A stretch of 64,000 nucleotides of DNA, from assembly GCA_964453605.1 (NCBI GenBank), contig CAYVOI010000001.1, positions 241,627 through 305,626 on the forward strand. The letters are read 5' to 3'. This DNA is from an uncultured Gammaproteobacteria bacterium (GTDB taxonomy: Bacteria > Patescibacteriota > Patescibacteriia > Veblenbacterales > UBA10138). Below, piece by piece: positions 1-64,000 of this stretch (position 1 is the first letter of the stretch; every line of letters starts with the position of its first letter). Position numbers and translations under genes: made by a program. The notes under the pieces are model-generated. The model had not been told where the DNA came from. It made no database searches and saw nothing but the letters and a program-made list of their open reading frames with translations.

Positions 1-422
1 TACAGTCCGTTGAAACCAGTCTTGTTCAAGAAGATTAGATGAGCCGTTTTGCCGATAGAGCCATCTCTCAACGAGTTGTATTTGCTGCGCATCTCATAGT
101 AAAACTCGCTTTGCTCTTCGTCTGATTTTGCGTGATAAGCGTTTTGTATTTGTCGCAGAAGTTTTACCAATTCGTTTGTTCTATTCTGAACGTGTTTGTA
201 TGCAGCAATAAGCGTAGTGTTGATGTCATTCAAAACCGCTTCTTTTGGCTGTACATCAAAGAACACTGCGCCACCGCCCAGGAAGGGTTCAAAGTAACGA
301 TTGAACTTCAAAGGATAGAAATTACGAAGTTGCGGCAGGAGTTGTGTTTTACCCCCTACCCATTTCACGAATGGTTTTGCCGTCCTCTTCTTCAATTTTG
401 GTTTTGTGATGGTCATTGTCAT
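1..422 (-). CDS. DNA adenine methyltransferase, Dam/D12 family; N-terminal part only, the gene runs off the window start
   Basis: Minus-strand translation from ATG 422..420 gives MTMTITKPKLKKRTAKPFVKWVGGKTQLLPQLRNFYPLKFNRYFEPFLGGGAVFFDVQPKE... The KWVGGK and F-x-GGG motifs are typical of D12-class N6-adenine MTases. It is masked in the ORF track by the antisense ORF 132..608. Confidence 0.7.
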   Translation of the reverse strand, partial: MTMTITKPKLKKRTAKPFVKWVGGKTQLLPQLRNFYPLKFNRYFEPFLGGGAVFFDVQPKEAVLNDINTTLIAAYKHVQNRTNELVKLLRQIQNAYHAKSDEEQSEFYYEMRSKYNSLRDGSIGKTAHLIFLNKTGFNGL

Positions 423-436
423 AGTGTTGAAGCCAG

Positions 437-619
437 CTACTTTTTGGATTTCTCGTCATCTCTTCCTTGTTTGAGAAAATCCTTTATGTCCTGGTCGGTA
501 AAGCGCCATTTACCGAGTTTTGAACCTTTGAGCCAGCCTTTTGCCATATACCTGAATAGCGTTCGCTCTTTGACGCCAAGCACCTTCTCCAACTGTTTCA
601 ATGTGTAGGTTTTTAGCAT
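437..619 (-). CDS. Small HTH DNA-binding protein, excisionase/AlpA-like
   Basis: 60 aa: MLKTYTLKQLEKVLGVKERTLFRYMAKGWLKGSKLGKWRFTDQDIKDF. This is the typical phage excisionase helix-turn-helix pattern. It lies immediately upstream of the Dam gene on the same strand. Confidence 0.55.
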   Translation of the reverse strand: MLKTYTLKQLEKVLGVKERTLFRYMAKGWLKGSKLGKWRFTDQDIKDFLKQGRDDEKSKK

Positions 620-696
620 AAAACTTTTGACTTACTGGTGTCTTTATTCTACACTTGAATCAATGAGAAGGCAACTTTTGACAGGGTGCCTTATAA

Positions 697-1341
697 ATGA
701 AAATGACTATGAAAACCAAGCTGGACAATTTTACTGAACTTATCCGCGAAGGAATGCAGTATGCGGAACCAAACATAGAGGATGGAAGCTACCTAATTAA
801 AATCTATGAGGACACACTCTTTGTGAATGGATTTTCGAAGGAAGATATCGAACGGCTTTTGAATAAACTACGTGTCGATGGTCTCATCGCTTTAGTACAA
901 ATCTTCTACGCGCCAAACACTACACTTTCAAGCTATGATCCGCAGGCAAAAGTGAAAGGCAAGGCTGTTTCTGATGAAGTCTTCAATAAACCCGTATATT
1001 ACCTCCATATCAACAAAGAGAAATTGGAGCCAGTCAACTCTGATGAGCCACTTTCGTTTGACGAAGTAACTGGTGTCATTTACTTTCACGGCAAGAAGTG
1101 TGAACTACCACTAAAACAGGTTGAGTACTACGTTTTCAAAACCTTATATGCTAAACCGATTGGAACACGTGTGCCAGAAGATGACATCGAGGAAGAGATT
1201 GATTTACTAAATAGGGGTGATGAAAGTTCCTCCAGGGTTTACGATGCACGCAGGCGAATCAACAAACGCAGCAAAGAACAACTTGGAATTGAGCAACTTA
1301 TCGGATACCGAAACTCTACGTATTGGATAACCCAGTCATAG
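697..1341 (+). CDS. Hypothetical protein, mobile-element cargo
   Basis: 214-aa ORF in an AT-rich region, transcribed divergently from the HTH gene. Promoter-like TTGACT-N17-TACACT at about 627-655. Confidence 0.4.
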   Translation: MKMTMKTKLDNFTELIREGMQYAEPNIEDGSYLIKIYEDTLFVNGFSKEDIERLLNKLRVDGLIALVQIFYAPNTTLSSYDPQAKVKGKAVSDEVFNKPVYYLHINKEKLEPVNSDEPLSFDEVTGVIYFHGKKCELPLKQVEYYVFKTLYAKPIGTRVPEDDIEEEIDLLNRGDESSSRVYDARRRINKRSKEQLGIEQLIGYRNSTYWITQS

Positions 1342-1430
1342 GCAATTCTGACTCGGATTGAGTCAGTACGCTTCCATAGTCATAGGAATAGGCTTGAGAA
1401 AAGCCTGTTTTATTTTGGCTTTGAAAGTTT

Positions 1431-1682
1431 ATGACAATGACTGGATACAACACAGATGAGTTTCGCACTGCAGACCTTTCGCTGACTGCGGCTCTTTGCG
1501 TTTCTGGCTTTGTCGTTGAAGAGATGGAGAGGGTTAGTCCCAGTAGGTCGGTCTTCATCTTCCAGGACACTACCGAACTTCAAGAAGCTGTGAGCCGCTA
1601 TTGGCGAGCAGATTTGAGAGTTGAGCCTCAAGCGCTATTCAACCAACTCAAAGTCTTAAAAGCGCGAATCTACGAGCGATGA
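1431..1682 (+). CDS. Hypothetical protein
   Basis: 83-aa ORF in a run of co-oriented small genes. Confidence 0.3.
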   Translation: MTMTGYNTDEFRTADLSLTAALCVSGFVVEEMERVSPSRSVFIFQDTTELQEAVSRYWRADLRVEPQALFNQLKVLKARIYER

Positions 1683-1876
1683 TTTCTGACGCTTCACTAC
1701 AAGAGTTTAAGGAGATTTGGAAAGAAGAGATTGGTACTGAAATCTCCGATGAACAAGCAATGGAAGAAGCTACGCAGCTTTTGACGCTCTTTGATGCGAT
1801 TTACCGACCCATCAAGAAGCAATGGCTTAATGACGATGACTATGGAATCCACAAGCGACAATCTCAAGCGGTATAA
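1679..1876 (+). CDS. Hypothetical protein
   Basis: 65-aa acidic ORF; its start overlaps the previous stop (ATGA). Confidence 0.3.
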   Translation: MISDASLQEFKEIWKEEIGTEISDEQAMEEATQLLTLFDAIYRPIKKQWLNDDDYGIHKRQSQAV

Positions 1877-2741
1877 GCCTGAACCGCGAGAAGTCGGTTC
1901 AAAAGACGATTCCACAAAGGAACCGTTTATTCCTTTTGGTCGCTACCTCACAGAACACTACCGCGGTCACAAAATAACATATCGAGAGCTTGAGCTTTAC
2001 CTTTGGATGCGTCTACACGCCAATAAGTTTGGCATCGCTGACATAAGTACGGGCAAAATCCTCGACGACTTACATCATTTCAAAAGTGTTGATTACATCA
2101 CAAAGACTTTGAGGTCGTTGCGAAGGAAGAGGTACATCAGTTATCAGGATCGCAAAGGACACCGACGTTCGTTCGATGTCCGTTTTGATTACTGGCTTGG
2201 AGAAGGCGGCATAGTATGGACTCTTGGCAATGAAGGTAGGTACGAACTCCGAGGTGAAAATCTATCCTCAAACAGTACTGAAATGGATGTTACTCCGAGG
2301 TCAGATACTCAAACTCCGAAGTTGAACGGGCAAGAACAAGCTGAAAACAATGCTTTGCCCGCAGTAGTTGTCCGAGGTGATAAGAACGATAAGGAGATTG
2401 AGAAGGAGAATAGAGATTACTCGTCGTCGACGCCTTTAAGAGAAAAGAAGACTTGGAAAGAGATTCCAACGCTCGGTTTCAAGTGGAAGGACGATAACGA
2501 GAAGCGATGCTATGAAATTGCAATCGAAGTCGACGATGAGTATATGGATTACATCTTGAGTAGGCTTTACCACAAATACGGTGGCATCGAAGTCATAGAG
2601 GAAGGCTACAAGCGCTTCGAAGAAGGAATGCGAGCTGCCGACAATAATCTTGATGACATCGGAATCACCGCCGCCTTCTTCAATCACTTCCTTGAAGGAG
2701 CATTAAGCGATAACAGGCTCAAAATACTTGGGCGGTTTTGA
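1830..2741 (+). CDS. Hypothetical protein, possible winged-helix replication/regulatory protein; start uncertain
   Basis: About 300-aa ORF with several candidate ATG starts at 1794-1842. Basic/acidic mixed composition. Confidence 0.35.
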   Translation: MTMTMESTSDNLKRYKPEPREVGSKDDSTKEPFIPFGRYLTEHYRGHKITYRELELYLWMRLHANKFGIADISTGKILDDLHHFKSVDYITKTLRSLRRKRYISYQDRKGHRRSFDVRFDYWLGEGGIVWTLGNEGRYELRGENLSSNSTEMDVTPRSDTQTPKLNGQEQAENNALPAVVVRGDKNDKEIEKENRDYSSSTPLREKKTWKEIPTLGFKWKDDNEKRCYEIAIEVDDEYMDYILSRLYHKYGGIEVIEEGYKRFEEGMRAADNNLDDIGITAAFFNHFLEGALSDNRLKILGRF

Positions 2742-2787
2742 ATACTATGAAAATCCAATCAAACACAATTATGCACCTATACCCCCT

Positions 2788-2814
2788 TGTCAGGGTTTTA
2801 CAGGGTGCTATAAT
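2788..2814 (+). promoter_or_regulatory. Near-consensus sigma70-like promoter (TTGTCA-N15-TATAAT)
   Basis: TTGTCA at 2788-2793 and TATAAT at 2809-2814. An 8-bp inverted repeat GTCGTCCC..GGGACGAC follows at about 2955-2990. Confidence 0.3.
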
Positions 2815-2990
2815 TAAATTGCGTCCTACAAGTTTGAATATAAGCACAGGGTATTTGCCTTTTTTGGCTCCAGGTGAGCAAAGAGGGGCGACTATCCTCC
2901 GCATCTGGGGTGCCTTGTGCATTTCAGACTTGTGGGACGCAGGCTCTGGTCGTCCCTCTTTGTCGTTAGTGGGACGACGGGCATACATCT

Positions 2991-3449
2991 ATGACCCGCG
3001 ACCCCAACTCAAAAGAAGACACTCAAGTAGTGTTCTTCAAAAACAATCCTATCACTCCAAAGAAGAGCCAGTTCCTCCAAAGGATCGGATGGTTCTGGTA
3101 TTTGATTTCGGTTGTTGTTTTACTTCGACTCCTTCAAGTCACGGAGAACTTTTGGCTCACTCTTGCCGCCAGCATAGCGGTGGTGTTTGCGTTTCGATGG
3201 CGAAAAATCGTAGAGGAGATAGACGAGGACATAAAACGTCACGGAACCAGAAACGCACTGACCACGGTTATCAACATACTTTTCATAAAAATTGTTATTT
3301 ACGCAATCGGTCTCTCCTTCCTTTTCACGCTTGCTATGCCACTTGCCTGCAACATTCAAGACTCAATGGGTATCAAGTTCTTCTCGAATAGATTTTGCGA
3401 GAACAGCTTTACTAACCTTAAATATCAACTTTATGAAAACAGATATTAA
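2991..3449 (+). CDS. Hypothetical membrane protein
   Basis: 152-aa ORF with hydrophobic segments; overlaps the recombinase start by a few codons. Confidence 0.3.
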   Translation: MTRDPNSKEDTQVVFFKNNPITPKKSQFLQRIGWFWYLISVVVLLRLLQVTENFWLTLAASIAVVFAFRWRKIVEEIDEDIKRHGTRNALTTVINILFIKIVIYAIGLSFLFTLAMPLACNIQDSMGIKFFSNRFCENSFTNLKYQLYENRY

Positions 3450-5121
3450 AAACAACAAAATCAATTACATCTCCTACACCCGCAAAAGTACAGAGGGCGA
3501 GGATAGACAAACACTCTCGCTCGAAGACCAGAAGCGAGAGCTTGATGAGCTAATTAGCAAAGAGGGTCTGAAGGTCTCTGAAAGTTTTACTGGGAAAGTG
3601 AAAGGTGAAAGCCAGTCCGCACACAAGAGAGGGCGACCGATTTTCAATCACATAATGCAACAGATTGAGAGAGGAAAAGCGAACGGTCTGATTGTGTACC
3701 ACCCAAACCGTATTGCCCGTAATGCTTTCGATGGCGGTCTTGTCATCACGTTGATGGACGAAGGTAAGTTGCTCGAAATTAAAACTCCCACCAAAACATA
3801 CGTGAACAACCCAGACGACAAGTTTTGGTTACAGTTGGAGTTCGGTATGGCAAAGAAGTCATCTGATGATAACGGTGTCGCAGTGACCAGAGGCATTAAG
3901 ACAAAATTGATGGCTGGATGGTATCCTTCACGCGCTCCACTTGGTTACCTCAACACAAAGAATTACGAAGAGAAGGGTAAGAACTTCATTCTCAAAGATA
4001 CAGAGCGCTACGATTCGGTTCGTCGAATGTGGGACTTGATGCTTACGGGAAACTATACTCCTCCGCAGATTGTTCAAATTGCTAACAACGAGTGGAAGTT
4101 CAAAACACGTCCTACCAAACGTCACCCAGGACTCAAGCCACTTTCGCGCAGCAACATCTACAAAATCTTTACCAATCCGTTCTACTACGGTTACTTTGAA
4201 TACGGCAAGGAAGGTTCAAAGCAGTTATACAAAGGCAGTCACGAGCCTATGATTACAGAAAAGGAGTACGACATCGTACAGAAGTTACTCGGACGACTGG
4301 GCAGACCACGCGCCCAAAAACATCGCTTTGCTTTCACAGGATTGATGAGATGCGGTAACTGCGGCGCAATGATTACCGCCGAGGAAAAGGTAAAACATCA
4401 GAAGAATGGCAACATCCATCACTACGTGTATTATCGCTGCACAAAACAGAAGGATGAAAAATGCCCAGAGAAGGCAATCGAGTTGAAAGAATTGAGTTCG
4501 CAGATTGATGAAGCTATTGGAAAGTTCACTATATCCGAGCGCTTTAAGAATTGGGCAATCAAAGACTTGCACCAGATACGCCAAACTGAAGCCCAAACAC
4601 ACGAAGCTGCTCTCAAGAGCACTGAACGCGACCACTTGCGCATTACGCAGCAGTTACACAATCTTTTGCTCAAGCATTCTTCACCAGAGAATAGCGAAGG
4701 ACAGTTGATGTCGGATGCAGAATATCAGGATGTGCGCACGAGCTTGCTAAAGCAGAAATCTGCGCTTGAGTCACGAATCACTACTCAAAACAAGGAAATT
4801 GACGAGTGGGTTGCATTAAGCGAACGCACCTTCAATTTTGCCCGCTACGCACGAACTTGGTTTGCCCAGGGCGATATGAACACCAAGAGAGCGATATTCG
4901 CCTGCATAGGTTCGCACCTCATAGTCAAAGACCGAAAAATAGCAGTTACCCTTCGTCCAGTGTTCCAAACAATCTTTGAAGCATTGCCAAAAACACAACC
5001 TGCAATTTCCGAGATTAGAACCTCTCTTGAACTTGCACTTTCAGCTTCAAATAACGAAAAAGACGCCCTTTCGGGGCAGTCTATTTCTACTTGGCGGAGA
5101 GGATGGGATTCGAACCCATGA
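3433..5121 (+). CDS. Large serine recombinase (resolvase/integrase family)
   Basis: MKTDIKNNKINYISYTRKSTEGEDRQTLSLEDQKRELDEL... shows an N-terminal serine-recombinase catalytic domain (Y-x-R-x-S-T, IVYHPNRIARN). A recombinase domain follows, then Cys clusters (CGNCGAM...YYRC) and a coiled-coil C-terminus. Its 3' end overlaps the 3' end of tRNA-Ser(GCT). Confidence 0.85.
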   Translation: MKTDIKNNKINYISYTRKSTEGEDRQTLSLEDQKRELDELISKEGLKVSESFTGKVKGESQSAHKRGRPIFNHIMQQIERGKANGLIVYHPNRIARNAFDGGLVITLMDEGKLLEIKTPTKTYVNNPDDKFWLQLEFGMAKKSSDDNGVAVTRGIKTKLMAGWYPSRAPLGYLNTKNYEEKGKNFILKDTERYDSVRRMWDLMLTGNYTPPQIVQIANNEWKFKTRPTKRHPGLKPLSRSNIYKIFTNPFYYGYFEYGKEGSKQLYKGSHEPMITEKEYDIVQKLLGRLGRPRAQKHRFAFTGLMRCGNCGAMITAEEKVKHQKNGNIHHYVYYRCTKQKDEKCPEKAIELKELSSQIDEAIGKFTISERFKNWAIKDLHQIRQTEAQTHEAALKSTERDHLRITQQLHNLLLKHSSPENSEGQLMSDAEYQDVRTSLLKQKSALESRITTQNKEIDEWVALSERTFNFARYARTWFAQGDMNTKRAIFACIGSHLIVKDRKIAVTLRPVFQTIFEALPKTQPAISEIRTSLELALSASNNEKDALSGQSISTWRRGWDSNP

Positions 5122-5183
5122 GGCGCTGTTTAGGCGCCACGGTTTAGCAAACCGTTGCCTTAAGCCACTCGGCCACCTCTCCC
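5092..5183 (-). tRNA. tRNA-Ser (anticodon GCT)
   Basis: Minus-strand sequence GGAGAGGTGGCCGAGTGGCTTAAGGCAACGGTTTGCTAAACCGTGGCGCCTAAACAGCGCCTCATGGGTTCGAATCCCATCCTCTCCGCCA. Perfect 7-bp acceptor stem, long variable arm, GTTCGAATC T-loop, encoded CCA. Confidence 0.85.
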
Positions 5184-5189
5184 TATGCT

Positions 5190-5582
5190 TTAAAGATTTT
5201 CTGACAGAAATTTTTTCAGAGCTCCCAGATCTTTTTTCTCTGGGTCGTAATAGTACGATGTGATACCAAGTAATTGAGCACTTTTTACCGCATTTGGGTT
5301 ATGTTCAAAGTAGATGACTTCGTCTTTGTTTAAATCATACCGCTGTAACAATATTTCAAAGTATTTAGGGTCAGTTTTTTCCGGGTCGTGTTTTAAGGTG
5401 AACACCTCGTAGGGCATTTTATCCAGGCCGAATTTCTTGAATTCTTCATCATTTGCACCTGTCAAAATTATTTTTTTGTTCGGAAGAGTTTCGAGTAAAC
5501 TATGCATTGCTTCAAATATTTCAAAACCTTCATTTACCCTAACTACGAATCCGTCAATGGCATCAACTAAAATAGTTTTCAT
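5190..5582 (-). CDS. Short HAD-like hydrolase-domain protein
   Basis: 130 aa; MKTILVDAIDGFVV resembles HAD motif I. AT-rich, wedged between two tRNA-Ser genes. Confidence 0.4.
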   Translation of the reverse strand: MKTILVDAIDGFVVRVNEGFEIFEAMHSLLETLPNKKIILTGANDEEFKKFGLDKMPYEVFTLKHDPEKTDPKYFEILLQRYDLNKDEVIYFEHNPNAVKSAQLLGITSYYYDPEKKDLGALKKFLSENL

Positions 5583-5608
5583 ATAGTTACCTTATAGGCG
5601 GGGGCTAG

Positions 5609-5700
5609 TGGCGGAGGGCACAGGATTCGAACCTGTGTGAGGCTCTCGCCCCAACTGGTTTTCAAGACCAGCGCCTTAAGCCACTCAGCGACCTCTCCAC
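5609..5700 (-). tRNA. tRNA-Ser-like (anticodon TGA) with a mismatched acceptor stem; possible pseudo-tRNA
   Basis: Minus strand GGAGAGGTCGCTGAGTGGCTTAAGGCGCTGGTCTTGAAAACCAGTTGGGGCGAGAGCCTCACACAGGTTCGAATCCTGTGCCCTCCGCCA. The D-arm is nearly identical to tRNA-Ser(GCT), but the acceptor 5' GGAGAGG versus 3' GCCCTCC gives two mismatches. Confidence 0.55.
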
Positions 5701-5701
5701 G

Positions 5702-6016
5702 TTAATTCAATTTACTGTACAGCTTTTTAAATTTGTCTTTTTTATAGCATACCAGGAACCTGTCTTTGTACCTGAGCCCCTGCGCCGTAGCGCCGAGGCA
5801 GAACCCTAGCACTATGGGGTTGTAGATATGACTCAGTACAAGTGTAACACCGAGTGCTAGTGCCCATATCCAGTGGTGCAGGTGAATGTAGTATGCGCCG
5901 AAGCTTAGGCGTAGCGATTGGTGTATGTTGTCTCCCGCGACTTTGCCAGCCGTGAGGCTGAACAACAGGTAGGTAGCAAGCGCGGCGAGCGCAATAGGTA
6001 GGGCAGAGTGCAGCAT
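5702..6016 (-). CDS. Small hydrophobic membrane protein
   Basis: 104 aa with 3 predicted TM-like hydrophobic stretches. Alternative ORF 5742..6059 is arginine-rich and less plausible. Confidence 0.4.
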   Translation of the reverse strand: MLHSALPIALAALATYLLFSLTAGKVAGDNIHQSLRLSFGAYYIHLHHWIWALALGVTLVLSHIYNPIVLGFCLGATAQGLRYKDRFLVCYKKDKFKKLYSKLN

Positions 6017-6043
6017 GGGGTTTATGGTGGCGGAGGGGGGTGG

Positions 6044-6073
6044 CCCTGAAGTAGAGCATAGCTCACTTCAGGG
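6044..6073 (+). repeat. Conserved hairpin repeat CCCTGAAGT-N12-ACTTCAGGG, copy 1
   Basis: Perfect 9-bp inverted repeat. The same stem recurs at 12085..12114 and, with one mismatch, at 43816..43847. Confidence 0.5.
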
Positions 6074-6126
6074 TAAAATTCGAACCTTACTGCGGTGTAA
6101 TAGTTTTTCGCGACCCCGTACGAGAG

Positions 6127-6213
6127 CGGTGGGGGCGAGATTCGAACTCGCGGTCCGTTTGAGCGGACTCCGGTTTTCAAGACCGGTGCACTAAACCACT
6201 ATGCGACCCCACC
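6127..6213 (-). tRNA. tRNA-Ser (anticodon TGA), class II
   Basis: Minus strand GGTGGGGTCGCATAGTGGTTTAGTGCACCGGTCTTGAAAACCGGAGTCCGCTCAAACGGACCGCGAGTTCGAATCTCGCCCCCACCG. Perfect acceptor stem, 3-bp D-stem, long variable arm, G73 discriminator. Confidence 0.7.
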
Positions 6214-6396
6214 GCTCTTCTACGGGGCAAGCTGTCCGATTAAACCACTCTCGCACCCCTCCCTAGCCAAAAAATTGCTACCCCAGTATAGCCACCAAGG
6301 TCAGGAGTGTCAACGTTACCACTTAGGCATTTATTGACGGTAAACAGAAGATGCTTTACCCTTCATACTACAAAGCCAATACAAAAGGAGTCCGCC

Positions 6397-6585
6397 ATGG
6401 AACAGTCAGCAACATCGACATCCGATAAAGACTGTACCTGTCCAAAGAACTGCGATTGCCAAAATCCGCCGCCGTTTCACTGGGATGGGCAGGATGGTAT
6501 TTATCACATCAGTAATATGTGTCCTATACATAACGAAAACCCCCTCGCGAGTGAGGATTGTCCTGTACATAACAATAACCTCTAA
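6397..6585 (+). CDS. Cysteine/histidine-rich small protein, metallothionein-like
   Basis: 62 aa MEQSATSTSDKDCTCPKNCDCQNPPPFHWDGQDGIYHISNMCPIHNENPLASEDCPVHNNNL. Contains a CxCxxxCxC motif. SD AAAAGGAG lies 7 nt upstream of the ATG. Confidence 0.5.
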   Translation: MEQSATSTSDKDCTCPKNCDCQNPPPFHWDGQDGIYHISNMCPIHNENPLASEDCPVHNNNL

Positions 6586-6640
6586 GAGGGTGATTGCTTT
6601 GAGCCATAACCACCTGGTTCCCCGGGTGGTTTTTCATTTT

Positions 6641-7354
6641 CTACCCCTTAGCTACCGTGAGACCCCAGACTTCATGCGCTCCCGCGGCTTTGAGCGCCCG
6701 GGCACAGGCTTCGAGCGTGGCGCCTGAGGTGTAGACATCGTCTACCACCACAAACGTTTTCCCGTTTACGTTTGCTCCGGGCACTACCGTAAACGCTTCG
6801 CGTACATTTTCGGCACGCTCCTCATTAGTCAATTTATTTTGTGGTTTAGTGTGACGCACCCGCTCAAGTACTCGGACTAGTGGAAGTTTAGCCTGCTCAT
6901 GCACAAAGTGAGCTAAGAGTTCAGCTTGGTTAAAGTTTCGCTGCCGGAGCTTGCGCGCCGTAAGTGGTACGGGCACGAGCTGCCACTCGCTCCGTGGGGT
7001 GCCGTGCCAGGCTGGGGGCAGGTCAAAGGCCTTAAGCGTAGCAGTTAGAATATTGCCTAAGGGGACCGTAAGTTCTTTCAGGCCGTCGTACTTTAGGTTG
7101 TGTATCAGCTCTCGTACCAATGGGTTACCGTAGTACTGGGCTACCCACACGCCGTGTAGGGCTTTGTCAGCCCTGCACTCAGCGCAAAATGCGCCAAGCT
7201 CGCTGGGCTCGCCACAGCTGGGGCAGGTGAGCTGGCGGGGGAAGTGGAGGCTGGCTAGGCAGGCAGTGCAGCAGTAACTACCATAGCGGCCGCAACCCAA
7301 ACAGCGGCGGGGGAACAGCGCGTCTACGAGCCAGTTCCACCAGCCGGTCAGCAT
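6641..7354 (-). CDS. comF: ComF-family competence protein (phosphoribosyltransferase domain)
   Basis: N-terminal double CxxC zinc finger and C-terminal PRTase motif VVVDDVYTSGATL. Confidence 0.8.
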   Translation of the reverse strand: MLTGWWNWLVDALFPRRCLGCGRYGSYCCTACLASLHFPRQLTCPSCGEPSELGAFCAECRADKALHGVWVAQYYGNPLVRELIHNLKYDGLKELTVPLGNILTATLKAFDLPPAWHGTPRSEWQLVPVPLTARKLRQRNFNQAELLAHFVHEQAKLPLVRVLERVRHTKPQNKLTNEERAENVREAFTVVPGANVNGKTFVVVDDVYTSGATLEACARALKAAGAHEVWGLTVAKG

Positions 7355-7363
7355 ACCTCACCC

Positions 7364-9880
7364 TTACTCCAAGGTTATCGTACCGTCCTTAGCCGCTTTG
7401 ATAGTTACCTTGGTTGGCGTTTTTTGGAGGTGGAGCAGTTTGTGGGTTATGGGGTCTTCCACCTGTTCCTGCAGGAAGCGGCGGATGCCGCGAGCACCCT
7501 CGTCTGGCGAAAACGTTTTTTTGGCAATGGCCGCTGCCACCCCACGCCCTAAAGTCACTTCGAGCTTCAGTTTTTGTGCTTTGAGGCGCTGGTTCAAGTC
7601 TGCCACCTGCAGCTTCACAATGTCTTCCAGGTTAGCCTCAGAGAGGGGGTTAAAGATGACTATGCCGTCCAAGCGGTTCAAAAACTCCGGACGGAAGAAC
7701 TTTTTAACCTCGCCCATTAAACGCTCCTTGAGTTCAGCAAAGCTCTCTTGGAATTCGGTTTTACCCTCGCCCCCAGCGCTAAAGCCGAGGCGGGCTTGGT
7801 TTCTGAGCTCTTGCAGCCCGAGGTTAGAGGTCATGAGGATGAGCGAGTTTTTGAAGTTCACCTGCTTCCCAGCCGCGTCGGTTAGGTGCCCATCTTCCAA
7901 AATTTGTAGGAGCAGGTTGAACACATCGGGGTGGGCTTTTTCCAGTTCATCAAACAGCACCACTGAGGCGGGTTTGCGCTTGATGAGGTCAGTGAGCTTG
8001 TTAGAGTCTTTGTAGCCTACGTAGCCAGCGGGCGCGCCGATGAGTTTAGAAATGTTGAACCCTTCGGCAAACTCTGACATGTCGAGGCGTATGAGCGCCG
8101 AGGGGTCACCAAACACCGTCTCGGCTACTGCTTTAGCGAGTTCCGTTTTACCAACGCCTGAAGGCCCTAGGAAAATGAATGAGCCAAGCGGTCGGTTGGG
8201 GTTGCCAAAGCCGAGGCGGCCACGGCGTATGGCCTTGGCCACGTGCGTAATAGCTTCAGCTTGCCCCACCACACGCGTGCTCAAAACGCTCTCCAGCTTT
8301 TGCAGCCGCTCGCGCTCCGGCGCCATGAGCTCGGTCACCGGCACGCCAGTAACCTGGGCTACCACTTGCGCAATTTGCTCTGGGCCAACCGTGCCTAAAC
8401 GTTGCTCCCCGCCGTGGCCCTTGCGCAGGCGCTCCAAATCAGTTTTGACTTTGGCCTCCTCTTCTTTGTAGGCGTTAGCCAGCGGGAAGTTCTCTTCTTT
8501 AATAGCGAGCTCTTTAGCCTCCGTGAGCTGCCGTAAGCGTTCACTGAGCCCACGTTCGGCCGTCAGTTGTTCGCTTGGTGCTTGTGAGGTTTTAAGGTGT
8601 GAGGCCGCTTCGTCCAGCAGGTCTATGGCCTTGTCAGGCAAGAACTTTTCTGGCACGTAGCGCTCGGACAGTCGAACCGCTGCCTCAATCGCCTCGTCGG
8701 TTATGGTAACGTGGTGGAAGTTTTCGTAGCTCGCGCGAACACCTTTTAGTACTTCCATGGTTTCTTCGGGTGTAGGTTCAGCCACCTGCACCACCTGGAA
8801 CCTGCGCTCCAGCGCGGCGTCGGATTCAATGGTCTTTTTGTACTCTTCCTGCGTGGTGGCACCAATGCAGCGGATGAGCCCTTTTGCCAAGGCTGGTTTA
8901 AGTAAGTTAGCCAGATCAAGCGTACCCGGCGCGCCGCCAGCGCCCACAATGGTGTGCACCTCGTCTATAAACAGAATAATTTCTGGGTGAGCCTTGAGTT
9001 CTTCCAGCAGTTGTTTGAGGCGGCCCTCAAACTCACCGCGGTACATGGTGCCTGCCACCATGAGCCCCAGGTCCAGAGCGTAGATTTTTTTGTCGCGGAG
9101 AAAATCAGGCACCGCGCCCTCAGCTATGCGGCGCGCCAACCCTTCCACAATGGCGGTCTTGCCCACCCCGGGGTCGCCGAGGAGCAGGGGATTGTTCTTG
9201 GTGCGCCGTGCCAGGATGTTGATGACCCTGGTGATCTCGCGTTCTCGGCCCACCACCGGGTCCAGCTTAGCGCGTGATTCTTTGGAGGTGAGGTCGGTAG
9301 CAAAAAAGTTTAAAGCTGGCGTGTCACCATCGTCCGCGCGTTCACCTTTGGCCTCGGCCACGGCAAAAGCCTCGGTGAGGTCAGGGAACTTTGAGGTTGA
9401 GCGGAGGACCGAGGTGACGTTAGACTTTAAACTCTTGAGCTCCACGTCGAGCTTGCCCCAGAGTTCTTTCACCTCTGCCTCGTCACTCACCGTGAGCGCG
9501 TAGAGCAGGTGCTCGGTGCCAATGTAGTGGTGCTGGTACTTCCAGGCGGTGAGCACGGAGCGCTCGATAATCTTTTTAACCAAAGGCGACAGGTTGCCAC
9601 CCAAAACTTCCGCCAGCTCGGGGTTACTGTTTACCACTTCAGCCACTTTTTCGACCGTGCGGATAGACTGTGGTGTGGTGCCGAGCTTTTCATGAAGTTT
9701 TAAGGTAGACAGCCCGTGCTTGTCTAGAATCTCTGCTGCCAGGCTGCCGCGTTCGGCGGCCAGCGCGAGCACCAGGTCGGTAACCTCAAGCTCGCTCCGC
9801 CCAGCGGAGAGCGCGCCTCCGCGGGCGCGAGCCAAGATTTTCTGGTAGTGGCTGGTGAATTTTGAGAGTATATCGCTCAT
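7364..9880 (-). CDS. clpC: ATP-dependent Clp protease ATP-binding subunit (ClpC-like AAA+ chaperone)
   Basis: 838 aa. Clp N-domain repeats, two Walker A sites ([18 protein letters not shown]), short middle domain, and an LGF ClpP-docking tripeptide. Confidence 0.85.
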
Positions 9881-9978
9881 AGAGCCTTATAACCTATATA
9901 ACGTTACTGGCCCGGCTTTGGTTCAACAGTAAACGTAACCTTGTATACCTATAGTATACCAGATTCCTGAGGTGCCTA

Positions 9979-10875
9979 TTACCGGTTGCTTTCCATGGCC
10001 CGAAGGGCTGTAACTCGTTCGGCAGTTGGTGGATGAGTGGAGAACAGCCTGCTGACAAAACCAGGTTCTGCACCAAACGGCGAGGAGAAGTACAGGTGAG
10101 CTGTAGCCTCAGAAAGTCTGGTAACTGGCGTGCCGTCAGCTTGTATTTTTTCTAAGGCCCGAGCTAGGCCTTCGGGGTAGCGCGTGAGGAGCGCGCCCGA
10201 AGCGTCGGCTAGGAACTCACGCCGCCGCGAGATGGCTAACTTTATCAGGTTGGCAATGAGGGGTGAAAGTAGGATGAGCACAAAACCCACAATCATAAGA
10301 ATGCCCCCGGCGTTGCCCTCGCGGTCCCGGTTGCCGCCTAAGAATCGGCCTGAGCGCATAAAGAGGTTAGAGAGTATGCTCACCAGCCCAACGAGCACAA
10401 TAACCAGTGTGCCGAGGCGAGTGTCGTAGTTTTTAATGTGGCTGAGTTCGTGTGCAATTACCCCTTCCAGTTCTTCATTCTCTAGTTTCGCGACTATGCC
10501 CTCGGTGAGCGCGATAGAGGCGTGCTCAGGGTTGCGGCCGCAGGCAAAGGCGTTCATAGCCTGGTCGGGTATCAGGTACACCTTGGGCATGGGGATGCCT
10601 TCCGCAATGCAGAGGTTTTCCACCAGCCGCCAGACATAGGGGTTTTCGGATTCAGCAGTGATGGGTACCGCACCCGACAGCCCGAGGGCTATACGGTCGC
10701 CCTGGTAGTAGCTCACCAGTGCCATCACCGTGGCCAGCACGGCAGCGAAGGTAATGGTGCCTACGTAATCACCGTTCCACGCGCCCCAGACGTAGCCCAG
10801 GGCCACAATCAAGCCAAAGAAAATAACTACCAAGAACCAGCTCTTGCGTTTGTTGGCAGCAATTTGGTTGTACAT
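9979..10875 (-). CDS. htpX: Zinc metalloprotease HtpX (M48)
   Basis: HELSHIKNYD HExxH motif, N-terminal TM helices, typical HtpX length. Confidence 0.85.
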   Translation of the reverse strand: MYNQIAANKRKSWFLVVIFFGLIVALGYVWGAWNGDYVGTITFAAVLATVMALVSYYQGDRIALGLSGAVPITAESENPYVWRLVENLCIAEGIPMPKVYLIPDQAMNAFACGRNPEHASIALTEGIVAKLENEELEGVIAHELSHIKNYDTRLGTLVIVLVGLVSILSNLFMRSGRFLGGNRDREGNAGGILMIVGFVLILLSPLIANLIKLAISRRREFLADASGALLTRYPEGLARALEKIQADGTPVTRLSEATAHLYFSSPFGAEPGFVSRLFSTHPPTAERVTALRAMESNR

Positions 10876-10921
10876 AGTTTTTCACTTATGCGAGTGGCCA
10901 AGACCACGCGCTAGCGACTAG

Positions 10922-11557
10922 CTAGAAGCTCACCTTCACTGGCTGCCGCTCAGCGTCACTGTCCACCCCAAAGAACTCACGCTTCTGAAAGCCGAACGAG
11001 TTGCCGATGATGTTGGAGGGGAACGTTTCCAGCGCCGTGTTGAGGTCCCTGACCATACCATTGTAGAATCGGCGGGCGGCTTGGATTTTGTTCTCCGTGT
11101 CGGTAAGGTCGTCCTGGAGTTTGCCAAAGTTAGCTGAAGCCTTAAGGTCGGGGTAGGCCTCGGCCACAGCGAAGAGGCTCTTCAGCGCACCCGAGAGCAT
11201 GTTCTCAGCTTGAGCCTTATCGTTCATGCTTTGCGCACCCATGGCGCGAGTTCGAGCTTCGGTTATGTCGTTAAACACTTTGCTCTCGTGCGTGGCGTAC
11301 CCTTTTACCGTTTCCACCAAGTTTGGTATCAGGTCGTAGCGGCGCTTGAGCTGCACGTCGATGTCGCTCCAACCTTCGGCCGAGCGGTTTTTGAGCGAGA
11401 CCAAACGGTTGTAGGTAGCAATGGCCCAAATGATAACCAGAACTACAATGGCGATAACAATAGTGGTTGGTGACATAAGTTTACGGTAAAGGTTTAGTGA
11501 CGCTTTTGGTGTTCCAGCGTCAAGAACCAACTTTAGCATTTCTAGGTGAAAAATCAA
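10922..11557 (-). CDS. lemA: LemA family protein
   Basis: 211 aa, N-terminal TM segment, LemA-like coiled region. Forms the canonical lemA-htpX pair. Confidence 0.8.
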   Translation of the reverse strand: MIFHLEMLKLVLDAGTPKASLNLYRKLMSPTTIVIAIVVLVIIWAIATYNRLVSLKNRSAEGWSDIDVQLKRRYDLIPNLVETVKGYATHESKVFNDITEARTRAMGAQSMNDKAQAENMLSGALKSLFAVAEAYPDLKASANFGKLQDDLTDTENKIQAARRFYNGMVRDLNTALETFPSNIIGNSFGFQKREFFGVDSDAERQPVKVSF

Positions 11558-11641
11558 GCAGGTTTTGTTCGTTGTATGTAGTGGTGGCGGTTTATTTTAG
11601 CTTGTTTTAGCTGAAATTTAAGGCCTATAAGCGGCTATCCC

Positions 11642-11670
11642 TTGACAAATTACTTAGGCTGCGCTATAGT
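11642..11670 (+). promoter_or_regulatory. Near-consensus sigma70-like promoter (TTGACA-N17-TATAGT)
   Basis: TTGACA 11642-11647 and TATAGT 11665-11670. It faces a roughly 600-nt ORF-poor, hairpin-rich region. Confidence 0.4.
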
Positions 11671-12014
11671 AATCAGTTACTGCAAAACTGCGCAGTAGCA
11701 CCAGGAGCAGCCGAAAATCGGCTGACCAGATGGAAAACCCTTACGGAAAACAAACAAGGAGAGTGCCCTAATGGCCTCGTACCCAACTGGTTTCATCTAG
11801 TTTAACAACCCATCGTCGTTCTTCCCGTCGATCATACTAGTCGAACAGTCAAACAACCAACGCCGGAACGCGATGAAAAAATTTCCCAACGGGTTTACGT
11901 AGCGTATGCGCTACATAGGGGGACATCGACAACTTGTCCCCCACGCGCCTAAGTTCATCTGAGTCTCATGTAAGAAGGTGACTTTAGGGGTGTTCATTAC
12001 CAATGGTTGCTCCG

Positions 12015-12250
12015 CAACCGCCCCGATGACCGTCGGGGTGAGAGCGAAGCTCTCAGTTGTCTCTACTACCCTGGGAGGGGAGAACCCTGAAGTAGGCTTT
12101 CAGCCACTTCAGGGCAAGGGGATATGCTAAGGCCAGAGCCGGTTTACACTGGCTCTAACCGGAGGTATATTCCTGGCACGCTGGCCTTCGGGCTTAAGGC
12201 GAGCCATTCTCCTACAGGGTTGTAGTGACAATTAATTCAAGTACCAAAAT
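12015..12250 (+). ncRNA. Structured RNA leader/ncRNA, paralog copy 1
   Basis: Shares ordered hairpins with 38245..38500: CCCCGA-N6-TCGGGGTGAG, then GAGnGCGnAGCnCTC, a GCC-UUCG-GGC tetraloop hairpin, and an AT-rich tail before a strong SD. Confidence 0.35.
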
Positions 12251-12266
12251 AAAAAATGGAGGGTGT

Positions 12267-12446
12267 ATGGAAACAACAAAAATTGTCGTTACGCGACGCA
12301 GTGCTGATTACCACGCGTGCATCAAAGGTCACCCGGAAATTTGGGGTTGTGGGGCATCAATTGCCGAGGCAGTTGGCAATTTGGTTCAAACGCACAGAAC
12401 CGAGTTCAATCTCGAATTTGAGGCTGACATGCCCGATCCCGTGTGA
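12267..12446 (+). CDS. HicB-like (UPF0150) small antitoxin-fold protein
   Basis: 59 aa METTKIVVTRRSADYHACIKGHPEIWGCGASIAEAVGNLVQTH matches the H-x-C-x-x-x-P-x-x-G-x-G-x-S-x-x-EA pattern of the HicB N-terminal domain. Strong SD GGAGGGTG. Confidence 0.45.
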   Translation: METTKIVVTRRSADYHACIKGHPEIWGCGASIAEAVGNLVQTHRTEFNLEFEADMPDPV

Positions 12447-12529
12447 ATTTTCTGTTGACTGTTAGTTGGAACGCCGTATGGTTTCGCCCAGCGGCTTTTC
12501 TTTTTTACTCATTCTGCTAGGCTCTAACT

Positions 12530-13634
12530 ATGCAAGAAGCTGAGCTTGTTCGTAACCTTCGCGCGCTGAAGACCAGAGTCGAGGATGCGCGGAACTGGCT
12601 TTGACCCAGAAAGGGTAAGGGCCAGGTTGGCCGCGCTCGAGGCTGAGATGTCAGCCCCTGAGTTCTGGGCTGATCAGAACCGAGCTAGAGCCGTAACCGC
12701 TGAGCACGACGGCGCTAAAACTGAGCTTGAAGCCTGGGAGAAGTTGCAGCGGGAAGTTGGTGATGCTCTAGAGCTTGCGAGTGCTGACCAAGCTGACCAA
12801 TCGGTTTCTCTCCGTGATGATTTAGAAAAAGTGTACGGCGCTCTACTCAAGCGAGTAGAGGCTTTTGAGTTTAAAAAGTTGCTCGGGCAAAAGTACGACG
12901 AGGCCAATGTGCTACTCGCTGTACACGCTGGCGCTGGCGGCACTGACGCGCAAGACTGGGCTGAGATGCTCCGGCGCATGTACCTCCGGTACGCTGACCA
13001 AATGGACTGGCACGCTGAAGTGGTGGACGAGTCGCGAGGTGGTGAGGCGGGCATCAAGAGCTCTCTCCTCAAAATTACTGGTCGTTATGCTTATGGATAT
13101 TTAAAATGCGAAGCCGGTGTGCACCGCCTGGTGCGCATTTCCCCGTTCGACGCTGAGAAAATGCGCCACACCTCATTCGCGCTCGTGGAGGTGCTGCCTG
13201 AGCTGCCAGAGGTGGGCGAGGTGGAGCTGGACCTTAAAGATTTGCGTATTGATACGTTCATGTCCTCAGGGCACGGCGGGCAAAGCGTAAACACCACGTA
13301 CTCAGCGGTACGCATTGTCCACATTCCAACTGGCATCACGGTCACCTGCCAGAATGAACGTTCACAAATGCAGAACAAAGAAACCGCCATGAAGTACCTG
13401 CGGGCCAAGCTGTGGCAGCTCGAGTGGGGTAAGCAGCAAGCTGAAAAGCAAAAACTCAGGGGAGAGTTCAAGAGTGCGGAGTGGGGGAACCAGGCTCGGT
13501 CGTACGTTTTGCACCCTTACAAGTTGGTGAAAGACCACCGCACCGAGTTTGAAACCACCAACCCTGATGTTGTACTCAACGGTGAGCTTACGCCGTTTAT
13601 AGAAGCCAGGCTTAAGCAGCTGGCGACCGCCTAA
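12530..13634 (+). CDS. prfB: Peptide chain release factor 2, with programmed +1 ribosomal frameshift
   Basis: Frame 0 runs from ATG 12530 (MQEAELVRNLRALKTRVEDARNWL) into CTT TGA C at 12599-12605. The +1 frame from 12603 continues through SPF and GGQ motifs to 13634. CDS is join(12530..12601,12603..13634). Confidence 0.9.
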
Positions 13635-13643
13635 GCTAAACCT

Positions 13644-15077
13644 ATGGGTGAAGTTGTTATTCCACGAGTACCTTCTCTTCACCCAGCACAAACGTTCCGC
13701 TGGGTTACCTTAGGGTTGGTAGCCGGTTTTGCCGCTAGTGTGGTTGTACGTTTGCCTTGGCAGATGTGTGTGCTGGCAGTGGCCTTGGTAGTTACATTTA
13801 TTTTGCTGCAGCGACAGCTGAGAGCGGTGGGGTTGCTGACGCTTGGATGTTTGTTGGCGTTGCTCAGGACAAGTTTTCTGACCTCCCCACCCCCACCGTC
13901 GTTTTTCGTTGGACCGCAGCAGTTTGAAGCTAAAATTGTAGAGGAGCCTAAAGTTTCTGAGCGTTCACGGCGCTACGTAGTGCAGCCTGAAGCGTCAGCC
14001 GTGGGGCAGGTGGTGCTCGTTACTTTGCCGTACCCAGGCTATCGCTATGGCGACCGCCTCAGAGTGAGTTGTAAAAACGTGGAGGTGGTTGACTTTGCTG
14101 GCTACACTAATCAAGGCGTGTGGCGGCAGTGTACGTTTCCAGATTTGGAGCTAGTAGCTAGGTCAGGGTGGAGTTTGCGGGGTTCGCTACTCGAGCTTAA
14201 GTACGGAGTTGGTGCTTACATGCAGAACTTGCTCAATGAACCGTACGCGGCGCTGGCTGCGGGCATGCTCTGGGGCGACTACAGTAAACTACCTCAGTCT
14301 ACCATCGACGCCTTTCGCCGGACTGGCACCTCACACCTCCTGGCCGTGTCTGGGTACAACGTCATGGTGCTGTCGGAAATTCTGTTCACCGTGCTTATTG
14401 CGGTAGGCCTTTGGCGCAAGCAGGCGAGCTGGGTAGTGGTTGGTGTGCTGATTTTGTTTACCTTGTTCACTGGCGCTGAGGCGTCAGTAGTTAGGGCAGC
14501 TATTATGGCGTCGCTTCTCATTGCCGCGCGTCTCTTGGCCCGCAAACCTGACCGAGTGAATGTGCTTCTTGGCACCGCCGCCGCCATGTTGCTCTTTGGC
14601 CCGCGGCTGGTGCTTGACCTAGGCTTTCAGCTCAGCTTTGGCGCCATGGCCGGGTTGATGTTTGTGGCGCCGGTGTTTGAGCAGCAGTTCAGTTTACTGC
14701 CAGAAGTTTGGGGCCTCAGGCAGTCGGTAGCCCAGACCATGGCCGCGACAGTTGTAACACTGCCTATTATTCTCGTGCGGCTAGACCAACTCAGCCTGGT
14801 GAGTCCGTTTGCTAACGTGCTGCTCGGGCCGGTGGTTGTTCTGGTGTTTGCCCTTGGCTTACCCCTTTTGGTGCTCGGGATGGTGCAGTGGCTGGCAGCG
14901 CCGTTAGCTTGGGCGCTCACTGCCGTGCTCTACTACGTTATTACAGTGGTAGAGTCGCTCGCCAGTTTGCCCTGGGCCTGGACGCAGGGTAGTGCTGTGG
15001 CTTGGATAGCGGTAGTAATGCTGTATGCTGTAGGCGCCTGGTGGCTCTGGCCGCGACCTGAGGGTGCCAAGAAGTAG
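13644..15077 (+). CDS. comEC: ComEC/Rec2 family competence membrane protein
   Basis: 477 aa, polytopic membrane protein with the SHLLAVSGYNV competence-domain motif. No beta-lactamase domain. Confidence 0.8.
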   Translation: MGEVVIPRVPSLHPAQTFRWVTLGLVAGFAASVVVRLPWQMCVLAVALVVTFILLQRQLRAVGLLTLGCLLALLRTSFLTSPPPPSFFVGPQQFEAKIVEEPKVSERSRRYVVQPEASAVGQVVLVTLPYPGYRYGDRLRVSCKNVEVVDFAGYTNQGVWRQCTFPDLELVARSGWSLRGSLLELKYGVGAYMQNLLNEPYAALAAGMLWGDYSKLPQSTIDAFRRTGTSHLLAVSGYNVMVLSEILFTVLIAVGLWRKQASWVVVGVLILFTLFTGAEASVVRAAIMASLLIAARLLARKPDRVNVLLGTAAAMLLFGPRLVLDLGFQLSFGAMAGLMFVAPVFEQQFSLLPEVWGLRQSVAQTMAATVVTLPIILVRLDQLSLVSPFANVLLGPVVVLVFALGLPLLVLGMVQWLAAPLAWALTAVLYYVITVVESLASLPWAWTQGSAVAWIAVVMLYAVGAWWLWPRPEGAKK

Positions 15078-15146
15078 ACGCCTTGTCAGCACCTTGCTTT
15101 GTGTTATTATGAGGTGGCTAATAATTTAATTTTTTCATTAGACCGT

Positions 15147-16250
15147 ATGGCTAAATCTGCTCAGAGCGAAGTGATTCATGATTTTGCCAGCTTTCCAGTT
15201 TTCAAAACCAAGGTAGAGGGTAGCCCTCGCTTTAACCTCAACGACCCGGCCGAACGTAAGAAGTACTTTGAACTCAAAATGGGTGCTGAGCTCAAGGCCA
15301 TGAAGCAGTACCTCGACGATGGTAAAACGTTCGTGGCCCTGCTCTTAGGGAAAAAGAACTCGGGCAAGGGTACCTACTCCAAGTTGTTCATGGAAGCAGT
15401 GGGGAGCGACAGGATTGGTCACATTTCTATTGGTGACATTGTCCGCGATGCTCATGCTATGGCGCAAACTGAGGCCGGCCAAGCTGAACTAGTTGAATTT
15501 TTGCGTAAAAACTACCGCGGGTTTCACTCACCAGAGGAAACCATTGACCTTATCTTGGGCAGGAACCAGTCCTCGCTCATTTCCTCAGAGCTCATTGTTG
15601 GCCTTATTAAGTACGAAATTTCCAAGCGGCCTCGGCAGGCCCTGTTCATCGATGGTTTCCCCCGTGCCCTGGACCAAATGAGCTACGCCATGTACCTCAA
15701 AGAGATAATTGGCTATCGTGCCGACCCCGACCTGTTGGTATTCATTAGCCTCCCGAGTTCGGTTATCAACGAGCGCATTAAATACCGCGTCATCTGTCCC
15801 ATCTGTAAAACACCTCGGAATCTGAAGCTCATGGCCACGCGCCAGGCTGGGTATGATGAGGCTACCAAGCAGTTCTATCTTATGTGTGATAACCCCAGCT
15901 GTAATGGCGCGCGTATGGTACCAAAAGAGGGTGATGAGTTGGGTATAGAGCCTATTCGGGAGCGGTTAGAGCTCGATGATAAGATCATGCGCCACCTTCT
16001 GAAGCTCCACGGTATTCCTAAGGTGTACCTCAGGAACGCTATTCCGGTGGACGAGGCAGCTGATAAGGTTGATGACTACGAAATCACCCCCGGCTACAGC
16101 TATGAACAAGCATCTGATGGCTCAGTAAAGATTAACGAGTCACGCTGGGTGATTAAAGATGACGAGGGGCGGGACAGCTATAGCTTGCTACCCCCGCCGA
16201 TTGTGGTAGCACTGGTGAAGCAGATGACCAAGGCACTTGGTCTAAGGTAG
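15147..16250 (+). CDS. Divergent adenylate/nucleoside-monophosphate-kinase-like protein with a long C-terminal extension
   Basis: GKKNSGKGTYSKLF P-loop; ISIGDIVRDA resembles ISTGDMFRDN of Adk; lid-like CPICK...C..C cluster. 367 aa versus 210 aa for the canonical adk in this window. Confidence 0.5.
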   Translation: MAKSAQSEVIHDFASFPVFKTKVEGSPRFNLNDPAERKKYFELKMGAELKAMKQYLDDGKTFVALLLGKKNSGKGTYSKLFMEAVGSDRIGHISIGDIVRDAHAMAQTEAGQAELVEFLRKNYRGFHSPEETIDLILGRNQSSLISSELIVGLIKYEISKRPRQALFIDGFPRALDQMSYAMYLKEIIGYRADPDLLVFISLPSSVINERIKYRVICPICKTPRNLKLMATRQAGYDEATKQFYLMCDNPSCNGARMVPKEGDELGIEPIRERLELDDKIMRHLLKLHGIPKVYLRNAIPVDEAADKVDDYEITPGYSYEQASDGSVKINESRWVIKDDEGRDSYSLLPPPIVVALVKQMTKALGLR

Positions 16251-16256
16251 TTTTAT

Positions 16257-16709
16257 ATGGCGACAGATGAGAAGAAGCGCGTAGGGGCAGGCTTTGGTGT
16301 TATCCTAGAACGCGACGGCAAAATTCTTTTAGGTCTGCGGCACCCCGACCCCGACAAGGCTGATTCAGCTTTCCGTAGCGCCGGCGAGTGGTGGTTGCCC
16401 GGCGGGAAGTTGGAATGGGGAGAAAGTTTTGAGGCCGGTGCGGCCCGCGAGGTCAAAGAAGAAACTAGCATTACCATCGAAAACCCTAAGGTTATCTCGG
16501 TTCACAATTGTAAGAACGAGCACGCCCACTTTATGACCGTTGGGCTCGTGACTCATACGTGGCAGGGAGAAGCCCGGGTAATGGAACCAGATGAAATAGT
16601 GCAGTGGGAATGGTTTGGCCTCAACAGCTTGCCTCAGCCCAGGTATTTTCCTAGTTTTGAGGTCATAGAAAATTACGTACAAGGTAAATTCTATATATCG
16701 AGGCCATAA
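16257..16709 (+). CDS. NUDIX hydrolase
   Basis: Nudix box GGKLEWGESFEAGAAREVKEETSI. Confidence 0.8.
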   Translation: MATDEKKRVGAGFGVILERDGKILLGLRHPDPDKADSAFRSAGEWWLPGGKLEWGESFEAGAAREVKEETSITIENPKVISVHNCKNEHAHFMTVGLVTHTWQGEARVMEPDEIVQWEWFGLNSLPQPRYFPSFEVIENYVQGKFYISRP

Positions 16710-16823
16710 GTAGCCCTCGTTAACCCACAGCACCTATCAGCTACAAGCGTGCCGAGAAGACATGGTGTTCTAGTGTGAAACGTGCTACACTATAGCTACC
16801 TTAGCAGTTAACGTTTATGTACT

Positions 16824-17174
16824 ATGGGTAAAGAGTATAGCCGAGAAATGTATGAGCAGGCCGAGGGCAAAGTTCATAGCCTGGAAGAGAGGGGCCAGCA
16901 GCTAGCTGCGGAAATTCAGCGGGATATAGAGGAACATGGCGTACGAGGCTACTTGAAGCATGCCATGAACTTAAACATTCTGCGAACTAATCTTGAAGTT
17001 GGGCAAATCTACCAAGCGGAGGCCAAACGTGCTCAAGTTCTTGAAGCGGGGGAGGCTGAAGCGGTAGAGCTTAATAATGAGCACGCCCGGCTCCAGCAGA
17101 AGGTAGCTGAGGCTCTAGGCCAGTTGGCACAGTTTGAAAAAGATAAGCTGGGCATGCACGTCGAAGAGACATGA
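16824..17174 (+). CDS. Hypothetical coiled-coil protein
   Basis: 116 aa, Glu/Ala/Gln-rich heptad-like sequence. Followed by a strong terminator. Confidence 0.4.
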   Translation: MGKEYSREMYEQAEGKVHSLEERGQQLAAEIQRDIEEHGVRGYLKHAMNLNILRTNLEVGQIYQAEAKRAQVLEAGEAEAVELNNEHARLQQKVAEALGQLAQFEKDKLGMHVEET

Positions 17175-17197
17175 TGGTTTAAACTATGGTGTGGTTC

Positions 17198-17228
17198 AAC
17201 GTGCCCCTGCGGGGGCACGTTTTGGTTT
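17198..17228 (+). terminator. Rho-independent terminator
   Basis: AACGTGCCCC-tgcg-GGGGCACGTT followed by TTGGTTT. Confidence 0.55.
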
Positions 17229-17605
17229 ACCGTTTGACAGCCCGAGTAGTTGTGCTACTATACCCCAATACCTTATAGGTTTATGGCTAACTTCAGCCAC
17301 AAGTCGGTCCGCACTACCCAGGTTGTTTGCTTTAGCCTGGTGCTTTGCCTGTGCCTGGAGCGGCTTGGAACTATGAGGTAGATTTCGAAAGCAAAACCCT
17401 CACGCAAATTCCTGAGCCGCCCCTTACCGGAGCGGCTCACGTGTTGTAACAGCGCTTTTTAACAACTAAATCATCAACTCAATCAGGCTACTGTTAGAGA
17501 AAGGAGGAGCACGAAGGGCACTACATGCCCAAACGAGCCAACCCAGCTATTCACTACATCACCACCAACGCTGAGTGGCAGAGCCACTCAAGAAAGGAGC
17601 AGTAC

Positions 17606-17881
17606 ATGCCACACCCGAACGGAGAGCTTGTGACCCAAGCGATGCCAGAGCGCACGTTAGCAGCTCCGCGCCAGCTATCAGCCCCCGGCTACACCAGTCC
17701 CCATGAAATTGGTCGCCACTGTGTTGTGAATATTGGCGGCACCGACCAAGTAGTGTGCTTCTACATGCACTGTGCTGTAACCGGAACGGTTGATAACCTG
17801 AAAAACTTTCTTTTGCAGCCCTGCCAGCGCCGTCGCGGCGACGAAGAAACGCGTGACAGCTGGGGAAACGTTCGACCTTGA
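17606..17881 (+). CDS. Hypothetical small protein
   Basis: 91 aa; SD AAAGGAG 6 nt upstream of ATG 17606. Confidence 0.4.
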   Translation: MPHPNGELVTQAMPERTLAAPRQLSAPGYTSPHEIGRHCVVNIGGTDQVVCFYMHCAVTGTVDNLKNFLLQPCQRRRGDEETRDSWGNVRP

Positions 17882-17892
17882 AAGGAGCCACC

Positions 17893-18084
17893 ATGAAAGC
17901 GGATAAGCACTGTGCCAGTTGTAACTTTCCTATCGACGACGCGGTTGAAACCTGTGCCTACTGCGGCCACCCGCAAGGCACCCGCCCACTCGACGTGGAG
18001 TGTCCTGACATTCCACACGAACCCAACCCGCCACCGCGGCCGCCCCACGAGAATGAGTTGCCCCGCTACGTTGGCTGCATCTGA
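17893..18084 (+). CDS. Small zinc-ribbon protein
   Basis: 63 aa MKADKHCASCNFPIDDAVETCAYCGHPQGT... (CxxC...CxxC) with a Pro-rich tail. SD AAAGGAG 5 nt upstream. Confidence 0.45.
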   Translation: MKADKHCASCNFPIDDAVETCAYCGHPQGTRPLDVECPDIPHEPNPPPRPPHENELPRYVGCI

Positions 18085-18132
18085 CCCGCTTCACCCCCCT
18101 ACTGTTCAACCCGAACCTAAAAGGAGTAAACA

Positions 18133-18414
18133 ATGACCACGTGCATAAGAAAGATATGCCGCACCTGCAAGCGTTCACCAACCAATCTTGAGACCAACTA
18201 CTGCCAACACTGCGAGCGGTACACCGGTTTTGTACCCGATAGGCGCGCTGAAGAGCTCTACGAAGTTTGCACCCAGTGCGCCCACCCGCGTTTTTCACGA
18301 GGTAACGGCCAGTGTACAGCAGCCCACCCGCTCGCCACCGAGTTTAGGTGGATGAACGTCTTAGAGCACCGCTCACTCCGCCAGCAGCTCGCTGAACCCG
18401 AAGTCACCGAATAG
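18133..18414 (+). CDS. Small zinc-ribbon protein, two CxxC pairs
   Basis: 93 aa with CRTC...CQHC and CTQC motifs. SD AAAAGGAG upstream. Confidence 0.45.
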   Translation: MTTCIRKICRTCKRSPTNLETNYCQHCERYTGFVPDRRAEELYEVCTQCAHPRFSRGNGQCTAAHPLATEFRWMNVLEHRSLRQQLAEPEVTE

Positions 18415-18469
18415 CCCAATCACCCACCACCAACCCGCGGGGTCTAGCTCCGCAGAAAGGAACTAGTAC

Positions 18470-18919
18470 ATGGAAAGCACCACCGCCCGGACGGCTGAGC
18501 TGTACCAGCTCTGGAAAGCATCATGCAATGCACTTCGGCAGTTGCGGGCCGACAAGCAGGTGCTCGCCAAGAAGCAGTGCGTGCTCAGCCAAGAGCTCAT
18601 TGCCCTTCGCTCGCGTAGCAAAGCAGAGCAGGAACTGCTCAGGGTTCGCACAGCCGAGCTCAGGCAGAGCATCGATAACCATACGGCCAGCTACCAGCAG
18701 CACATTCGTACCCACCGCCGGCTCTGCCGAACCATCGAAGCCACGCTCGGCTCGGGCACCATTGGCACCTGGGTTAGCACCCTACTCGTTCTCACCGCCC
18801 CGCAGCCTGAACCAGAGCCGTCGCCGGCTGAACAGCAAATGAAGCCAATTGTACTTTCGAAAAGTCCGGATTCTAACTACGGCCGCAGCGGCGGACTGTA
18901 CTGGGACGGCTACGCTTAA
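18470..18919 (+). CDS. Hypothetical coiled-coil protein with one hydrophobic segment
   Basis: 149 aa; SD GAAAGGAA upstream. Terminator GGTTTCCAC-AAC-GTGGAAGCC plus T-run at about 18944-18985. Confidence 0.45.
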   Translation: MESTTARTAELYQLWKASCNALRQLRADKQVLAKKQCVLSQELIALRSRSKAEQELLRVRTAELRQSIDNHTASYQQHIRTHRRLCRTIEATLGSGTIGTWVSTLLVLTAPQPEPEPSPAEQQMKPIVLSKSPDSNYGRSGGLYWDGYA

Positions 18920-19203
18920 CACCAACCCATTATCACTCATTTTTTTAAAAAGGTTTCCACAACGTGGAAGCCTTTTATTTTCTTGGTTCTTTTAAACTCC
19001 ACGGTTCATCAAACATTCATGCTTGTACTGAAGTGTTCGTTGGCTCAAGGTGAGGGCAAACAAAAAACGAATCTTTATTCAAAGAAAGGAGGAAAAACCA
19101 GCGAAAAAAGGGACAAAGTTTTGTCCCTTTTTATTTTTTCGCTAAGTTCCAGCTTGTGTATAAAAAAATGGCTAACGTTAGCCACCAGATTCATTTTTCG
19201 CGA

Positions 19204-19475
19204 TTGACAAAACACTTCACTTGCGCTACACTGGTAGTAGCTCTTCCACATGCTTGATACCAATTGAGCTCTATACATATATGCCATGGGGTTCGCATAG
19301 CTAACGCCTCCGGGCGACAGCTGAGAACGCCACGCGGCAGTGTGGTAGGGGAGTAACGGGACGTTTGATGGGAGTGAGGAACACGCTCTCATCCGCACCC
19401 AGCTTCCCTAAGCCCAGCCCAACTGGAGTCTAGGAACTCCAATTCGTATCAAGCCCTGGTAGGGCTTTTAATTTT
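19204..19475 (+). ncRNA. Candidate small ncRNA unit: consensus promoter to intrinsic terminator, no ORF
   Basis: TTGACA 19204-19209, N17, TACACT 19227-19232. Terminator AGCCCT-GGT-AGGGCT plus TTTTAATTTT at 19452-19475. About 235 nt between them with no ORF longer than 10 codons. Confidence 0.3.
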
Positions 19476-19525
19476 GCCCAAATATTGCTACAGTGCCAGA
19501 GCTCAATACCCGTATTGAGCACTCT

Positions 19526-19653
19526 GGTCGGGGTGTGGTGTACCCCGAAGAATCCGCCAGTCGGCGGATTTACGGGGCAGGCATGCACCCGAGGGGGCGA
19601 GAGCGAGCTGGCGTAGCTCTCGCGGGCAGTTACATTGAAAAAGTATCCATGGT
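19526..19653 (+). pseudogene. Degenerate 5' fragment of tRNA-Pro with hairpin insertions
   Basis: Starts with the same 19 nt as the tRNA-Pro 5' end (GGTCGGGGTGTGGTGTACC). Retains ATGCACCC but has a nested hairpin inserted in the D-loop and no T-arm or acceptor 3' half. Confidence 0.4.
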
Positions 19654-19728
19654 CGGGGTGTGGTGTACCGGTAACATGCACCCTTGGGGTGGGTGTGACA
19701 GCGGGTTCGACTCCCGCCACCCCGACCA
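19654..19728 (+). tRNA. tRNA-Pro (anticodon GGG)
   Basis: CGGGGTGTGGTGTACCGGTAACATGCACCCTTGGGGTGGGTGTGACAGCGGGTTCGACTCCCGCCACCCCGACCA. 7-bp acceptor, CACCC/GGGTG anticodon stem with loop TTGGGGT, TTCGACT T-loop, encoded CCA. Confidence 0.8.
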
Positions 19729-19762
19729 TGGATATTTGGAAGACAGCGGGCATTGCCCAGGA

Positions 19763-19800
19763 GGGTGTGACGGTGGGTTCGACTCCCACTACCCCGACTA
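19763..19800 (+). repeat. Partial direct repeat of the tRNA-Pro 3' half (att-like remnant)
   Basis: GGGTGTGACGGTGGGTTCGACTCCCACTACCCCGACTA versus the tRNA GGGTGTGACAGCGGGTTCGACTCCCGCCACCCCGACCA. A third acceptor-end-like copy, CCTCCACCCCGACCA, sits at 19942-19956. Confidence 0.5.
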
Positions 19801-20025
19801 AGCACATTCGTTTAGGAGACAGAGGGGCGTAAAGCCCTCGCGTAAAGCGACGTGGTCGCCACGCGACTTTACGTCGGGGGCCACGCCCTCTAGGAGGTTC
19901 GATTTACCCCGTAGGGATACGAAGTATCTCCTGCGGGGCTCCCTCCACCCCGACCAGAGATCATAGATATGATGAAACCCGACTCGCATCGCAAGCCGGG
20001 TTTCGTTGTTTGAAGTTAGTGCTTT

Positions 20026-20478
20026 TTAGCTCGGTACCAGAGCCAGGCCTTGGGAGTGACAGATGCTGAAGGCGGGGTGTTTCTCGCCAATTTCACGTAA
20101 GACCTCTTCGGTCTGTTTTCGCCAACGCGAGTCGCAGGGTTTAGCGTTGGTAACTTTAAAGCATTCAAGCGCTTCGGTCTTAGTTTTGAAAAGTGCGATG
20201 ATGGCAAATGTACCATCTCCCCAGTAGCGAGTGTTTACCTTTTCAATGTTGCGTTCGATGCCAGCAAGTGGGCTGGTCATCGCGTATTTTTCTGGGAAGA
20301 ATACAATAAGCTGTTTGCAAATCGCTACCATTGTGCCACCCTGCAGCTGGTACCCCACAGGAGGAGAATTGCTGTCTCCGTGAACGGCGATTTTCTTGAC
20401 CGAAGGGTACCCATTCTTGCCCTGAGCTTTGGCATGGTAAACAGAAGTTTTTGTTACCGCAAAGAATTCTTTCAACAT
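20026..20478 (-). CDS. Hypothetical protein
   Basis: 150-aa ORF with reasonable codon usage; no recognisable motif. Confidence 0.4.
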   Translation of the reverse strand: MLKEFFAVTKTSVYHAKAQGKNGYPSVKKIAVHGDSNSPPVGYQLQGGTMVAICKQLIVFFPEKYAMTSPLAGIERNIEKVNTRYWGDGTFAIIALFKTKTEALECFKVTNAKPCDSRWRKQTEEVLREIGEKHPAFSICHSQGLALVPS

Positions 20479-20620
20479 TTTGACCTCCTTTTCAGGCCTA
20501 ATTTAAGGGACTATGTGGCGGTTATATTTGCCACGACCTTAGCATAGTAGCTTGTGTTTGTCAACCAAAAAACGCCAGGTTGGTGGCGCTCGTCTCGTAT
20601 GGGTTAGAAGGATAGTAGAG

Positions 20621-20797
20621 CTATGCTATAGCCTTGGCCAGTGTTTTGATGCAGCGGGTGCACATCCACAGGCGCTTGCCGCCAACCGTTTTGTACTGGA
20701 GGTTCAAGTGCTGGCGCTTGATGGTGGAGATGTTGGAGTGGCTGCGGGAGTTGGCCTTGTTGTAGCCTCGGCCACAGCGTTCACAAATTCGTGCCAT
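20621..20797 (-). CDS. rpmB: 50S ribosomal protein L28
   Basis: Minus-strand 58 aa MARICERCGRGYNKANSRSHSNISTIKRQHLNLQYKTVGGKRLWMCTRCIKTLAKAIA. It matches the L28 C-x-x-G-(8)-N-x-x-SHSN...NLQ pattern. Below the ORF-track length cutoff. Confidence 0.75.
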   Translation of the reverse strand: MARICERCGRGYNKANSRSHSNISTIKRQHLNLQYKTVGGKRLWMCTRCIKTLAKAIA

Positions 20798-20856
20798 AGG
20801 TATGGTAGTATTACTTACGTCCCACGTAGTCTAGCACCTTTGCTAACTTAGTCAAG

Positions 20857-21009
20857 TATGCCCGGTATGACAACTTTAGCTACGCTCACCATTCTGGCCC
20901 GATTTACCGACAAAGCATTAGTTTTCTATGTCAAGGTTATTGTTTAGTGCTAACCCAAACCACTTGGCTCGCGTAAGCGTGCCAGGCTAAAGTTGCTCTA
21001 CCGGGTATG
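20857..21009. mobile_element. TATG-flanked miniature inverted-repeat element, copy G
   Basis: TATGCCCGGTATGACAACTTTAGCTACGCTC...GCTAAAGTTGCTCTACCGGGTATG. Same terminal architecture as the six copies in the r-protein operon. The terminal ATG is the M50 peptidase start. Confidence 0.6.
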
Positions 21010-21654
21010 GACTTCACCCTCCCCCTACTGTTTTTCTTCTTCATCATTATTCCGTCCTCCATTTTGCACGAGTACGCGCACGGTTGGGTGGCGGATAAGC
21101 TTGGCGACCCTACCCCGAGGCTCAGTGGCCGGCTGACGCTGAACCCGTTGCCGCACATAGACCCTATGGGTACCCTGCTTTTGCCCTTAGGTCTGTTCCT
21201 CTTGACTCGCGGCAGCTTTCTCTTCGCCTACGCTAAGCCCGTGCCGTTTAACCCGCTGGCTCTCCGATGGCAGCGATGGGGGAGCGCGGCGGTGGCCATG
21301 GCCGGCCCGCTTACTAATTTGGCCGTGGCGTTTATTTGCGGCACGTTGCTCCAGGTGGCCCCCTTAAGTAACTGGAGCGTGCTTCTAGTCATAATAACCT
21401 ACGCCAACATTATGCTGGCGGTGTTTAACCTAGTGCCTATTCCGCCGCTCGACGGCTCTAAGATTCTCTACACCCTGCTGCCGGACCGCTACTACGCGGC
21501 CAAGGTGTGGCTGGAGCGGTACGGGTACTTTATACTTATCTTTTTTATCTTCTTCCTTTTTTCCGCTGTGCTTTCGCCTGTTATCCACTGGTTGTTCCAG
21601 TTGGCCGCTGGCCGCGTAGGTGAGCTGATACTGTTCCAAGGCCTGGGGGCTTGA
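21007..21654 (+). CDS. Site-2 protease family zinc metalloprotease (M50)
   Basis: HEYAHGWVA HExxH motif in a TM helix and the FNLVPIPPLDGSKIL LDG motif. Confidence 0.7.
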   Translation: MDFTLPLLFFFFIIIPSSILHEYAHGWVADKLGDPTPRLSGRLTLNPLPHIDPMGTLLLPLGLFLLTRGSFLFAYAKPVPFNPLALRWQRWGSAAVAMAGPLTNLAVAFICGTLLQVAPLSNWSVLLVIITYANIMLAVFNLVPIPPLDGSKILYTLLPDRYYAAKVWLERYGYFILIFFIFFLFSAVLSPVIHWLFQLAAGRVGELILFQGLGA

Positions 21655-21743
21655 CGACAGTAGAGCCTCCTGGTATGCTACGGGCGGAGGAATTGAGCTT
21701 GCATTAGCAGTTTATTTTTTTTACCGCTCGAAATAGTTAAGGT

Positions 21744-22160
21744 ATGCCGACTATCAACCAGCTCGTTCGCCGCTCTAGGCAGAGCTTAAAGCGAAAATCC
21801 AAGACGCCAGCGCTGGAGCCTGTCTTCAATACGCTTAAGCGCAAGCGCACCATGCTACAAAAAGGTAGCCCGTTTAAGCGTGGTGTGTGTGTAAAGGTAA
21901 CCACAACTACCCCAAAGAAACCGAACTCGGCGCTTCGCAAGATTGCCCGTGTCCGCCTCTCCAATGGTATGGAAGTTACGGCCTACATTCCTGGCATTGG
22001 CCACAACTTGCAAGAGCACTCTATTGTTATGATCCGCGGTGGCAGGGTAAAGGACTTGCCAGGTGTTCGCTACCATATTGTACGTGGTGTGTATGACACC
22101 TCGGGTGTGGAAGGTCGCAAGCAGGGTCGCTCGGTGTACGGTGTTAAGAAACCTTCCTAA
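21744..22160 (+). CDS. rpsL: 30S ribosomal protein S12
   Basis: [25 protein letters not shown]...; 138 aa. Confidence 0.95.
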
Positions 22161-22165
22161 ACTCT

Positions 22166-22633
22166 ATGCGTGGTAAGAAACAAGCACCTAAGCGCGCCAT
22201 TTTGCCTGACCCACGGTACCAGAGTGTGGTCGTGGCGAAGTTTGTGAACAATATTATGGAGCGCGGTAAGAAAACCGTGGCCCGTAAGATTGTGTACAGT
22301 GCGTTCGATATTTTGGCACAAAAGACCAAGCAAGACCCCAGGGACATTTTTGATTTAGCCATGAAGAACGTGGCCCCGCAGGTAGAGGTGCGGAGCCGCC
22401 GTGTTGGCGGTGGTAACTACCAGGTGCCGGTGGAAGTTAGGGGCGACCGCAAGCAGATGCTCGCTATGCGCTGGATAATCGACGCAGCCAGCGCCAAGAA
22501 GGGCAGGCCCATGCACCAGAAGTTGGCTGAAGAGCTCATGGCCGCCTCGCAGAACGAGGGCGAAGCCATAAAGAAGAAACTCGACGTGCACCGCATGGCC
22601 GAGGCCAACCGCGCCTTCGCGCACTTTGCCTAA
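22166..22633 (+). CDS. rpsG: 30S ribosomal protein S7
   Basis: 155 aa. Its position after rpsL and conserved S7 length and N-terminus. Confidence 0.95.
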   Translation: MRGKKQAPKRAILPDPRYQSVVVAKFVNNIMERGKKTVARKIVYSAFDILAQKTKQDPRDIFDLAMKNVAPQVEVRSRRVGGGNYQVPVEVRGDRKQMLAMRWIIDAASAKKGRPMHQKLAEELMAASQNEGEAIKKKLDVHRMAEANRAFAHFA

Positions 22634-22639
22634 ACTTTT

Positions 22640-22870
22640 ATGCCAGACGCGCCGGCTGAGACGAAGGTTTGTCCGAAGTGTGGGGGAGTGATGGAACAAG
22701 GTAAGATTAAACCAGTGAGTCAAGTTCCAGGTTTACTCGTTGGTTCAGCGACCGTTGGCAGTCAAAGGTGGTTTAATGGTTCAGAACCAGCAGATGTAAA
22801 GCATGGTCAAAGGATCCAAGCTTTTGCCTGTACCAAGTGCGGGTATTTGGAATCTTACTTAGAAAAGTAA
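22640..22870 (+). CDS. Small zinc-ribbon protein inserted between rpsG and fusA
   Basis: 76 aa with CPKCGG ... CTKCGY. Confidence 0.45.
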
Positions 22871-22907
22871 TAGGTTTTATCAGTCAGACATTCGTACTGA
22901 ATTTTTT

Positions 22908-24992
22908 ATGCCTCGTGAATACTCTCTCGAGAACACCCGTAACATAGGCGTTATCGCTCACATCGACGCTGGCAAAACCACCGTCAGCGAGCGCATTTTG
23001 TTCTACACCGGTAAAAAGCACAAGATTGGTGAGGTGCACGAAGGTGACACCACCATGGACTGGATGGAGCAAGAGCGCGAGCGCGGCATCACCATCACCG
23101 CGGCGGCTACGACCTGCTTTTGGAAGAACACGCGCATAAACCTTATCGACACGCCAGGGCACATTGACTTCACGGTCGAGGTAAAGCGCAGTTTGCGTGT
23201 GCTCGATGGTGGTGTGGTGGTGTTCGACGGTGTAGCTGGCGTGGAGCCACAGTCAGAAACCAACTGGCGCTACGCTGATGACTACAAGGTGCCGCGCATT
23301 TGTTTTATAAACAAAATGGACCGCATGGGTGCGGACTTTTACGCTGATGTGGCTAGCATTCACGAGCGTCTGACCAAGCGTGCTTACCCGGTGCAGCTCC
23401 CTATTGGTGCCGCTGAGACATTTGCTGGCATTATCGACCTGCTGACGCGCAAAGCTGTTATCTACAAAGACGACCTGGGCAAGGAGTGGGACGAAACCGA
23501 CGTGCCAGAAGACATGAAGGCTAAAGTTGAAGAGTGGCGCCACAAGCTGGTGGAGGCGATTGCCGAGCACGACGACAAGTTGTTGCACCTCTACCTCGAA
23601 GGTAAGGCCGAGGAAATTCCTGTAGCCGATCTTAAGCGCGTGCTGCGTCAGGCCTGCATAGCCAACAGCATCGTGCCTATTTTCTGCGGGAGTGCTTTGA
23701 AGAACAAGGGTGTGCAGTTCTTACTCGACGGTGTGGCTGACTATCTGCCCTCTCCTTTGGACATTCCGGCAGTTAAAGCTACTAATCCTAAAACCGGTGA
23801 GCCTATAGAGCGCCACGCCTCAGACACTGAACCCTTTACCGCCTTGGCGTTTAAAATTGCCACTGACCCGTTTGTGGGGAAGCTCGCCTTCTTCCGCGTA
23901 TACTCTGGTGTGCTTAAAGCTGGTTCTTATGTTTTGAATTCATCAACTGGCGAGAAAGAGCGCATTTCAAGAATCGTTCGACTCCACGCCAACTCGCGTG
24001 AGGACGTAGCGGAGGTTTACGCTGGTGAAATCGCTGCCGCGGTCGGGCTTAAGGCCACCACCACCGGCAATACGCTCTGTGATCCTGAAAGCCCAGTGCT
24101 GCTCGAGTCCATTGTCTTCCCCGAGCCAGTTATTTCGCTCGCTATTGAACCCAAGACCAAGGTGGATCAGGAGAAAATGGGTGTGGCGCTGCAGAAGCTC
24201 GCTGAAGAGGACCCCACCTTCCGCGTGCGCTCGAACGAGGAAACTGGACAGCTCATTATTTGGGGTATGGGCGAGCTGCACCTCGACATTATTGTCGACC
24301 GCATGAAACGCGAGTTCAAGGTAGAGGCTAACGTGGGTAAGCCGCAGGTGGCGTACAAAGAAACCATCACCCGTACTGCTCAGGCCGAAGGTAAGTACAT
24401 TCGGCAAACTGGTGGTCATGGTCAGTACGGCCACTGCTGGATTCGCGTGGAGCCACAGACGGAAAAGGGTAAGGGCTTTGAGTTCTTGGACGAAATTAAG
24501 GGGGGCACTGTTCCGCGCGAGTTCATCAAGCCGATTCAAAAAGGCGTGGAAGAGGCCATGGACAACGGTGTGCTGGCTGGCTACCCCATAGTCGACGTTA
24601 AGGTGGCCGTGTACGACGGTAGCTACCACGATGTCGACTCTTCGGAGGCCGCCTTCAAGATCGCCGGCTCCATGGCATTCCAAGCTGCCTTTAAGCTAGC
24701 GGGGCCAGCCATACTTGAGCCGATTATGAAAGTGGAAGTGATAACGCCTGAGGCCAACATGGGTGATGTGATTGGCGACCTTAACTCCAAGCGCGGGCAG
24801 ATACGGGAAATGCGCGATCGCACGGGCCTCAAGGTGGTAGATGCTGAAGTGCCTTTGAGCGAGATGTTCGGCTACGCCACCAATCTCCGCTCCATGACGC
24901 AAGGCCGCGGCAGCTACACCATGGAGTTTGACCACTACGCCGAGGTACCGCGGCACGTGGCTGAGGCTATCATTGGTCAGGGTAAAAAGTAG
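22908..24992 (+). CDS. fusA: Elongation factor G
   Basis: 694 aa, [10 protein letters not shown]-domain, full EF-G domain series. Confidence 0.95.
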
Positions 24993-24996
24993 AGCC

Positions 24997-25317
24997 ATGG
25001 CAGTACTGGTGGACCTAGATCAGCTGGCACGTATTTTTGGGCGACAAGGTGAGCGCGTGGTGCTGGTACTGCCGAGTGGTGACAGCGTAGTGCTGGTGCC
25101 CTTGTCAGAGTACGAACAGCTGGTCGGTGGTACACGTGCCCAAGCCAAACCAGTTACCCTCGAAGCACAGCCTCGCCGCAGCCCAGGCCGTCGGCCAGCC
25201 CCTAAACCCATTGAGCCAATGCCAGCCCAGACTAAGTCAGAATCTCCAGAGTCTATAGATCCGCTGCAGGGGGGTCTCTCCGATGACGACCAGTACTTCC
25301 CCGAGCCTCTGGAATAG
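24997..25317 (+). CDS. Phd/YefM-like antitoxin-fold protein with a Pro-rich tail
   Basis: MAVLVDLDQLARIFGRQGERVVLVLPSGDSVVLVPLSEYEQL resembles the YefM/Phd N-terminal motif. The C-terminal half is low complexity. Confidence 0.35.
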   Translation: MAVLVDLDQLARIFGRQGERVVLVLPSGDSVVLVPLSEYEQLVGGTRAQAKPVTLEAQPRRSPGRRPAPKPIEPMPAQTKSESPESIDPLQGGLSDDDQYFPEPLE

Positions 25318-25475
25318 GCTCCGGCCCAGCGGGACTTGTCAAAGTTTTACCCCCGTGCTAGAGTGAACAAGCATTCTTGGCCTAAAAGGGCCACTTTACC
25401 AAAACTTTAACCCTAATTATTTACGTTTCGTTGAGGCGTTTAACCTCTCGAAACCTAAGCTTTAAGCCAACCCCT

Positions 25476-26678
25476 ATGGCAGATAAGTTCGATCGCAGCA
25501 AGCCGCACGTCAACGTTGGTACTATTGGCCACGTCGACCACGGCAAGACCACCCTCACCGCAGCTTTGCTGCAGGTGCTCAAAGTTACTGGCCACAAGTC
25601 GCAAGACAAGAGCGTGGACCAGATTGACAACGCGCCTGAGGAAAAGGCACGTGGTATTACCATCAACACTGCTCACGTGGAGTACGAGAGCGACAAGCGC
25701 CACTACGCGCACGTCGACTGTCCTGGCCACGCTGACTACGTGAAGAACATGATAACCGGTGCCGCGCAGATGGACGGTGCTATTTTGGTGGTGTCGGCCG
25801 CTGACGGCCCCATGCCCCAGACTCGCGAGCACATCCTGCTCGCGAGGCAGGTAGGCGTGCCGTACATTGTGGTGTTCTTGAACAAGGTAGACATGGTCGA
25901 CGAAAAAGACCTAGTGGACCTGGTAGAAGAGGAAGTCAGGGACCTTTTGAAGAAGTACGAGTTCCCTGGCGACAAGACCCCCATTATCCGCGGGTCCGCT
26001 CTTAAGGCGCTCGAGGCAGCTGCTGCTGGTAAGAAGGACGACCCGGCACTCCAGCCTGTACTCGACCTGGTGAAGGCACTGGATGAGTACATCCCTGAGC
26101 CAGTGCGCGACACTGACAAGCCGTTCCTGATGCCGATTGAGGACATTTTCTCTATCGAAGGCCGTGGTACCGTGGTGACTGGTCGTATTGAGCGTGGGTT
26201 AGTGAAACTGAACGACGAAGTAGAAATTGTGGGTCTCCGCGCTACGCAGAAGACCGTTATCACCGGTATTGAAATGTTCAACAAGCAGCTCGACGAGGGC
26301 CGCGCCGGTGACAACGCTGGGCTCTTGCTCCGTGGTACCAAGAAAGAAGACGTGGAGCGCGGGCAGGTGCTCGCCAAGCCAGGGAGTGTGACCCCGCACA
26401 CCGAGTTCGAGGCTGAGGTCTACATCCTCACCAAGGAGGAAGGTGGCCGCCACACGCCGTTCCTTAAAGGTTACAAGCCCCAGTTCTACATCCGCACCAC
26501 CGACGTGACTGGTGAAGTTGGCCTGCCGGCTGGTGCCGAAATGGTTATGCCTGGTGACCGCGTGAACATTACCGTGAAGCTTATTACCCCCGTGGCTCTG
26601 GAAGAGAAGATGCGTTTCGCCATTCGCGAGGGTGGCCGCACGGTGGGCGCTGGGGTGGTAGCCAAGATCACCAAGTAA
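25476..26678 (+). CDS. tuf: Elongation factor Tu
   Basis: [31 protein letters not shown]...; 400 aa. Confidence 0.95.
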
Positions 26679-26725
26679 CCCTTACTCGGTTTCCGTTCCC
26701 CGTTCTTTCCTAAAGTCTACAGTCC

Positions 26726-27097
26726 ATGACGACGCGAGCAGACACAACCCACGCCAAGGTGGCCCACACGCAGGCCCCGGAAGAGGAAGAGTCACGCTCG
26801 CGTCTTCGTATCCGCATCCGCGCCTACGACCACAAGATTATCGACCAGTCCGTCCGGACCATTCTCGACACCGTCCTCCGGTCCGGCGCCAAGGTGATGG
26901 GACCTATACCGCTTCCGACGGAGAAAACCCGCTTCACCGTGAACAGCTCCTCGTTCATCGATAAGAACGCTCGCGAGCAGTACGAAATGCGGGTGCACAA
27001 GCGGCTCTTAGACATCGTAGACCCAACCCCCAAGACCATCGACGCTCTAACCAACCTCAGCTTACCAGCAGGGGTTGACCTAGAGATTAAGATGTAG
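26726..27097 (+). CDS. rpsJ: 30S ribosomal protein S10
   Basis: [15 protein letters not shown]... with a short N-terminal extension. Confidence 0.9.
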
Positions 27098-27311
27098 TAG
27101 AGTTACAACGTTCTTGAAATCCTTCTAAAACTTCCCCTACGTGTAGCCTTAGCACTGCGACGGTGGCCCTAAAGACCACACCTACAGCTGCCAAAGCCCA
27201 CACCTACGGAGTTCCTCTCACTTCTCACCACCTTACCCCGACATTCTTGTATGACAACCGTTTACCGGAGTTTTGGAGTTGTGGGTAGGTAAACGGTTTT
27301 TGTTTAGAGCT

Positions 27312-27457
27312 TATGCCCAGCATGACAACTTCGCTAGTGCTCGATTCAACCACCATGTATAACAACCTTATGTTTCGTATAAAGTCTTTATTCACTAACC
27401 ATTCGCTTACTTCTCCTCGCACTGAGGTGGTTGAGCGAAGTTGCTCTGCTGGGTATG
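27312..27457. mobile_element. TATG-flanked miniature inverted-repeat element, copy A
   Basis: TATGCCCAGCATGACAACTTCGCTAGTGCTCG...GAGCGAAGTTGCTCTGCTGGGTATG. Terminal inverted repeat CCCAGCA/TGCTGGG, flanking direct TATG. Its 3' ATG is the rplC start. A terminator lies just upstream at about 27258-27308. Confidence 0.6.
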
Positions 27458-28063
27458 TCTAAGTTCATCCTCGCCACCAAAGTCAGCATGTCACGTACCT
27501 TCAAAGCCGATGGTACGTCTGTGGCTGTGACGACGCTTAAGGCTGAGCCTATGGTGGTGACCCAGGTGAAAACTGCAGACAAAGACGGCTACCAAGCCGT
27601 GCAGGTGGGGGCTGGCTCTCGGCGCAAGGTTTCAAAGAGCGTGGCTGGTCACGTGAAACCTACAGGCAAAACGTTCCGTCGCCTGAAAGAGTTCCGGATG
27701 ATAGGAGAGTTCCAGGTTGGCCAGAGTGTCGACCTTACGCAATTTGCACCAGGGGATAAGGTGAACGTAGTTGGTGTTTCCAAAGGTAAGGGGTTCCAGG
27801 GTGTGGTGAGGCGTCACGGGTTCCACGGTCACCCGCCAACCCACGGTCACAAAGATCAGGAGCGCAGGTCAGGCTCTATTGGCGCTGGTGGTTTACAACA
27901 CGTGCGCAAGGGTATGCGCATGGCCGGCCGCATGGGTGGTGATCGCATTACCGTGCACAACCTGGAGGTAGTAGCCGTAGCGCCCGAGAAGCACGAGCTC
28001 ACCTTAAAAGGTGCCGTGCCAGGGGCCAGGCACGGTTTGCTTATGGTAACTAGCGTAAAGTAG
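27455..28063 (+). CDS. rplC: 50S ribosomal protein L3
   Basis: MSKFILATKVSMSRTFKADG...; the ORF-track N-terminus MSEVALLG is derived from the inserted element. Confidence 0.9.
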   Translation: MSKFILATKVSMSRTFKADGTSVAVTTLKAEPMVVTQVKTADKDGYQAVQVGAGSRRKVSKSVAGHVKPTGKTFRRLKEFRMIGEFQVGQSVDLTQFAPGDKVNVVGVSKGKGFQGVVRRHGFHGHPPTHGHKDQERRSGSIGAGGLQHVRKGMRMAGRMGGDRITVHNLEVVAVAPEKHELTLKGAVPGARHGLLMVTSVK

Positions 28064-28067
28064 TTTT

Positions 28068-28703
28068 ATGGCAACGTCGTCTCTCCAAGTGGTAGATAGC
28101 AAAGGCCAGGCGGTCAAACAGGTGGAGCTGCCCTCCACGGTGCTTGAGCGCAAGGTCAAACCTTCCGTGGTACACCAGGTGGTGGTCGGGTATGCTGCCA
28201 ACCGTCGCGCCGGTACGGCACACACCAAAGACCGCAGTGAAGTGTCGGGTGGTGGTAAGAAGCCGTGGAAGCAGAAGGGGACTGGGCGGGCTCGCCAGGG
28301 CTCTATTCGCGCACCTCAGTGGGTGGGCGGTGGAGTTGTGTTTGGCCCACGCAATACCCGTAACTACAGCCACCGGCTGACTGATGAGCTGAAACACTCA
28401 GCCCTCGCCATGGTTGTAGCTGACGCGCTTCGCTCTGGCAATGTTACGGTGGTAGATTCGTTCCCGACTGAACCAAAGACCAAAGTGTTCGCGGCTTTTC
28501 TTAAAGCGGTGCAGCCAGCTGGCACCAAGCGCTCCCTCGTACTTCTTACGGAAGGGGAACGCGAGATGAGGCGCGGCCTACAAAACTTACCCAACACTGG
28601 TGTGATGGCCGTTAAACAGCTTAACGCTTATGATGGCTTAAGCTTCCCGCGCTGGGTGGTATCGCAACTCGGGCTCACTGAACTTCTCAAAGCAATTCGC
28701 TAA
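28068..28703 (+). CDS. rplD: 50S ribosomal protein L4
   Basis: 211 aa L4 family with KQKGTGRARQGS. Confidence 0.9.
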   Translation: MATSSLQVVDSKGQAVKQVELPSTVLERKVKPSVVHQVVVGYAANRRAGTAHTKDRSEVSGGGKKPWKQKGTGRARQGSIRAPQWVGGGVVFGPRNTRNYSHRLTDELKHSALAMVVADALRSGNVTVVDSFPTEPKTKVFAAFLKAVQPAGTKRSLVLLTEGEREMRRGLQNLPNTGVMAVKQLNAYDGLSFPRWVVSQLGLTELLKAIR

Positions 28704-28708
28704 CTTGT

Positions 28709-29047
28709 ATGGCATTACTCGGACGCAAAAAGTCAGTTGCAGGTACAGCTACCACCGCCTCAACCGGCAAGCCCATGCTGGGGGTTACCTTAGTGCCGCT
28801 CGTTTCGGAAAAGAGCAGCCGTTTGCAGGCGCAAGGACAGTACACCTTTGCCACCGCGCCAACTGCGACTAAGGTGATGGTTAAGAAAATGGTGGAGCGC
28901 GCTTACAACGTGCACGTAGTAGGAGTAAACAGTGTCAGGCTGCCTCGTAAGTTTGTACGCCGCGGCCGCAGCCAAGGCACAACTAAAATCCGCAAGCACT
29001 TTGTAGTTCGCTTAAAGACAGGTGAGTCTATCGCCGTTAAAGTTTAA
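28709..29047 (+). CDS. rplW: 50S ribosomal protein L23
   Basis: 112 aa; operon position and L23-like core. Real start may be the internal M. Confidence 0.85.
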   Translation: MALLGRKKSVAGTATTASTGKPMLGVTLVPLVSEKSSRLQAQGQYTFATAPTATKVMVKKMVERAYNVHVVGVNSVRLPRKFVRRGRSQGTTKIRKHFVVRLKTGESIAVKV

Positions 29048-29051
29048 GCCG

Positions 29052-29197
29052 TATGCCCAGCATGACAACTTCGCTAGCGCTCCTACCAACCACTATGTGC
29101 CAGAACCTTATGCTTCGTACACAGACCTTATTCACTAACCACCAACTTACTCCCACTCGCGCTTGGGTGGTTGAGCGAAGTTGCTCTGCCGGGTATG
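29052..29197. mobile_element. TATG-flanked miniature inverted-repeat element, copy B
   Basis: 146 nt, TATGCCCAGCATGACAACTTCGCTAGCGCTCC...GAGCGAAGTTGCTCTGCCGGGTATG. Identical to copy E over its full length. Its 3' ATG is the rplB start. Confidence 0.65.
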
Positions 29198-30034
29198 CCA
29201 GTTAAACTCTACCGACCAACAACCCCAGGCCGCCGGCACGCCGGCATTCTGACCGCCGAGCTTACCAACAAGCGGCCGGAGCGTTCTCTGGTACGCGGGG
29301 GCAGGTCTAAGGCCGGGCGCAATTTCCAGGGTAAAATAACCACCCGTCATCGTGGTGGTGGTGTGAAGCGCTTGCTCAGAATGCTCGACAGCCGCCGCGA
29401 CAAGTACGGCGTGACTGCACGCGTCGTAGCCCTTGAGTACGACCCCGGCCGAACAGCCAACTTGGCGCTCCTCAGTTACCGCGATGGCGAAAAGCGCTAC
29501 ATTTTGGCGCCGGAAGGTTTGCGCGTGGGCCAGGAAGTGGTTTCGGCCAAAACAGCGGTGGAGGCTAAAGTCGGCAACCGCTTGCCCTTTAAGTTTATTC
29601 CCGCCGGGTTACAAGTGCACGACATTGAACTGACGCCTGGTCAGGGTGGCGCCATGGTGCGCTCGGCAGGAAGTTGGGCTACGTTTATGTCTATCGAAGG
29701 TGATCAGGCCAGGTTGAAGCTCCCCTCGGGTGAAGTACGCAGCGTGTCGGTGGATTGTCTCGCGACCATTGGGCAAGTGGGGAACATTGATCATGCCAAC
29801 GTGCGCCTGGGCAAAGCTGGGCGCCGTCGCCACCTCGGCTTCCGTCCGTCAGTTCGTGGTAAAGCTATGAACCCGGTGGACCACCCACATGGTGGCGGTG
29901 AAGGGCACAACCCCATTGGTATGAAGCACCCCAAGACACCCTGGGGTAAACCCGCACTCGGCGTGCCGACACGCAAGCGAACCAAGGCTTCCAACCGTTT
30001 CATTATTTCTCGCCGCCCCAAGCGGACTAAGTAA
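29195..30034 (+). CDS. rplB: 50S ribosomal protein L2
   Basis: [17 protein letters not shown]... and HPHGGGEG motif. Confidence 0.95.
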
Positions 30035-30039
30035 TTCCT

Positions 30040-30399
30040 ATGTCACGTAGCTTAAAGAAAGGTCCGTTTGTAGACCCCAAGCTCCTCCAGAAAATGGCCA
30101 AGGTAAAGGTGGGTGATAAAACCGTCATCAAAACCTGGTCACGGGATTCCACCATCACTCCTGAAATGGTTGGGTTCACCTTTGGTGTGCATAATGGCAA
30201 AACCCACGTGGCCGTGCTCGTAGTGGAGAACATGGTCGGGCATAAGCTCGGGGAGTTTTCTCCAACTCGTAAGTTCCAGGGCCATGGCGGTAAGATGGCT
30301 AAAGAGCAGGCTCTGGCAGCTGCCGCCGCAGCCGATGCTGCCAAAGCAGCTGCTCAGGCGCCAGCGGCCGAGGCTAAGAAAGAACCAGCTAAGAAGTAA
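30040..30399 (+). CDS. rpsS: 30S ribosomal protein S19, with Ala-rich C-terminal extension
   Basis: [16 protein letters not shown]... plus about 30 extra residues [21 protein letters not shown]. Confidence 0.9.
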
Positions 30400-30405
30400 A
30401 CTTTT

Positions 30406-30762
30406 ATGGACGTTTCAGCTAAACTCATGTTCTTTAGGGCCTCGCCCCGCAAGGTGAAGTTGGTGATAGACACCGTGCGCCGTATGCCTTTGGGTAAGGC
30501 TCTACAGCAGCTCAGCGTGCTGCCGCAGGCGGCAGCTAAGCCCGTGGCCAAGTTGCTCGCTTCGGCCGCCGCCAATGCTACTAATAACTTAAAGCTCGAT
30601 CGCAGCGCCTTGTGGGTGAAGCAGATTACCGTAGGCCAGGGTCCTCGGCTTAAGCGCTGGCGGCCACGGGCTATGGGTCGTGCTACACCTATACACCGCC
30701 CCACCTCGCACCTCAAGGTAGTCCTGAGCGACGAGAAGGCTAAGGTTATTCGGACGCGCTAA
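30406..30762 (+). CDS. rplV: 50S ribosomal protein L22
   Basis: 118 aa, L22 family, operon order. Confidence 0.9.
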   Translation: MDVSAKLMFFRASPRKVKLVIDTVRRMPLGKALQQLSVLPQAAAKPVAKLLASAAANATNNLKLDRSALWVKQITVGQGPRLKRWRPRAMGRATPIHRPTSHLKVVLSDEKAKVIRTR

Positions 30763-30773
30763 TTTATACACCT

Positions 30774-31460
30774 ATGGGTCACAAAGTTCATCCTAAAGTA
30801 TTCCGTCTCGGTACCGTCTACACCTGGAAGTCCAAGTGGGTCGGCCGTCGTGACTACCGCGAGCTGTTAGAAGCCGATGTCCGCCTGAGGCGTTGGCTCA
30901 AGAAAAAGCTCCGTGGTTCTTCTGTTTCGCAAATCGAGGTGGAGCGCGGTGCTTCAACGCTGACCGTTACCATCTACACGGCTAAACCAGGGTTGGTTAT
31001 CGGTCGTGGTGGCGCGCAGGTGGAAGAGCTGAAGAAAGAGCTTAAGGCCAAGTTCATGAAACCCGGACAGAACTTCCAACTCAATATTCAGGAAGTGGCT
31101 AACCCCATGATGTCGGCAGAAATTGTGGCTGAGAACATGGCCCTGGAGCTCGAGAAGCGCTTGCCATTTAGGCGCGTGATGAAACAGGCTATGGACCAGG
31201 TGATGAAGGCCGGGGCTTTAGGGGTCAAGGTTATGATCGGTGGGCGCCTGAACGGTTCAGAAATCGCCCGCAGCGAAAAACTCAGCATCGGTAAGGTGCC
31301 GCTCCACACCATTCGCGCCGAAGTGGACTACTCTCGCACCACTGCGCACATGACCTATGGGGTTTTGGGTGTGAAGGTCTGGATAAATCGCGGTGAGGTG
31401 TTTGCTCCCAGCCGTCCTATTACGGTCGCTCAGGTGCGCGCCGCTAGCCGTGATCGCTAA
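30774..31460 (+). CDS. rpsC: 30S ribosomal protein S3
   Basis: [13 protein letters not shown]...; 228 aa. Confidence 0.95.
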
Positions 31461-31471
31461 GGAACACTTTT

Positions 31472-31888
31472 ATGTTGATACCGAAGAAAGTTAAATACCG
31501 TAAGACCCACCGGGGTGACCAGATCCGCGGGGTAGCACTTCGCAAAGCGACGTTAAGCTTTGGTAGCTTTGGCCTCAAAACCTTAGAAGCTGGTTGGATA
31601 ACCTCCCGCCAGATCGAGGCCGCCAGGCGCGCCATTACTGGCCACCTCCAGCGCCGGGGTAAAGTGTGGATCCGCATTTTCCCCGACAAGTCGGTAACGG
31701 TGAAGGGTAATGAAATTCGCATGGGCGGTGGTAAGGGCGCTGTGGACCACTACGTGGCTCCCGTGAAGCCCGGTACTGTGCTGTTTGAAATGGACGGCGT
31801 AACCCACGAGCTGGCGCGCGAAGCCCTAAGGCTCGCTGCCCACAAGATGCCCGTGAAGACCACTCTCATTAGCCGCCAGTCAGCCTAA
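31472..31888 (+). CDS. rplP: 50S ribosomal protein L16
   Basis: [15 protein letters not shown]... Confidence 0.95.
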
Positions 31889-31897
31889 ACCTTACCT

Positions 31898-32110
31898 ATG
31901 TCGAACCAGAAGTCCGAGCAGAAGAAACAGCTCTTTGCCCTCGAGGCGCCCCAAGCCACAGAGCAGCTTATGGCTGCCCGCCTGGAGCTGCAGAGTCTCC
32001 GCGCTAAGGCCGCTGGGTCAGACCTTAAGAACGTCCGCGCTATCCGTAAGGTTCGCACCACCATTGCCCGTTTAGCTACACGCCTCAAGCAGCTTCAAGC
32101 TACCAAGTAA
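31898..32110 (+). CDS. rpmC: 50S ribosomal protein L29
   Basis: 70 aa coiled helical protein in the L29 position. Confidence 0.85.
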   Translation: MSNQKSEQKKQLFALEAPQATEQLMAARLELQSLRAKAAGSDLKNVRAIRKVRTTIARLATRLKQLQATK

Positions 32111-32114
32111 CTCC

Positions 32115-32261
32115 TATGCCCAGCATGACAACTTTGCTAGAGCTCGCGGCCACGGCTAACACTACCACCCCTATGTACTCTACTGCTCATACAATTACCA
32201 TTAACGACTCGCAGCCAAGCTCGCTCCATTGGGGCCGAGCAAAGTTGCCAGCTCAGGTATG
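32115..32261. mobile_element. TATG-flanked miniature inverted-repeat element, copy C (more diverged)
   Basis: TATGCCCAGCATGACAACTTTGCTAGAGCTCGCGG...GAGCAAAGTTGCCAGCTCAGGTATG. Its 3' ATG is the rpsQ start. Confidence 0.55.
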
Positions 32262-32510
32262 ACTACCAAACCCATTAAACGTCAGCTCGAAGGTGAAGTA
32301 GTGTCCGACCGCGCCAACAAAACACGCGTGGTGTTGGTTTCTCGTGTGCAGGTGCACCCCAAGTACGGCAAACGGTTCCGCACCTCAGAGCGCTACCAGG
32401 CACACGACGAACAGAACACCTACAAGGTGGGGGACAGGGTAGTGATTGAGGAAACCCGGCCGTACTCCAGGACCAAGCGGTTCCGCATTATTTCAAAGGT
32501 TAAGGCGTAA
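32259..32510 (+). CDS. rpsQ: 30S ribosomal protein S17
   Basis: MTTKPIKRQLEGEVVSDRANKTRVV... Confidence 0.9.
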   Translation: MTTKPIKRQLEGEVVSDRANKTRVVLVSRVQVHPKYGKRFRTSERYQAHDEQNTYKVGDRVVIEETRPYSRTKRFRIISKVKA

Positions 32511-32526
32511 TACTGTTTAGATCCCT

Positions 32527-32898
32527 ATGGTCCAACTCCGTTCCATGCTCAAAGTGGCCGACAACACTGGCGCCCGCAAGGTGCAGTGCATTAAGGTGTT
32601 AGGCGGCTACCAGAAGCGCTACGCTAAGCTCAGCGATATTATTACCGTGGTGGTGAAAGACGCTCAACCCCACGGCATGGTGAAGAAGAGCGACGTGCTC
32701 CACGCTGTGCTCGTACGCACACACAAAGAGTACCGCCGCCCCGACGGCTCCTACATTCGCTTTGACGACAACGCTGTGGTTATTATCGACAAGAAGACCA
32801 AAGAACCCAAAGGTACTCGCATCTTCGGCCCGGTGGCCAGGGAGCTCAGGGCCAAGGGTTTTCAGAAGATTATTTCCCTAGCGCCTGAAGTGCTGTAA
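32527..32898 (+). CDS. rplN: 50S ribosomal protein L14
   Basis: [27 protein letters not shown]. Confidence 0.95.
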
Positions 32899-32908
32899 CG
32901 CCCCGTTT

Positions 32909-33235
32909 ATGAACCTCAAGGTAAAAAAGAACGACACCGTAGTAGTTATCTCTGGCCGTGATAAGGGCAAGCAGGGTAAGGTTACCCAGGTGTTCCCGCG
33001 TGAGGCCATGGTAGTGGCTGAAGGTATCAACCTCCGGGTGAAACACCTCAAGGCTCGCTCGGGCAGCCAGAGTGGCAACAAGGTGCAGTACGCTGCCCCA
33101 ATCAGTGCCGCCAAGGTTATGGTGGTCTGCCCCCAGTGCTCTAAACCTACGCGCGTGAGGATGCTGAAAGCCGAAGACGGTCGGATAATCCGGAGCTGCC
33201 ACCGCTGCCAGCAACCACTAACGAGCGCTGCCTAA
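32909..33235 (+). CDS. rplX: 50S ribosomal protein L24, with C-terminal CxxC...CxxC zinc-ribbon extension
   Basis: KOW-domain N-terminus VISGRDKGKQGKV plus CPQC...CHRC tail. Confidence 0.9.
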   Translation: MNLKVKKNDTVVVISGRDKGKQGKVTQVFPREAMVVAEGINLRVKHLKARSGSQSGNKVQYAAPISAAKVMVVCPQCSKPTRVRMLKAEDGRIIRSCHRCQQPLTSAA

Positions 33236-33245
33236 CTGTTGCCTT

Positions 33246-33806
33246 ATGACTACGAAACAGGTTGATCTCAAAGCCGAATACCAGAGTAAGGTTGTGCCTC
33301 AGCTCAAGCAAGAGTTTGGCTACAAGAACACCATGGCCGTGCCGAAGCTCCTTAAGGTGAGCCTCAACGTTGGCTTTGGCCAAGTGGCGCGCGACCCAAA
33401 GCTCCAAGAAGTGGCGGTTAAGACTTTAGGTCGCATCACCGGCCAAAAGCCAGTGGTCACGCTGGCCCGTAAATCCATTTCCAATTTCAAAATCCGCCAG
33501 GGTATGCCGGTCGGGGCCATGGTAACACTCAGGGGCAAACGCATGTACGACTTTTTAACTAAGCTTACCCGTGTGGCGTTGCCTCGCGTGAGGGACTTCC
33601 GCGGCTTGCCGCCCAATTCAGTTGATGCCCGGGGTAACCTCTCCATTGGTTTCCGTGAGCACACGGTGTTCCCCGAAATCCGTGCTGACGAGTTGGAAGG
33701 TTTGCACGGCCTAGAAGTTTCCATTTCAACCACGGCCGGCAGCAAAAACCCTGGTAAGCGGCTGTTTGAACTCCTCGGTTTCCCTTTTAGCCAACCCAAC
33801 GCCTAA
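33246..33806 (+). CDS. rplE: 50S ribosomal protein L5
   Basis: 186 aa L5 family. Confidence 0.95.
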
Positions 33807-33811
33807 GTTGT

Positions 33812-34006
33812 ATGTCTACTACTGCTCAAGAGAACAAATCACGCGCCTCCCTCACGAACCCGAAGTACTCCACGCGCATCGTGCGTCGGTGTTGGCGCTG
33901 TGGCCGTAAGCACGGCTACATGCGGAAGTTCAACCTCTGCCGTATTTGTTTCCGGGAACTCGCGAACAACGGTGAAATTCCAGGCATTACCAAGGCCAGC
34001 TGGTAG
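33812..34006 (+). CDS. rpsN: 30S ribosomal protein S14, Zn-ribbon type Z
   Basis: 64 aa with [20 protein letters not shown]. Confidence 0.9.
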
Positions 34007-34023
34007 CCCAACTTTCCACTCCT

Positions 34024-34410
34024 ATGACAGACCCCATTAGCGACATGCTCACACGTATCAGGAACGCTATCCTCGTGAAAAAGCCCGAGGTGGTGGTGCC
34101 GTACTCCAGGCTCAAAGCTAACTTGGCACAGATTTTGGTGCACGAAGGGTACCTCGAGTCGGTGAGCGAGGTAGAGGCTCCGTTCCGCTCCCTGAAGCTC
34201 AAACTCTCCTACCAAGCTGGTCAGTCAGCCATCCGGAATTTGAAGCGCGTTTCCACCCCAGGCCGCAGAACGTACGCCAAGGCGCCTGAGCTGCCACGCG
34301 TGCTCTCTGGACTTGGTATTGCCATTATTTCTACCTCCCAAGGCCTCATGACGAACCGCGATGCCCGAGCCAAGAAGCTTGGTGGTGAGGTTATTTGCGA
34401 AATCTACTAG
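34024..34410 (+). CDS. rpsH: 30S ribosomal protein S8
   Basis: MTDPISDMLTRIRNA... Confidence 0.9.
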   Translation: MTDPISDMLTRIRNAILVKKPEVVVPYSRLKANLAQILVHEGYLESVSEVEAPFRSLKLKLSYQAGQSAIRNLKRVSTPGRRTYAKAPELPRVLSGLGIAIISTSQGLMTNRDARAKKLGGEVICEIY

Positions 34411-34557
34411 TATGCCCGGCATGACAACTTCGCTGGAGCTCGCGGCCGCAGTATTCAGTAACACTACTATGTACAATACTTCTGTCATTCGTATTACCAT
34501 TAACACGCAGCCTGGCTCGCTCCCAAGCGGACGAGCGAAGTTGCTAGCCCAGGTATG
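34411..34557. mobile_element. TATG-flanked miniature inverted-repeat element, copy D
   Basis: TATGCCCGGCATGACAACTTCGCTGGAGCTCGCGG...GAGCGAAGTTGCTAGCCCAGGTATG. Its 3' ATG is the rplF start. Confidence 0.6.
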
Positions 34558-35109
34558 TCACGCTTAGGTAAGCTCCCCATCACCATACCCTCCGGCGTTC
34601 AGGTAACGCCTAAAGAAACCGAGGTCGCCTTCAAAGGCCCTAAGGGTGAGTTTGTGCAAGCTCTGCCGCCACAGGTTAAGGTTGCCCTGGAAGGCACCAC
34701 CTTGACCGTGCTCGCTCCAGCCTCAGATTCAAGCGAGGCCAGGGCGCTGTGGGGCCTGGCTCGGCAGCTCCTCCAGAATGCGGTTACCGGTGTGGCTCAA
34801 GGCTTTACCAAAAAGCTTGAGCTCTCGGGTATTGGGTTTAAGGCTGCAGTAGAGGGTAAAGACCTCGTGCTTAACCTTGGCTTTTCTCACCCGGTCCGCT
34901 TTGCGGTGCCCCAGGGCGTTGCTATCACCGTGGAAAAGAACAACCTCATCACCGTTACCGGCGCTTCTAAGCAGCAGGTGGGGCAGGTAGCCGCAGAAAT
35001 TCGTTCACTCAAGAAGCCAGAGCCCTACAAGGGTAAGGGCATTAAGTACGCCGATGAGACCATTCGCCGCAAGGCTGGTAAGGTCGTTAAGGCCGCTGGC
35101 GCAAAGTAA
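34555..35109 (+). CDS. rplF: 50S ribosomal protein L6
   Basis: MSRLGKLPITIPSGVQV... Confidence 0.9.
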   Translation: MSRLGKLPITIPSGVQVTPKETEVAFKGPKGEFVQALPPQVKVALEGTTLTVLAPASDSSEARALWGLARQLLQNAVTGVAQGFTKKLELSGIGFKAAVEGKDLVLNLGFSHPVRFAVPQGVAITVEKNNLITVTGASKQQVGQVAAEIRSLKKPEPYKGKGIKYADETIRRKAGKVVKAAGAK

Positions 35110-35114
35110 CCACC

Positions 35115-35260
35115 TATGCCCAGCATGACAACTTCGCTAGCGCTCCTACCAACCACTATGTGCCAGAACCTTATGCTTCGTACACAGACCTTATTCACTA
35201 ACCACCAACTTACTCCCACTCGCGCTTGGGTGGTTGAGCGAAGTTGCTCTGCCGGGTATG
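35115..35260. mobile_element. TATG-flanked miniature inverted-repeat element, copy E (identical to copy B)
   Basis: 146/146 identity with 29052..29197. Its 3' ATG is the rplR start. Confidence 0.65.
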
Positions 35261-35614
35261 CCTAAGTCTATTCTCAAACCACGTACCATTCGCCACCGCC
35301 GTCTGCGTTCGCACTTGGCGGGCACAGCAAAGCGGCCACGCCTAGCTGTTTGGCGGAGCCTCCGGCGCATTACTGCCCAGCTCATTAACGACGACACTCG
35401 CCGTACGCTCGCTGCGGCTTCAAGCCAAGAGCTCACGGGCGCGGCCAAGAAGGCTAAGCCGGTGGAGCAAGCTATGGCAGTAGGGAAGATGATCGCCGAG
35501 CGCGCTAAGGCCAAAGGTGTCACAACGGTGGTGTTTGACCGCGGTGGCCAGGCGTACCACGGCCGCGTAAAGGCGCTAGCTCAGGGTGCGCGTGAGGGCG
35601 GTTTACAGTTCTAA
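35258..35614 (+). CDS. rplR: 50S ribosomal protein L18
   Basis: [17 protein letters not shown]... L18 family. Confidence 0.9.
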
Positions 35615-35628
35615 CACATTATATTCGT

Positions 35629-36171
35629 ATGCCACAGAACATGGGACAACAGCGAGGTAGGGGTCAGGGCGCGGGCGGCCGCGGTGGTTTTGGTGGTCGC
35701 GGTGGCCGTGGGCCACGCCGTGACCGGGTGGAGGATGAGTTTGACCAGCGCGTTGTAGAGCTAGCACGCGTCACCCGCGTGATGGCCGGTGGTAAGCGCA
35801 TGCGCTTTAGGGCCTTGGTGGTTTTGGGCAACAAAAAGGGCCGTGTCGGCGTTGGTTTGGCTAAGGGAGCTGACGTGAGCCTCGCCGTCGAGAAGGCCGC
35901 TACTAAAGCCCGCAAGAGTCTGGTGCAAGTGCCCCTGAAAGAGGGTACGTTCCCGCACGAAATTACGGTTAAGTACAAGAGCGCTCGCGTGATGTTGAAA
36001 CCAGCCAGGGTTGGTACGGGTATTATCGCCGGCGGCCCGGTACGTGTGGTGCTAGAAATGGCGGGTGTGCCGAACGTGGTCAGCAAGACGTTGGGTTCCC
36101 CCAATAAGATTAACAACATTCGGGCTGTGTTTAAGGCCTTCTCGCAGATGAAGCCTATTAAGGCCGCCTAA
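35629..36171 (+). CDS. rpsE: 30S ribosomal protein S5
   Basis: Gly/Arg-rich N-terminus followed by the S5 dsRBD and C-terminal domains. No rpmD (L30) follows. Confidence 0.9.
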   Translation: MPQNMGQQRGRGQGAGGRGGFGGRGGRGPRRDRVEDEFDQRVVELARVTRVMAGGKRMRFRALVVLGNKKGRVGVGLAKGADVSLAVEKAATKARKSLVQVPLKEGTFPHEITVKYKSARVMLKPARVGTGIIAGGPVRVVLEMAGVPNVVSKTLGSPNKINNIRAVFKAFSQMKPIKAA

Positions 36172-36174
36172 CCC

Positions 36175-36324
36175 TATGCCCGGCATGACAACTTCGCTGG
36201 AGCTCGCTTCGGCCACGGCAGGTAAAGAAATTCTTATGCTCTATAAGTTAAACTTCAGTACTACCATTAATATGCAGCTCCGCTCGCTCCCTAGTGGCCG
36301 AGCGAAGTTGCTCTGCTAGGTATG
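36175..36324. mobile_element. TATG-flanked miniature inverted-repeat element, copy F
   Basis: TATGCCCGGCATGACAACTTCGCTGGAGCTCGC...GAGCGAAGTTGCTCTGCTAGGTATG. Its 3' ATG is the rplO start. Confidence 0.6.
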
Positions 36325-36807
36325 TCACTTACCCTCCAAAACCTCAAACCCGCTCACGGGTCGCAACGCAACCGCAAGCGCTTGGGCCGAGGTAACGCCT
36401 CAGGCCATGGTGCCTACTCTACCCGCGGTATCAAGGGTCAGCGCGCTCGCCAAGGCGGGCGTAAGGGCTTAACCCAGCTGGGGGCCAAGCACTTTATTTC
36501 CCACCTGCCCAAAGTTCGCGGGTTCCAGAGCTTTAAGGCTAAACCCCAGGTGGTAAACATTGCCGACCTTACCAAGGTTACCCCCGATAGCACTGTGGAC
36601 GCCCGCGTGTTGGTAAGTTTAGGCTTGATTCGCGACCACCGTGTGGCGGTAAAACTCATTGGCAGTGCTAAGTTGCCCAAGCTCACCATTACCGTACAGG
36701 CAGCTACCGAGGGTGTGCGCGCAGCCGTGGCGGCCGCTGGTGGCACGCTGGAGCTTAAACCCCTTGCCGCCACCACTAAGACTGCTACAGTTACTTCAGC
36801 GGAGTAG
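36322..36807 (+). CDS. rplO: 50S ribosomal protein L15
   Basis: MSLTLQNLKPAHGSQRNRKRLGRG... Confidence 0.9.
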   Translation: MSLTLQNLKPAHGSQRNRKRLGRGNASGHGAYSTRGIKGQRARQGGRKGLTQLGAKHFISHLPKVRGFQSFKAKPQVVNIADLTKVTPDSTVDARVLVSLGLIRDHRVAVKLIGSAKLPKLTITVQAATEGVRAAVAAAGGTLELKPLAATTKTATVTSAE

Positions 36808-36829
36808 ACTTTCGCCTTCAACCTGAATT

Positions 36830-38107
36830 ATGTGGGCCAAGCTTGAGCAGATAGTAAAAACGCCTGACCTGAGGAACAACCTGTTCTTCGTGCTCGGGTG
36901 TTTAGTGGTGTTCCGCCTGGCGGCTCACCTGCCCATACCAGGCGTGAACCCCATAGCGCTTAGGAACTTTTTTGGTTCGAGCCAGCTCCTGGGGTTGTTG
37001 AACCTCTTCTCGGGCGGGGGCTTACAGAACTTCTCGGTGGTTATGTTGGGTGTGGGGCCCTACATTACCGCGTCCATCATCATGCAGCTCCTCACTATGA
37101 TCGTGCCGCGCCTAGAGGAGATTTCCAAAGACGGTGAAGCTGGCCAGCAGCGCATCAACCAGTACACGCGCTGGCTCACCGTGCCCCTAGCTGCTCTCCA
37201 AGCCTATAGCTTCATCGTGCTCCTTAAGAACCAGGGCGGTGGGCAGATTATCGGGAGCCTGACCCCGTGGCAACTTGGCACCAGCATTGTTACCATCACT
37301 GCCGGTACCATATTCCTCATGTGGCTGGGGGAGCTTATTTCCGAACGCAAAGTGGGGAACGGCGTTTCGCTCATTATTTTTGCCGGCATTGTGGCTACCA
37401 TCCCCACGCACCTGGAGCAGGCTCTGGCGACCTACGACTCGTCCCAGCTCCCGAGCCTTATCGTGTTTATGGCGGTGGCGCTCATTACTGTTATTAGCGT
37501 AGTCGTAGTCACTGAAGCCCAGCGCAACATTCCCGTAACCTACGCTCGCATGGTCAAGGGCCCCCGTACCTACGGCGGCGCCACCACCTTCTTGCCGCTC
37601 AGGTTGCTTCAGGCCGGTGTTATCCCCATCATCTTCGCCATCTCTGTCATACTGTTCCCGCCTATGGTGGCAAACTTTTTGGTAAAGTCGCAGGCGGCCT
37701 GGCTCGCCAGCGCTGCCCAGTACACCATTACCTTGTTCCAAAATCAGACGTTCTACGCCATTGCCTACTTTGTGCTCGTCTTTGGCTTTACCTACTTCTA
37801 CACAGCGGTCATTTTCAAACCTGATCAAATTGCCGAGAATTTGCAGAAGCAAGGCGGCTTTATCCCAGGGATACGGCCGGGGGGGAGTACCACTGAGTAC
37901 CTGGGACAGGTTATGAACCGTATTATTTTCCCTGGTGCCTTGTTCCTCGGGCTCATTGCCGTGCTCCCCTTGGTTATGCGTGGCGCTACCGGCAGCCAGC
38001 TCCTCGTTATTGGTGGCACCTCGCTCCTTATCGTGGTGTCGGTAGTCATTGAAACCGTGCGGCAGATAAACGCGCAACTTGTAATGCGCGACTACGACGA
38101 GCTGTAG
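36830..38107 (+). CDS. secY: Preprotein translocase subunit SecY
   Basis: 425 aa, 10 TM segments, conserved SecY motifs. Confidence 0.95.
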   Translation: MWAKLEQIVKTPDLRNNLFFVLGCLVVFRLAAHLPIPGVNPIALRNFFGSSQLLGLLNLFSGGGLQNFSVVMLGVGPYITASIIMQLLTMIVPRLEEISKDGEAGQQRINQYTRWLTVPLAALQAYSFIVLLKNQGGGQIIGSLTPWQLGTSIVTITAGTIFLMWLGELISERKVGNGVSLIIFAGIVATIPTHLEQALATYDSSQLPSLIVFMAVALITVISVVVVTEAQRNIPVTYARMVKGPRTYGGATTFLPLRLLQAGVIPIIFAISVILFPPMVANFLVKSQAAWLASAAQYTITLFQNQTFYAIAYFVLVFGFTYFYTAVIFKPDQIAENLQKQGGFIPGIRPGGSTTEYLGQVMNRIIFPGALFLGLIAVLPLVMRGATGSQLLVIGGTSLLIVVSVVIETVRQINAQLVMRDYDEL

Positions 38108-38127
38108 GTTGTTGCCATTTTCGACCA

Positions 38128-38162
38128 CGAAATCCTTGGCTAACGCCAAGGATTTTTTGTTT
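38128..38162 (+). terminator. Rho-independent terminator after secY
   Basis: AAATCCTTGGC-taac-GCCAAGGATTT followed by TTTTGTTT. Confidence 0.6.
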
Positions 38163-38244
38163 ATTGTTCTACAGTCTGTTCCACAACCCTTGACTTTTTG
38201 GCGGTTTTGGACTATGTTTAATAGTTCTTTAATAATGGCTGCTT

Positions 38245-38500
38245 CGTCAGCCACCCCGACAGTCATCGGGGTGAGCGCGGAGCGCTCAATAGCTCATTCG
38301 CACCCTCCTGCAGGGAGCCCCAAACTACGTAACGAGTTCGGGGTGGAGGAACAGGCGGTACGTAACTGCTTAGGGTTGGAGTAGTCTGGCCTTGGGCAGA
38401 TGGCGTACTGCTGGTACACCAGCCTTCGGGCATAAGGTGTGCCAGTTCACCTTCAGGATGGTGCGGGTGAGTAATTAACTATTGAAATAAAATAAACAGA
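38245..38500 (+). ncRNA. Structured RNA leader/ncRNA, paralog copy 2
   Basis: Promoter TTGACT-N17-TATGTT at 38190-38218. Ordered hairpins CCCCGA-N6-TCGGGGTGAG and GAGCGCGGAGCGCTC, a GCC-UUCG-GGC hairpin, and an AT-rich tail shared with 12015..12250. Confidence 0.35.
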
Positions 38501-38513
38501 AAGGAAAAACAAA

Positions 38514-38681
38514 GTGAAAGCCAAATTTATTATTGGGGTGATTCTCTTCACTGCGGGGGTCGTCTTGAACCTCTACCATCGTATTAGCACTGGGGAATGG
38601 GCCGATTACAATGTACTGTTACTTATGGGCATTGGTATCATGCTCATCAGCATAGGCAATAAAATTTTCAAATTGAAGTAA
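38514..38681 (+). CDS. Small hydrophobic protein (GTG start)
   Basis: 55 aa VKAKFIIGVILFTAGVVLNLYHRISTGEWADYNVLLLMGIGIMLISIGNKIFKLK with two TM-like segments. AAAGGA upstream. A terminator follows at about 38712-38751. Confidence 0.3.
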   Translation: MKAKFIIGVILFTAGVVLNLYHRISTGEWADYNVLLLMGIGIMLISIGNKIFKLK

Positions 38682-38777
38682 TAATTTGTGCCTAAGCGGG
38701 TGAATAGATTTAAAGAAGGTCACAGAACATCGTGGCCTTCTTTTTATTTTCCAGTCAAGTAAGGTAAACTGTACTGT

Positions 38778-39410
38778 ATGGTAAATCGGTTTACATTATT
38801 AGGCCCCCAGGGGTCAGGGAAGGGCACGCAGGCCAAGGTTCTAGCAGAACGCTTGGGCGTGCCGCATATTTCTACTGGTGACATGTTCCGCGATAACATC
38901 GCCCGTGGTACTTCCTTAGGCCTTAGGGCCAAGGAGCTTATTGAGCATGGTACCCTGGTGCCCGACGACCTCACCAATGCACTGGTGGAAGAGCGCCTCA
39001 AACAGCCTGATGCCCGGAACGGTTTTGTGCTGGACGGGTTCCCTCGGAACATGGCGCAAGCTGAGTTTTTGACGAAACTCCAGCCTGAGGTTCGCGCTAT
39101 TAACCTTGAGCTCTCAGATGATGAAGCGGTTAAGCGCATCGCTGGCCGCAGGACCTGTGAGCAGTGCGGGGCTATTTTTCACCTTGAGTTCAATCCGCCA
39201 AAGGTGCAGGGAGTTTGTGACAAGTGCGGCGGTAAGCTGGTGGAACGCTCAGACGATACCGAAAGCTCCGTTCGGCGTAGGCTTAAGGACTACCACACCG
39301 CTACCGAGCCGCTACTCGAGTACTACCGCAGTCACGGCGCCCTAACTTCGGTGAACGGCGCTCCCGCTATTTCTGAAGTTACTAAGCTTATCGAGCAGGC
39401 GGTGGGGTAG
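38778..39410 (+). CDS. adk: Adenylate kinase
   Basis: GPQGSGKGTQ P-loop, ISTGDMFRD, and a Zn lid (C-x2-C...C-x2-C). Confidence 0.9.
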   Translation: MVNRFTLLGPQGSGKGTQAKVLAERLGVPHISTGDMFRDNIARGTSLGLRAKELIEHGTLVPDDLTNALVEERLKQPDARNGFVLDGFPRNMAQAEFLTKLQPEVRAINLELSDDEAVKRIAGRRTCEQCGAIFHLEFNPPKVQGVCDKCGGKLVERSDDTESSVRRRLKDYHTATEPLLEYYRSHGALTSVNGAPAISEVTKLIEQAVG

Positions 39411-39415
39411 CAGCG

Positions 39416-39731
39416 TATGCCCAGTAACAAAACTTCGCATGTTCTTCTATACCTACCTACTTCAGAGCGCTAAAGACGGTAAGCACTATATCGGCTTTAC
39501 AAAAGATTTACGCGGTCGGATTGAAGAACACAATGCAGGTAAGAGTTTTGCAACGAGACCTCGGGTGCCATTAGTCCTTGTTTACTATGAAGCGTGTCGA
39601 AGTGAACAAGATGCCAAACAGCGGGAGAAGTACCTCAAAACTACAGCCGGCCGTAGGTTCCTGGCCAAGCGTCTTCGACGTTTTCGATTGCTGAGTTTGG
39701 CATCTTGGTGAAGTTATTGTTACTGGGTATG
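39416..39731. mobile_element. 316-bp TATG-flanked inverted-repeat element carrying a GIY-YIG nuclease gene
   Basis: TATG-CCCAGTAACAAAACTTCGC...GGTGAAGTTATTGTTACTGGG-TATG. The 11-bp perfect TIR CCCAGTAACAA/TTGTTACTGGG and subterminal AACTTCGC/GAAGTT blocks are homologous to the ends of the 146-bp elements. The terminal ATG is the map start. Confidence 0.55.
39439..39711 (+). CDS. GIY-YIG nuclease family protein (YhbQ/UPF0213-like)
   Basis: MFFYTYLLQSAKDGKHYIGFTKDLRGRIEEHNAGKSFATRPRVPLVLVYYEA..REKYLK shows the YxY...YIG...R..EH.N core of the GIY-YIG fold. 90 aa. Confidence 0.8.
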   Translation: MFFYTYLLQSAKDGKHYIGFTKDLRGRIEEHNAGKSFATRPRVPLVLVYYEACRSEQDAKQREKYLKTTAGRRFLAKRLRRFRLLSLASW

Positions 39732-40496
39732 TCGAGTTTAGTAAAAACTAAAGCCGAAGTTGCCACCATGCGTGCGGGGGGTAAAATTTTAGCCCAAGTT
39801 TTAGCCGAAGTTGCCGCGGTGGTACAGCCTGGCGTTACCACGGGCGAGCTCAATAAGCTGGCGGAGACAAGGCTTCGTGCCCTGGGCGCTACGCCATCAT
39901 TTTTAAACTACGGTGCTGAAGCAGGTAACCCATTCCCGGCTACGTTGTGCACTTCAGTTAACAACGCGGTGGTACACGGTATACCCTCTGACTACCAGCG
40001 TTTAGTGGAAGGGGATATTGTAGGTCTTGATATAGGCTGCTGGTACGATGGGCTCTGCACCGATATGGCCGTCACTGTACCGGTTGGTAAGGTATCAGCT
40101 GAAGCACAGAAGCTTATAGCAGTTACCAAAGAAGCGCTTAAACTTGGCTTAGCACAGGTAAAAGCTGGCGCTAAGTCCGGGGACGTTGGTAGTGCTGTAC
40201 AGGCTTACGTTGAGAAAAATGGGTTTTCAGTAGTTAGGCAGCTGGTGGGGCATGGGGTTGGGCGTGCGGTGCATGAGGAGCCCCAGGTGCCTAACTTTGG
40301 CCGCAAGGGAACTGGCACTGTCCTTGAAGCAGGTATGACGATTGCCGTGGAGCCTATGGTAAATCAAGGCGAGGCAGAGGTGGAAACCCTGGACGACGGT
40401 TGGACCGTGGTAACCTCTGACGGGAGCTTTTCAGCCCACTTCGAGCACACCGTGCTGGTGACCCCTAAGGGTTGTGATATTTTGACTGTGGTATGA
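39729..40496 (+). CDS. map: Methionine aminopeptidase type I
   Basis: Pita-bread fold with metal ligands (D..D..H..E..E); operon position after adk. Confidence 0.9.
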   Translation: MSSLVKTKAEVATMRAGGKILAQVLAEVAAVVQPGVTTGELNKLAETRLRALGATPSFLNYGAEAGNPFPATLCTSVNNAVVHGIPSDYQRLVEGDIVGLDIGCWYDGLCTDMAVTVPVGKVSAEAQKLIAVTKEALKLGLAQVKAGAKSGDVGSAVQAYVEKNGFSVVRQLVGHGVGRAVHEEPQVPNFGRKGTGTVLEAGMTIAVEPMVNQGEAEVETLDDGWTVVTSDGSFSAHFEHTVLVTPKGCDILTVV

Positions 40497-40885
40497 AAAT
40501 TTTGAGTATTGATTACGGTGAGCGGCGGGTGGGGTTGGCGGTGGGGGATACCGAAACCAAGTTGGCGTTGCCTTATGGCACTCTGGAACGGCTGAGCGAC
40601 GAGACGCTCATAGTGCAGCTGGAACAGATTGTGGCTGAAGAGGGTATTGAGCGTATTGTAGTTGGTGAACCGTTGGGGACTGACGGTCGTAGCACTGCTC
40701 AAACTGAAAGCGCTCGCGAGTTCGCGCTAGGGCTCAAAGCGCAGGTGGCAGTGCCTGTAGAGTTGTTTGACGAGCGCTTTACCAGTCAGCGCGCCGACGC
40801 GGCCGGAGGCTCGGGCGGTAAGGTGCGCGGGCGCGATGAACTGGCGGCTATGTTCTTGCTGCAGGATTATCTGGAGCGTAACTAA
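40493..40885 (+). CDS. ruvX: Holliday-junction resolvase-like protein YqgF/RuvX
   Basis: MKILSIDYGERRVGLAVGD... RNase H-like YqgF signature. Confidence 0.85.
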   Translation: MKILSIDYGERRVGLAVGDTETKLALPYGTLERLSDETLIVQLEQIVAEEGIERIVVGEPLGTDGRSTAQTESAREFALGLKAQVAVPVELFDERFTSQRADAAGGSGGKVRGRDELAAMFLLQDYLERN

Positions 40886-40888
40886 CCT

Positions 40889-41920
40889 ATGGCGCTGTCG
40901 GTTGCAGCCATAACGTTAGCCTTTGTACTCACGGCGGAGCTCACGTTCTACGTACGGCACTGGGCCTGGCGCCGTAACATTGTTGATGAACCTAACCTGC
41001 CGCGGAAAGTCCACACTCAAGCTACTGCGCTCCTCGGGGGCGTGTCTATTTACGTAAGCGTCAGCCTGGTCGCCTTGACGTTCGCCCTTACCACCCATGC
41101 GATTATTGGTAAAGACATAAGCTGGGCGCAGCTCCTGGCAGTGACTTTCGGGGGTGGGCTTATTATGTACGGCGGCTGGCGCGACGATGCCTTTGGCTTG
41201 TCGGCAGGGAGGCAGCTCGTGTGGCCCATCTTGGCGGCCCTGGTCGCGGTGGCAGCTGGCATTGGCCCTAAGGTGTTGAGTAGCCCGTGGGGTGGGTTTG
41301 TGCACCTTGGCGCAGTGGCCTCAGCCGCCCTAGCGTTCGCCTGGCTCATGGGTATGATGTACACCACCAAGCTCCTTGATGGGTTGGACGGCCTGGCTAC
41401 CGGCATTAGCGCCATCGGTAGCTTTATTATTTTTGGGCTAACGCAGTTCACACCGTTCTACCAACCATCAGTTGGTTTGCTGGCGCTAGCACTTGGTGGG
41501 GCTGCTTTAGGGTTTTTAGTCTGGAACTGGCACCCTGCTAAAATTTTCCTTGGAGAAGGAGGAAGCCTATACTTAGGTTTCATGCTCGGCGTGCTCTCCA
41601 TAATATCCGGCGCTAAAATAGCCACCGCGCTCTTGGTTATGGGTATTCCCATCCTTGACGTGGCTTGGGTCATAGTACGCCGGTTGTTTTGGGATAAAAA
41701 GAGTTTGGTGGAAGGCGACAGGAAACACCTGCACTACCGCCTGCTCGACGTTGGTCTTTCTCACCAACAGGCCGTTTTACTCCTCTATGCCTTGGCGACA
41801 ACTTTTGGGGTCGCCTCATTATTTTTAGGTACCACAGGTAAGGTCGTAGCTCTTGGGTTGTTATTGGGTGTGATGTTTACGCTAGGCGTGGTTACCGTTT
41901 CTCGTTTGCAAAAAAAATAG
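40889..41920 (+). CDS. Polyprenyl-phosphate N-acetylhexosamine-1-phosphate transferase (MraY/WecA family)
   Basis: KLLDGLDGLATG and NWHPAKIFLGEGGSLYLGF motifs; 10-11 TM segments. Confidence 0.75.
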   Translation: MALSVAAITLAFVLTAELTFYVRHWAWRRNIVDEPNLPRKVHTQATALLGGVSIYVSVSLVALTFALTTHAIIGKDISWAQLLAVTFGGGLIMYGGWRDDAFGLSAGRQLVWPILAALVAVAAGIGPKVLSSPWGGFVHLGAVASAALAFAWLMGMMYTTKLLDGLDGLATGISAIGSFIIFGLTQFTPFYQPSVGLLALALGGAALGFLVWNWHPAKIFLGEGGSLYLGFMLGVLSIISGAKIATALLVMGIPILDVAWVIVRRLFWDKKSLVEGDRKHLHYRLLDVGLSHQQAVLLLYALATTFGVASLFLGTTGKVVALGLLLGVMFTLGVVTVSRLQKK

Positions 41921-41972
41921 GCCCCAACGTGTTTCCATTGGAGCCTAGTACTTCTACCTCACCATCGCACCA

Positions 41973-42440
41973 TCAGGCGCGCTTGCGTTGCTTGTTCTGG
42001 AGCTGATTGACCCGCTGGACGCCAATCTCGTACCCCTGGTCGAGGATCGTGTCCTTCGCGCCGATCTCCCTCAGCTTCCGCCGGATTTCTTCGAGGTCAA
42101 GGGCCCCGGCGTTGCGCGCGACCGCATCGGCCACCTGCTCCCGGAAGAAATCGGTCATCTTGACCCCGGTGGGTTTGAGTTTCACGAGTTTGTGGACAAG
42201 AGTGTCGAAGTGGATCCAGTCGTACTTGATGATCGCGTCGCTCATGGCCTCGAGGGTCTCCTTGACGCATCCGTTAGTGTCCTGTAGGTGCAGGCAGTTA
42301 TCGTGGATTGGGTCAGGCGTCTGGTCGTCCGCCACCCGGTGGCCACCAGGGGTAGTTACCTTGATCGGGGTTCTTGACCCGTTGCGGCTCTGGGCGTTCA
42401 ACCGTAGGATGAGGTCGGGAAAAACGTGCAGTTCTTTCAT
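41973..42440 (-). CDS. Hypothetical protein
   Basis: 155-aa ORF with no recognisable motif. Confidence 0.4.
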   Translation of the reverse strand: MKELHVFPDLILRLNAQSRNGSRTPIKVTTPGGHRVADDQTPDPIHDNCLHLQDTNGCVKETLEAMSDAIIKYDWIHFDTLVHKLVKLKPTGVKMTDFFREQVADAVARNAGALDLEEIRRKLREIGAKDTILDQGYEIGVQRVNQLQNKQRKRA

Positions 42441-42661
42441 GGCATCTCCTGTGTATGGTGGATGGGGTTATGTTAATTAGTTATGTTTGTTACTTAAAAA
42501 ACTTATTTTCAAATTCTTTTCACTATATACTAAATAAATAAGGGTGTCAAGAAATGAACTGCAAAGGTTCCGAAGGGGCCACGGTTGACCCCAGGATTGA
42601 CAGGATTACCTGTATTAAGTACTATAATTGGGCAGTGTTTCAGAGTTTATTCATGAATCTT

Positions 42662-42973
42662 ATGTCTACTATTGCAGTAGTAAAAACCGGCGGGAAGCAG
42701 TACGTGGTCCGCGAGGGCGATGTGCTGAAGGTGGAAAAGCTCGCCGCAGCTGATGGTACAATAGTCTTTACTGATGTATTGCTCAAGGCCGCAGCTGATG
42801 GTAGTTCAGTAGAGCTCGGGCAACCGCGTGTTAAGGCTACCGTAACCGGCAGCGTCACCAAGCAGGGCCGTGCCAAGAAGGTTTTGGTGGTGCACTACAA
42901 GGCCAAGGTGAGGTACCACAAGAAGTACGGCCACCGTCAGCCATTCACCGAGGTTAAGATCGATAAACTATAA
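42662..42973 (+). CDS. rplU: 50S ribosomal protein L21
   Basis: MSTIAVVKTGGKQYVVREGDVLKVEKL... The ORF-track start at 42554 is an upstream artefact. Confidence 0.85.
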   Translation: MSTIAVVKTGGKQYVVREGDVLKVEKLAAADGTIVFTDVLLKAAADGSSVELGQPRVKATVTGSVTKQGRAKKVLVVHYKAKVRYHKKYGHRQPFTEVKIDKL

Positions 42974-43013
42974 AAGCCTTAGGAGGGCGCTTACCATTAA
43001 GCTGCAAACGCTT

Positions 43014-43097
43014 ATGACATGTACTAAGTGTGGTCAAGAGGGCTGCGCTTGCGACACGAGCGGCGAGTGCAACTGCAACGAGAGCTGCCCTTGTTAG
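43014..43097 (+). CDS. 27-aa cysteine-rich microprotein, metallothionein-like
   Basis: MTCTKCGQEGCACDTSGECNCNESCPC with 9 Cys in 27 residues and a CxCxxxCxC motif. Sits between rplU and a strong terminator. No SD. Confidence 0.4.
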   Translation: MTCTKCGQEGCACDTSGECNCNESCPC

Positions 43098-43106
43098 TTT
43101 GGTCCT

Positions 43107-43143
43107 AGAAAAAACAGTCCGCCCACAGGGGCGGACTGTTTTT
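43107..43143. terminator. Bidirectional rho-independent terminator
   Basis: AAAAAA-CAGTCCGCCC-acag-GGGCGGACTG-TTTTT, between the plus-strand rplU unit and minus-strand recR. Confidence 0.65.
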
Positions 43144-43152
43144 ATGTTCCTG

Positions 43153-43761
43153 TTACACTTCCCGCCGGCCGGTGAGAGCGCTCTCCAAAGTTACCTCGTC
43201 AGCGTACTCCAGGTCAGCCCCTACCGGCAGGCCTTGGGCCAGGCGGGTGACCTTAATGCCCAACGGTTTTATCAGCTGCGCCAGGTAGAGTGCCGTGGTT
43301 TCGCCATCTAGGTTGGGGTTAAGGGCTAGTATAACTTCCTTAACCCCGTTAGCTTTGAGTCGCTGAGTCAAGGCTGGCACCGTCAGCTTGTCAGGTGTCA
43401 CCCCCTCCAGTGGGCTCACTAAGCCCCCGAGCACATGGTAGCGCCCGTGGAAGGCGCCGGTTTTCTCTAAGACCGGTATGTTCTGGCTCTCGGCCACTAC
43501 GCAAATAGTCGTTTTGTCCCGCCTTTGGTCAGTGCAAATAGGGCAGGGGTTTTGGTCCGTAAAGCGGTGACACTCTGAGCACGTTGTGACCTGCTCTTGT
43601 ACGTGCCGTAAGCTCTGGGCCATAGCTTCAAGCTCCTCTTTGGGCTGTTTCAAGAGGTAGTACACTAGGCGTTCAGCGGTTTTAGGGCCAATGCCAGGTA
43701 GCTTGGTGAACTCTTGCAGCAGCTGCTCAAGTGCGCGCGGGGTAGGGGACATGGAAAACAA
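43153..43761 (-). CDS. recR: Recombination protein RecR
   Basis: C4 zinc finger CSECHRFTDQNPCPIC plus Toprim domain; 202 aa. Confidence 0.9.
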   Translation of the reverse strand: MFSMSPTPRALEQLLQEFTKLPGIGPKTAERLVYYLLKQPKEELEAMAQSLRHVQEQVTTCSECHRFTDQNPCPICTDQRRDKTTICVVAESQNIPVLEKTGAFHGRYHVLGGLVSPLEGVTPDKLTVPALTQRLKANGVKEVILALNPNLDGETTALYLAQLIKPLGIKVTRLAQGLPVGADLEYADEVTLESALTGRREV

Positions 43762-43864
43762 AATTCAAAGCAGGTTAGTGTCTTAAGTATATCGGAAATA
43801 TTGGTCATTGCGAAGCCCTGTAGTTGTGCGACGCACATACTTCAGGGCGTGCTATACTAACTCT

Positions 43865-44338
43865 ATGTCCAAAGTCCTCATTGTCTACGGCACCAACTCG
43901 TCCAACACCTACGTTACGGCTGGTCTGGTAGCCAGCGAGCTGAAGGCGGGAGGTTTTGAGGTTACGGTGGTGCCAGCCAGCGAGGCCAGTGCGGCTACCC
44001 TCGAGCCGTACGATTTGGTAGTACTTGGCTCATGCACCTGGAGCAAACCCGCACCCGACGGCCATGAACTGCAGGGGCAGCTGCAAGAGCTGTTTGAGCA
44101 CTTTGCCGAAGGCCTCAAGGGCAAAGAGTTTCCGGGTAAAAAGTTTGCTGTGTTTGGCTTAGGCGACAGCCGCTACACAGAATTTTGTGCGGCAGCTGAT
44201 AAGCTTGAACAGCTGGTTAAAGATGTGAAAGGCGAACAGGTAGGCCCGAGCCTTAGGGTAGATGGTATGCCCCAGAAACAAGAAGAGGTTATAAAAACCT
44301 GGGCCAGGGGTATTGCTCAAGCCTTCCAAGCTGCCTAA
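43865..44338 (+). CDS. Flavodoxin
   Basis: MSKVLIVYGTNSSNTYVTAG FMN-phosphate loop; 157 aa. Confidence 0.8.
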   Translation: MSKVLIVYGTNSSNTYVTAGLVASELKAGGFEVTVVPASEASAATLEPYDLVVLGSCTWSKPAPDGHELQGQLQELFEHFAEGLKGKEFPGKKFAVFGLGDSRYTEFCAAADKLEQLVKDVKGEQVGPSLRVDGMPQKQEEVIKTWARGIAQAFQAA

Positions 44339-44344
44339 TGCTCA

Positions 44345-44935
44345 CTATTGAGTAGAGCGTTTGAGGTGTGGTGCTATGTCTGTGCTGGTGCATCCGCCCC
44401 ACAGGCCTAAGTGTTTTGTTCGTGCTTCCTCTTGTGCGGCGTGGAACTCGGCTTCATGAGCCACGTCCGGCGGATAGGGGTAGGCATACGCATAGCCCTG
44501 GCGCACCAGCTCTAAGTTTACAAATACATCACCCTGGTAGACGTAGCGCAGGAACCGGTCATACTTGTCCCGGTCCTCGACGTCGGCCACCAGTGTAACC
44601 TCTTTACCCTCTACCAGTTCTTTGTTCTGCTTTGATGCTTCTTTGCCAAAGCACTGGACTGGTTTTCTGGGGTCCACTGTTTCTGGTGTATCTATGCCTA
44701 TGTAGCGCACACGGTCGCCACTCGTTAGCTCAACGGTATCACCATCTACCACGCGCGCTACCGTAGCCTTGCCCTGGTAGCCATCGGGCAGCCTGGGGCC
44801 GGCGAGGGGCAGGTGCGTGCCGGCTGGCAACTGAACACCGCTCTGCCACAGCAGCAGTAGCACTACCGCAATAAATCCAGCGCCGTAGATAGTGGTTCGT
44901 TTTAGCGTAAGCATAGTAGGGGGTGCTGCCCGCAT
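44345..44935 (-). CDS. Thermonuclease (SNase-like) with N-terminal membrane anchor
   Basis: ATVARVVDGDTVELTSGDRVRYIGIDTPE... is the staphylococcal nuclease homologue signature. Confidence 0.7.
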   Translation of the reverse strand: MRAAPPTMLTLKRTTIYGAGFIAVVLLLLWQSGVQLPAGTHLPLAGPRLPDGYQGKATVARVVDGDTVELTSGDRVRYIGIDTPETVDPRKPVQCFGKEASKQNKELVEGKEVTLVADVEDRDKYDRFLRYVYQGDVFVNLELVRQGYAYAYPYPPDVAHEAEFHAAQEEARTKHLGLWGGCTSTDIAPHLKRSTQ

Positions 44936-45011
44936 TGACAGCGGAGGTGCCTGCTACTAGGATAGCGCTATAAGCGTTCTTTTCAAACACACCTAACAAC
45001 TGAGGACTGCC

Positions 45012-45302
45012 ATGAGCCGAAAAAAGTATGAACACCCCCCGCATGAGCAGCTGCTTAAGCGTCTGCAGCACCAGTACACCATCTACGCCACGTCGGAAGA
45101 TGAACACCAGGTGCTGTACGCACAGCTCAAAATAAAAGACCTGTGCCGCCAGCTCCGTGAGGTCGAACTCCCAGCGCGTGTGGTGGCGAAATGCATTAGG
45201 GCGCTCGAGCGCCTGCAGGCTAGCCCCCGCCTGCTGGAGGTACGGTACCCCGAAGGCGAAGCGGCCCTAGTAGAAACTATTTCATTTTTGAGTGCAACCT
45301 AA
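45012..45302 (+). CDS. Hypothetical protein
   Basis: 96-aa ORF ending at a bidirectional terminator AAAAAGCCTCGTAACCCACGAGGCTTTTT (45301-45329). Confidence 0.35.
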   Translation: MSRKKYEHPPHEQLLKRLQHQYTIYATSEDEHQVLYAQLKIKDLCRQLREVELPARVVAKCIRALERLQASPRLLEVRYPEGEAALVETISFLSAT

Positions 45303-45354
45303 AAAGCCTCGTAACCCACGAGGCTTTTTACGTCGTTAAAAGCCATTTTGAGTT

Positions 45355-45663
45355 CTACTTGCTCATCCCCGGCATGTTGATGCCACCGGCCGCGCGCACC
45401 TTTTCTGCCATCACCTTCTGTACCTTTTTATTGGCCTCGCCAATAGCGTCCTTAAGTGCCTTTTCAAGTTCTGTCTTCTTAGCCGGCTGGAGCATCTCAG
45501 GGTCTATCTCAATACCCTCTACTTCTTGATTGCCGCTCATCTTCACCTTGACTTTACCCCAGGCGGCACTCGTTTCTATGTGCTCAGTAGCGAGCATGCC
45601 TTGAATGGTTTTAGCTTGGCTCCGGAGGTCTTTTATCTCTTTGAGTTTGGAAAACATGGACAT
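45355..45663 (-). CDS. ybaB: Nucleoid-associated protein YbaB/EbfC
   Basis: 102 aa; MSMFSKLKE...GGINMPGM matches the family. Confidence 0.85.
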   Translation of the reverse strand: MSMFSKLKEIKDLRSQAKTIQGMLATEHIETSAAWGKVKVKMSGNQEVEGIEIDPEMLQPAKKTELEKALKDAIGEANKKVQKVMAEKVRAAGGINMPGMSK

Positions 45664-45691
45664 AAGGTTTTGGTAAAGAAACAGTTAAAAG

Positions 45692-47086
45692 TTAGGCTAG
45701 TGGTTGAGGCGGGGGAGCGGCCATGGACTTTTCCAAGTTGCGGAAGGTGACGCGGTCCTGGTCAAAGAAGAGTTTAATAACGCCGGTGGGGCCGTTACGG
45801 TGTTTGGCAATGTGAATTTCCGTGAGGTTCCGCTCATCCGCCCCGAGCTCGTCTATTTGGTAGCCCTTGTCGGCTGCTTTGCGGTAGATGAACAGCACCA
45901 CGTCGGCGTCTTGCTCAATAGAGCCTGACTCCCTAAGGTGGGCAAGTTTGGGAATAGCCGGTTTGCTCATTTCCACCGCGCGCGAAAGCTGCGACAGCGC
46001 CAGCACTGGCACATTGAGTTCACGGGCCAAGGCCTTAAGGCCGCGGGTTATTTCCGAAATTTCTTGCACGCGGTTTTCGCTGTTCCGGCCTTCCATAAGC
46101 TGTAGGTAATCAACCAGCACCAGCCCCAGGCCGTGTTCAGCCTGCAGCCGCCTGGCTTTGGTGCGAATTTCCATAACGTTGGCGGTGGCGGAGTCGTCTA
46201 TAAATATCGGCGCCTCCGACAGCACGCCCATGGCGTGGCCAATGCGGGGGAAGTCGTCTTCGCGTTCCGAGAGTTTGCCTGTGCGCATGCGCCACATATC
46301 TACCCCAGCCTCGGCGCTGAGGAGCCTATCCACCAGTTGCTCCTTAGACATTTCCAGGGAGAATATTCCGACCGGTACCTTTTGCTTGGTGGCAACTGAC
46401 CGTGCGATGTCAAGCGCTAGGGACGTTTTACCCACCGATGGTCTGGCTGCCAGTACCACCAGGTCGCTCTTCTGTAAGCCTGCCAGCAGGTTGTCGAGCG
46501 CGGTAAAGCTGGTGGGGAGTCCGCGGAGCTTGCCTGACTCTTTGTGGAGCTCGTCGATACGGTCAAAGGCTTCATTCAGGACCGACTTTATGGGTATAAA
46601 GTTCTGCTTGTAGTACTTCTGGCTCACGGCGTAGAGTTTGCGCTCGGCCTCATCGAGCAGGTTTTCGGTGTCCTCGGTTTCTTGGTACCCCAAGCCGGTT
46701 ATATCGGCCGCCGCTTGCAACAGTTTACGGAGAGTGCTCTTGCGCTGTACCAACTTAGCATAGTGCACTACGTGGCTTGAGGTGGGCACGGCGTTGGCAA
46801 GTTCGGTGAGGTAGCTGTGCCCGCCTATTTGTTGCAGCTGGCCTTTTTCCTGCAGCTTGCTGGAGAGTGATAAAATGTCAATCGGCTCACGTGCTTCATA
46901 CAGATCGCGCATGGCTTCAAAAATCATACCATGCGCATCGCGGTAGAAATCCGAAGGCTCTATAATGTCCGCCACTTTTATGATGGCGTCTTTGTCTATA
47001 AGCAGTGAGCCTAAGGTGGAAGCCTCGGCCTCTAGGTTTTGCGGCGGTAGCTTGTCGACTGAGCGGTTACTTGGTGCAGCTGACAT
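45692..47086 (-). CDS. dnaB: Replicative DNA helicase DnaB
   Basis: 464 aa; Walker A ARPSVGKTS and an H-x-R-N-G-P-T-G-like C-terminal motif. Confidence 0.9.
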   Translation of the reverse strand: MSAAPSNRSVDKLPPQNLEAEASTLGSLLIDKDAIIKVADIIEPSDFYRDAHGMIFEAMRDLYEAREPIDILSLSSKLQEKGQLQQIGGHSYLTELANAVPTSSHVVHYAKLVQRKSTLRKLLQAAADITGLGYQETEDTENLLDEAERKLYAVSQKYYKQNFIPIKSVLNEAFDRIDELHKESGKLRGLPTSFTALDNLLAGLQKSDLVVLAARPSVGKTSLALDIARSVATKQKVPVGIFSLEMSKEQLVDRLLSAEAGVDMWRMRTGKLSEREDDFPRIGHAMGVLSEAPIFIDDSATANVMEIRTKARRLQAEHGLGLVLVDYLQLMEGRNSENRVQEISEITRGLKALARELNVPVLALSQLSRAVEMSKPAIPKLAHLRESGSIEQDADVVLFIYRKAADKGYQIDELGADERNLTEIHIAKHRNGPTGVIKLFFDQDRVTFRNLEKSMAAPPPQPLA

Positions 47087-47212
47087 AAGTAGGTTTATTG
47101 TAAGTACTTAGTGTGCTTAAAGCAAGATTGCTGAATACACAATTTGTTCACACCGGTTGTGTGTATTCGTTCGACAAGTAGAAGCAAATTATTTACACTA
47201 GTCTTGCCCTTT

Positions 47213-47725
47213 ATGGACAACGATTACGTAATTTTCGATGTTGAAACCACGGGCATGAAGCCCGAGGAGGGCCATGCTATTGTGGAATTGGCGGCCCAGC
47301 GCGTTAGCGGTAGGGACGTGGTGGATACATTTCAGAGCATAGTAAACCCTGGCCGCTTGGTGGACCCTGAAGCTGCGGCCGTGCACGGCATAACCGACGC
47401 CGTAATTGCAGCCGAGGGCAAGCCACTCATAGAGGTGGTGCCGGCGTTCATGCTGTTTAGCGAAGGCGCGACATTGGTGGCGCACAACATTCGCTTTGAC
47501 CTTGGGTTCATGAACCACCATTTGAAAGCCCTTGGCTTGCCGCCGCTTGGTAACCCACTGCTCGACACACTCGACCTCGCGCGGCAGAAAGTGCTGGTCG
47601 CCAGCTACGCGCTGGGGTACTTAGCTAAGCATTTTGCAATTCCTCAACCCACTGCCCACCGCGCGCTCGCTGATGTGGAAGTAACTCGACAACTCCTGTT
47701 TAAGTTGCTGGACTTGAAAAAATAA
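47213..47725 (+). CDS. DnaQ-like 3'-5' exonuclease (DEDDh)
   Basis: MDNDYVIFDVETTGM Exo I motif and the HRALADVEV Exo III motif. Confidence 0.8.
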   Translation: MDNDYVIFDVETTGMKPEEGHAIVELAAQRVSGRDVVDTFQSIVNPGRLVDPEAAAVHGITDAVIAAEGKPLIEVVPAFMLFSEGATLVAHNIRFDLGFMNHHLKALGLPPLGNPLLDTLDLARQKVLVASYALGYLAKHFAIPQPTAHRALADVEVTRQLLFKLLDLKK

Positions 47726-47738
47726 TACCAGAAAATTT

Positions 47739-48485
47739 ATGGGAGAACCGAATAATTTTGGCTCAGTCAGTGTTGATTACAATGCTGCCCGCCGTGGGTA
47801 TCCAGGAGAACTTTATAGCTACCTTCACTCTTTAGTCCAACAGGTCACTCCCAATACTCTTGACATTGGCTGCGGAACAGGCATCTCAACTCGTGAGTTA
47901 CAACAGTATGGTTTTAATGTTGTCGGAGTTGATAAAGACCCTGTAATGCTTGAGGCGGCAAGGCAGCGGGGAGGTAACATTTCGTATCTGGTTGCACCGG
48001 CAGATACATTACCTTTTTCAGCAGAGCAATTTGATGTTGGTGTTGCATTCACCGCTTTCCATTGGTTCAACAATCTAGAATCATTGATGGAAATAAGGCG
48101 TGTGTTAAGGCGGGGAGGGGTTTTCTTTGCTGCACTCAAGGGTAACCGTAAGACTGCTGAGACCAAAGATTTTATGGCTGGTTATGAAGCCATACTTGAA
48201 AAGTATGCCGGTAAAAATTTTGATAGCACCAAGAATCATTTTAATACAGGTCTTCTAGCTAAACTATTCACCAATATTACGGAAAAGTCTTTCTACCTAG
48301 ATGAACGCTATACTACTGATGAAGCCTTGACGCTTATTCGTTCACTGAGTATTTGGAATCTAGTTTCTGAGGCAGATAAGCCAAATATGTTACAAGAGCT
48401 TGAAATTTTTTACAAGGGTCACTTAGTCGATGGTTTCGTAGTGAGAAGGCGGGAAATATTTACCATCGTTGCCTATAAGGAATAA
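47739..48485 (+). CDS. Class I SAM-dependent methyltransferase
   Basis: LDIGCGTGISTREL motif I; AT-richer than the surrounding genes. Confidence 0.75.
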   Translation: MGEPNNFGSVSVDYNAARRGYPGELYSYLHSLVQQVTPNTLDIGCGTGISTRELQQYGFNVVGVDKDPVMLEAARQRGGNISYLVAPADTLPFSAEQFDVGVAFTAFHWFNNLESLMEIRRVLRRGGVFFAALKGNRKTAETKDFMAGYEAILEKYAGKNFDSTKNHFNTGLLAKLFTNITEKSFYLDERYTTDEALTLIRSLSIWNLVSEADKPNMLQELEIFYKGHLVDGFVVRRREIFTIVAYKE

Positions 48486-48561
48486 TTAGTACGTGCTTAT
48501 TTAGTCTCGGACTTGAAAAAGTAAGTGAAAGCTACTATAGTTCACACGCAGTTCTTTACAC

Positions 48562-48637
48562 GGGTCCATAGCTCAGTTGGTAGAGCAGCGGCCTTTTAAG
48601 CCGTGTGTCCTGGGTTCGATCCCCAGTGGACCCACCA
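48562..48637 (+). tRNA. tRNA-Lys (anticodon TTT)
   Basis: GGGTCCATAGCTCAGTTGGTAGAGCAGCGGCCTTTTAAGCCGTGTGTCCTGGGTTCGATCCCCAGTGGACCCACCA. Confidence 0.85.
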
Positions 48638-48651
48638 CCCGTATTAAGACT

Positions 48652-49185
48652 ATGCGTACGTACGACGAGTTGCTTGATGTAGTAGACGAAAATGACCAGG
48701 TTGTTGGTCGAGACACCCGCGAGAACATCCACAAGCTAGGACTCCTTCACCGAGAAATTTGGGTATGGATAGCTAATGACCGCGGTGAAATTGCTTTCCA
48801 GCGCCGTAGTCCAGACAAAGATACATTTCCTAACATGCTCGATGCTTCGGTTGGCGGGCACGTTGACCTTGGTATGGATTACGCTGCAACCGCTTGCAAA
48901 GAGTTAGAAGAAGAAACGGGAATCAAGGCCTCGAAGGACGAGTTGCTGTTTGTGGGGATGATGAGAAAAAGCGGGCACGATAAGGTAACAGGAAAAACTA
49001 ATAATGTTATACGCGCCGTGTATTTTTATAAACTGAAAGAGAGAGAGAGTTTAGTGGCTGAAAAAGGAAAGGCGACAGGATTTGAGTATTGGGCTATAGA
49101 TAAACTTAAAAATTTGTCCCAAGAAGAAAGGGCTCAATTTGTGCCTACAGCATTGGATGAGGCCATGCACTTAAAGCTGGTTTAG
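48652..49185 (+). CDS. NUDIX hydrolase
   Basis: GGHVDLGMDYAATACKELEEETGI Nudix box. The ORF-track start overlaps tRNA-Lys; the real start is MRTYDE. Confidence 0.75.
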   Translation: MRTYDELLDVVDENDQVVGRDTRENIHKLGLLHREIWVWIANDRGEIAFQRRSPDKDTFPNMLDASVGGHVDLGMDYAATACKELEEETGIKASKDELLFVGMMRKSGHDKVTGKTNNVIRAVYFYKLKERESLVAEKGKATGFEYWAIDKLKNLSQEERAQFVPTALDEAMHLKLV

Positions 49186-49201
49186 GTGTACTATAGGTAT
49201 T

Positions 49202-49360
49202 ATGAGAAACTATGCTTCAAAGAGTATTCGTAAAGTTACTCGCTACCGCACGCCGGCAACCTTTAAGATGAAGGCCACCTTGGCGCCGGGCAAAGCGAAA
49301 ACCAACCCGCCGTACCAGCCACCCGGCCGCGGGCGCAAGACCAACATTGGCCGTGCTTAG
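49202..49360 (+). CDS. Small basic protein (52 aa), uncharacterised
   Basis: MRNYASKSIRKVTRYRTPATFKMKATLAPGKAKTNPPYQPPGRGRKTNIGRA. Followed by a strong bidirectional terminator at 49370-49402. No SD. Confidence 0.3.
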   Translation: MRNYASKSIRKVTRYRTPATFKMKATLAPGKAKTNPPYQPPGRGRKTNIGRA

Positions 49361-49410
49361 TTGAGTATTAAAAAGTCCTCCCCGAACGGGGAGGACTTTT
49401 GTGGTTTCAG

Positions 49411-50217
49411 CTAGTAGATTTCAAACGTCAGGTTTACATTCACCGTTACGTCTTGGCTACCAGCTTGCACTTCGGGTGCGGGAGCCGCGTCAGTCTTCAT
49501 CATACCCATACCTGCAGCATAGGGAATAGGGTAGGGCGGTGGCGTGTTGGCGCTTTCAGAGAACGACCGCACTTTCCCTAAGCGTACCCCCGCGGCCTTA
49601 GCGAGCACCTCGGCCTTGGCGCGGGCTTTCTCTATGGCCTGGAGCCTGGCTTGCTGCTGGTAGGTGTCGGGGTCGTCTATGGTAAAGCTGAGCTGGCCCA
49701 CCTGGTTGGCACCGCGCTCCAGCGCGCCAGCTAAAATGTCACCCACCTTGTCTAGGGAGCGGACTTTAACTTCCACCGCCTGGGTGAGCTGGTAGCCGTC
49801 TAAGTTCTGCTTGCCAGTCTGGGGGACGTAGGAGTAGGTGGGGTAGAGGTTGTACTGTGTAGTGCGAACGTCTTTGTCCTCTATCTTTTGTTGTTTAAGG
49901 TAGTCCACCACCTGGTTCATCTTTTTCGTGTTGTCAGCTTGCACGGCTGCCACACTTGGGCCACGGCTCTCTACTGATAGGGAAATAACCCCTACGTCGG
50001 GAATAGCCGTTACCTTACCTTCGGCGCTCACCGCGATAGTGTCGTTGGTGCTAGTTGGGCTTTGCCAGTGTTGCAAGTTCTTCCAATCAATACCCGCTTG
50101 GAAGGCACGGTCCAAACCAAAGGCTGCCAGCCAGGCAATAAAGAGTATCGAAATAACAGCCCTGACACCTAGGGGAATGTGTTCCCAGCAGGACTTTCTC
50201 TCCGTCGTAGTATCCAT
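49411..50217 (-). CDS. SIMPL-domain (DUF541) protein
   Basis: N-terminal TM segment, then SIMPL-like repeats (..VSAEGKV.A.PD.. and GYQLTQAVEVKV). Confidence 0.7.
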   Translation of the reverse strand: MDTTTERKSCWEHIPLGVRAVISILFIAWLAAFGLDRAFQAGIDWKNLQHWQSPTSTNDTIAVSAEGKVTAIPDVGVISLSVESRGPSVAAVQADNTKKMNQVVDYLKQQKIEDKDVRTTQYNLYPTYSYVPQTGKQNLDGYQLTQAVEVKVRSLDKVGDILAGALERGANQVGQLSFTIDDPDTYQQQARLQAIEKARAKAEVLAKAAGVRLGKVRSFSESANTPPPYPIPYAAGMGMMKTDAAPAPEVQAGSQDVTVNVNLTFEIY

Positions 50218-50391
50218 AGCACGTTGCGTTAAAGAGTTAGTGTAGGTAGTGTACTAAAAGCTGCTATGCTTGTCACCCGCGTTGACCATTTGCTCACAGT
50301 TTTCTATACTACGTGAGCATATTCTTACTCTACGTAACGCCCCAGCAACTTGCTCTGTTTCAAGTTACTGAGCTAACAGGAGAACATTGTT

Positions 50392-51174
50392 ATGGGTGAA
50401 CAGAACCAGAGCGTAATGAGCCAGTGGACCCAGGGGAATGTCTTAAAGCTAGTGGGCTTGTTGCTCATGGGCGCTATTGTGATAGTGGCTATTCTCCGCG
50501 ACCGCATAGTGAACCAGCCCCAAGCCCAAGTGTCGGTAGCGGGTGTGGGGAGGGTTTCGTACCAGCCTGACCAAGCTACCGTGACCTTGGGCGTGCAGGT
50601 TGATAAGGTGTTCACGGCTGACGGCGCTCTGCGGCAGCTGAATGACAAGGTAGGTAAGGTGGTAGCGGCAGTTAAGGCAGCCGGCATAGACGATAAAGAT
50701 ATAGAGACAGAAGCTTACACTTTGTACCCGCAGTACAACTACGTTAACGGTGTGCAAATTCCAGCGGGCTACAGCGCCAACCAGCAGCTTAGTGTAAAGG
50801 TGCGGAACCTTGGAGCAAACAACAGTAACGTTTCGGCGGTGGTAGCTGCCGCTACGCAAGCCGGCGCCAACCAGGTAACCGGCATTGCCTTTGACGTGTC
50901 GAACCTGGAGACCTTAAAGCAGCAGGCGAGGGTGCAAGCGATTGCCGACGCCAAGAGCAAAGCAGGTGCGCAGGCTCAAGCGGCCGGGGTACGTTTAGGT
51001 GAAATTTTGGGTTGGTGGGAGAACGTGGTGCAGTCGCCTGACGCAGAGCTCTACGGTGGTGCGGCTGATGGCAAGGGTGGTGCTGGCATAGGCGGTGCGG
51101 CGCCAACGCCAGTCGTGCCCTCAGGCAACCAGGAGATCATAATTCAGGAGAGCCTGAACTATAAAATAGATTAA
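50392..51174 (+). CDS. SIMPL-domain (DUF541) protein, divergent paralog
   Basis: Same architecture and motif order as 49411..50217 (GYSANQQLSVKV, QARVQAIADAKSKA). Confidence 0.7.
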   Translation: MGEQNQSVMSQWTQGNVLKLVGLLLMGAIVIVAILRDRIVNQPQAQVSVAGVGRVSYQPDQATVTLGVQVDKVFTADGALRQLNDKVGKVVAAVKAAGIDDKDIETEAYTLYPQYNYVNGVQIPAGYSANQQLSVKVRNLGANNSNVSAVVAAATQAGANQVTGIAFDVSNLETLKQQARVQAIADAKSKAGAQAQAAGVRLGEILGWWENVVQSPDAELYGGAADGKGGAGIGGAAPTPVVPSGNQEIIIQESLNYKID

Positions 51175-51188
51175 CCGCGGCTGCTCCG

Positions 51189-51746
51189 ATGGCGTCTTTA
51201 CCACAGGAGGTAGTGCAAGCCAAAGAGCGTCAAGTGTCGAGGCTCTTTAAGCTAAGCTTATTGCTGAAAGGTGCGGTTGCTTTGCTCCAGCTGGTGGGTG
51301 GTGTGGCTTTGTACCTGGTGGCGCTGGTGGAGGCAGGGCTTACCCACCTGGTATCGCGCCAGGCGCTGCTTAATTTTATAAGTGCTCTAGCGCACGAGGA
51401 GTTAACAGAAGACCCGCGCGACTACCTGGTTACCCACCTCATTGGCGTGGCGCAGAACTTAACCGCCGCCTCGTTGCACTTTGCGGCGTTCTACCTCTTG
51501 GTTCATGGTGTAGTAAAGCTGTGGTTCATCGTTGGCCTGTTCAGAAAAAAGCTGTGGTACTACCCGACAGCTATAGTTGTTTTCGGCTTGTTCATGGTGT
51601 ACCAGGTGTACCGCTTTAGTATTACGCACTCGGTACTACTCATGCTTATCACTGTAGTGGATGCGGTGGTAGTGTGGCTTACCTGGCACGAGTACAACTA
51701 CCTGCGAGGTCGTTTGCGTATTGACAGTAGTGCGCCAGTACGCTAG
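51189..51746 (+). CDS. Hypothetical membrane protein (DUF2127-like)
   Basis: 185 aa, four TM helices. Terminator at about 51829-51863. Confidence 0.45.
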   Translation: MASLPQEVVQAKERQVSRLFKLSLLLKGAVALLQLVGGVALYLVALVEAGLTHLVSRQALLNFISALAHEELTEDPRDYLVTHLIGVAQNLTAASLHFAAFYLLVHGVVKLWFIVGLFRKKLWYYPTAIVVFGLFMVYQVYRFSITHSVLLMLITVVDAVVVWLTWHEYNYLRGRLRIDSSAPVR

Positions 51747-51866
51747 GGTAGGGGTAGGTATGACACGAACGGTTTACATCTCCATGAATAATAACCAGCC
51801 CTAGGGACTGGTGTTGCTGTTTGTTTTTCAACCGGTCCCTCTTTAATAGGGGGACCGGTTTTGTAT

Positions 51867-51942
51867 TCCGGGGTAGTTGAGTTGGTACAACGCCACGCTG
51901 TTAACGTGGATACCGCAGGTTCGAGTCCTGCCCCCGGAGCCA
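51867..51942 (+). tRNA. tRNA-Asn (anticodon GTT)
   Basis: TCCGGGGTAGTTGAGTTGGTACAACGCCACGCTGTTAACGTGGATACCGCAGGTTCGAGTCCTGCCCCCGGAGCCA. Confidence 0.85.
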
Positions 51943-52077
51943 TTACAATCTGTTCTACGCGACCGGAACGCTTCCATAGGCATATCCAGTTGTAGAGGTC
52001 GTTAATAACGTCGAACCCTAGGCTTCGGCGTCATTATTGTCATCGCTGAAAATTCAGGATATATTTATCCGTAGATT

Positions 52078-52914
52078 ATGGCTAACCCATTTGAAGGCTT
52101 TATAAATAAGTTCGAACAGAGCTTACATAGTAAAGATTCTGCTATTTATAATGTTCTGGCAAATGTTTTCTCGATGCGTATCATTGGTAATAAAACCCAC
52201 GGGGATTTGGCAGAAATTGCGTTGACCGAATATGTAAACCAATACGTAGATGGGTATTCAGCTAAGCATACTGGGAAAGAAAAATTTCGTGCCAAAGAGT
52301 TTGAGGAAGATATTCGTATTAGAGAAGAAAATACAGGCGTAGAGATACCTGTCAGCATTAAAACCTATGGCGCCGGGCCGTTACAGCTTTCTACAAATAA
52401 AGACAGTTCAATGTTTAGCTGTTTGCAAAAATCGATTGGCGAACATGAGGTCACCGATCCAGTTAAAATAGAGGAGGTTTTGGGTCAGCCATGTTTTGTA
52501 AATTTTAGTGATGTAAACGTACTTCCGCTTATTTATAACGAGAAGGCCCTATCATTTAAGATAGTGATATTTAATTTAGGCAAAGCCTATCAATCGGTAC
52601 GAAAAATAAAATTTCTTCCGCCTAGAAAGTATGGCAAGGTCAAACAGACATTCCCTATTTATAAATTTTTTAATGCTAAAGACGAATACATATTTGAAGT
52701 CCGTTATGGTGATGCCAAAGCAAATGCATTACAAAGGGGAATGTGGACTCACACCGAGAATGCCCCGGGTTATTTTAAGGTGCTTTTGCATGGTACATAT
52801 AAGATTAATGAACCTCTAATAAATTTGATATCGAAAATTCTCGTGTCTCCTAAAAGCAAGCATGAAGAAATTTTGAAGCTCTTCCCGGCCTCAAAAGAGA
52901 AGTCCGTAATTTGA
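52078..52914 (+). CDS. Hypothetical protein, candidate restriction endonuclease partner of the adjacent MTase
   Basis: 278 aa in a low-GC island directly upstream of a D12-class MTase. No recognisable motif. Confidence 0.35.
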   Translation: MANPFEGFINKFEQSLHSKDSAIYNVLANVFSMRIIGNKTHGDLAEIALTEYVNQYVDGYSAKHTGKEKFRAKEFEEDIRIREENTGVEIPVSIKTYGAGPLQLSTNKDSSMFSCLQKSIGEHEVTDPVKIEEVLGQPCFVNFSDVNVLPLIYNEKALSFKIVIFNLGKAYQSVRKIKFLPPRKYGKVKQTFPIYKFFNAKDEYIFEVRYGDAKANALQRGMWTHTENAPGYFKVLLHGTYKINEPLINLISKILVSPKSKHEEILKLFPASKEKSVI

Positions 52915-52960
52915 GTTAATCCGACCCTCATTATTTATGCTATAATCATAAGTAATCATT

Positions 52961-54157
52961 ATGGATACTGAGGGTATTAAATATACAGGTTCAAAAAGGG
53001 AGATAATCCCTGTACTGCTTAAATTAATGCGCCCCCTTGGTGTGCGTACTGTTTTTGATGGGTTTTCTGGAACGACTAGAGTTTCGCAAGCTCTTAAAAA
53101 GGCTGGTTACTTAGTTTATGCGAATGATGTTGCAGTTTGGTCTAAAGTTTTTGGTTACTGTTACTTGTTGAATAAAAAATCAGCCGCGTATTATCAAAAG
53201 ATAATAGATAAGTTAAACAGTCTCCCGGGTAGAGCGGGGTGGTTCTCTAAACACTATGGTGGAGAGTCAAATGGCGGTAGTGCTGTTCATGAGGATGGGA
53301 AAAAAAGAATGTGGCAGCTGCATAATACAATGAAGTTAGATTCGATTCGATCCGAGATTGACAATTTAGCCAATAATGAAATTGAAAGGTCGGTATTGTT
53401 GACGAGTTTAATTTTAGCCATGGACAAGGTGGATAGTTCGGTGGGCCATCACGTTTCTTATCTAAGAGAATGGGCACCAAGGGCTTATAATACTATGCAG
53501 ATGAAGGTGCCAGAATTAATAATTGACGACAAAGATCATCGTATTTTCTGTGATGATATTTTTAATGTGTTGGAAGGTGTTGAAGTTGATTTAGCCTACT
53601 ACGATCCTCCGTATGGCTCTTCCAATGAGTTAATGCCGCCATCCAGAGTACGTTATGCTTCTTATTACCATCTTTGGAAGACCGTATGTTTGAATGATGA
53701 GCCTAGATTAGTTGGCAAGGCTAACCGTCGTGAGGATGCAAGTGATTTAATTGCCGGTTCCATATTTGAAGAATACCGCAAAGATAGTACAGGTAGATAT
53801 TTAGTAATGGATGCAATTGAGAAACTTATTAAAAACACCAAAGCGAAGTACGTCATTTTGTCATACAATAATCATGGTCGCGCGACTTTTGATGGTATAC
53901 TTGAAGTAATTAGGAATCTGAAGCTCAAGTGCTCCATCTTTGAGATGGACTATAAGAAAAACGTCATGTCGCAAATGGCCTGGACAAATAAATGGTTAAA
54001 TGGTGGCTCTTCGCAAGATATCGGAAATAAGGAGTTTCTGTTTTTGATGCAAAAGAAGAAGTCCCTTAGTTTTAATATAGGTGCTAGTTTTACAGTAGAA
54101 AAAATAAGCCTACGAGAGCCCGCTACTGTGAATCAACAGAAACTCGCGCTGTTTTAG
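52961..54157 (+). CDS. DNA adenine methyltransferase, D12/Dam class
   Basis: KYTGSKREI (like KWAGGK), FDGFSGTTRV motif I, YYDPPYGSS motif IV; 398 aa; low GC. Confidence 0.75.
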   Translation: MDTEGIKYTGSKREIIPVLLKLMRPLGVRTVFDGFSGTTRVSQALKKAGYLVYANDVAVWSKVFGYCYLLNKKSAAYYQKIIDKLNSLPGRAGWFSKHYGGESNGGSAVHEDGKKRMWQLHNTMKLDSIRSEIDNLANNEIERSVLLTSLILAMDKVDSSVGHHVSYLREWAPRAYNTMQMKVPELIIDDKDHRIFCDDIFNVLEGVEVDLAYYDPPYGSSNELMPPSRVRYASYYHLWKTVCLNDEPRLVGKANRREDASDLIAGSIFEEYRKDSTGRYLVMDAIEKLIKNTKAKYVILSYNNHGRATFDGILEVIRNLKLKCSIFEMDYKKNVMSQMAWTNKWLNGGSSQDIGNKEFLFLMQKKKSLSFNIGASFTVEKISLREPATVNQQKLALF

Positions 54158-54218
54158 TCGACATTATCTAACTATTCCAATATAGCTCAGGCTTATCGCC
54201 GGAGGTTACTATATAGGT

Positions 54219-54539
54219 ATGGCCCCAAAAGCAATCGCCGGTGGTGTGGCGCACGCCTTACCCACGGATTTACGAAAAGCCCTCTCTCCCGATAGAGCGG
54301 CCTTGGTAGTCTGGCAAGACCTCACACCACTAGCGCGTAACGAGTGGATCTGCTGGACTATGTACGTCAAGAAAGCAGAAACGCGTAAGGAGCACGTGGC
54401 GCGTGTAGTGCAGGAGCTTAAACAGGGTATGCGCCGGCCGTGCTGTTGGCTGGGTTGTATTCATCGCACGGACAAGCAGATAAGCCCTTCGGTGCGGGCA
54501 GTGCTCAATAGGCAATCTCACAGATTTAAGAAAACATAG
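54219..54539 (+). CDS. Hypothetical protein
   Basis: 106-aa ORF. Confidence 0.35.
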   Translation: MAPKAIAGGVAHALPTDLRKALSPDRAALVVWQDLTPLARNEWICWTMYVKKAETRKEHVARVVQELKQGMRRPCCWLGCIHRTDKQISPSVRAVLNRQSHRFKKT

Positions 54540-54642
54540 GTCTGCCTAGAGTACGTCACTCGCGCCTACCACGCCGCTGGATTTTTGATGGGTGCAAAGA
54601 AACGTTACACAACCGTAAGCGTTGCTTATAGCGCCTTAGCCT

Positions 54643-55998
54643 ATGTGGTATCATGCTTTTATGCGCGCCCCAAGGATTAGCAGAGCTACCACGTGGCTTA
54701 CGGCCATGTTGTTTGCGGTACAGCTTGGGGTTGTACCAGTGTTAGCTGACCAGCCGAACTCTCAGGCTGAGCGGGCGCAGCTGCAGCAGCAGCTCCAGGT
54801 TATTGAGCAGCAGATTGCTGAGTACGCCCAGCAGCTGGCGGTAACCAAAACCCAGAAGAACACCCTGACCAACAAAATAAAACAACTTAAGACCCAGCAA
54901 GCCGCTTTACTCTTACAGATTAAAGCCACGGCTCTTAAGATAAGCGTGCTGGAAGGGCAAATTGGTGATACGGTTGGAGCCATTGACCAGGCCACTACCC
55001 GTTTGGAGACACTGCGCGGACAGCTCGGGCAGTTTGTGGTACGGCTTGAGCAGCAAGACGATACGCCGCTCTGGTACCGCGTGGCCACCACCGCTACCTT
55101 GTCAGATGTATTCAGCAACGTGCAGAGCTACGTGCAGGTAGTGGGGGCTTTACAACAGCTGATGCAGCAGGTAACGGCCACCAAAGCCCAGCTCGAGGTG
55201 CAGCACCAGGTGCTCTCGGGCCAGCAAGACGAAGCGCAAAATTTGCTCTCTATAAAAACCTTGCAGCAACAGAAGGTTGCTGACACGGTAAAAGAGCAGA
55301 ACACCTTACTCCAGGAAACCAAGGGTCGGGAGAGCGCGTACCAGAGCACCCTCAGTAATGCCAAGGCGCAGGCTGCTGCTATCCGCAGCCGCATTTACCA
55401 GCTCTTAGACGTTAGTACCCAGATAACCTTTGGTCAGGCGTACCAAATTGCGAGTTGGGTTAGTGACCAAACTGGCGTGCGGCCAGCGTTCTTGCTTGCT
55501 ATTTTAACGCAAGAGTCGTCCTTAGGGCGGAACGTAGGTACGTGCAACCGTTTAGGGGACCCGCCAGAAAAGCATTGGCAGGCGATTATGAAACCTGATC
55601 GCGACCAGCAGCCGTTTTTGCAGATAACACGCGAGCTCGGCATGGACCCTGACGTTACCCCGGTGTCCTGCCCTATGCGCAACAAAGACGGCAGCCAGCT
55701 GGGCTGGGGTGGCGCCATGGGGCCGGCGCAGTTTATCCCTTCCACCTGGCTTGGGTACCGCGGCAAGGTGACTGCCTTTACCGGTAAAGCTACCGCGAAC
55801 CCGTGGGACATTCGTGACGCGTTTGTAGCTGCGGCTATAAAACTTAAAAATGATGGAGCCGATGGCACACCCACGGGCGAGTGGAATGCGGCTATGCGCT
55901 ACTTTAGCGGCAGCACCAACCCGGCCTACCGGTTCTACGGCGACAACGTGGCCAAACTGGCCGAAGGCTACCAGGCCGACATCAACCAGCTGAAGTGA
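54643..55998 (+). CDS. Secreted coiled-coil protein with C-terminal lytic-transglycosylase-like domain
   Basis: Signal/TM N-terminus and about 250 aa of Gln-rich coiled coil. The C-terminal ILTQESSLG (catalytic E-S) and GAMGPAQFIPSTW resemble the SLT domain. Confidence 0.5.
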   Translation: MWYHAFMRAPRISRATTWLTAMLFAVQLGVVPVLADQPNSQAERAQLQQQLQVIEQQIAEYAQQLAVTKTQKNTLTNKIKQLKTQQAALLLQIKATALKISVLEGQIGDTVGAIDQATTRLETLRGQLGQFVVRLEQQDDTPLWYRVATTATLSDVFSNVQSYVQVVGALQQLMQQVTATKAQLEVQHQVLSGQQDEAQNLLSIKTLQQQKVADTVKEQNTLLQETKGRESAYQSTLSNAKAQAAAIRSRIYQLLDVSTQITFGQAYQIASWVSDQTGVRPAFLLAILTQESSLGRNVGTCNRLGDPPEKHWQAIMKPDRDQQPFLQITRELGMDPDVTPVSCPMRNKDGSQLGWGGAMGPAQFIPSTWLGYRGKVTAFTGKATANPWDIRDAFVAAAIKLKNDGADGTPTGEWNAAMRYFSGSTNPAYRFYGDNVAKLAEGYQADINQLK

Positions 55999-56066
55999 TT
56001 CTTGGGTATTCCTGATTGGTTCCTACTGTTACGTTTTGTGTTTCTAGTGTAGACTGTCTAGTACTT

Positions 56067-56867
56067 ATGAATAGTATTGAGGTTCAAAACTTAACCAAGA
56101 AGTTCGGCGACTTTACTGCCGTAGACAACGTTTCGTTTAGCGTTCCTGCGGGCGAGCTGTTTGCCTTTTTAGGGCCTAATGGCGCTGGTAAGTCCACCAC
56201 TATTAAAATGCTGACCACACTCTTGCACCCAACGTCCGGCTCCATAGCCGTACACGGCCACAGTCCGGTAACCCAGGCTAACGCAGTCAGGCAATCCTTT
56301 GGTATTGTGTTCCAAGACCCAAGCCTGGACGACGAGCTCACGGCTCAGGAGAACATGGAGTTCCACGGTGTGCTCTATAGCGTGCCGCCTCGGCTCCGGC
56401 GCGAACGTACCGAGCAGCTCTTAAAATTTGTAGACCTGTGGGACCGCCGCAACAGCTTGGTGAAAGAGTTTTCCGGCGGCATGAAGCGCCGTTTGGAAAT
56501 AGCGCGCGGGCTCTTACACCACCCGAAAGTTATGTTCCTGGACGAGCCTACGCTTGGCCTTGACCCCCAAACCCGTAACCACATGTGGAGCTACCTGCAG
56601 GAACTTAACAAAACAGAAGGCATTACCGTGTTCTTTACCACGCACTACATGGAAGAGGCCGAGCGTGTGGCGCAGCGCATTGCCATTATCGACCACGGCA
56701 AGGTGGTGGCGAGCGGCACAGCTCAAGAGCTCAAACAGCAAACGGGCAAAGCTTCGCTCGAGGACGCGTTCCTCGCGCTCACGGGTAAGACTATTCGCGA
56801 AGAAGAGGGTGGCCCTATGGACACCCTACGCCAGATGAGCCGGCTATGGCGGGGCACTAAACGCTAG
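56067..56867 (+). CDS. ABC transporter ATP-binding protein
   Basis: GPNGAGKST Walker A, LSGGMKRRL signature, FLDEPT Walker B. Confidence 0.85.
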   Translation: MNSIEVQNLTKKFGDFTAVDNVSFSVPAGELFAFLGPNGAGKSTTIKMLTTLLHPTSGSIAVHGHSPVTQANAVRQSFGIVFQDPSLDDELTAQENMEFHGVLYSVPPRLRRERTEQLLKFVDLWDRRNSLVKEFSGGMKRRLEIARGLLHHPKVMFLDEPTLGLDPQTRNHMWSYLQELNKTEGITVFFTTHYMEEAERVAQRIAIIDHGKVVASGTAQELKQQTGKASLEDAFLALTGKTIREEEGGPMDTLRQMSRLWRGTKR

Positions 56868-56871
56868 TGCT

Positions 56872-57618
56872 ATGAACACCATCTACATTTTGTGGTTGAG
56901 GCAGTTGAAGCGGTACTTACGTTCCAGGTCGCGCATGATTGGCAGTTTAGGGCAGCCGCTACTCTTTCTGCTGGCGCTAGGCTATGGCCTGGGGCCAGTG
57001 TTCCAGCGCGCGGGGCAGGGGAACTACTTACAGTTCTTGGCGCCAGGCATTATTGGTATGGGGATTATTTTTACCTCCATATTTTCTGGTATTGAAATTA
57101 TTTGGGACCGACAGTTTGGGTTCTTAAAAGAAACTATGGTGGCGCCAGTGTCGCGCTTTAATATTATGCTGGGGCGCACGCTCGGGGGCGCTACCGTTGC
57201 CGCCATTCAGGGTGTAGTGGTGTTTTTGATAGCCCTGGCCGCCGGGTTCAGGCCGTACTCGTGGGGCCTGGTGCCCCTCGCCATAGTGTTCATGGTGCTG
57301 GTGGCACTACTCTTTACTGCGTTTGGCACGGCGCTTGCTGCCCGGCTCCAGGACATGCAGGGGTTTCAGCTCATTATGAACTTTATTGTGATGCCCTTGT
57401 TCTTCCTCTCGGGCGCGTTGTTCCCGTTAGAGAGCGCGCCTAAAGTGCTCGCCATCCTGGCGGCGTTTGATCCGCTGTCCTACGGCGTGGACGCTTTTCG
57501 CGTGCTACTCATTAACCAATCACACTTTGGTTTAGGGGTGGATGTAACGGTGCTCAGTTTAGTTACACTTGCGTTCTTAGGGCTAGGCAGTTACCTGTTT
57601 TCAAAAATAGAAATTTAG
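56872..57618 (+). CDS. ABC-2 family transporter permease
   Basis: 248 aa, 6 TM segments, immediately downstream of the ATPase. Confidence 0.8.
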   Translation: MNTIYILWLRQLKRYLRSRSRMIGSLGQPLLFLLALGYGLGPVFQRAGQGNYLQFLAPGIIGMGIIFTSIFSGIEIIWDRQFGFLKETMVAPVSRFNIMLGRTLGGATVAAIQGVVVFLIALAAGFRPYSWGLVPLAIVFMVLVALLFTAFGTALAARLQDMQGFQLIMNFIVMPLFFLSGALFPLESAPKVLAILAAFDPLSYGVDAFRVLLINQSHFGLGVDVTVLSLVTLAFLGLGSYLFSKIEI

Positions 57619-57627
57619 TCGGGAATA

Positions 57628-57663
57628 CAAAACCATCCGCCAATCGGCGGATGGTTTTTCTTG
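57628..57663. terminator. Bidirectional rho-independent terminator
   Basis: AAAACCATCCGCC-gatt-GGCGGATGGTTTTTCTTGTT. Confidence 0.6.
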
Positions 57664-57669
57664 TTAGAA

Positions 57670-57882
57670 CTACATCATCGAGTTGCAGCACTTGCACATG
57701 CCCGAGGTGAGCTTGGTTACGCCTGCAATCAGGAGGAACAGGGGCCACAAAATGTCTACCGTGGCGTGGGTCATGGCGCCTAAGCCCTTCAGCAGGAACA
57801 CGAGGGCGATTAACGTTATCATGCCGGGCACCACCTTGTGGTGTGGGCAGGGGCACTTTTGACCTGGCATCATTTGGTCCAT
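57670..57882 (-). CDS. Small Cys-containing membrane protein
   Basis: 70 aa; strong SD AAAGGAGGTG upstream on the minus strand; CPCPHH and CKCC motifs flank one TM helix. Confidence 0.5.
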   Translation of the reverse strand: MDQMMPGQKCPCPHHKVVPGMITLIALVFLLKGLGAMTHATVDILWPLFLLIAGVTKLTSGMCKCCNSMM

Positions 57883-57982
57883 TGAGATGCACCTCCTTTC
57901 TTGCTTACGTATGAACTGTTGGTGTAAGTATACACCAGTTCTAGCGCAAGGTCACCTGGTGCTATACTATCGTTACAGATAT

Positions 57983-58378
57983 ATGGAACAACCCAAGGTA
58001 CACAGCAAGGGTTTGCGCGAGTTCTACTTCTGGGCAGGCATTGTAGCCACCTTTGCTTACCGCATTATTATTGTGCTCACAGGCTACCCGGGGTGGCTTA
58101 AGTTCACCTGGTACGTTGGCACTGTTGGCTTTGTGCTCTACTTTGTTCACCGCTACCAAGTTTCTGAGCGCCGTGCCAAGCTTATTCATGAGCACACACT
58201 GGCGCAGAAGGTTTCAGGACTTTCCGAACTGAGTAAAGACGACAAAGCCGCTATGAGCTACGTGTTCCAAACGCTCGAGAGTAGTAAAGAAAAATGGAAC
58301 TATATTTTTATTTTTATCATGTCGGGCCTGGCGCTGGTGTGGGGGATAGTGACCGACGTAACTGCTTGGATGAAGTAA
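57983..58378 (+). CDS. Hypothetical membrane protein
   Basis: MEQPKVHSKGLREFYFWAGIVATF...; -10 TATACT 15 nt upstream; terminator at 58425-58470. Confidence 0.45.
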   Translation: MEQPKVHSKGLREFYFWAGIVATFAYRIIIVLTGYPGWLKFTWYVGTVGFVLYFVHRYQVSERRAKLIHEHTLAQKVSGLSELSKDDKAAMSYVFQTLESSKEKWNYIFIFIMSGLALVWGIVTDVTAWMK

Positions 58379-58483
58379 TTATTAACCAATCTCAAAAACA
58401 AGGCTTGGTAGACTTTGAATATCTACAAAAAACATCCCCTTCCTTAATTACTTCAGAAGGGGATGTTGTATAGAGCAATAATG

Positions 58484-59206
58484 CTATTTGGCAACAGCCG
58501 CATAACGAATTGGCTGTGCCTTTTTTTTGATTTTTTGGGTTAACCCAACGGTCCGGACACCATGGCTGCAAAGATATGGGAAAAAATGTCCACTGCTACC
58601 TTGTATTACCTCTTTATCCAAGGAGATAATTGCGAATTTTCTCTGTAGACCAGGATAGCGCTTACCGATAGCAAGCAGTTCCGCAATATTCGCAGGGCGA
58701 TATCCCAGCCTATCTAGTTCAGCAATAATCTGGTGGCGGTCTAAGCCCCGATAACCAACTTCATGGTTTTCTAGGTTGACTAAAAAAATTTCTGTGTCAA
58801 CCTCGCCATTCCCTGAAATTGGAAAATTCGAGGCATTGATCGTGTCATGAATTTTTCCATACTTGCCACCTTGAAGCATTTCCTCAAGCGACTGATTATA
58901 GTTCACTGACACAGTGACTGATCTTATTTTCCAGTCGTCCGTACTGTTGCCTGGTAGTTGTGGAGTAACTGCAGGCTCCTCGTCGACTACGTTACTTTTT
59001 TTTACCAGCGTCAGTTCCTTGCCTTCCACCAATGCCGTAAGAGCGAGACGTAAATTCCCAATCAGCGCCTTTTTCTTGTTTGTTTTCAGAGCCCTTATCA
59101 GCGTGCTTATTTCCGAAGTTCCAAAATCAGCAATGATTGTTGTGATGGCTTTAACAATCATACTAAACAATTTCAGGAACTCCGAGGTCGTTTCTTGTCG
59201 GTCCAT
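58484..59206 (-). CDS. Hypothetical protein (AT-rich)
   Basis: 240-aa ORF whose composition is distinct from its neighbours. Confidence 0.4.
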   Translation of the reverse strand: MDRQETTSEFLKLFSMIVKAITTIIADFGTSEISTLIRALKTNKKKALIGNLRLALTALVEGKELTLVKKSNVVDEEPAVTPQLPGNSTDDWKIRSVTVSVNYNQSLEEMLQGGKYGKIHDTINASNFPISGNGEVDTEIFLVNLENHEVGYRGLDRHQIIAELDRLGYRPANIAELLAIGKRYPGLQRKFAIISLDKEVIQGSSGHFFPYLCSHGVRTVGLTQKIKKKAQPIRYAAVAK

Positions 59207-59359
59207 GGTTCCCTCTCTTAGAGTAGAGTGATGTATGTTTGTTTATTAAAATTTTTAAAGAACATTATATATTATCACTAAATTAACGTTGTGTCAATAG
59301 CTCTGTTGTTGCCATAAGTAAAAGCACTCCCGCTGAATAGCGGGAGTGCTTGATTTATA

Positions 59360-60631
59360 CTAACGCCTCCGGAAGGAGGTGTGGGGGTGCCTACTGCGAC
59401 TGGGCCCTCGACCGTGACGGCGGTGGCTATGGTCGTGGGGTAGGGCTGGCCGGTCAGGTGGCAGCTCAGGGAGCTTTGAAATAGGGAGCATAATGCGCAC
59501 CAGCTTTTCGATGCTCCTGACGTCGTTACCCTGCTCAGGCGTGGCGAAGGAAATAGCGCGCCCGGGGTGCCCCGCGCGGCCCGTGCGGCCAATACGGTGG
59601 ACGTAGTCCTCCGGATTATCCGGCAGGTCAAAGTTTATCACGAGTTCAATACCAATTACGTCTATACCTCGAGCAGCAATGTCGGTAGCTATGAGCACGC
59701 GGTACTTGCCGGCTTTAAACCCGTCCAGCGCGTCGCGGCGTTGAGCAAGCGAGCGGTTGGAGTGAATTTCTGCTGCCGTCACGCCCATAGCTTTAACAGC
59801 GCGGGTGACGTTCTTGGCGCCGAACTTGGTGCGGCAGAATACCAGCACCGTGCCTTGGTACTGTTGCAGGAGCTTGTCGAGCAGGCGGCGCTTGGCGTCT
59901 TTTCTGACTACGAACAGCTCTTGCGTTACGAGTTCAGCCGCAGTGCCAGCACGGGCAATTTCCACGCGCACGGGAAGCGCCATGTGCTGAGTGGCCAGGC
60001 GGACAATGTCGTCGGGCATGGTGGCTGAGAATAGCATAGTTTGTCGGTCGGCTGGCTTAGGCACAGCGTGCAAAATTATTTTAAGCTGGGGTGCAAAGCC
60101 CATGTCGAGCATGCGGTCAGCTTCGTCAAGTACAAGTATTTTGACTGCGGAGAGGTTAACACTATGGCGCTCGAGGTGGTCAATGAGTCTGCCAGGTGTG
60201 GCGATTATTATGTGTGGTCTACGCGATAAGCTCTTGAGTTGCTTGTTTATGTCCTCACCGCCAATGAGCACCGAAGTGCGGAGGCCCAAAGGTGTGCCCA
60301 CCTGTCGCAAAGCTTCATCCACCTGGAGCGCCAGCTCGCGCGTGGGCAGCACTACCAGCCCCAGGCCCTTCACCTGTGCCAGGCGCTGCAGCATGGGCAG
60401 GCCAAAGGCCATGGTCTTGCCCGTGCCGGTTTGGGCAATGCCAATAATGTCCTTGCCTTGGATAAGGAGAGGAATGGATTTGCGCTGAATGGGTGTGGGC
60501 TCTACAAACCCTAAGCGCTCAATAGCTTGGAGTAGCTTAGGTGCTAACCCTAGGCCGTAGAAGTCTGAGCTGGTTGGTTCTGCTGCTGTCATAGTGCTAG
60601 AGCTAACGTGACCCGATGCCGCTCGCGTCAC
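59360..60631 (-). CDS. DEAD-box ATP-dependent RNA helicase
   Basis: GTGKTMAF, DEAD, SAT and HRIGRTGR motifs with an Arg-rich C-terminal tail. Start may be at 60592. Terminator at 59318-59356. Confidence 0.85.
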   Translation of the reverse strand: MTRAASGHVSSSTMTAAEPTSSDFYGLGLAPKLLQAIERLGFVEPTPIQRKSIPLLIQGKDIIGIAQTGTGKTMAFGLPMLQRLAQVKGLGLVVLPTRELALQVDEALRQVGTPLGLRTSVLIGGEDINKQLKSLSRRPHIIIATPGRLIDHLERHSVNLSAVKILVLDEADRMLDMGFAPQLKIILHAVPKPADRQTMLFSATMPDDIVRLATQHMALPVRVEIARAGTAAELVTQELFVVRKDAKRRLLDKLLQQYQGTVLVFCRTKFGAKNVTRAVKAMGVTAAEIHSNRSLAQRRDALDGFKAGKYRVLIATDIAARGIDVIGIELVINFDLPDNPEDYVHRIGRTGRAGHPGRAISFATPEQGNDVRSIEKLVRIMLPISKLPELPPDRPALPHDHSHRRHGRGPSRSRHPHTSFRRR

Positions 60632-60773
60632 GTTAAGTTCATGACAGGTTGCCGGAGGCTCGAGTCGTCCTTGAAAACGGTCAAGGACAGTTGGGCTTGA
60701 GTGTAGCAGCCGGGGCCCTACCTGTCAACGGGTGCCTCTAGCTTCATGCGATGTGTGCTACTATGCATAGCGT

Positions 60774-61403
60774 ATGGACCTTAAGGCTATCATTGAAGCC
60801 GTTGGCTATGTTGGTCTCTTCAGTATCATCTTTGCTGAGTCCGGGCTCCTCGTTGGCATTGTGTTCCCGGGCGACAGCGTGCTCTTTACCGCTGGGTTCT
60901 TAGCGAGCCAGGGCTTGTTCAGCATTGGCTGGCTTATTGTGGTGTGCTTCGTGGCTGCCGTAGCCGGTGACAGTGTAGGGTACGCCTTCGGCCGCAGGGT
61001 TGGTAAGCGCTTCTTTGTCTATGAGCGGTCACGTTGGCTGAATCCGGCCAACGTGAGTCGGGCCCAAGGCTTCTACCAGCGTCACGGCGGTAAGACCATC
61101 ATTCTGGCCCGCTTCTTGCCAGGCATACGGACGTTAGCGCCCATACTGGCTGGAGTGGGGGAAATGCACTACCTAACCTTTTTGGGTTTCAACCTCATAG
61201 GGGGTGTGCTGTGGGCTATCGGGCTCACCGCGCTTGGCTACCTGCTTGGTAACGTTATACCAGACGCTGATCGCTACATTATTACCATCGTGCTGGGGAT
61301 TGTGGTACTCTCAACGTTGCCGACGCTGGTGCCGGTCATGAGTTCAAAAGAGCGGCGGCAGAAATTGCTTGCCTACCTCAGGAGCTGGTGGCACAAGCCC
61401 TAG
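60774..61403 (+). CDS. DedA family membrane protein
   Basis: ILARFLPGIRTLAPILAG DedA signature. Confidence 0.8.
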   Translation: MDLKAIIEAVGYVGLFSIIFAESGLLVGIVFPGDSVLFTAGFLASQGLFSIGWLIVVCFVAAVAGDSVGYAFGRRVGKRFFVYERSRWLNPANVSRAQGFYQRHGGKTIILARFLPGIRTLAPILAGVGEMHYLTFLGFNLIGGVLWAIGLTALGYLLGNVIPDADRYIITIVLGIVVLSTLPTLVPVMSSKERRQKLLAYLRSWWHKP

Positions 61404-61454
61404 CTTGCGCAGGGCTTTATTTTTTCTCCTACGTTTGCTACAGTTGCAACGTCT

Positions 61455-62708
61455 ATGGCTACACCAGTAAAGAACGGTTGCCCTGATTGCGGGCCTACGC
61501 CTACCTCCCACGCCCTGGCCTGGTGGACAGCGGTTTTGGATTGGGTGTTTGAACCCTACGCTAACTTCCTCCAGCGCATTTGGCTAAAGTGTAAGCCGCG
61601 GGTACTTAAACTCCCACTCGACCGCATTGCCTTCCGTAGCATGCACTGGGCCGAGAAGCTACACCTAGGTAAGGTAGTGACTGATATTAAACCCGACCAT
61701 AACCTTAGGCTCCGGGTGCTCTGGCAAGAAGCCAAGCGCCGCGGCATAGCGCTCTACGAGTTTAGACCCTTTGGCCGTTCCGTTGACCTTATGGTAGCTA
61801 AGCGGGGTAGTGAACTATTTGCTTTTGACGGTTTACCTCGGCCGCGCGGAGTACCTGGCGACGGCGCCGAGTGGATGGATGACAAGGCCATCATGCGACA
61901 GAAGTTCACCGAGGCTAACATACCGATTGCACGCGGTGGTATGTTTGTACTTGTGAAGCGCGCGCTCCAGTGCTTTGATGAGCTCGGCGGCCCAGTTATT
62001 GTTAAGCCTCGCGTGGGCTCGCGCTCCAGGCACACGCACATTCACATCACTACGCGGAGCGGCCTGGTGCAAGCTTTTTATTCCGCCCAGCAGCTCTGCC
62101 CCTGGGTGGTGGTGGAGGAAGAGCTGCAAGGCCCAGTCTTCCGCGCTACGGTGGTGGCCGGTAAATTAATTGGTGTAGCCCGCCGCGACATGCCCCAGGT
62201 GGTAGGTGATGGCGTAAGCACCGTTGGTGAGTTGGTAGCCCAGGCCAACGCTCACCCTGGCCGCGACCACGACATTTTCTATAAGCTGCCCGGTGAGACT
62301 GAACTCAAGGACGAGCTCACACGCCAAAACCTAACCTGGGGCTCGGTCCCTGAGGAGCAGCAGGTCGTCATGCTCGGCTCGAAGGTAAACCGTGGTATTG
62401 GCGGCGTGACTACCGATGTTACGGCTGAGGTGCACCCTGAGAACGTCGCCCTGTTCGAGCGTATTGCACAGGTAGTAGCCGACCCTATCATCGGTATAGA
62501 TTTCATCGCCAGGCACCTTCGTGACCCGTGGCACAGCCAAAGCGCCGTTGGCGTTATAGAGTGCAACAGCTTACCGTTTATCGATTTGCATCACTACCCC
62601 TTGAGCGGTACGCCGCGCAACGCGGCGGGCGCTATTTGGGACTTGGTGTGGCCCGAACGCGCACCTTCACCGGCTCAGCCTGGATCAGCCGTGCCAGCAG
62701 AGGCGTGA
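61455..62708 (+). CDS. ATP-grasp domain protein (RimK/cyanophycin-synthetase-like)
   Basis: VIVKPRVGSRSRHTHI and a later GIDFI-like ATP-grasp C-terminal subdomain. Confidence 0.55.
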   Translation: MATPVKNGCPDCGPTPTSHALAWWTAVLDWVFEPYANFLQRIWLKCKPRVLKLPLDRIAFRSMHWAEKLHLGKVVTDIKPDHNLRLRVLWQEAKRRGIALYEFRPFGRSVDLMVAKRGSELFAFDGLPRPRGVPGDGAEWMDDKAIMRQKFTEANIPIARGGMFVLVKRALQCFDELGGPVIVKPRVGSRSRHTHIHITTRSGLVQAFYSAQQLCPWVVVEEELQGPVFRATVVAGKLIGVARRDMPQVVGDGVSTVGELVAQANAHPGRDHDIFYKLPGETELKDELTRQNLTWGSVPEEQQVVMLGSKVNRGIGGVTTDVTAEVHPENVALFERIAQVVADPIIGIDFIARHLRDPWHSQSAVGVIECNSLPFIDLHHYPLSGTPRNAAGAIWDLVWPERAPSPAQPGSAVPAEA

Positions 62709-63093
62709 GGTACTCGGTCCCCGGCGTCATACCCCGTTCGAAGACGTGCTTCATGGGGTGGCTCTCGGTCGAAAACTCACGGTGGCCCCTAACTTCACCA
62801 TCGTTAAACACACGCACGTGGTACTGGTAGACCTGGTCTACCAGTTTGCGCATGTTTAGGGTTTCGTCCGGGTCTATCCAGGCCAGGTAGTCGTCACTAA
62901 ACCCCGCTGCTCTAAGGGCAGCCCGCACCTGGCGGTCGGTAACCTCTTGTTTCAGCCAGCCTAAAGAAAACCGCTGGCGGTCGTCGTGCCGCATGAACCC
63001 CAGGAACATCAAGGTGTCGCGGGTAGTGGGGAAGAGCGGTTCAAACAGGTGCCAGAGTAATGACTTCAGGCGTTCGAAGAACGTAATAGGCAT
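62632..63093 (-). CDS. Hypothetical protein
   Basis: 153-aa ORF converging on and overlapping the ATP-grasp gene's 3' end by 77 nt. Confidence 0.3.
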   Translation of the reverse strand: MPITFFERLKSLLWHLFEPLFPTTRDTLMFLGFMRHDDRQRFSLGWLKQEVTDRQVRAALRAAGFSDDYLAWIDPDETLNMRKLVDQVYQYHVRVFNDGEVRGHREFSTESHPMKHVFERGMTPGTEYLTPLLARLIQAEPVKVRVRATPSPK

Positions 63094-63206
63094 ACCGTGG
63101 GTAGAACTGGTCTCACCAGCATACCCTGGCTACCCTGCGTTGACAAATTATTCGTCCCGCTGTACCATTTGGTACTACCAAACCAAAAACATACATAGGA
63201 AAAAAA

Positions 63207-63839
63207 ATGCACAAACCATCAAACTATATACGGCTAGGTAGCCGTAATTTGTACGTCGGGCAGCGAGTGTACCACGACGTGTTCGGCACCGCTGGCCAGG
63301 TTCAGCAGGTTATCCGTCAGGGTAATGAGTTCAGGGTTGTGGTGGCCTTCGACCCGCCGGTCGGAAACAAACAGCTGTTACTTTCAACACGGGAGCCGGC
63401 TGCGCGCGACCACCTCTGGGTTTCACCCCCAGCTGCTCAAGCCTCCCTGCCGAAACCCGTACCCAGCGGCCTGCCGGCTGTTAAGCCGGACCTGGCGGTG
63501 GCCGAGCGGGAAGCAGATCTGATTCAAGGCGCTCTTGACTGGGCTGAAGACTACTTCAGACAGCACTACCTTGGTCAGGGGCGCGTAGGCTACGACGAGC
63601 TTGTGCAGTTCTTGCTCGAGCAGGCCAGCACGAACGCCGTTGACGTACGCAAGTCGCTTGAGCTGGTTTTGAAACACGGTCGCGACGTTCCGCGTAGCTA
63701 CGTAGACGCATTCTTTCTGAACGTCAAGCAGCTCATACGAGCTCACCGTGACTATGCTGGTTTTACGCAAGCGCTCGTCGGGTTAGTGGTGCACTACCGC
63801 CGCCGTAGAAAAACACCCCGCCCACCAACAGTGAGCTAG
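63207..63839 (+). CDS. Hypothetical protein
   Basis: 210-aa ORF with an Arg/Pro-rich C-terminus. Confidence 0.35.
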   Translation: MHKPSNYIRLGSRNLYVGQRVYHDVFGTAGQVQQVIRQGNEFRVVVAFDPPVGNKQLLLSTREPAARDHLWVSPPAAQASLPKPVPSGLPAVKPDLAVAEREADLIQGALDWAEDYFRQHYLGQGRVGYDELVQFLLEQASTNAVDVRKSLELVLKHGRDVPRSYVDAFFLNVKQLIRAHRDYAGFTQALVGLVVHYRRRRKTPRPPTVS

Positions 63840-64000
63840 CCCCTGCCCGTGCCACGGCTATTATGCAACCCCCGGTGATATACATCGGGGGTATTTTTTG
63901 CAAACTTTAGCTAAAAATGGTACAGTTTGTTAGCTATGGACTACGTTTTCACCAACCAGCTCAAAGGCTATGTAGGTAAAGAGGTAATGCTTAAGGGCTG

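Follow-up and report, generated by a model that had tools for sequence, protein, structure and literature searches.

Apparently undescribed GIY-YIG nuclease units with terminal inverted repeats and miniature partners at gene starts in Patescibacteria

A nuclease unit between adk and map and seven miniature units

The window analysed in this study was the whole 64,000-nucleotide stretch of DNA presented above. Within it, adk (adenylate kinase by Pfam) ends at 39410, and between this gene and map (methionine aminopeptidase; Peptidase_M24, E 1e-52) lies a 308-bp unit on the plus strand (39420-39727) with the ends CCCAGTAACAA...TTGTTACTGGG and TATG on either side. It consists of a left terminal inverted repeat (CCCAGTAACAAAACTTCGC, 39420-39438), the first 12 bases of which are invariant in five units with diverged ORFs, a gene for a 90-aa GIY-YIG nuclease of the UPF0213/YhbQ-SLX1-like type (39439-39711), and a right terminal inverted repeat (GGTGAAGTTATTGTTACTGGG, 39707-39727) that overlaps the stop codon of the gene. 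The nuclease ORF is intact, is the sole ORF of the unit and fills about 89% of its length, with its start and stop lying in or against the repeats. The two TATG copies, at 39416-39419 and 39728-39731 on the same strand, were read as a target duplication; the empty sites of relatives hold one TATG. The ATG in the left copy was the map start before the insertion and now opens an out-of-frame ORF of 18 codons, and the ATG at 39729 in the right copy is the working map start. A sequence-only reading of this DNA had proposed a 316-bp TATG-to-TATG unit at 39416-39731 with one 90-aa GIY-YIG ORF inside the adk-map gap, and its coordinates proved exact. The same was true of its proposal that the final ATG of the unit serves as the map start, and of the perfect 11-bp terminal inverted repeat that it described, which occurs in the window only at the two ends of this unit. 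When one indel was allowed, the arms formed an inverted repeat of about 20 bp, and the two ends paired in the regional fold. The annotation of the source assembly starts map at a TTG further upstream and lacks the nuclease gene. An Rfam scan of the window returned tRNAs only, with no other RNA family and no intron family.

Seven miniature units, all on the plus strand, were found in the same window. One of them precedes an M50 peptidase gene (20861-21005, with TATG at 20857-20860 and 21006-21009) in a divergent intergenic region downstream of rpmB, which is on the minus strand. The six others lie in the ribosomal-protein operon, before rplC (27316-27453, with TATG at 27312-27315 and 27454-27457) and at the junctions rplW/rplB (29056-29193), rpmC/rpsQ (32119-32257), rpsH/rplF (34415-34553), rplF/rplR (35119-35256), and rpsE/rplO (36179-36320). 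TATG stood on both sides of each unit, and in 7 of 7 the second ATG was the start of the gene that followed, as with rpsQ, rplF, and rplO at the third, fourth, and sixth of the operon copies respectively. The units measured 138-145 bp between their flanking TATGs (142-149 bp from ATG to ATG) and shared one design, in which TATG is followed by CCCRG-YATGAC-AACTTYRC at the left end, and GCRAAGTT-N6-CNRGG is followed by TATG at the right end.

The left-end pattern ATGCCCRGNNNNNNAACTT, in which ATG is followed by CCCRG-N6-AACTT, gave 8 matches in the window versus 0.00 expected from 100 shuffles of it, and the 8 matches were exactly the seven miniature units and the GIY-YIG unit. On the plus strand AACTTYGC was present only in 7 of the 8 units, the copy starting at TATG 20857 reading AACTTTAG instead. 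The left arm of the GIY-YIG unit matched those of the miniature units at 15 of 19 positions, and in its right arm the blocks recurred with their spacing longer by one base. These figures agreed with the earlier claim that the terminal repeat and subterminal blocks of the nuclease unit match the ends of the seven small elements, and a similarity no better than that to random intergenic sequence, which would have refuted it, was not what we observed.

As would be required of MITEs, the seven units were short, non-coding and multicopy, and they had terminal repeats, a duplication, and termini in common with a protein-coding partner. They did not qualify as internal-deletion derivatives of that partner, in that the interiors were unrelated and the similarity was confined to 13-30 nt per end. 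The sequence-only reading had regarded the short elements as internally deleted versions of the GIY-YIG element. Global alignments, even of cognate pairs from the same locus, showed identity at the termini only; the small units are therefore not simple deletion derivatives, and this origin was ruled out. The copies starting at TATG 29052 and 35115 were 100% identical exactly from TATG to TATG and had unrelated flanks, indicating recent copying. Two identical copies at different sites are nonetheless only indirect evidence of transposition, inferred from the letters of the DNA without experimental data.

We compared the window with five relatives whose Map proteins were 71-80% identical (L095/L096, L097, L220, and L221, of which L221 is a Candidatus Veblenbacteria assembly). 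In 5 of 5, adk was either next to map or overlapped it, only one TATG was present, and ruvX and a glycosyltransferase gene followed downstream as in the window. A housekeeping yhbQ conserved in synteny between adk and map, which would have argued against an inserted element, was thus not present. L220 and L221 were the only relatives with fetched loci spanning the ribosomal-protein operon. Their gene junctions were of few bases, and the inserts at rplW-rplB, rpmC-rpsQ, rpsH-rplF, rplF-rplR, and rpsE-rplO were absent in both. Where they could be aligned, the codons 3’ of the single TATG in these two relatives were those of the window; rplB in L221, for example, starts as TATG ccagttaaactcta, and the window carries the same sequence after its miniature unit. 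A small unit of the window family (CCCGGTATGACAACTTCAC...GCGAAGTTGCTCTACCGGG) was located at the map-ruvX overlap of L097, where the window is empty. Exact protein look-ups for strain-level polymorphism returned no record for RplF, and for SecY only the same genome, with a contig breaking at a small element. Presence or absence at orthologous sites, together with copies in unrelated contexts, met one expectation for a DNA transposon. Based on the shared ends and the empty sites, the proposal that the GIY-YIG unit and the miniature units are one family of terminal-repeat-bounded insertions landing at TATG at gene starts was supported.

The nuclease and its relatives outside the window

The window protein matched the Pfam GIY-YIG family (PF01541) over residues 3-72 with 58.3 bits versus a cut-off of 22.6 (E 9.4e-16). 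In 26 diverged members 19 residues were invariant, including Y6, Y17, G19, R27, H31, and E63, none of which is missing from the window copy. The catalytic set (both motif tyrosines, an Arg, and the metal-binding Glu) is conserved, and its members presumably correspond to those of I-TevI. The protein satisfied what is required of the GIY-YIG alpha/beta fold, its predicted fold being closest to SLX1, and the nearest solved sequences were the uncharacterised UPF0213 proteins BH0048 and EF2693, followed by an SLX1 homologue. Judged by sequence, it belongs to the bacterial UPF0213 branch of the GIY-YIG superfamily, and its nuclease activity is inferred. SLX1 is a structure-specific nuclease and has been described as the founder of a family including YhbQ and YazA (PMC7017083). 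Unlike SLX1 proper, which has a C-terminal zinc-finger domain and needs its partner SLX4, the 90-aa window protein consists of the nuclease domain only. No known transposase class (DDE, HUH, serine, or tyrosine) was represented in the unit, its only ORF being the GIY-YIG gene. Searches of NCBIfam, PHROG, and PADLOC with the window protein gave no family assignment and no defence or phage family, and in the literature we found no report tying UPF0213 proteins to mobile DNA. A GIY-YIG homing endonuclease gene of the I-TevI/Seg type was also considered and rejected, since the protein has 90 aa only and scores 18 bits versus a cut-off of 56 for TIGR01453, Rfam finds no intron, and the units occupy many sites with terminal repeats.

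Searching for homologues yielded 108 proteins (78-135 aa), whose names suggested Patescibacteria; about half of them begin MPSN(K/N)TS, the translation of ATG plus the terminal repeat. An exhaustive profile search yielded 4,285 clusters (50% identity) at E ≤ 1e-10, and at least 581 relatives of the nuclease were detected when one genome per species was scanned. The best 80 of these loci, at least 581 in all, were subjected to a strict scan, in which 52 had units of 270-350 bp bounded by CCC...GGG and 28 had no terminal repeat. The wider search for GIY-YIG ORFs flanked by such repeats, which the sequence-only reading had suggested, was thus positive in 52 of the best 80 loci, with CCCNGT-type repeats in unrelated gene contexts. 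At one locus from the homologue search (L001) the homologue was flanked by a hypothetical gene and one of the UPF0102 family and was bounded by CCCAGTAACAAAGCTTCACC...GTGAAGTTATTGTTACTGGG with ATG on either side. At another (L005), an ABC ATPase and the permease belonging to it flanked the homologue, the terminal repeats were the same, and a 145-bp miniature unit followed in tandem. Besides CPR groups, the labels of the loci included Planctomycetes, Omnitrophica, Nitrospirae, and Desulfobacterales, although some metagenome-bin labels may be unreliable. Three end classes were prominent, namely CCCRGTA..., (T)CCCGT..., and CCCCGTTAGAGAT.... An inverted repeat bracketing the tRNA-Ser gene of the window (6114-6227) resembled one terminal-repeat class and was without a flanking duplication.

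Cognate miniature units were found beside GIY-YIG units of other genomes as well. Their termini were near-identical to those of the nuclease unit in L038 (13/13 and 30/30 positions), L068 (16/16 and 14/14), L031 (19/21 and 21/23), and L070, and the interiors were unrelated to the nuclease gene. Five units whose proteins were 25-35% different showed no variation in the outer 12-14 bases of either arm, and their ORFs differed mainly at third codon positions. Moreover, protein identity was 0.644 within a terminal-repeat class versus 0.574 between classes, a difference that none of 2000 permutations reached. The 1.26 Mb of DNA fetched contained neither a longer unit nor a transposase with such termini. 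A pattern scan of metagenomes gave 120 hits, most of which were chance matches and about 10 of which were true small elements, and a search for phage, plasmid, and viral carriers of the nuclease family gave no matches.

Target duplications, start codons, and transcripts

With the boundary set at CCC/GGG, the direct repeats flanking the units included TATG, ATG, TACG, TTTA, TCAA (twice), TTCA, TCCA, TTTG, TTG, TTT, AAA, TAG, CTTGA, and CGTAG, as well as TAAA in five small metagenome units. Most of the 52 bounded units had such repeats, and the duplication was 3-6 bp long depending on the site, most often 4 bp beginning with T. Since the direct repeats vary with the insertion site, they are derived from the target; terminal inverted repeats and a target duplication that differs between sites are both generic features of a DNA transposon. 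In the TCCCG...CGGGA class the repeat consisted of TG plus 1-3 bases of the second codon of the downstream gene (TGAA, TGAC, TGAAG). The last A of the element and this TG rebuild an ATG, and an ORF of at least 129 codons starts there in 8 of 12 loci. Similarly, a unit at the 5’ end of a tRNA gene (L034) had its terminal GGG and the repeat CTGTAG rebuilding the 5’ end of the tRNA.

The sequence-only reading had also proposed that the element homes or transposes into TATG at gene starts. All eight window units (8/8) were indeed located there, but the part of the claim that made TATG a special target did not stand. In the block of 21-42 kb of the window, 27 of 29 genes had T at position -1 of their ATG, with no obvious Shine-Dalgarno sequence, so TATG is the generic start context in this genome. 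Nearly all other TATG sites of this block were within genes, and a TATG preference combined with selection is therefore sufficient for 8 of 8 units at gene starts. Other lineages duplicated other sequences; in A+T-rich genomes related small units duplicated TAAA, 4-7 nt upstream of ATG. Start-codon targeting as a mechanistic necessity was rejected as not needed, given the generic T-ATG context, selection, and the TAAA insertions of other lineages. What we consider likely is that in CPR/Patescibacteria the surviving insertions are those at or just inside start codons, where the duplication, with or without the last base of the element, restores the start.

The terminal repeats paired as a hairpin with covariation at 6 of 18 pairs, and in the small units the pairing extended inward through stems that were lineage-specific yet complementary. 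In the six copies of the ribosomal-protein operon, the old ATG opened an ORF of 47-51 codons that ran through the unit and came to its end -5 to +10 nt from the new ATG. The frame of this first ATG held no stop in these copies, apart from a terminal TAG in the copy starting at 36175, and the other two forward frames had 2-4 stops each. The copy starting at 20857, with no coupled upstream gene, had 2 stops in the same frame. Outside the window, the open frame largely held in L005 and L159 and was absent in the A+T-rich L023, L038, and L070 and, by eye, in L097. A translation relay is therefore not general, and these four loci ruled it out as a property of the family. Within the operon, the open frame may reflect local selection preserving the translational coupling of the downstream gene.

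Movement of the units and relation to known systems

That the family is mobile by nature is secure. The 308-bp unit is likely, though not beyond doubt, to be one copy of a widespread and ultra-compact mobile family with one GIY-YIG gene. The same good but incomplete confidence applies to the family anatomy, comprising units of 270-350 bp, terminal inverted repeats of about 13-25 bp beginning CCCNGT, and one nuclease gene of 80-100 aa. Non-coding miniature partners of 80-155 bp have the same termini and were probably moved in trans. The GIY-YIG nuclease is the likely engine of this mobility, an inference that remains unproven. We lean, by a narrower measure, towards a further reading in which the SLX1-like nuclease is itself the transposase. 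The family would then be a new class of nuclease-only, structure-guided DNA transposons with host repair finishing the reaction, and in CPR it would be specialised to start codons and translated through in coupled operons. On this model the nuclease would recognise the CCCNGT termini, plausibly paired as a hairpin or cruciform, which would fit an SLX1-like structure-specific enzyme, and would cut both the target and the borders between element and flank in a staggered fashion. The gaps would then be filled and sealed by the polymerase and ligase of the host, giving the 3-6-bp duplication, and overhangs of the duplicated bases could let the donor reseal precisely, which would suit elements in essential operons.

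Several observations weigh on this model. GIY-YIG enzymes are, to our knowledge, hydrolytic nucleases with no strand-transfer or covalent-intermediate chemistry, so integration would need host functions, and the possibility of a conventional transposase working in trans remains. The 90-aa protein has no separate DNA-binding domain, which speaks against the nuclease as engine, and the 3-6-bp variation in duplication length would be unusual for one transposase family. All eight window units were in one orientation, a bias not expected from symmetric cut-and-paste, for which selection or the asymmetry of the repeat's central hexamer may be responsible. Moreover, the resident GIY-YIG unit may not have been the mover of the identical copies, as its repeat departs from that of the small units by 4 of 19 positions and a one-base change in spacing, and the window covers only 64 kb of a contig of about 0.88 Mb.

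The alternative that survived best, which we nevertheless regard as unlikely, retains the mobile units and makes the GIY-YIG gene their cargo or selfish passenger. A conventional transposase encoded elsewhere, for example a DDE enzyme acting on CC-ended repeats with 4-5-bp duplications, would cut and join large and small units alike, and the nuclease might, for example, be of the homing type, cutting empty sites or stabilising the insertion. The established lack of a known joining chemistry in GIY-YIG nucleases favours such an arrangement, as do the 4 of 19 positions separating the repeat of the small units from that of the resident unit, and only 7% of the genome was examined. A passenger is, however, hard to reconcile with an ORF that makes up most of the unit and starts and stops in or against the repeats. 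The association of gene and repeat across thousands of diverged clusters and several phyla, and the joint divergence of protein similarity and terminal-repeat class, tell against it too, and the 1.26 Mb of flanking DNA contained no longer unit or transposase with such termini.

The conserved, covarying hairpins suggested a second alternative, in which the units act mainly as RNA, either as hairpin punctuation of operons or as intervening sequences of the kind found in rRNA genes, which a double-strand RNase processes, and spread by recombination that the nuclease only promotes. Every window copy is co-transcribed with host genes, the open mini-ORFs of the operon suggest selection on the transcript, and GIY-YIG ORFs are known from non-intron insertions of CPR rRNA genes (PMC11270868). 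On the other hand, short direct repeats that are specific to each site, sites cleanly empty in relatives, and identical copies in unrelated places are hallmarks of DNA insertion, and no Rfam family matched, which left this alternative with little probability. Since a role as RNA is compatible with mobility as DNA, it is more a complement than a rival.

An IS200/IS605-like single-strand element that inserts 3’ of a fixed ATG or TATG without duplication, the right TATG being borne by the element, would account for window copies that are each flanked by TATG in one orientation and for ends that can form hairpins. We found it barely tenable, as no HUH (tyrosine) transposase was present and the flanking repeats varied by site, including bases of the downstream gene (TGAA, TGAC, TGAAG, TAAA, TCAA, TACG, TTG, CGTAG); because they change with the site, an element-borne ATG of this type was excluded. 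Finally, the idea of a yhbQ-like housekeeping gene that happens to stand between adk and map, with intergenic hairpins unrelated to it, can be dismissed almost entirely. In its favour, UPF0213 proteins of free-living bacteria are the nearest relatives with solved structures. The empty sites of five relatives already refute it, however, other and unrelated gene contexts harbour homologues bounded by the same repeats, and the end pattern gave 8 matches where none was expected.

The family interpreted here as mobile units with a likely nuclease engine resembles insertion sequences in its terminal inverted repeats, short duplications, dispersed copies, empty sites, and miniature partners sharing its termini. 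It differs in that its only protein is a GIY-YIG nuclease of 80-100 aa, in an autonomous-looking unit of about 280-310 bp with a duplication that varies from 3 to 6 bp; the smallest insertion sequences are about 0.6-0.7 kb. Like REPIN-RAYT and IS200/IS605 systems, it places one small nuclease gene within hairpin-forming repeats that are also scattered as non-coding units, and the hairpin seems important. Those systems use HUH tyrosine nucleases and have subterminal hairpins and no duplication, whereas this family has the GIY-YIG fold, true terminal repeats, and site-specific duplications. With GIY-YIG homing endonucleases (I-TevI and the Seg proteins of phage T4) it shares the catalytic domain and the placement of selfish genes without destroying host genes. 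Homing endonucleases, however, have long DNA-binding domains (I-TevI has about 245 aa), spread to the same site by recombination, and lack terminal repeats, duplications, and miniatures. Penelope-like retroelements are the one known class of transposable elements relying on a GIY-YIG nuclease, and their target duplications are also variable in length, but they belong to eukaryotes and move via RNA with a reverse transcriptase of their own, which the window unit lacks.

The closest precedent by host is the set of insertions in CPR rRNA genes (PMC11270868), which likewise carry small GIY-YIG ORFs and are neither group I nor group II introns. Their GIY-YIG ORFs were judged by the authors to lie outside homing, and the report makes no mention of inverted repeats or palindromes and refers to transposition only once, for LAGLIDADG proteins (PMC11270868). 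We found no published description of GIY-YIG elements bounded by terminal inverted repeats, subscription-only papers being outside the search, and the terms GIY-YIG transposase, transposon, transposable element, mobile element, and insertion sequence were absent from about 8 million texts. Within that limit, the suggestion that this is not a described IS family held, and the family is apparently undescribed.

If the nuclease moves the units, transposition would be driven by a fold not known for it without reverse transcriptase, in a protein of about 90 residues, and the units, at about 280-310 bp, would be the smallest autonomous mobile elements known, lowering the size limit for such elements. 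Part of the large and uncharacterised UPF0213/YhbQ family would thereby gain a function, and a small nuclease with specificity for a defined end of 20 bp, which it may read as a structure, could serve as a tool. For CPR genomes, it would explain the unannotated inserts of 140 bp and 300 bp that break assemblies and displace gene starts, and it offers a natural case in which inserts are tolerated inside an essential ribosomal-protein operon because the start codon is rebuilt.

Gene calls and scaffolding around the units

In the public assembly of the genome to which the window belongs, a break was located at the small unit that precedes rplO (L222, a Logan contig of the same genome). In that assembly map was called from an upstream TTG, and the nuclease gene was not called. 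In some library proteins (P0109, P0232, and P0360) a GIY-YIG domain was joined to a long host protein, and these fusions were probably read-through gene calls across such units. Several assemblies of one population (L005-L014) contained N runs or differed in length just 3' of the GIY-YIG unit, the position being that of the tandem miniature unit. These differences were probably repeat-caused scaffolding artefacts rather than real polymorphism.

Gene starts and the rpsJ-rplC spacer

Within window 21000-42000, a T was directly 5' of the ATG in 27 of the 29 genes, without an evident Shine-Dalgarno sequence, and at most gene junctions the upstream stop lay 1-6 nt ahead of the next start. The rpsJ-rplC spacer (27098-27311) was 214 nt long and non-coding, and in it a T run came after a stem-loop. 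We found in this spacer, at 27251, the only occurrence of ATGACAAC beyond the seven small units, probably a relic of a further copy.

tRNA genes and element-like sequences

The 3' end of a large serine recombinase gene (Resolvase, Recombinase, and zinc ribbon) overlapped tRNA-Ser(gct) in window 3433-6227. Three tRNA-Ser genes, all on the minus strand (5092-5182, 5609-5698, and 6126-6213), were spaced by ~515 bp, and the stretches separating them held a HAD-like ORF and a small membrane ORF; the region looks like an element integrated at a tRNA-Ser site. A 14-bp inverted repeat, CCCCGTACGAGAGC / GCTCTTCTACGGGG, immediately enclosed tRNA-Ser(tga) (6114-6227), around which no flanking duplication was seen. 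Read on the minus strand, this repeat began with CCCCGTAGAAG, identical at 10 of 11 positions to the start of the terminal repeat of the GIY-YIG unit at L048, a locus from another genome. The repeat and its tRNA could be a related unit with a tRNA inside, or the likeness could be due to chance.

At window 19522-19959, nested inverted repeats surrounded tRNA-Pro (19654-19728) and a second copy of its own 3' half (19760-19808), and this region may be the leftover of an integration event.

A GIY-YIG unit in another genome (L034, 2476-2825) adjoined a tRNA gene at the 5' end of that gene, which was restored by the terminal GGG of the element together with the repeat CTGTAG. At protein genes, the ATG is rebuilt in a parallel manner.

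Follow-up and report, generated by a model that had tools for sequence, protein, structure and literature searches.

The locus was analysed within a stretch of 64,000 nt, referred to as the window, and all its features lie on the plus strand. ARAGORN places a tRNA-Asn gene (GTT) at 51867–51942. It is followed by a spacer of 135 nt (51943–52077, GC 0.43), which is found in this genome only, and then by two co-oriented genes with 46 nt between them. The first, R (ORF1, 52078–52914), codes for a protein of 278 aa, predicted to be a type II restriction endonuclease with a PD-(D/E)XK fold. The second, M (ORF2, 52961–54157), codes for a predicted alpha-class (D12) N6-adenine DNA methyltransferase of 398 aa. 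The R-M spacer holds TGCTATAAT at 52938–52946, which reads as an extended -10 element with a putative promoter function. The next gene (54219–54539, 106 aa) belongs to the OmdA/YdeI family (PF13376, 2e-14).

In windows of 300 nt, GC is 0.35–0.42 across approximately 52000–54200 but 0.50–0.60 on both flanks. The R-M genes together have a GC of 0.381, while the remaining window is at 0.528–0.539. Thus the GC drop after tRNA-Asn, the two co-oriented reading frames and the 46-nt gap, all named in the preliminary description of this DNA, were recovered at the same positions from ARAGORN, the ORFs and the GC profile.

Two further low-GC patches (0.38–0.45) are seen in the window. One, at 47650–48550, spans a methyltransferase-family ORF (47739–48485) and ends at tRNA-Lys (48562–48637), while the other, at 58150–59350, spans the ORFs 57887–58378 and 58484–59206. 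Both may be additional acquired segments. The window also contains, at 5092–6213 on the minus strand, three tRNA-Ser genes (GCT, TGA and TGA) with a regular spacing of about 516 nt. Their mutual similarity is confined to the tRNA parts, and the spacers are about 430 nt.

The M protein passes the Pfam model PF02086 MethyltransfD12 (59.7 bits against a cut-off of 22, E 4.6e-16) and matches the PADLOC MTase_II model PDLC03342 over its full length (2.6e-137). It contains FDGFSGTT at residues 32–39 and DPPY at 215–218. In an alignment of 25 family members, reaching down to about 50% identity, IKYxGSK (motif X), DGFSGTTRV (I), ND (II) and DPPYG (IV) are invariant and stand in the order of the alpha class. 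However, M scores 15.6 bits with the NCBIfam dam model TIGR00571, far below the cut-off of 114.85. A phmmer search of the PDB found no solved relative of M, the structures of Dam, T4 Dam and DpnM being left unmatched, and the family profile reaches DpnM with E = 0.034 at best. These three results rule out that M is an orthologue of Dam. The gene had been described as a Dam-family N6-adenine methyltransferase; the D12 class and the motifs hold, but the attribution to Dam does not. As M is not a Dam orthologue, GATC specificity is not implied, and the DpnI/DpnII/MboI assay that had been proposed for this locus is therefore a guess.

Within the close clade, M carries a C-terminal extension of about 30 aa (residues 366–398, in the window approximately 54056–54157) that ends in NQQKLxxF; it is missing in the distant clade, where M identity is about 50%. 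In one locus from a Pyrinomonadaceae MAG (L002/L030, 4850–6038), the M homologue is split into ORFs of 62 aa and 326 aa and adjoins a Transposase_mut gene. Here R and the controller gene C (described below) are intact beside the apparently frameshifted M. With its nuclease intact, a cell whose methyltransferase is split should not survive, except if the split is an assembly error or R is not expressed.

The R protein has no match in Pfam or NCBIfam. Its best hit among the PDB sequences is a pyrophosphatase at E 0.11, i.e. no real match, and tblastn against plasmid and phage collections returned none either, so that no annotated prototype name can be given to it. Among 5.8 billion proteins the R family forms 3,613 clusters, with 174 representatives at 50% identity, and every name in it is "hypothetical". 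A genome scan found relatives of R in 482 species-representative genomes from many phyla, and they are very common in Patescibacteria. R is, however, recognised by the PADLOC model REase_II PDLC03568 ("Type II restriction enzyme") at 8.7e-65, with residues 6–266 aligned to positions 7–263 of the 281 in the model. The PADLOC papers do not state whether this model was built from characterised or putative REBASE entries.

The genomic neighbourhood of the family points in the same direction. Among the best 80 of the 482 genome loci, a homologue of M adjoins the homologue of R in every case (77 with R followed by M in the same orientation, three convergent). Over these loci the identities to the two proteins drop in parallel, from 74 to 43% for R and from 73 to 50% for M. 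In an independent metagenomic set of 80 loci, M adjoins R in all 76 that could be evaluated. R and M are thus separate, adjacent genes that are inherited together, as in type II restriction-modification (R-M) systems. In many relatives a gene of 71–72 aa coding for a helix-turn-helix (HTH) protein ends a few nucleotides before R, and this protein matches the PADLOC model Control_protein at 4.5e-20. Such controller (C) genes are characteristic of type II R-M operons.

A structural model of R was built with AlphaFold2 from 42 homologues (pLDDT 85.5, pTM 0.79). It has the alpha-beta-beta-beta-alpha-beta core of the PD-(D/E)XK fold, and Foldseek returned nothing for it at E <= 1e-3. In the family, E46, D78, S93-x-K95, Q103, T106 and the C-terminal block EVRYG..ANALQRGxW(T/S) are conserved down to 27% identity; E46 and S93-x-K95 are invariant over this range and D78 is conserved to at least 90%. 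The model places E46 in a helix (40–56), D78 just before a strand (79–83) and S93 and K95 in a strand (89–98). The modelled arrangement would correspond to the canonical one of PD-(D/E)XK enzymes, with a serine replacing the middle acid, and E46, D78 and S93-x-K95 are the candidate catalytic residues. The exact composition of the active site is uncertain, as the motif is SxK instead of (D/E)xK; a third acid would need to be supplied from elsewhere, perhaps by E46. The conserved block EVRYG..ANALQRGxWT is likely a DNA-recognition element.

The preliminary description had proposed the upstream gene as the endonuclease partner of the methyltransferase, although without a recognisable motif. The lack of a motif is correct for Pfam and NCBIfam, but not in general, as the nuclease signature appears once homologues are aligned. 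The proposal of a partner is borne out by the PADLOC match, the linkage in both sets of loci and the controller gene upstream in many relatives. One could instead read M as an orphan methyltransferase and the upstream gene as an unrelated non-nuclease, as the empty Pfam and NCBIfam searches and the uniform label "hypothetical protein" might suggest. We consider this extremely improbable and in effect refuted, since the REase model matches at 8.7e-65, restriction endonucleases make up all of the best fold matches, the linkage with the M family holds in 156 of 156 loci, controller proteins are found in the relatives and the D...SxK plus E motif is conserved. The upstream gene being a non-nuclease and M an orphan was also what the preliminary description had named as evidence against itself, and neither was found. 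Four independent lines, i.e. the PADLOC model, the linkage to M, the controller gene and the modelled fold, agree that R is an endonuclease.

The copy in the window has no HTH gene directly upstream of R and thus differs from a C-protein-controlled R-M system. Using tblastn and blastn against C genes and other loci, neither a C gene nor a remnant of one was found in 51943–52077. In this respect the window copy is not unusual among its close relatives. Of 76 close relatives in the metagenomic set, 45 have a full-length C, 11 a truncated one and 20 none, and about half of the close loci in the genome set lack it.

With C absent, and C normally needed, R could be weakly expressed or silent. In the C-dependent systems that have been studied, inactivation of C abolishes the expression of R (PMC3874152). 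The locus would then be an R-M system by descent only, consisting today of a solitary methyltransferase and a dormant, or nearly dormant, nuclease gene. The missing C gene, present in full in 45 of the 76 close metagenomic relatives, fits this reading. However, R is uninterrupted, with no conserved residue lost, both in the window and in 16 of 16 relatives in which C is absent or truncated, which argues that R is still under selection. In addition, a promoter-like TTGTCA-17-TATATT is found at 52037–52065, 12 nt upstream of the R start, as a match to the consensus only, and transcription could also run on from the tRNA. We therefore regard a silent nuclease as unlikely, though well within what should be kept in mind, and prefer an R-M pair in which both genes would be expressed.

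M appears to have a promoter of its own. TGCTATAAT ends 14 nt before the M start codon, and of the 74 distinct spacers of the family, 67 have the pattern TGnTAnnAT in the 70 nt before M, compared with 4.6% in shuffled sequences. From this conservation, the element is probably an independent, constitutive extended -10 promoter of M.

Comparison with the closest relative available (L087) reveals how the cassette sits in the genome. The gene order SIMPL-SIMPL-DUF2127-tRNA-Asn ... transglycosylase is kept in L087, and the flanking protein is 86% identical; homologues of the transglycosylase gene are found in Patescibacteria only, to which the host accordingly belongs. In a blastn alignment of the window to L087, homology ends exactly at the 3' end of the tRNA (51942) and returns at 54615. 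The slot between these breakpoints (51943–54614, counterpart 3188–6881 in L087) holds R, M and the OmdA-family gene in the window. In L087 it holds a HATPase_c_3 protein of 570 aa, a protein of 226 aa without a match and a leucine-rich repeat (LRR) protein of 181 aa. The OmdA-family gene has no counterpart in the L087 slot and a host-like GC (0.548), and is probably not part of the R-M cassette. The 570-aa protein of L087 shows weak N-terminal matches to PADLOC TmtA (about 6e-8). The cargo of L087 may represent another type of defence, in which case the slot would be a minor hotspot of defence genes.

Homologues of R that are about 65–74% identical are found in unrelated phyla, and the nearest homologues of R and M (about 74–75%) belong to other Patescibacteria classes as well as to other phyla. 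The 15-point GC deficit (0.38, the genome being at 0.53), the breakpoints against L087 and the cross-phylum homologues of R jointly support acquisition into a variable slot at the 3' end of the tRNA. The horizontal origin proposed in the preliminary description thus stands. Neither an integrase nor a transposase is found among the ORFs of the slot, and no repeat of the tRNA-Asn 3' end is found in 51700–54700 or within 12 kb downstream. Hence, the locus shares only two features with an integrase-mediated, tRNA-targeted island, its place beside the tRNA 3' end and a slot of variable content. The segment could alternatively be native, its composition a gene-specific bias, and the missing integrase, transposase and flanking direct repeats would agree with that. 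But the closest relative has different genes between the same flanks, homology breaking off at the 3' end of the tRNA and returning at 54615, the GC is 15 points below that of the genome, and the nearest homologues of both proteins (about 74–75%) lie in other classes and phyla; a native segment is accordingly a very remote prospect, and we retain acquisition.

The position next to a tRNA is recurrent. In the close clade, which is mostly Patescibacteria, a co-oriented tRNA lies within 250 nt of the left edge in 32 of 87 evaluable cassettes, while none of the 31 distant-clade loci shows it. The tRNA-adjacent cassettes represent 19 distinct junction types and 10 tRNA identities, and the tRNA-Asn of the window is an eleventh. 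For the genome set alone the enrichment has P < 1e-9 at a generous background of 3%. Besides the window (51867–52078), tRNA-adjacent loci are L013, L014, L016, L017, L019, L022, L025–L027, L035, L107, L109, L114, L116 and a subset of L133–L170.

In the tRNA-adjacent loci the controller gene is mostly lost or truncated at its 5' end. Adjacency is found in 26 of 45 cassettes that have lost C compared with 6 of 42 with a full C (P = 4e-5 in a Fisher test that takes no account of relatedness). In several loci the R start follows the tRNA by only 6–12 nt; a promoter would not fit there, which implies that R is co-transcribed with the tRNA. No integrase was found in the tRNA-adjacent loci, and in 12 of them the sequence beyond the cassette was searched for att-like repeats of the tRNA 3' end, with none found. 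The sole repeat among these 12 is in L013 (9826–9980), between tRNA-Ala and R: a stretch of 20 nt (CGATTCTGGCCAGGTCCACA), 63 nt past the tRNA and 37 nt before R, repeats the tRNA-Ala 3' end exactly and resembles a scar left when something integrated or was excised at this tRNA in the past.

The adjacency may have come about through promoter capture, or through deletional streamlining bounded by an essential tRNA on one side and a selected or addictive R-M pair on the other. Taken one step further, Patescibacteria cassettes would land, or stay, 3' of many different tRNAs without an integrase or att duplication, lose C and express R as read-through from the tRNA. We put this forward as a speculation that is rather doubtful at present. 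If true, R would be expressed independently of C from tRNA promoters, and streamlined genomes might have a new way of moving or keeping R-M systems.

The recognition sequence was approached through the avoidance of palindromes in the window and 80 carrier loci, i.e. in carriers only. In the window, GATC and CTAG have observed/expected ratios of 0.56 and 0.61 (maximal-order Markov model), and in the close clade TCGA, GGCC, GATC, ACGT, TTTAAA, AATATT and GATATC are depleted. Many palindromes are thus depleted and no single target stands out, and in view of this and of the carriers-only sampling the approach was dropped. In the literature on Patescibacteria methylomes and R-M motifs nothing was found that bears on this family. 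As neither a curated model nor a characterised prototype of the R family was found here, its specificity may be new.

From the gene content, the family memberships, the fold, the linkage and the insertion breakpoints, we suggest that 52078–54157 is a horizontally acquired two-gene type II R-M cassette, most likely of type IIP. For this proposal in full, the activities of both enzymes included, we estimate a probability of roughly 0.88. For the enzymatic activity, target sequence, oligomeric state and promoters we infer the following mechanism. The cassette would have entered the variable slot directly 3' of tRNA-Asn in a Patescibacteria genome. M, transcribed from the conserved extended -10 element that precedes it, would use S-adenosylmethionine to mark an adenine-containing target in the host chromosome. 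Without C, R would be transcribed from the site at 52037–52065 or via read-through from the tRNA-Asn unit. Its product, a Mg2+-dependent PD-(D/E)XK endonuclease of the EcoRV-like branch and probably a homodimer, would cut the target sequence of M when unmethylated. Together, the two enzymes would destroy incoming phage or other foreign DNA, and the pair could double as an addiction module.

The cassette belongs to a known kind of system and is ordinary within it; existing defence-finder models already detect it. Only the unannotated R family and the pattern of tRNA adjacency and controller loss go beyond the routine. For annotation, a function can be proposed for a family that every source surveyed labels "hypothetical protein" (about 3,600 clusters, 482 species-representative genomes). 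For biology, the locus is another case of defence genes in a tRNA-adjacent variable slot, here in an ultra-small genome, and the adjacency together with the controller loss offers a modest, testable starting point for understanding how streamlined genomes regulate and keep restriction enzymes. In enzymology, the R family could serve as a source of a type II enzyme, perhaps of new specificity.

Among known enzymes, R can be compared with the EcoRV-like (beta-branch) PD-(D/E)XK structures ThaI (3NDH), NaeI (1EV7), SwaI (5TGQ), SfiI, BglI, MspI, HinP1I and EcoRV, to which its identity is 9–14%. The motif of R is D...SxK while theirs is D...(D/E)xK, and the C-terminal ANALQRGxW block has no named counterpart in these enzymes. 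Most of these fold neighbours leave blunt ends or 3' overhangs, by analogy a weak hint on the cleavage geometry of R. M shares the PF02086 match and the motif order X, I, II, variable region, IV with the D12 enzymes Dam, DpnM/M.DpnIIA, T4 Dam and M.EcoRV, but it is about 100 aa longer than Dam and DpnM.

At the level of the operon, the PvuII, AhdI, Esp1396I and BamHI systems are examples of C-protein-controlled type IIP R-M. In the searches run, R and M have no sequence similarity to these systems, and in contrast to such C-R-M operons the window copy is without a C gene. Shared features are the C gene upstream in relatives, single-function R and M proteins and an own, conserved promoter-like element of M.

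Finally, the placement can be compared with the R-M complexes described as mobile units by Furuta, Abe & Kobayashi 2010 (PMC2853133), which include substitution-type alleles as well as tRNA-targeted insertions. The tRNA-linked cases of that study have an integrase homologue and tRNA-derived flanking repeats, while the window and its relatives have neither an integrase nor a downstream repeat. With the substitution-type alleles, the locus shares a slot that is occupied by unrelated genes in a close relative, here next to the 3' end of a tRNA. Since integrase, transposase and tRNA repeat are all missing, the locus resembles the substitution-type polymorphism rather than the integrase-mediated tRNA insertion of PMC2853133.
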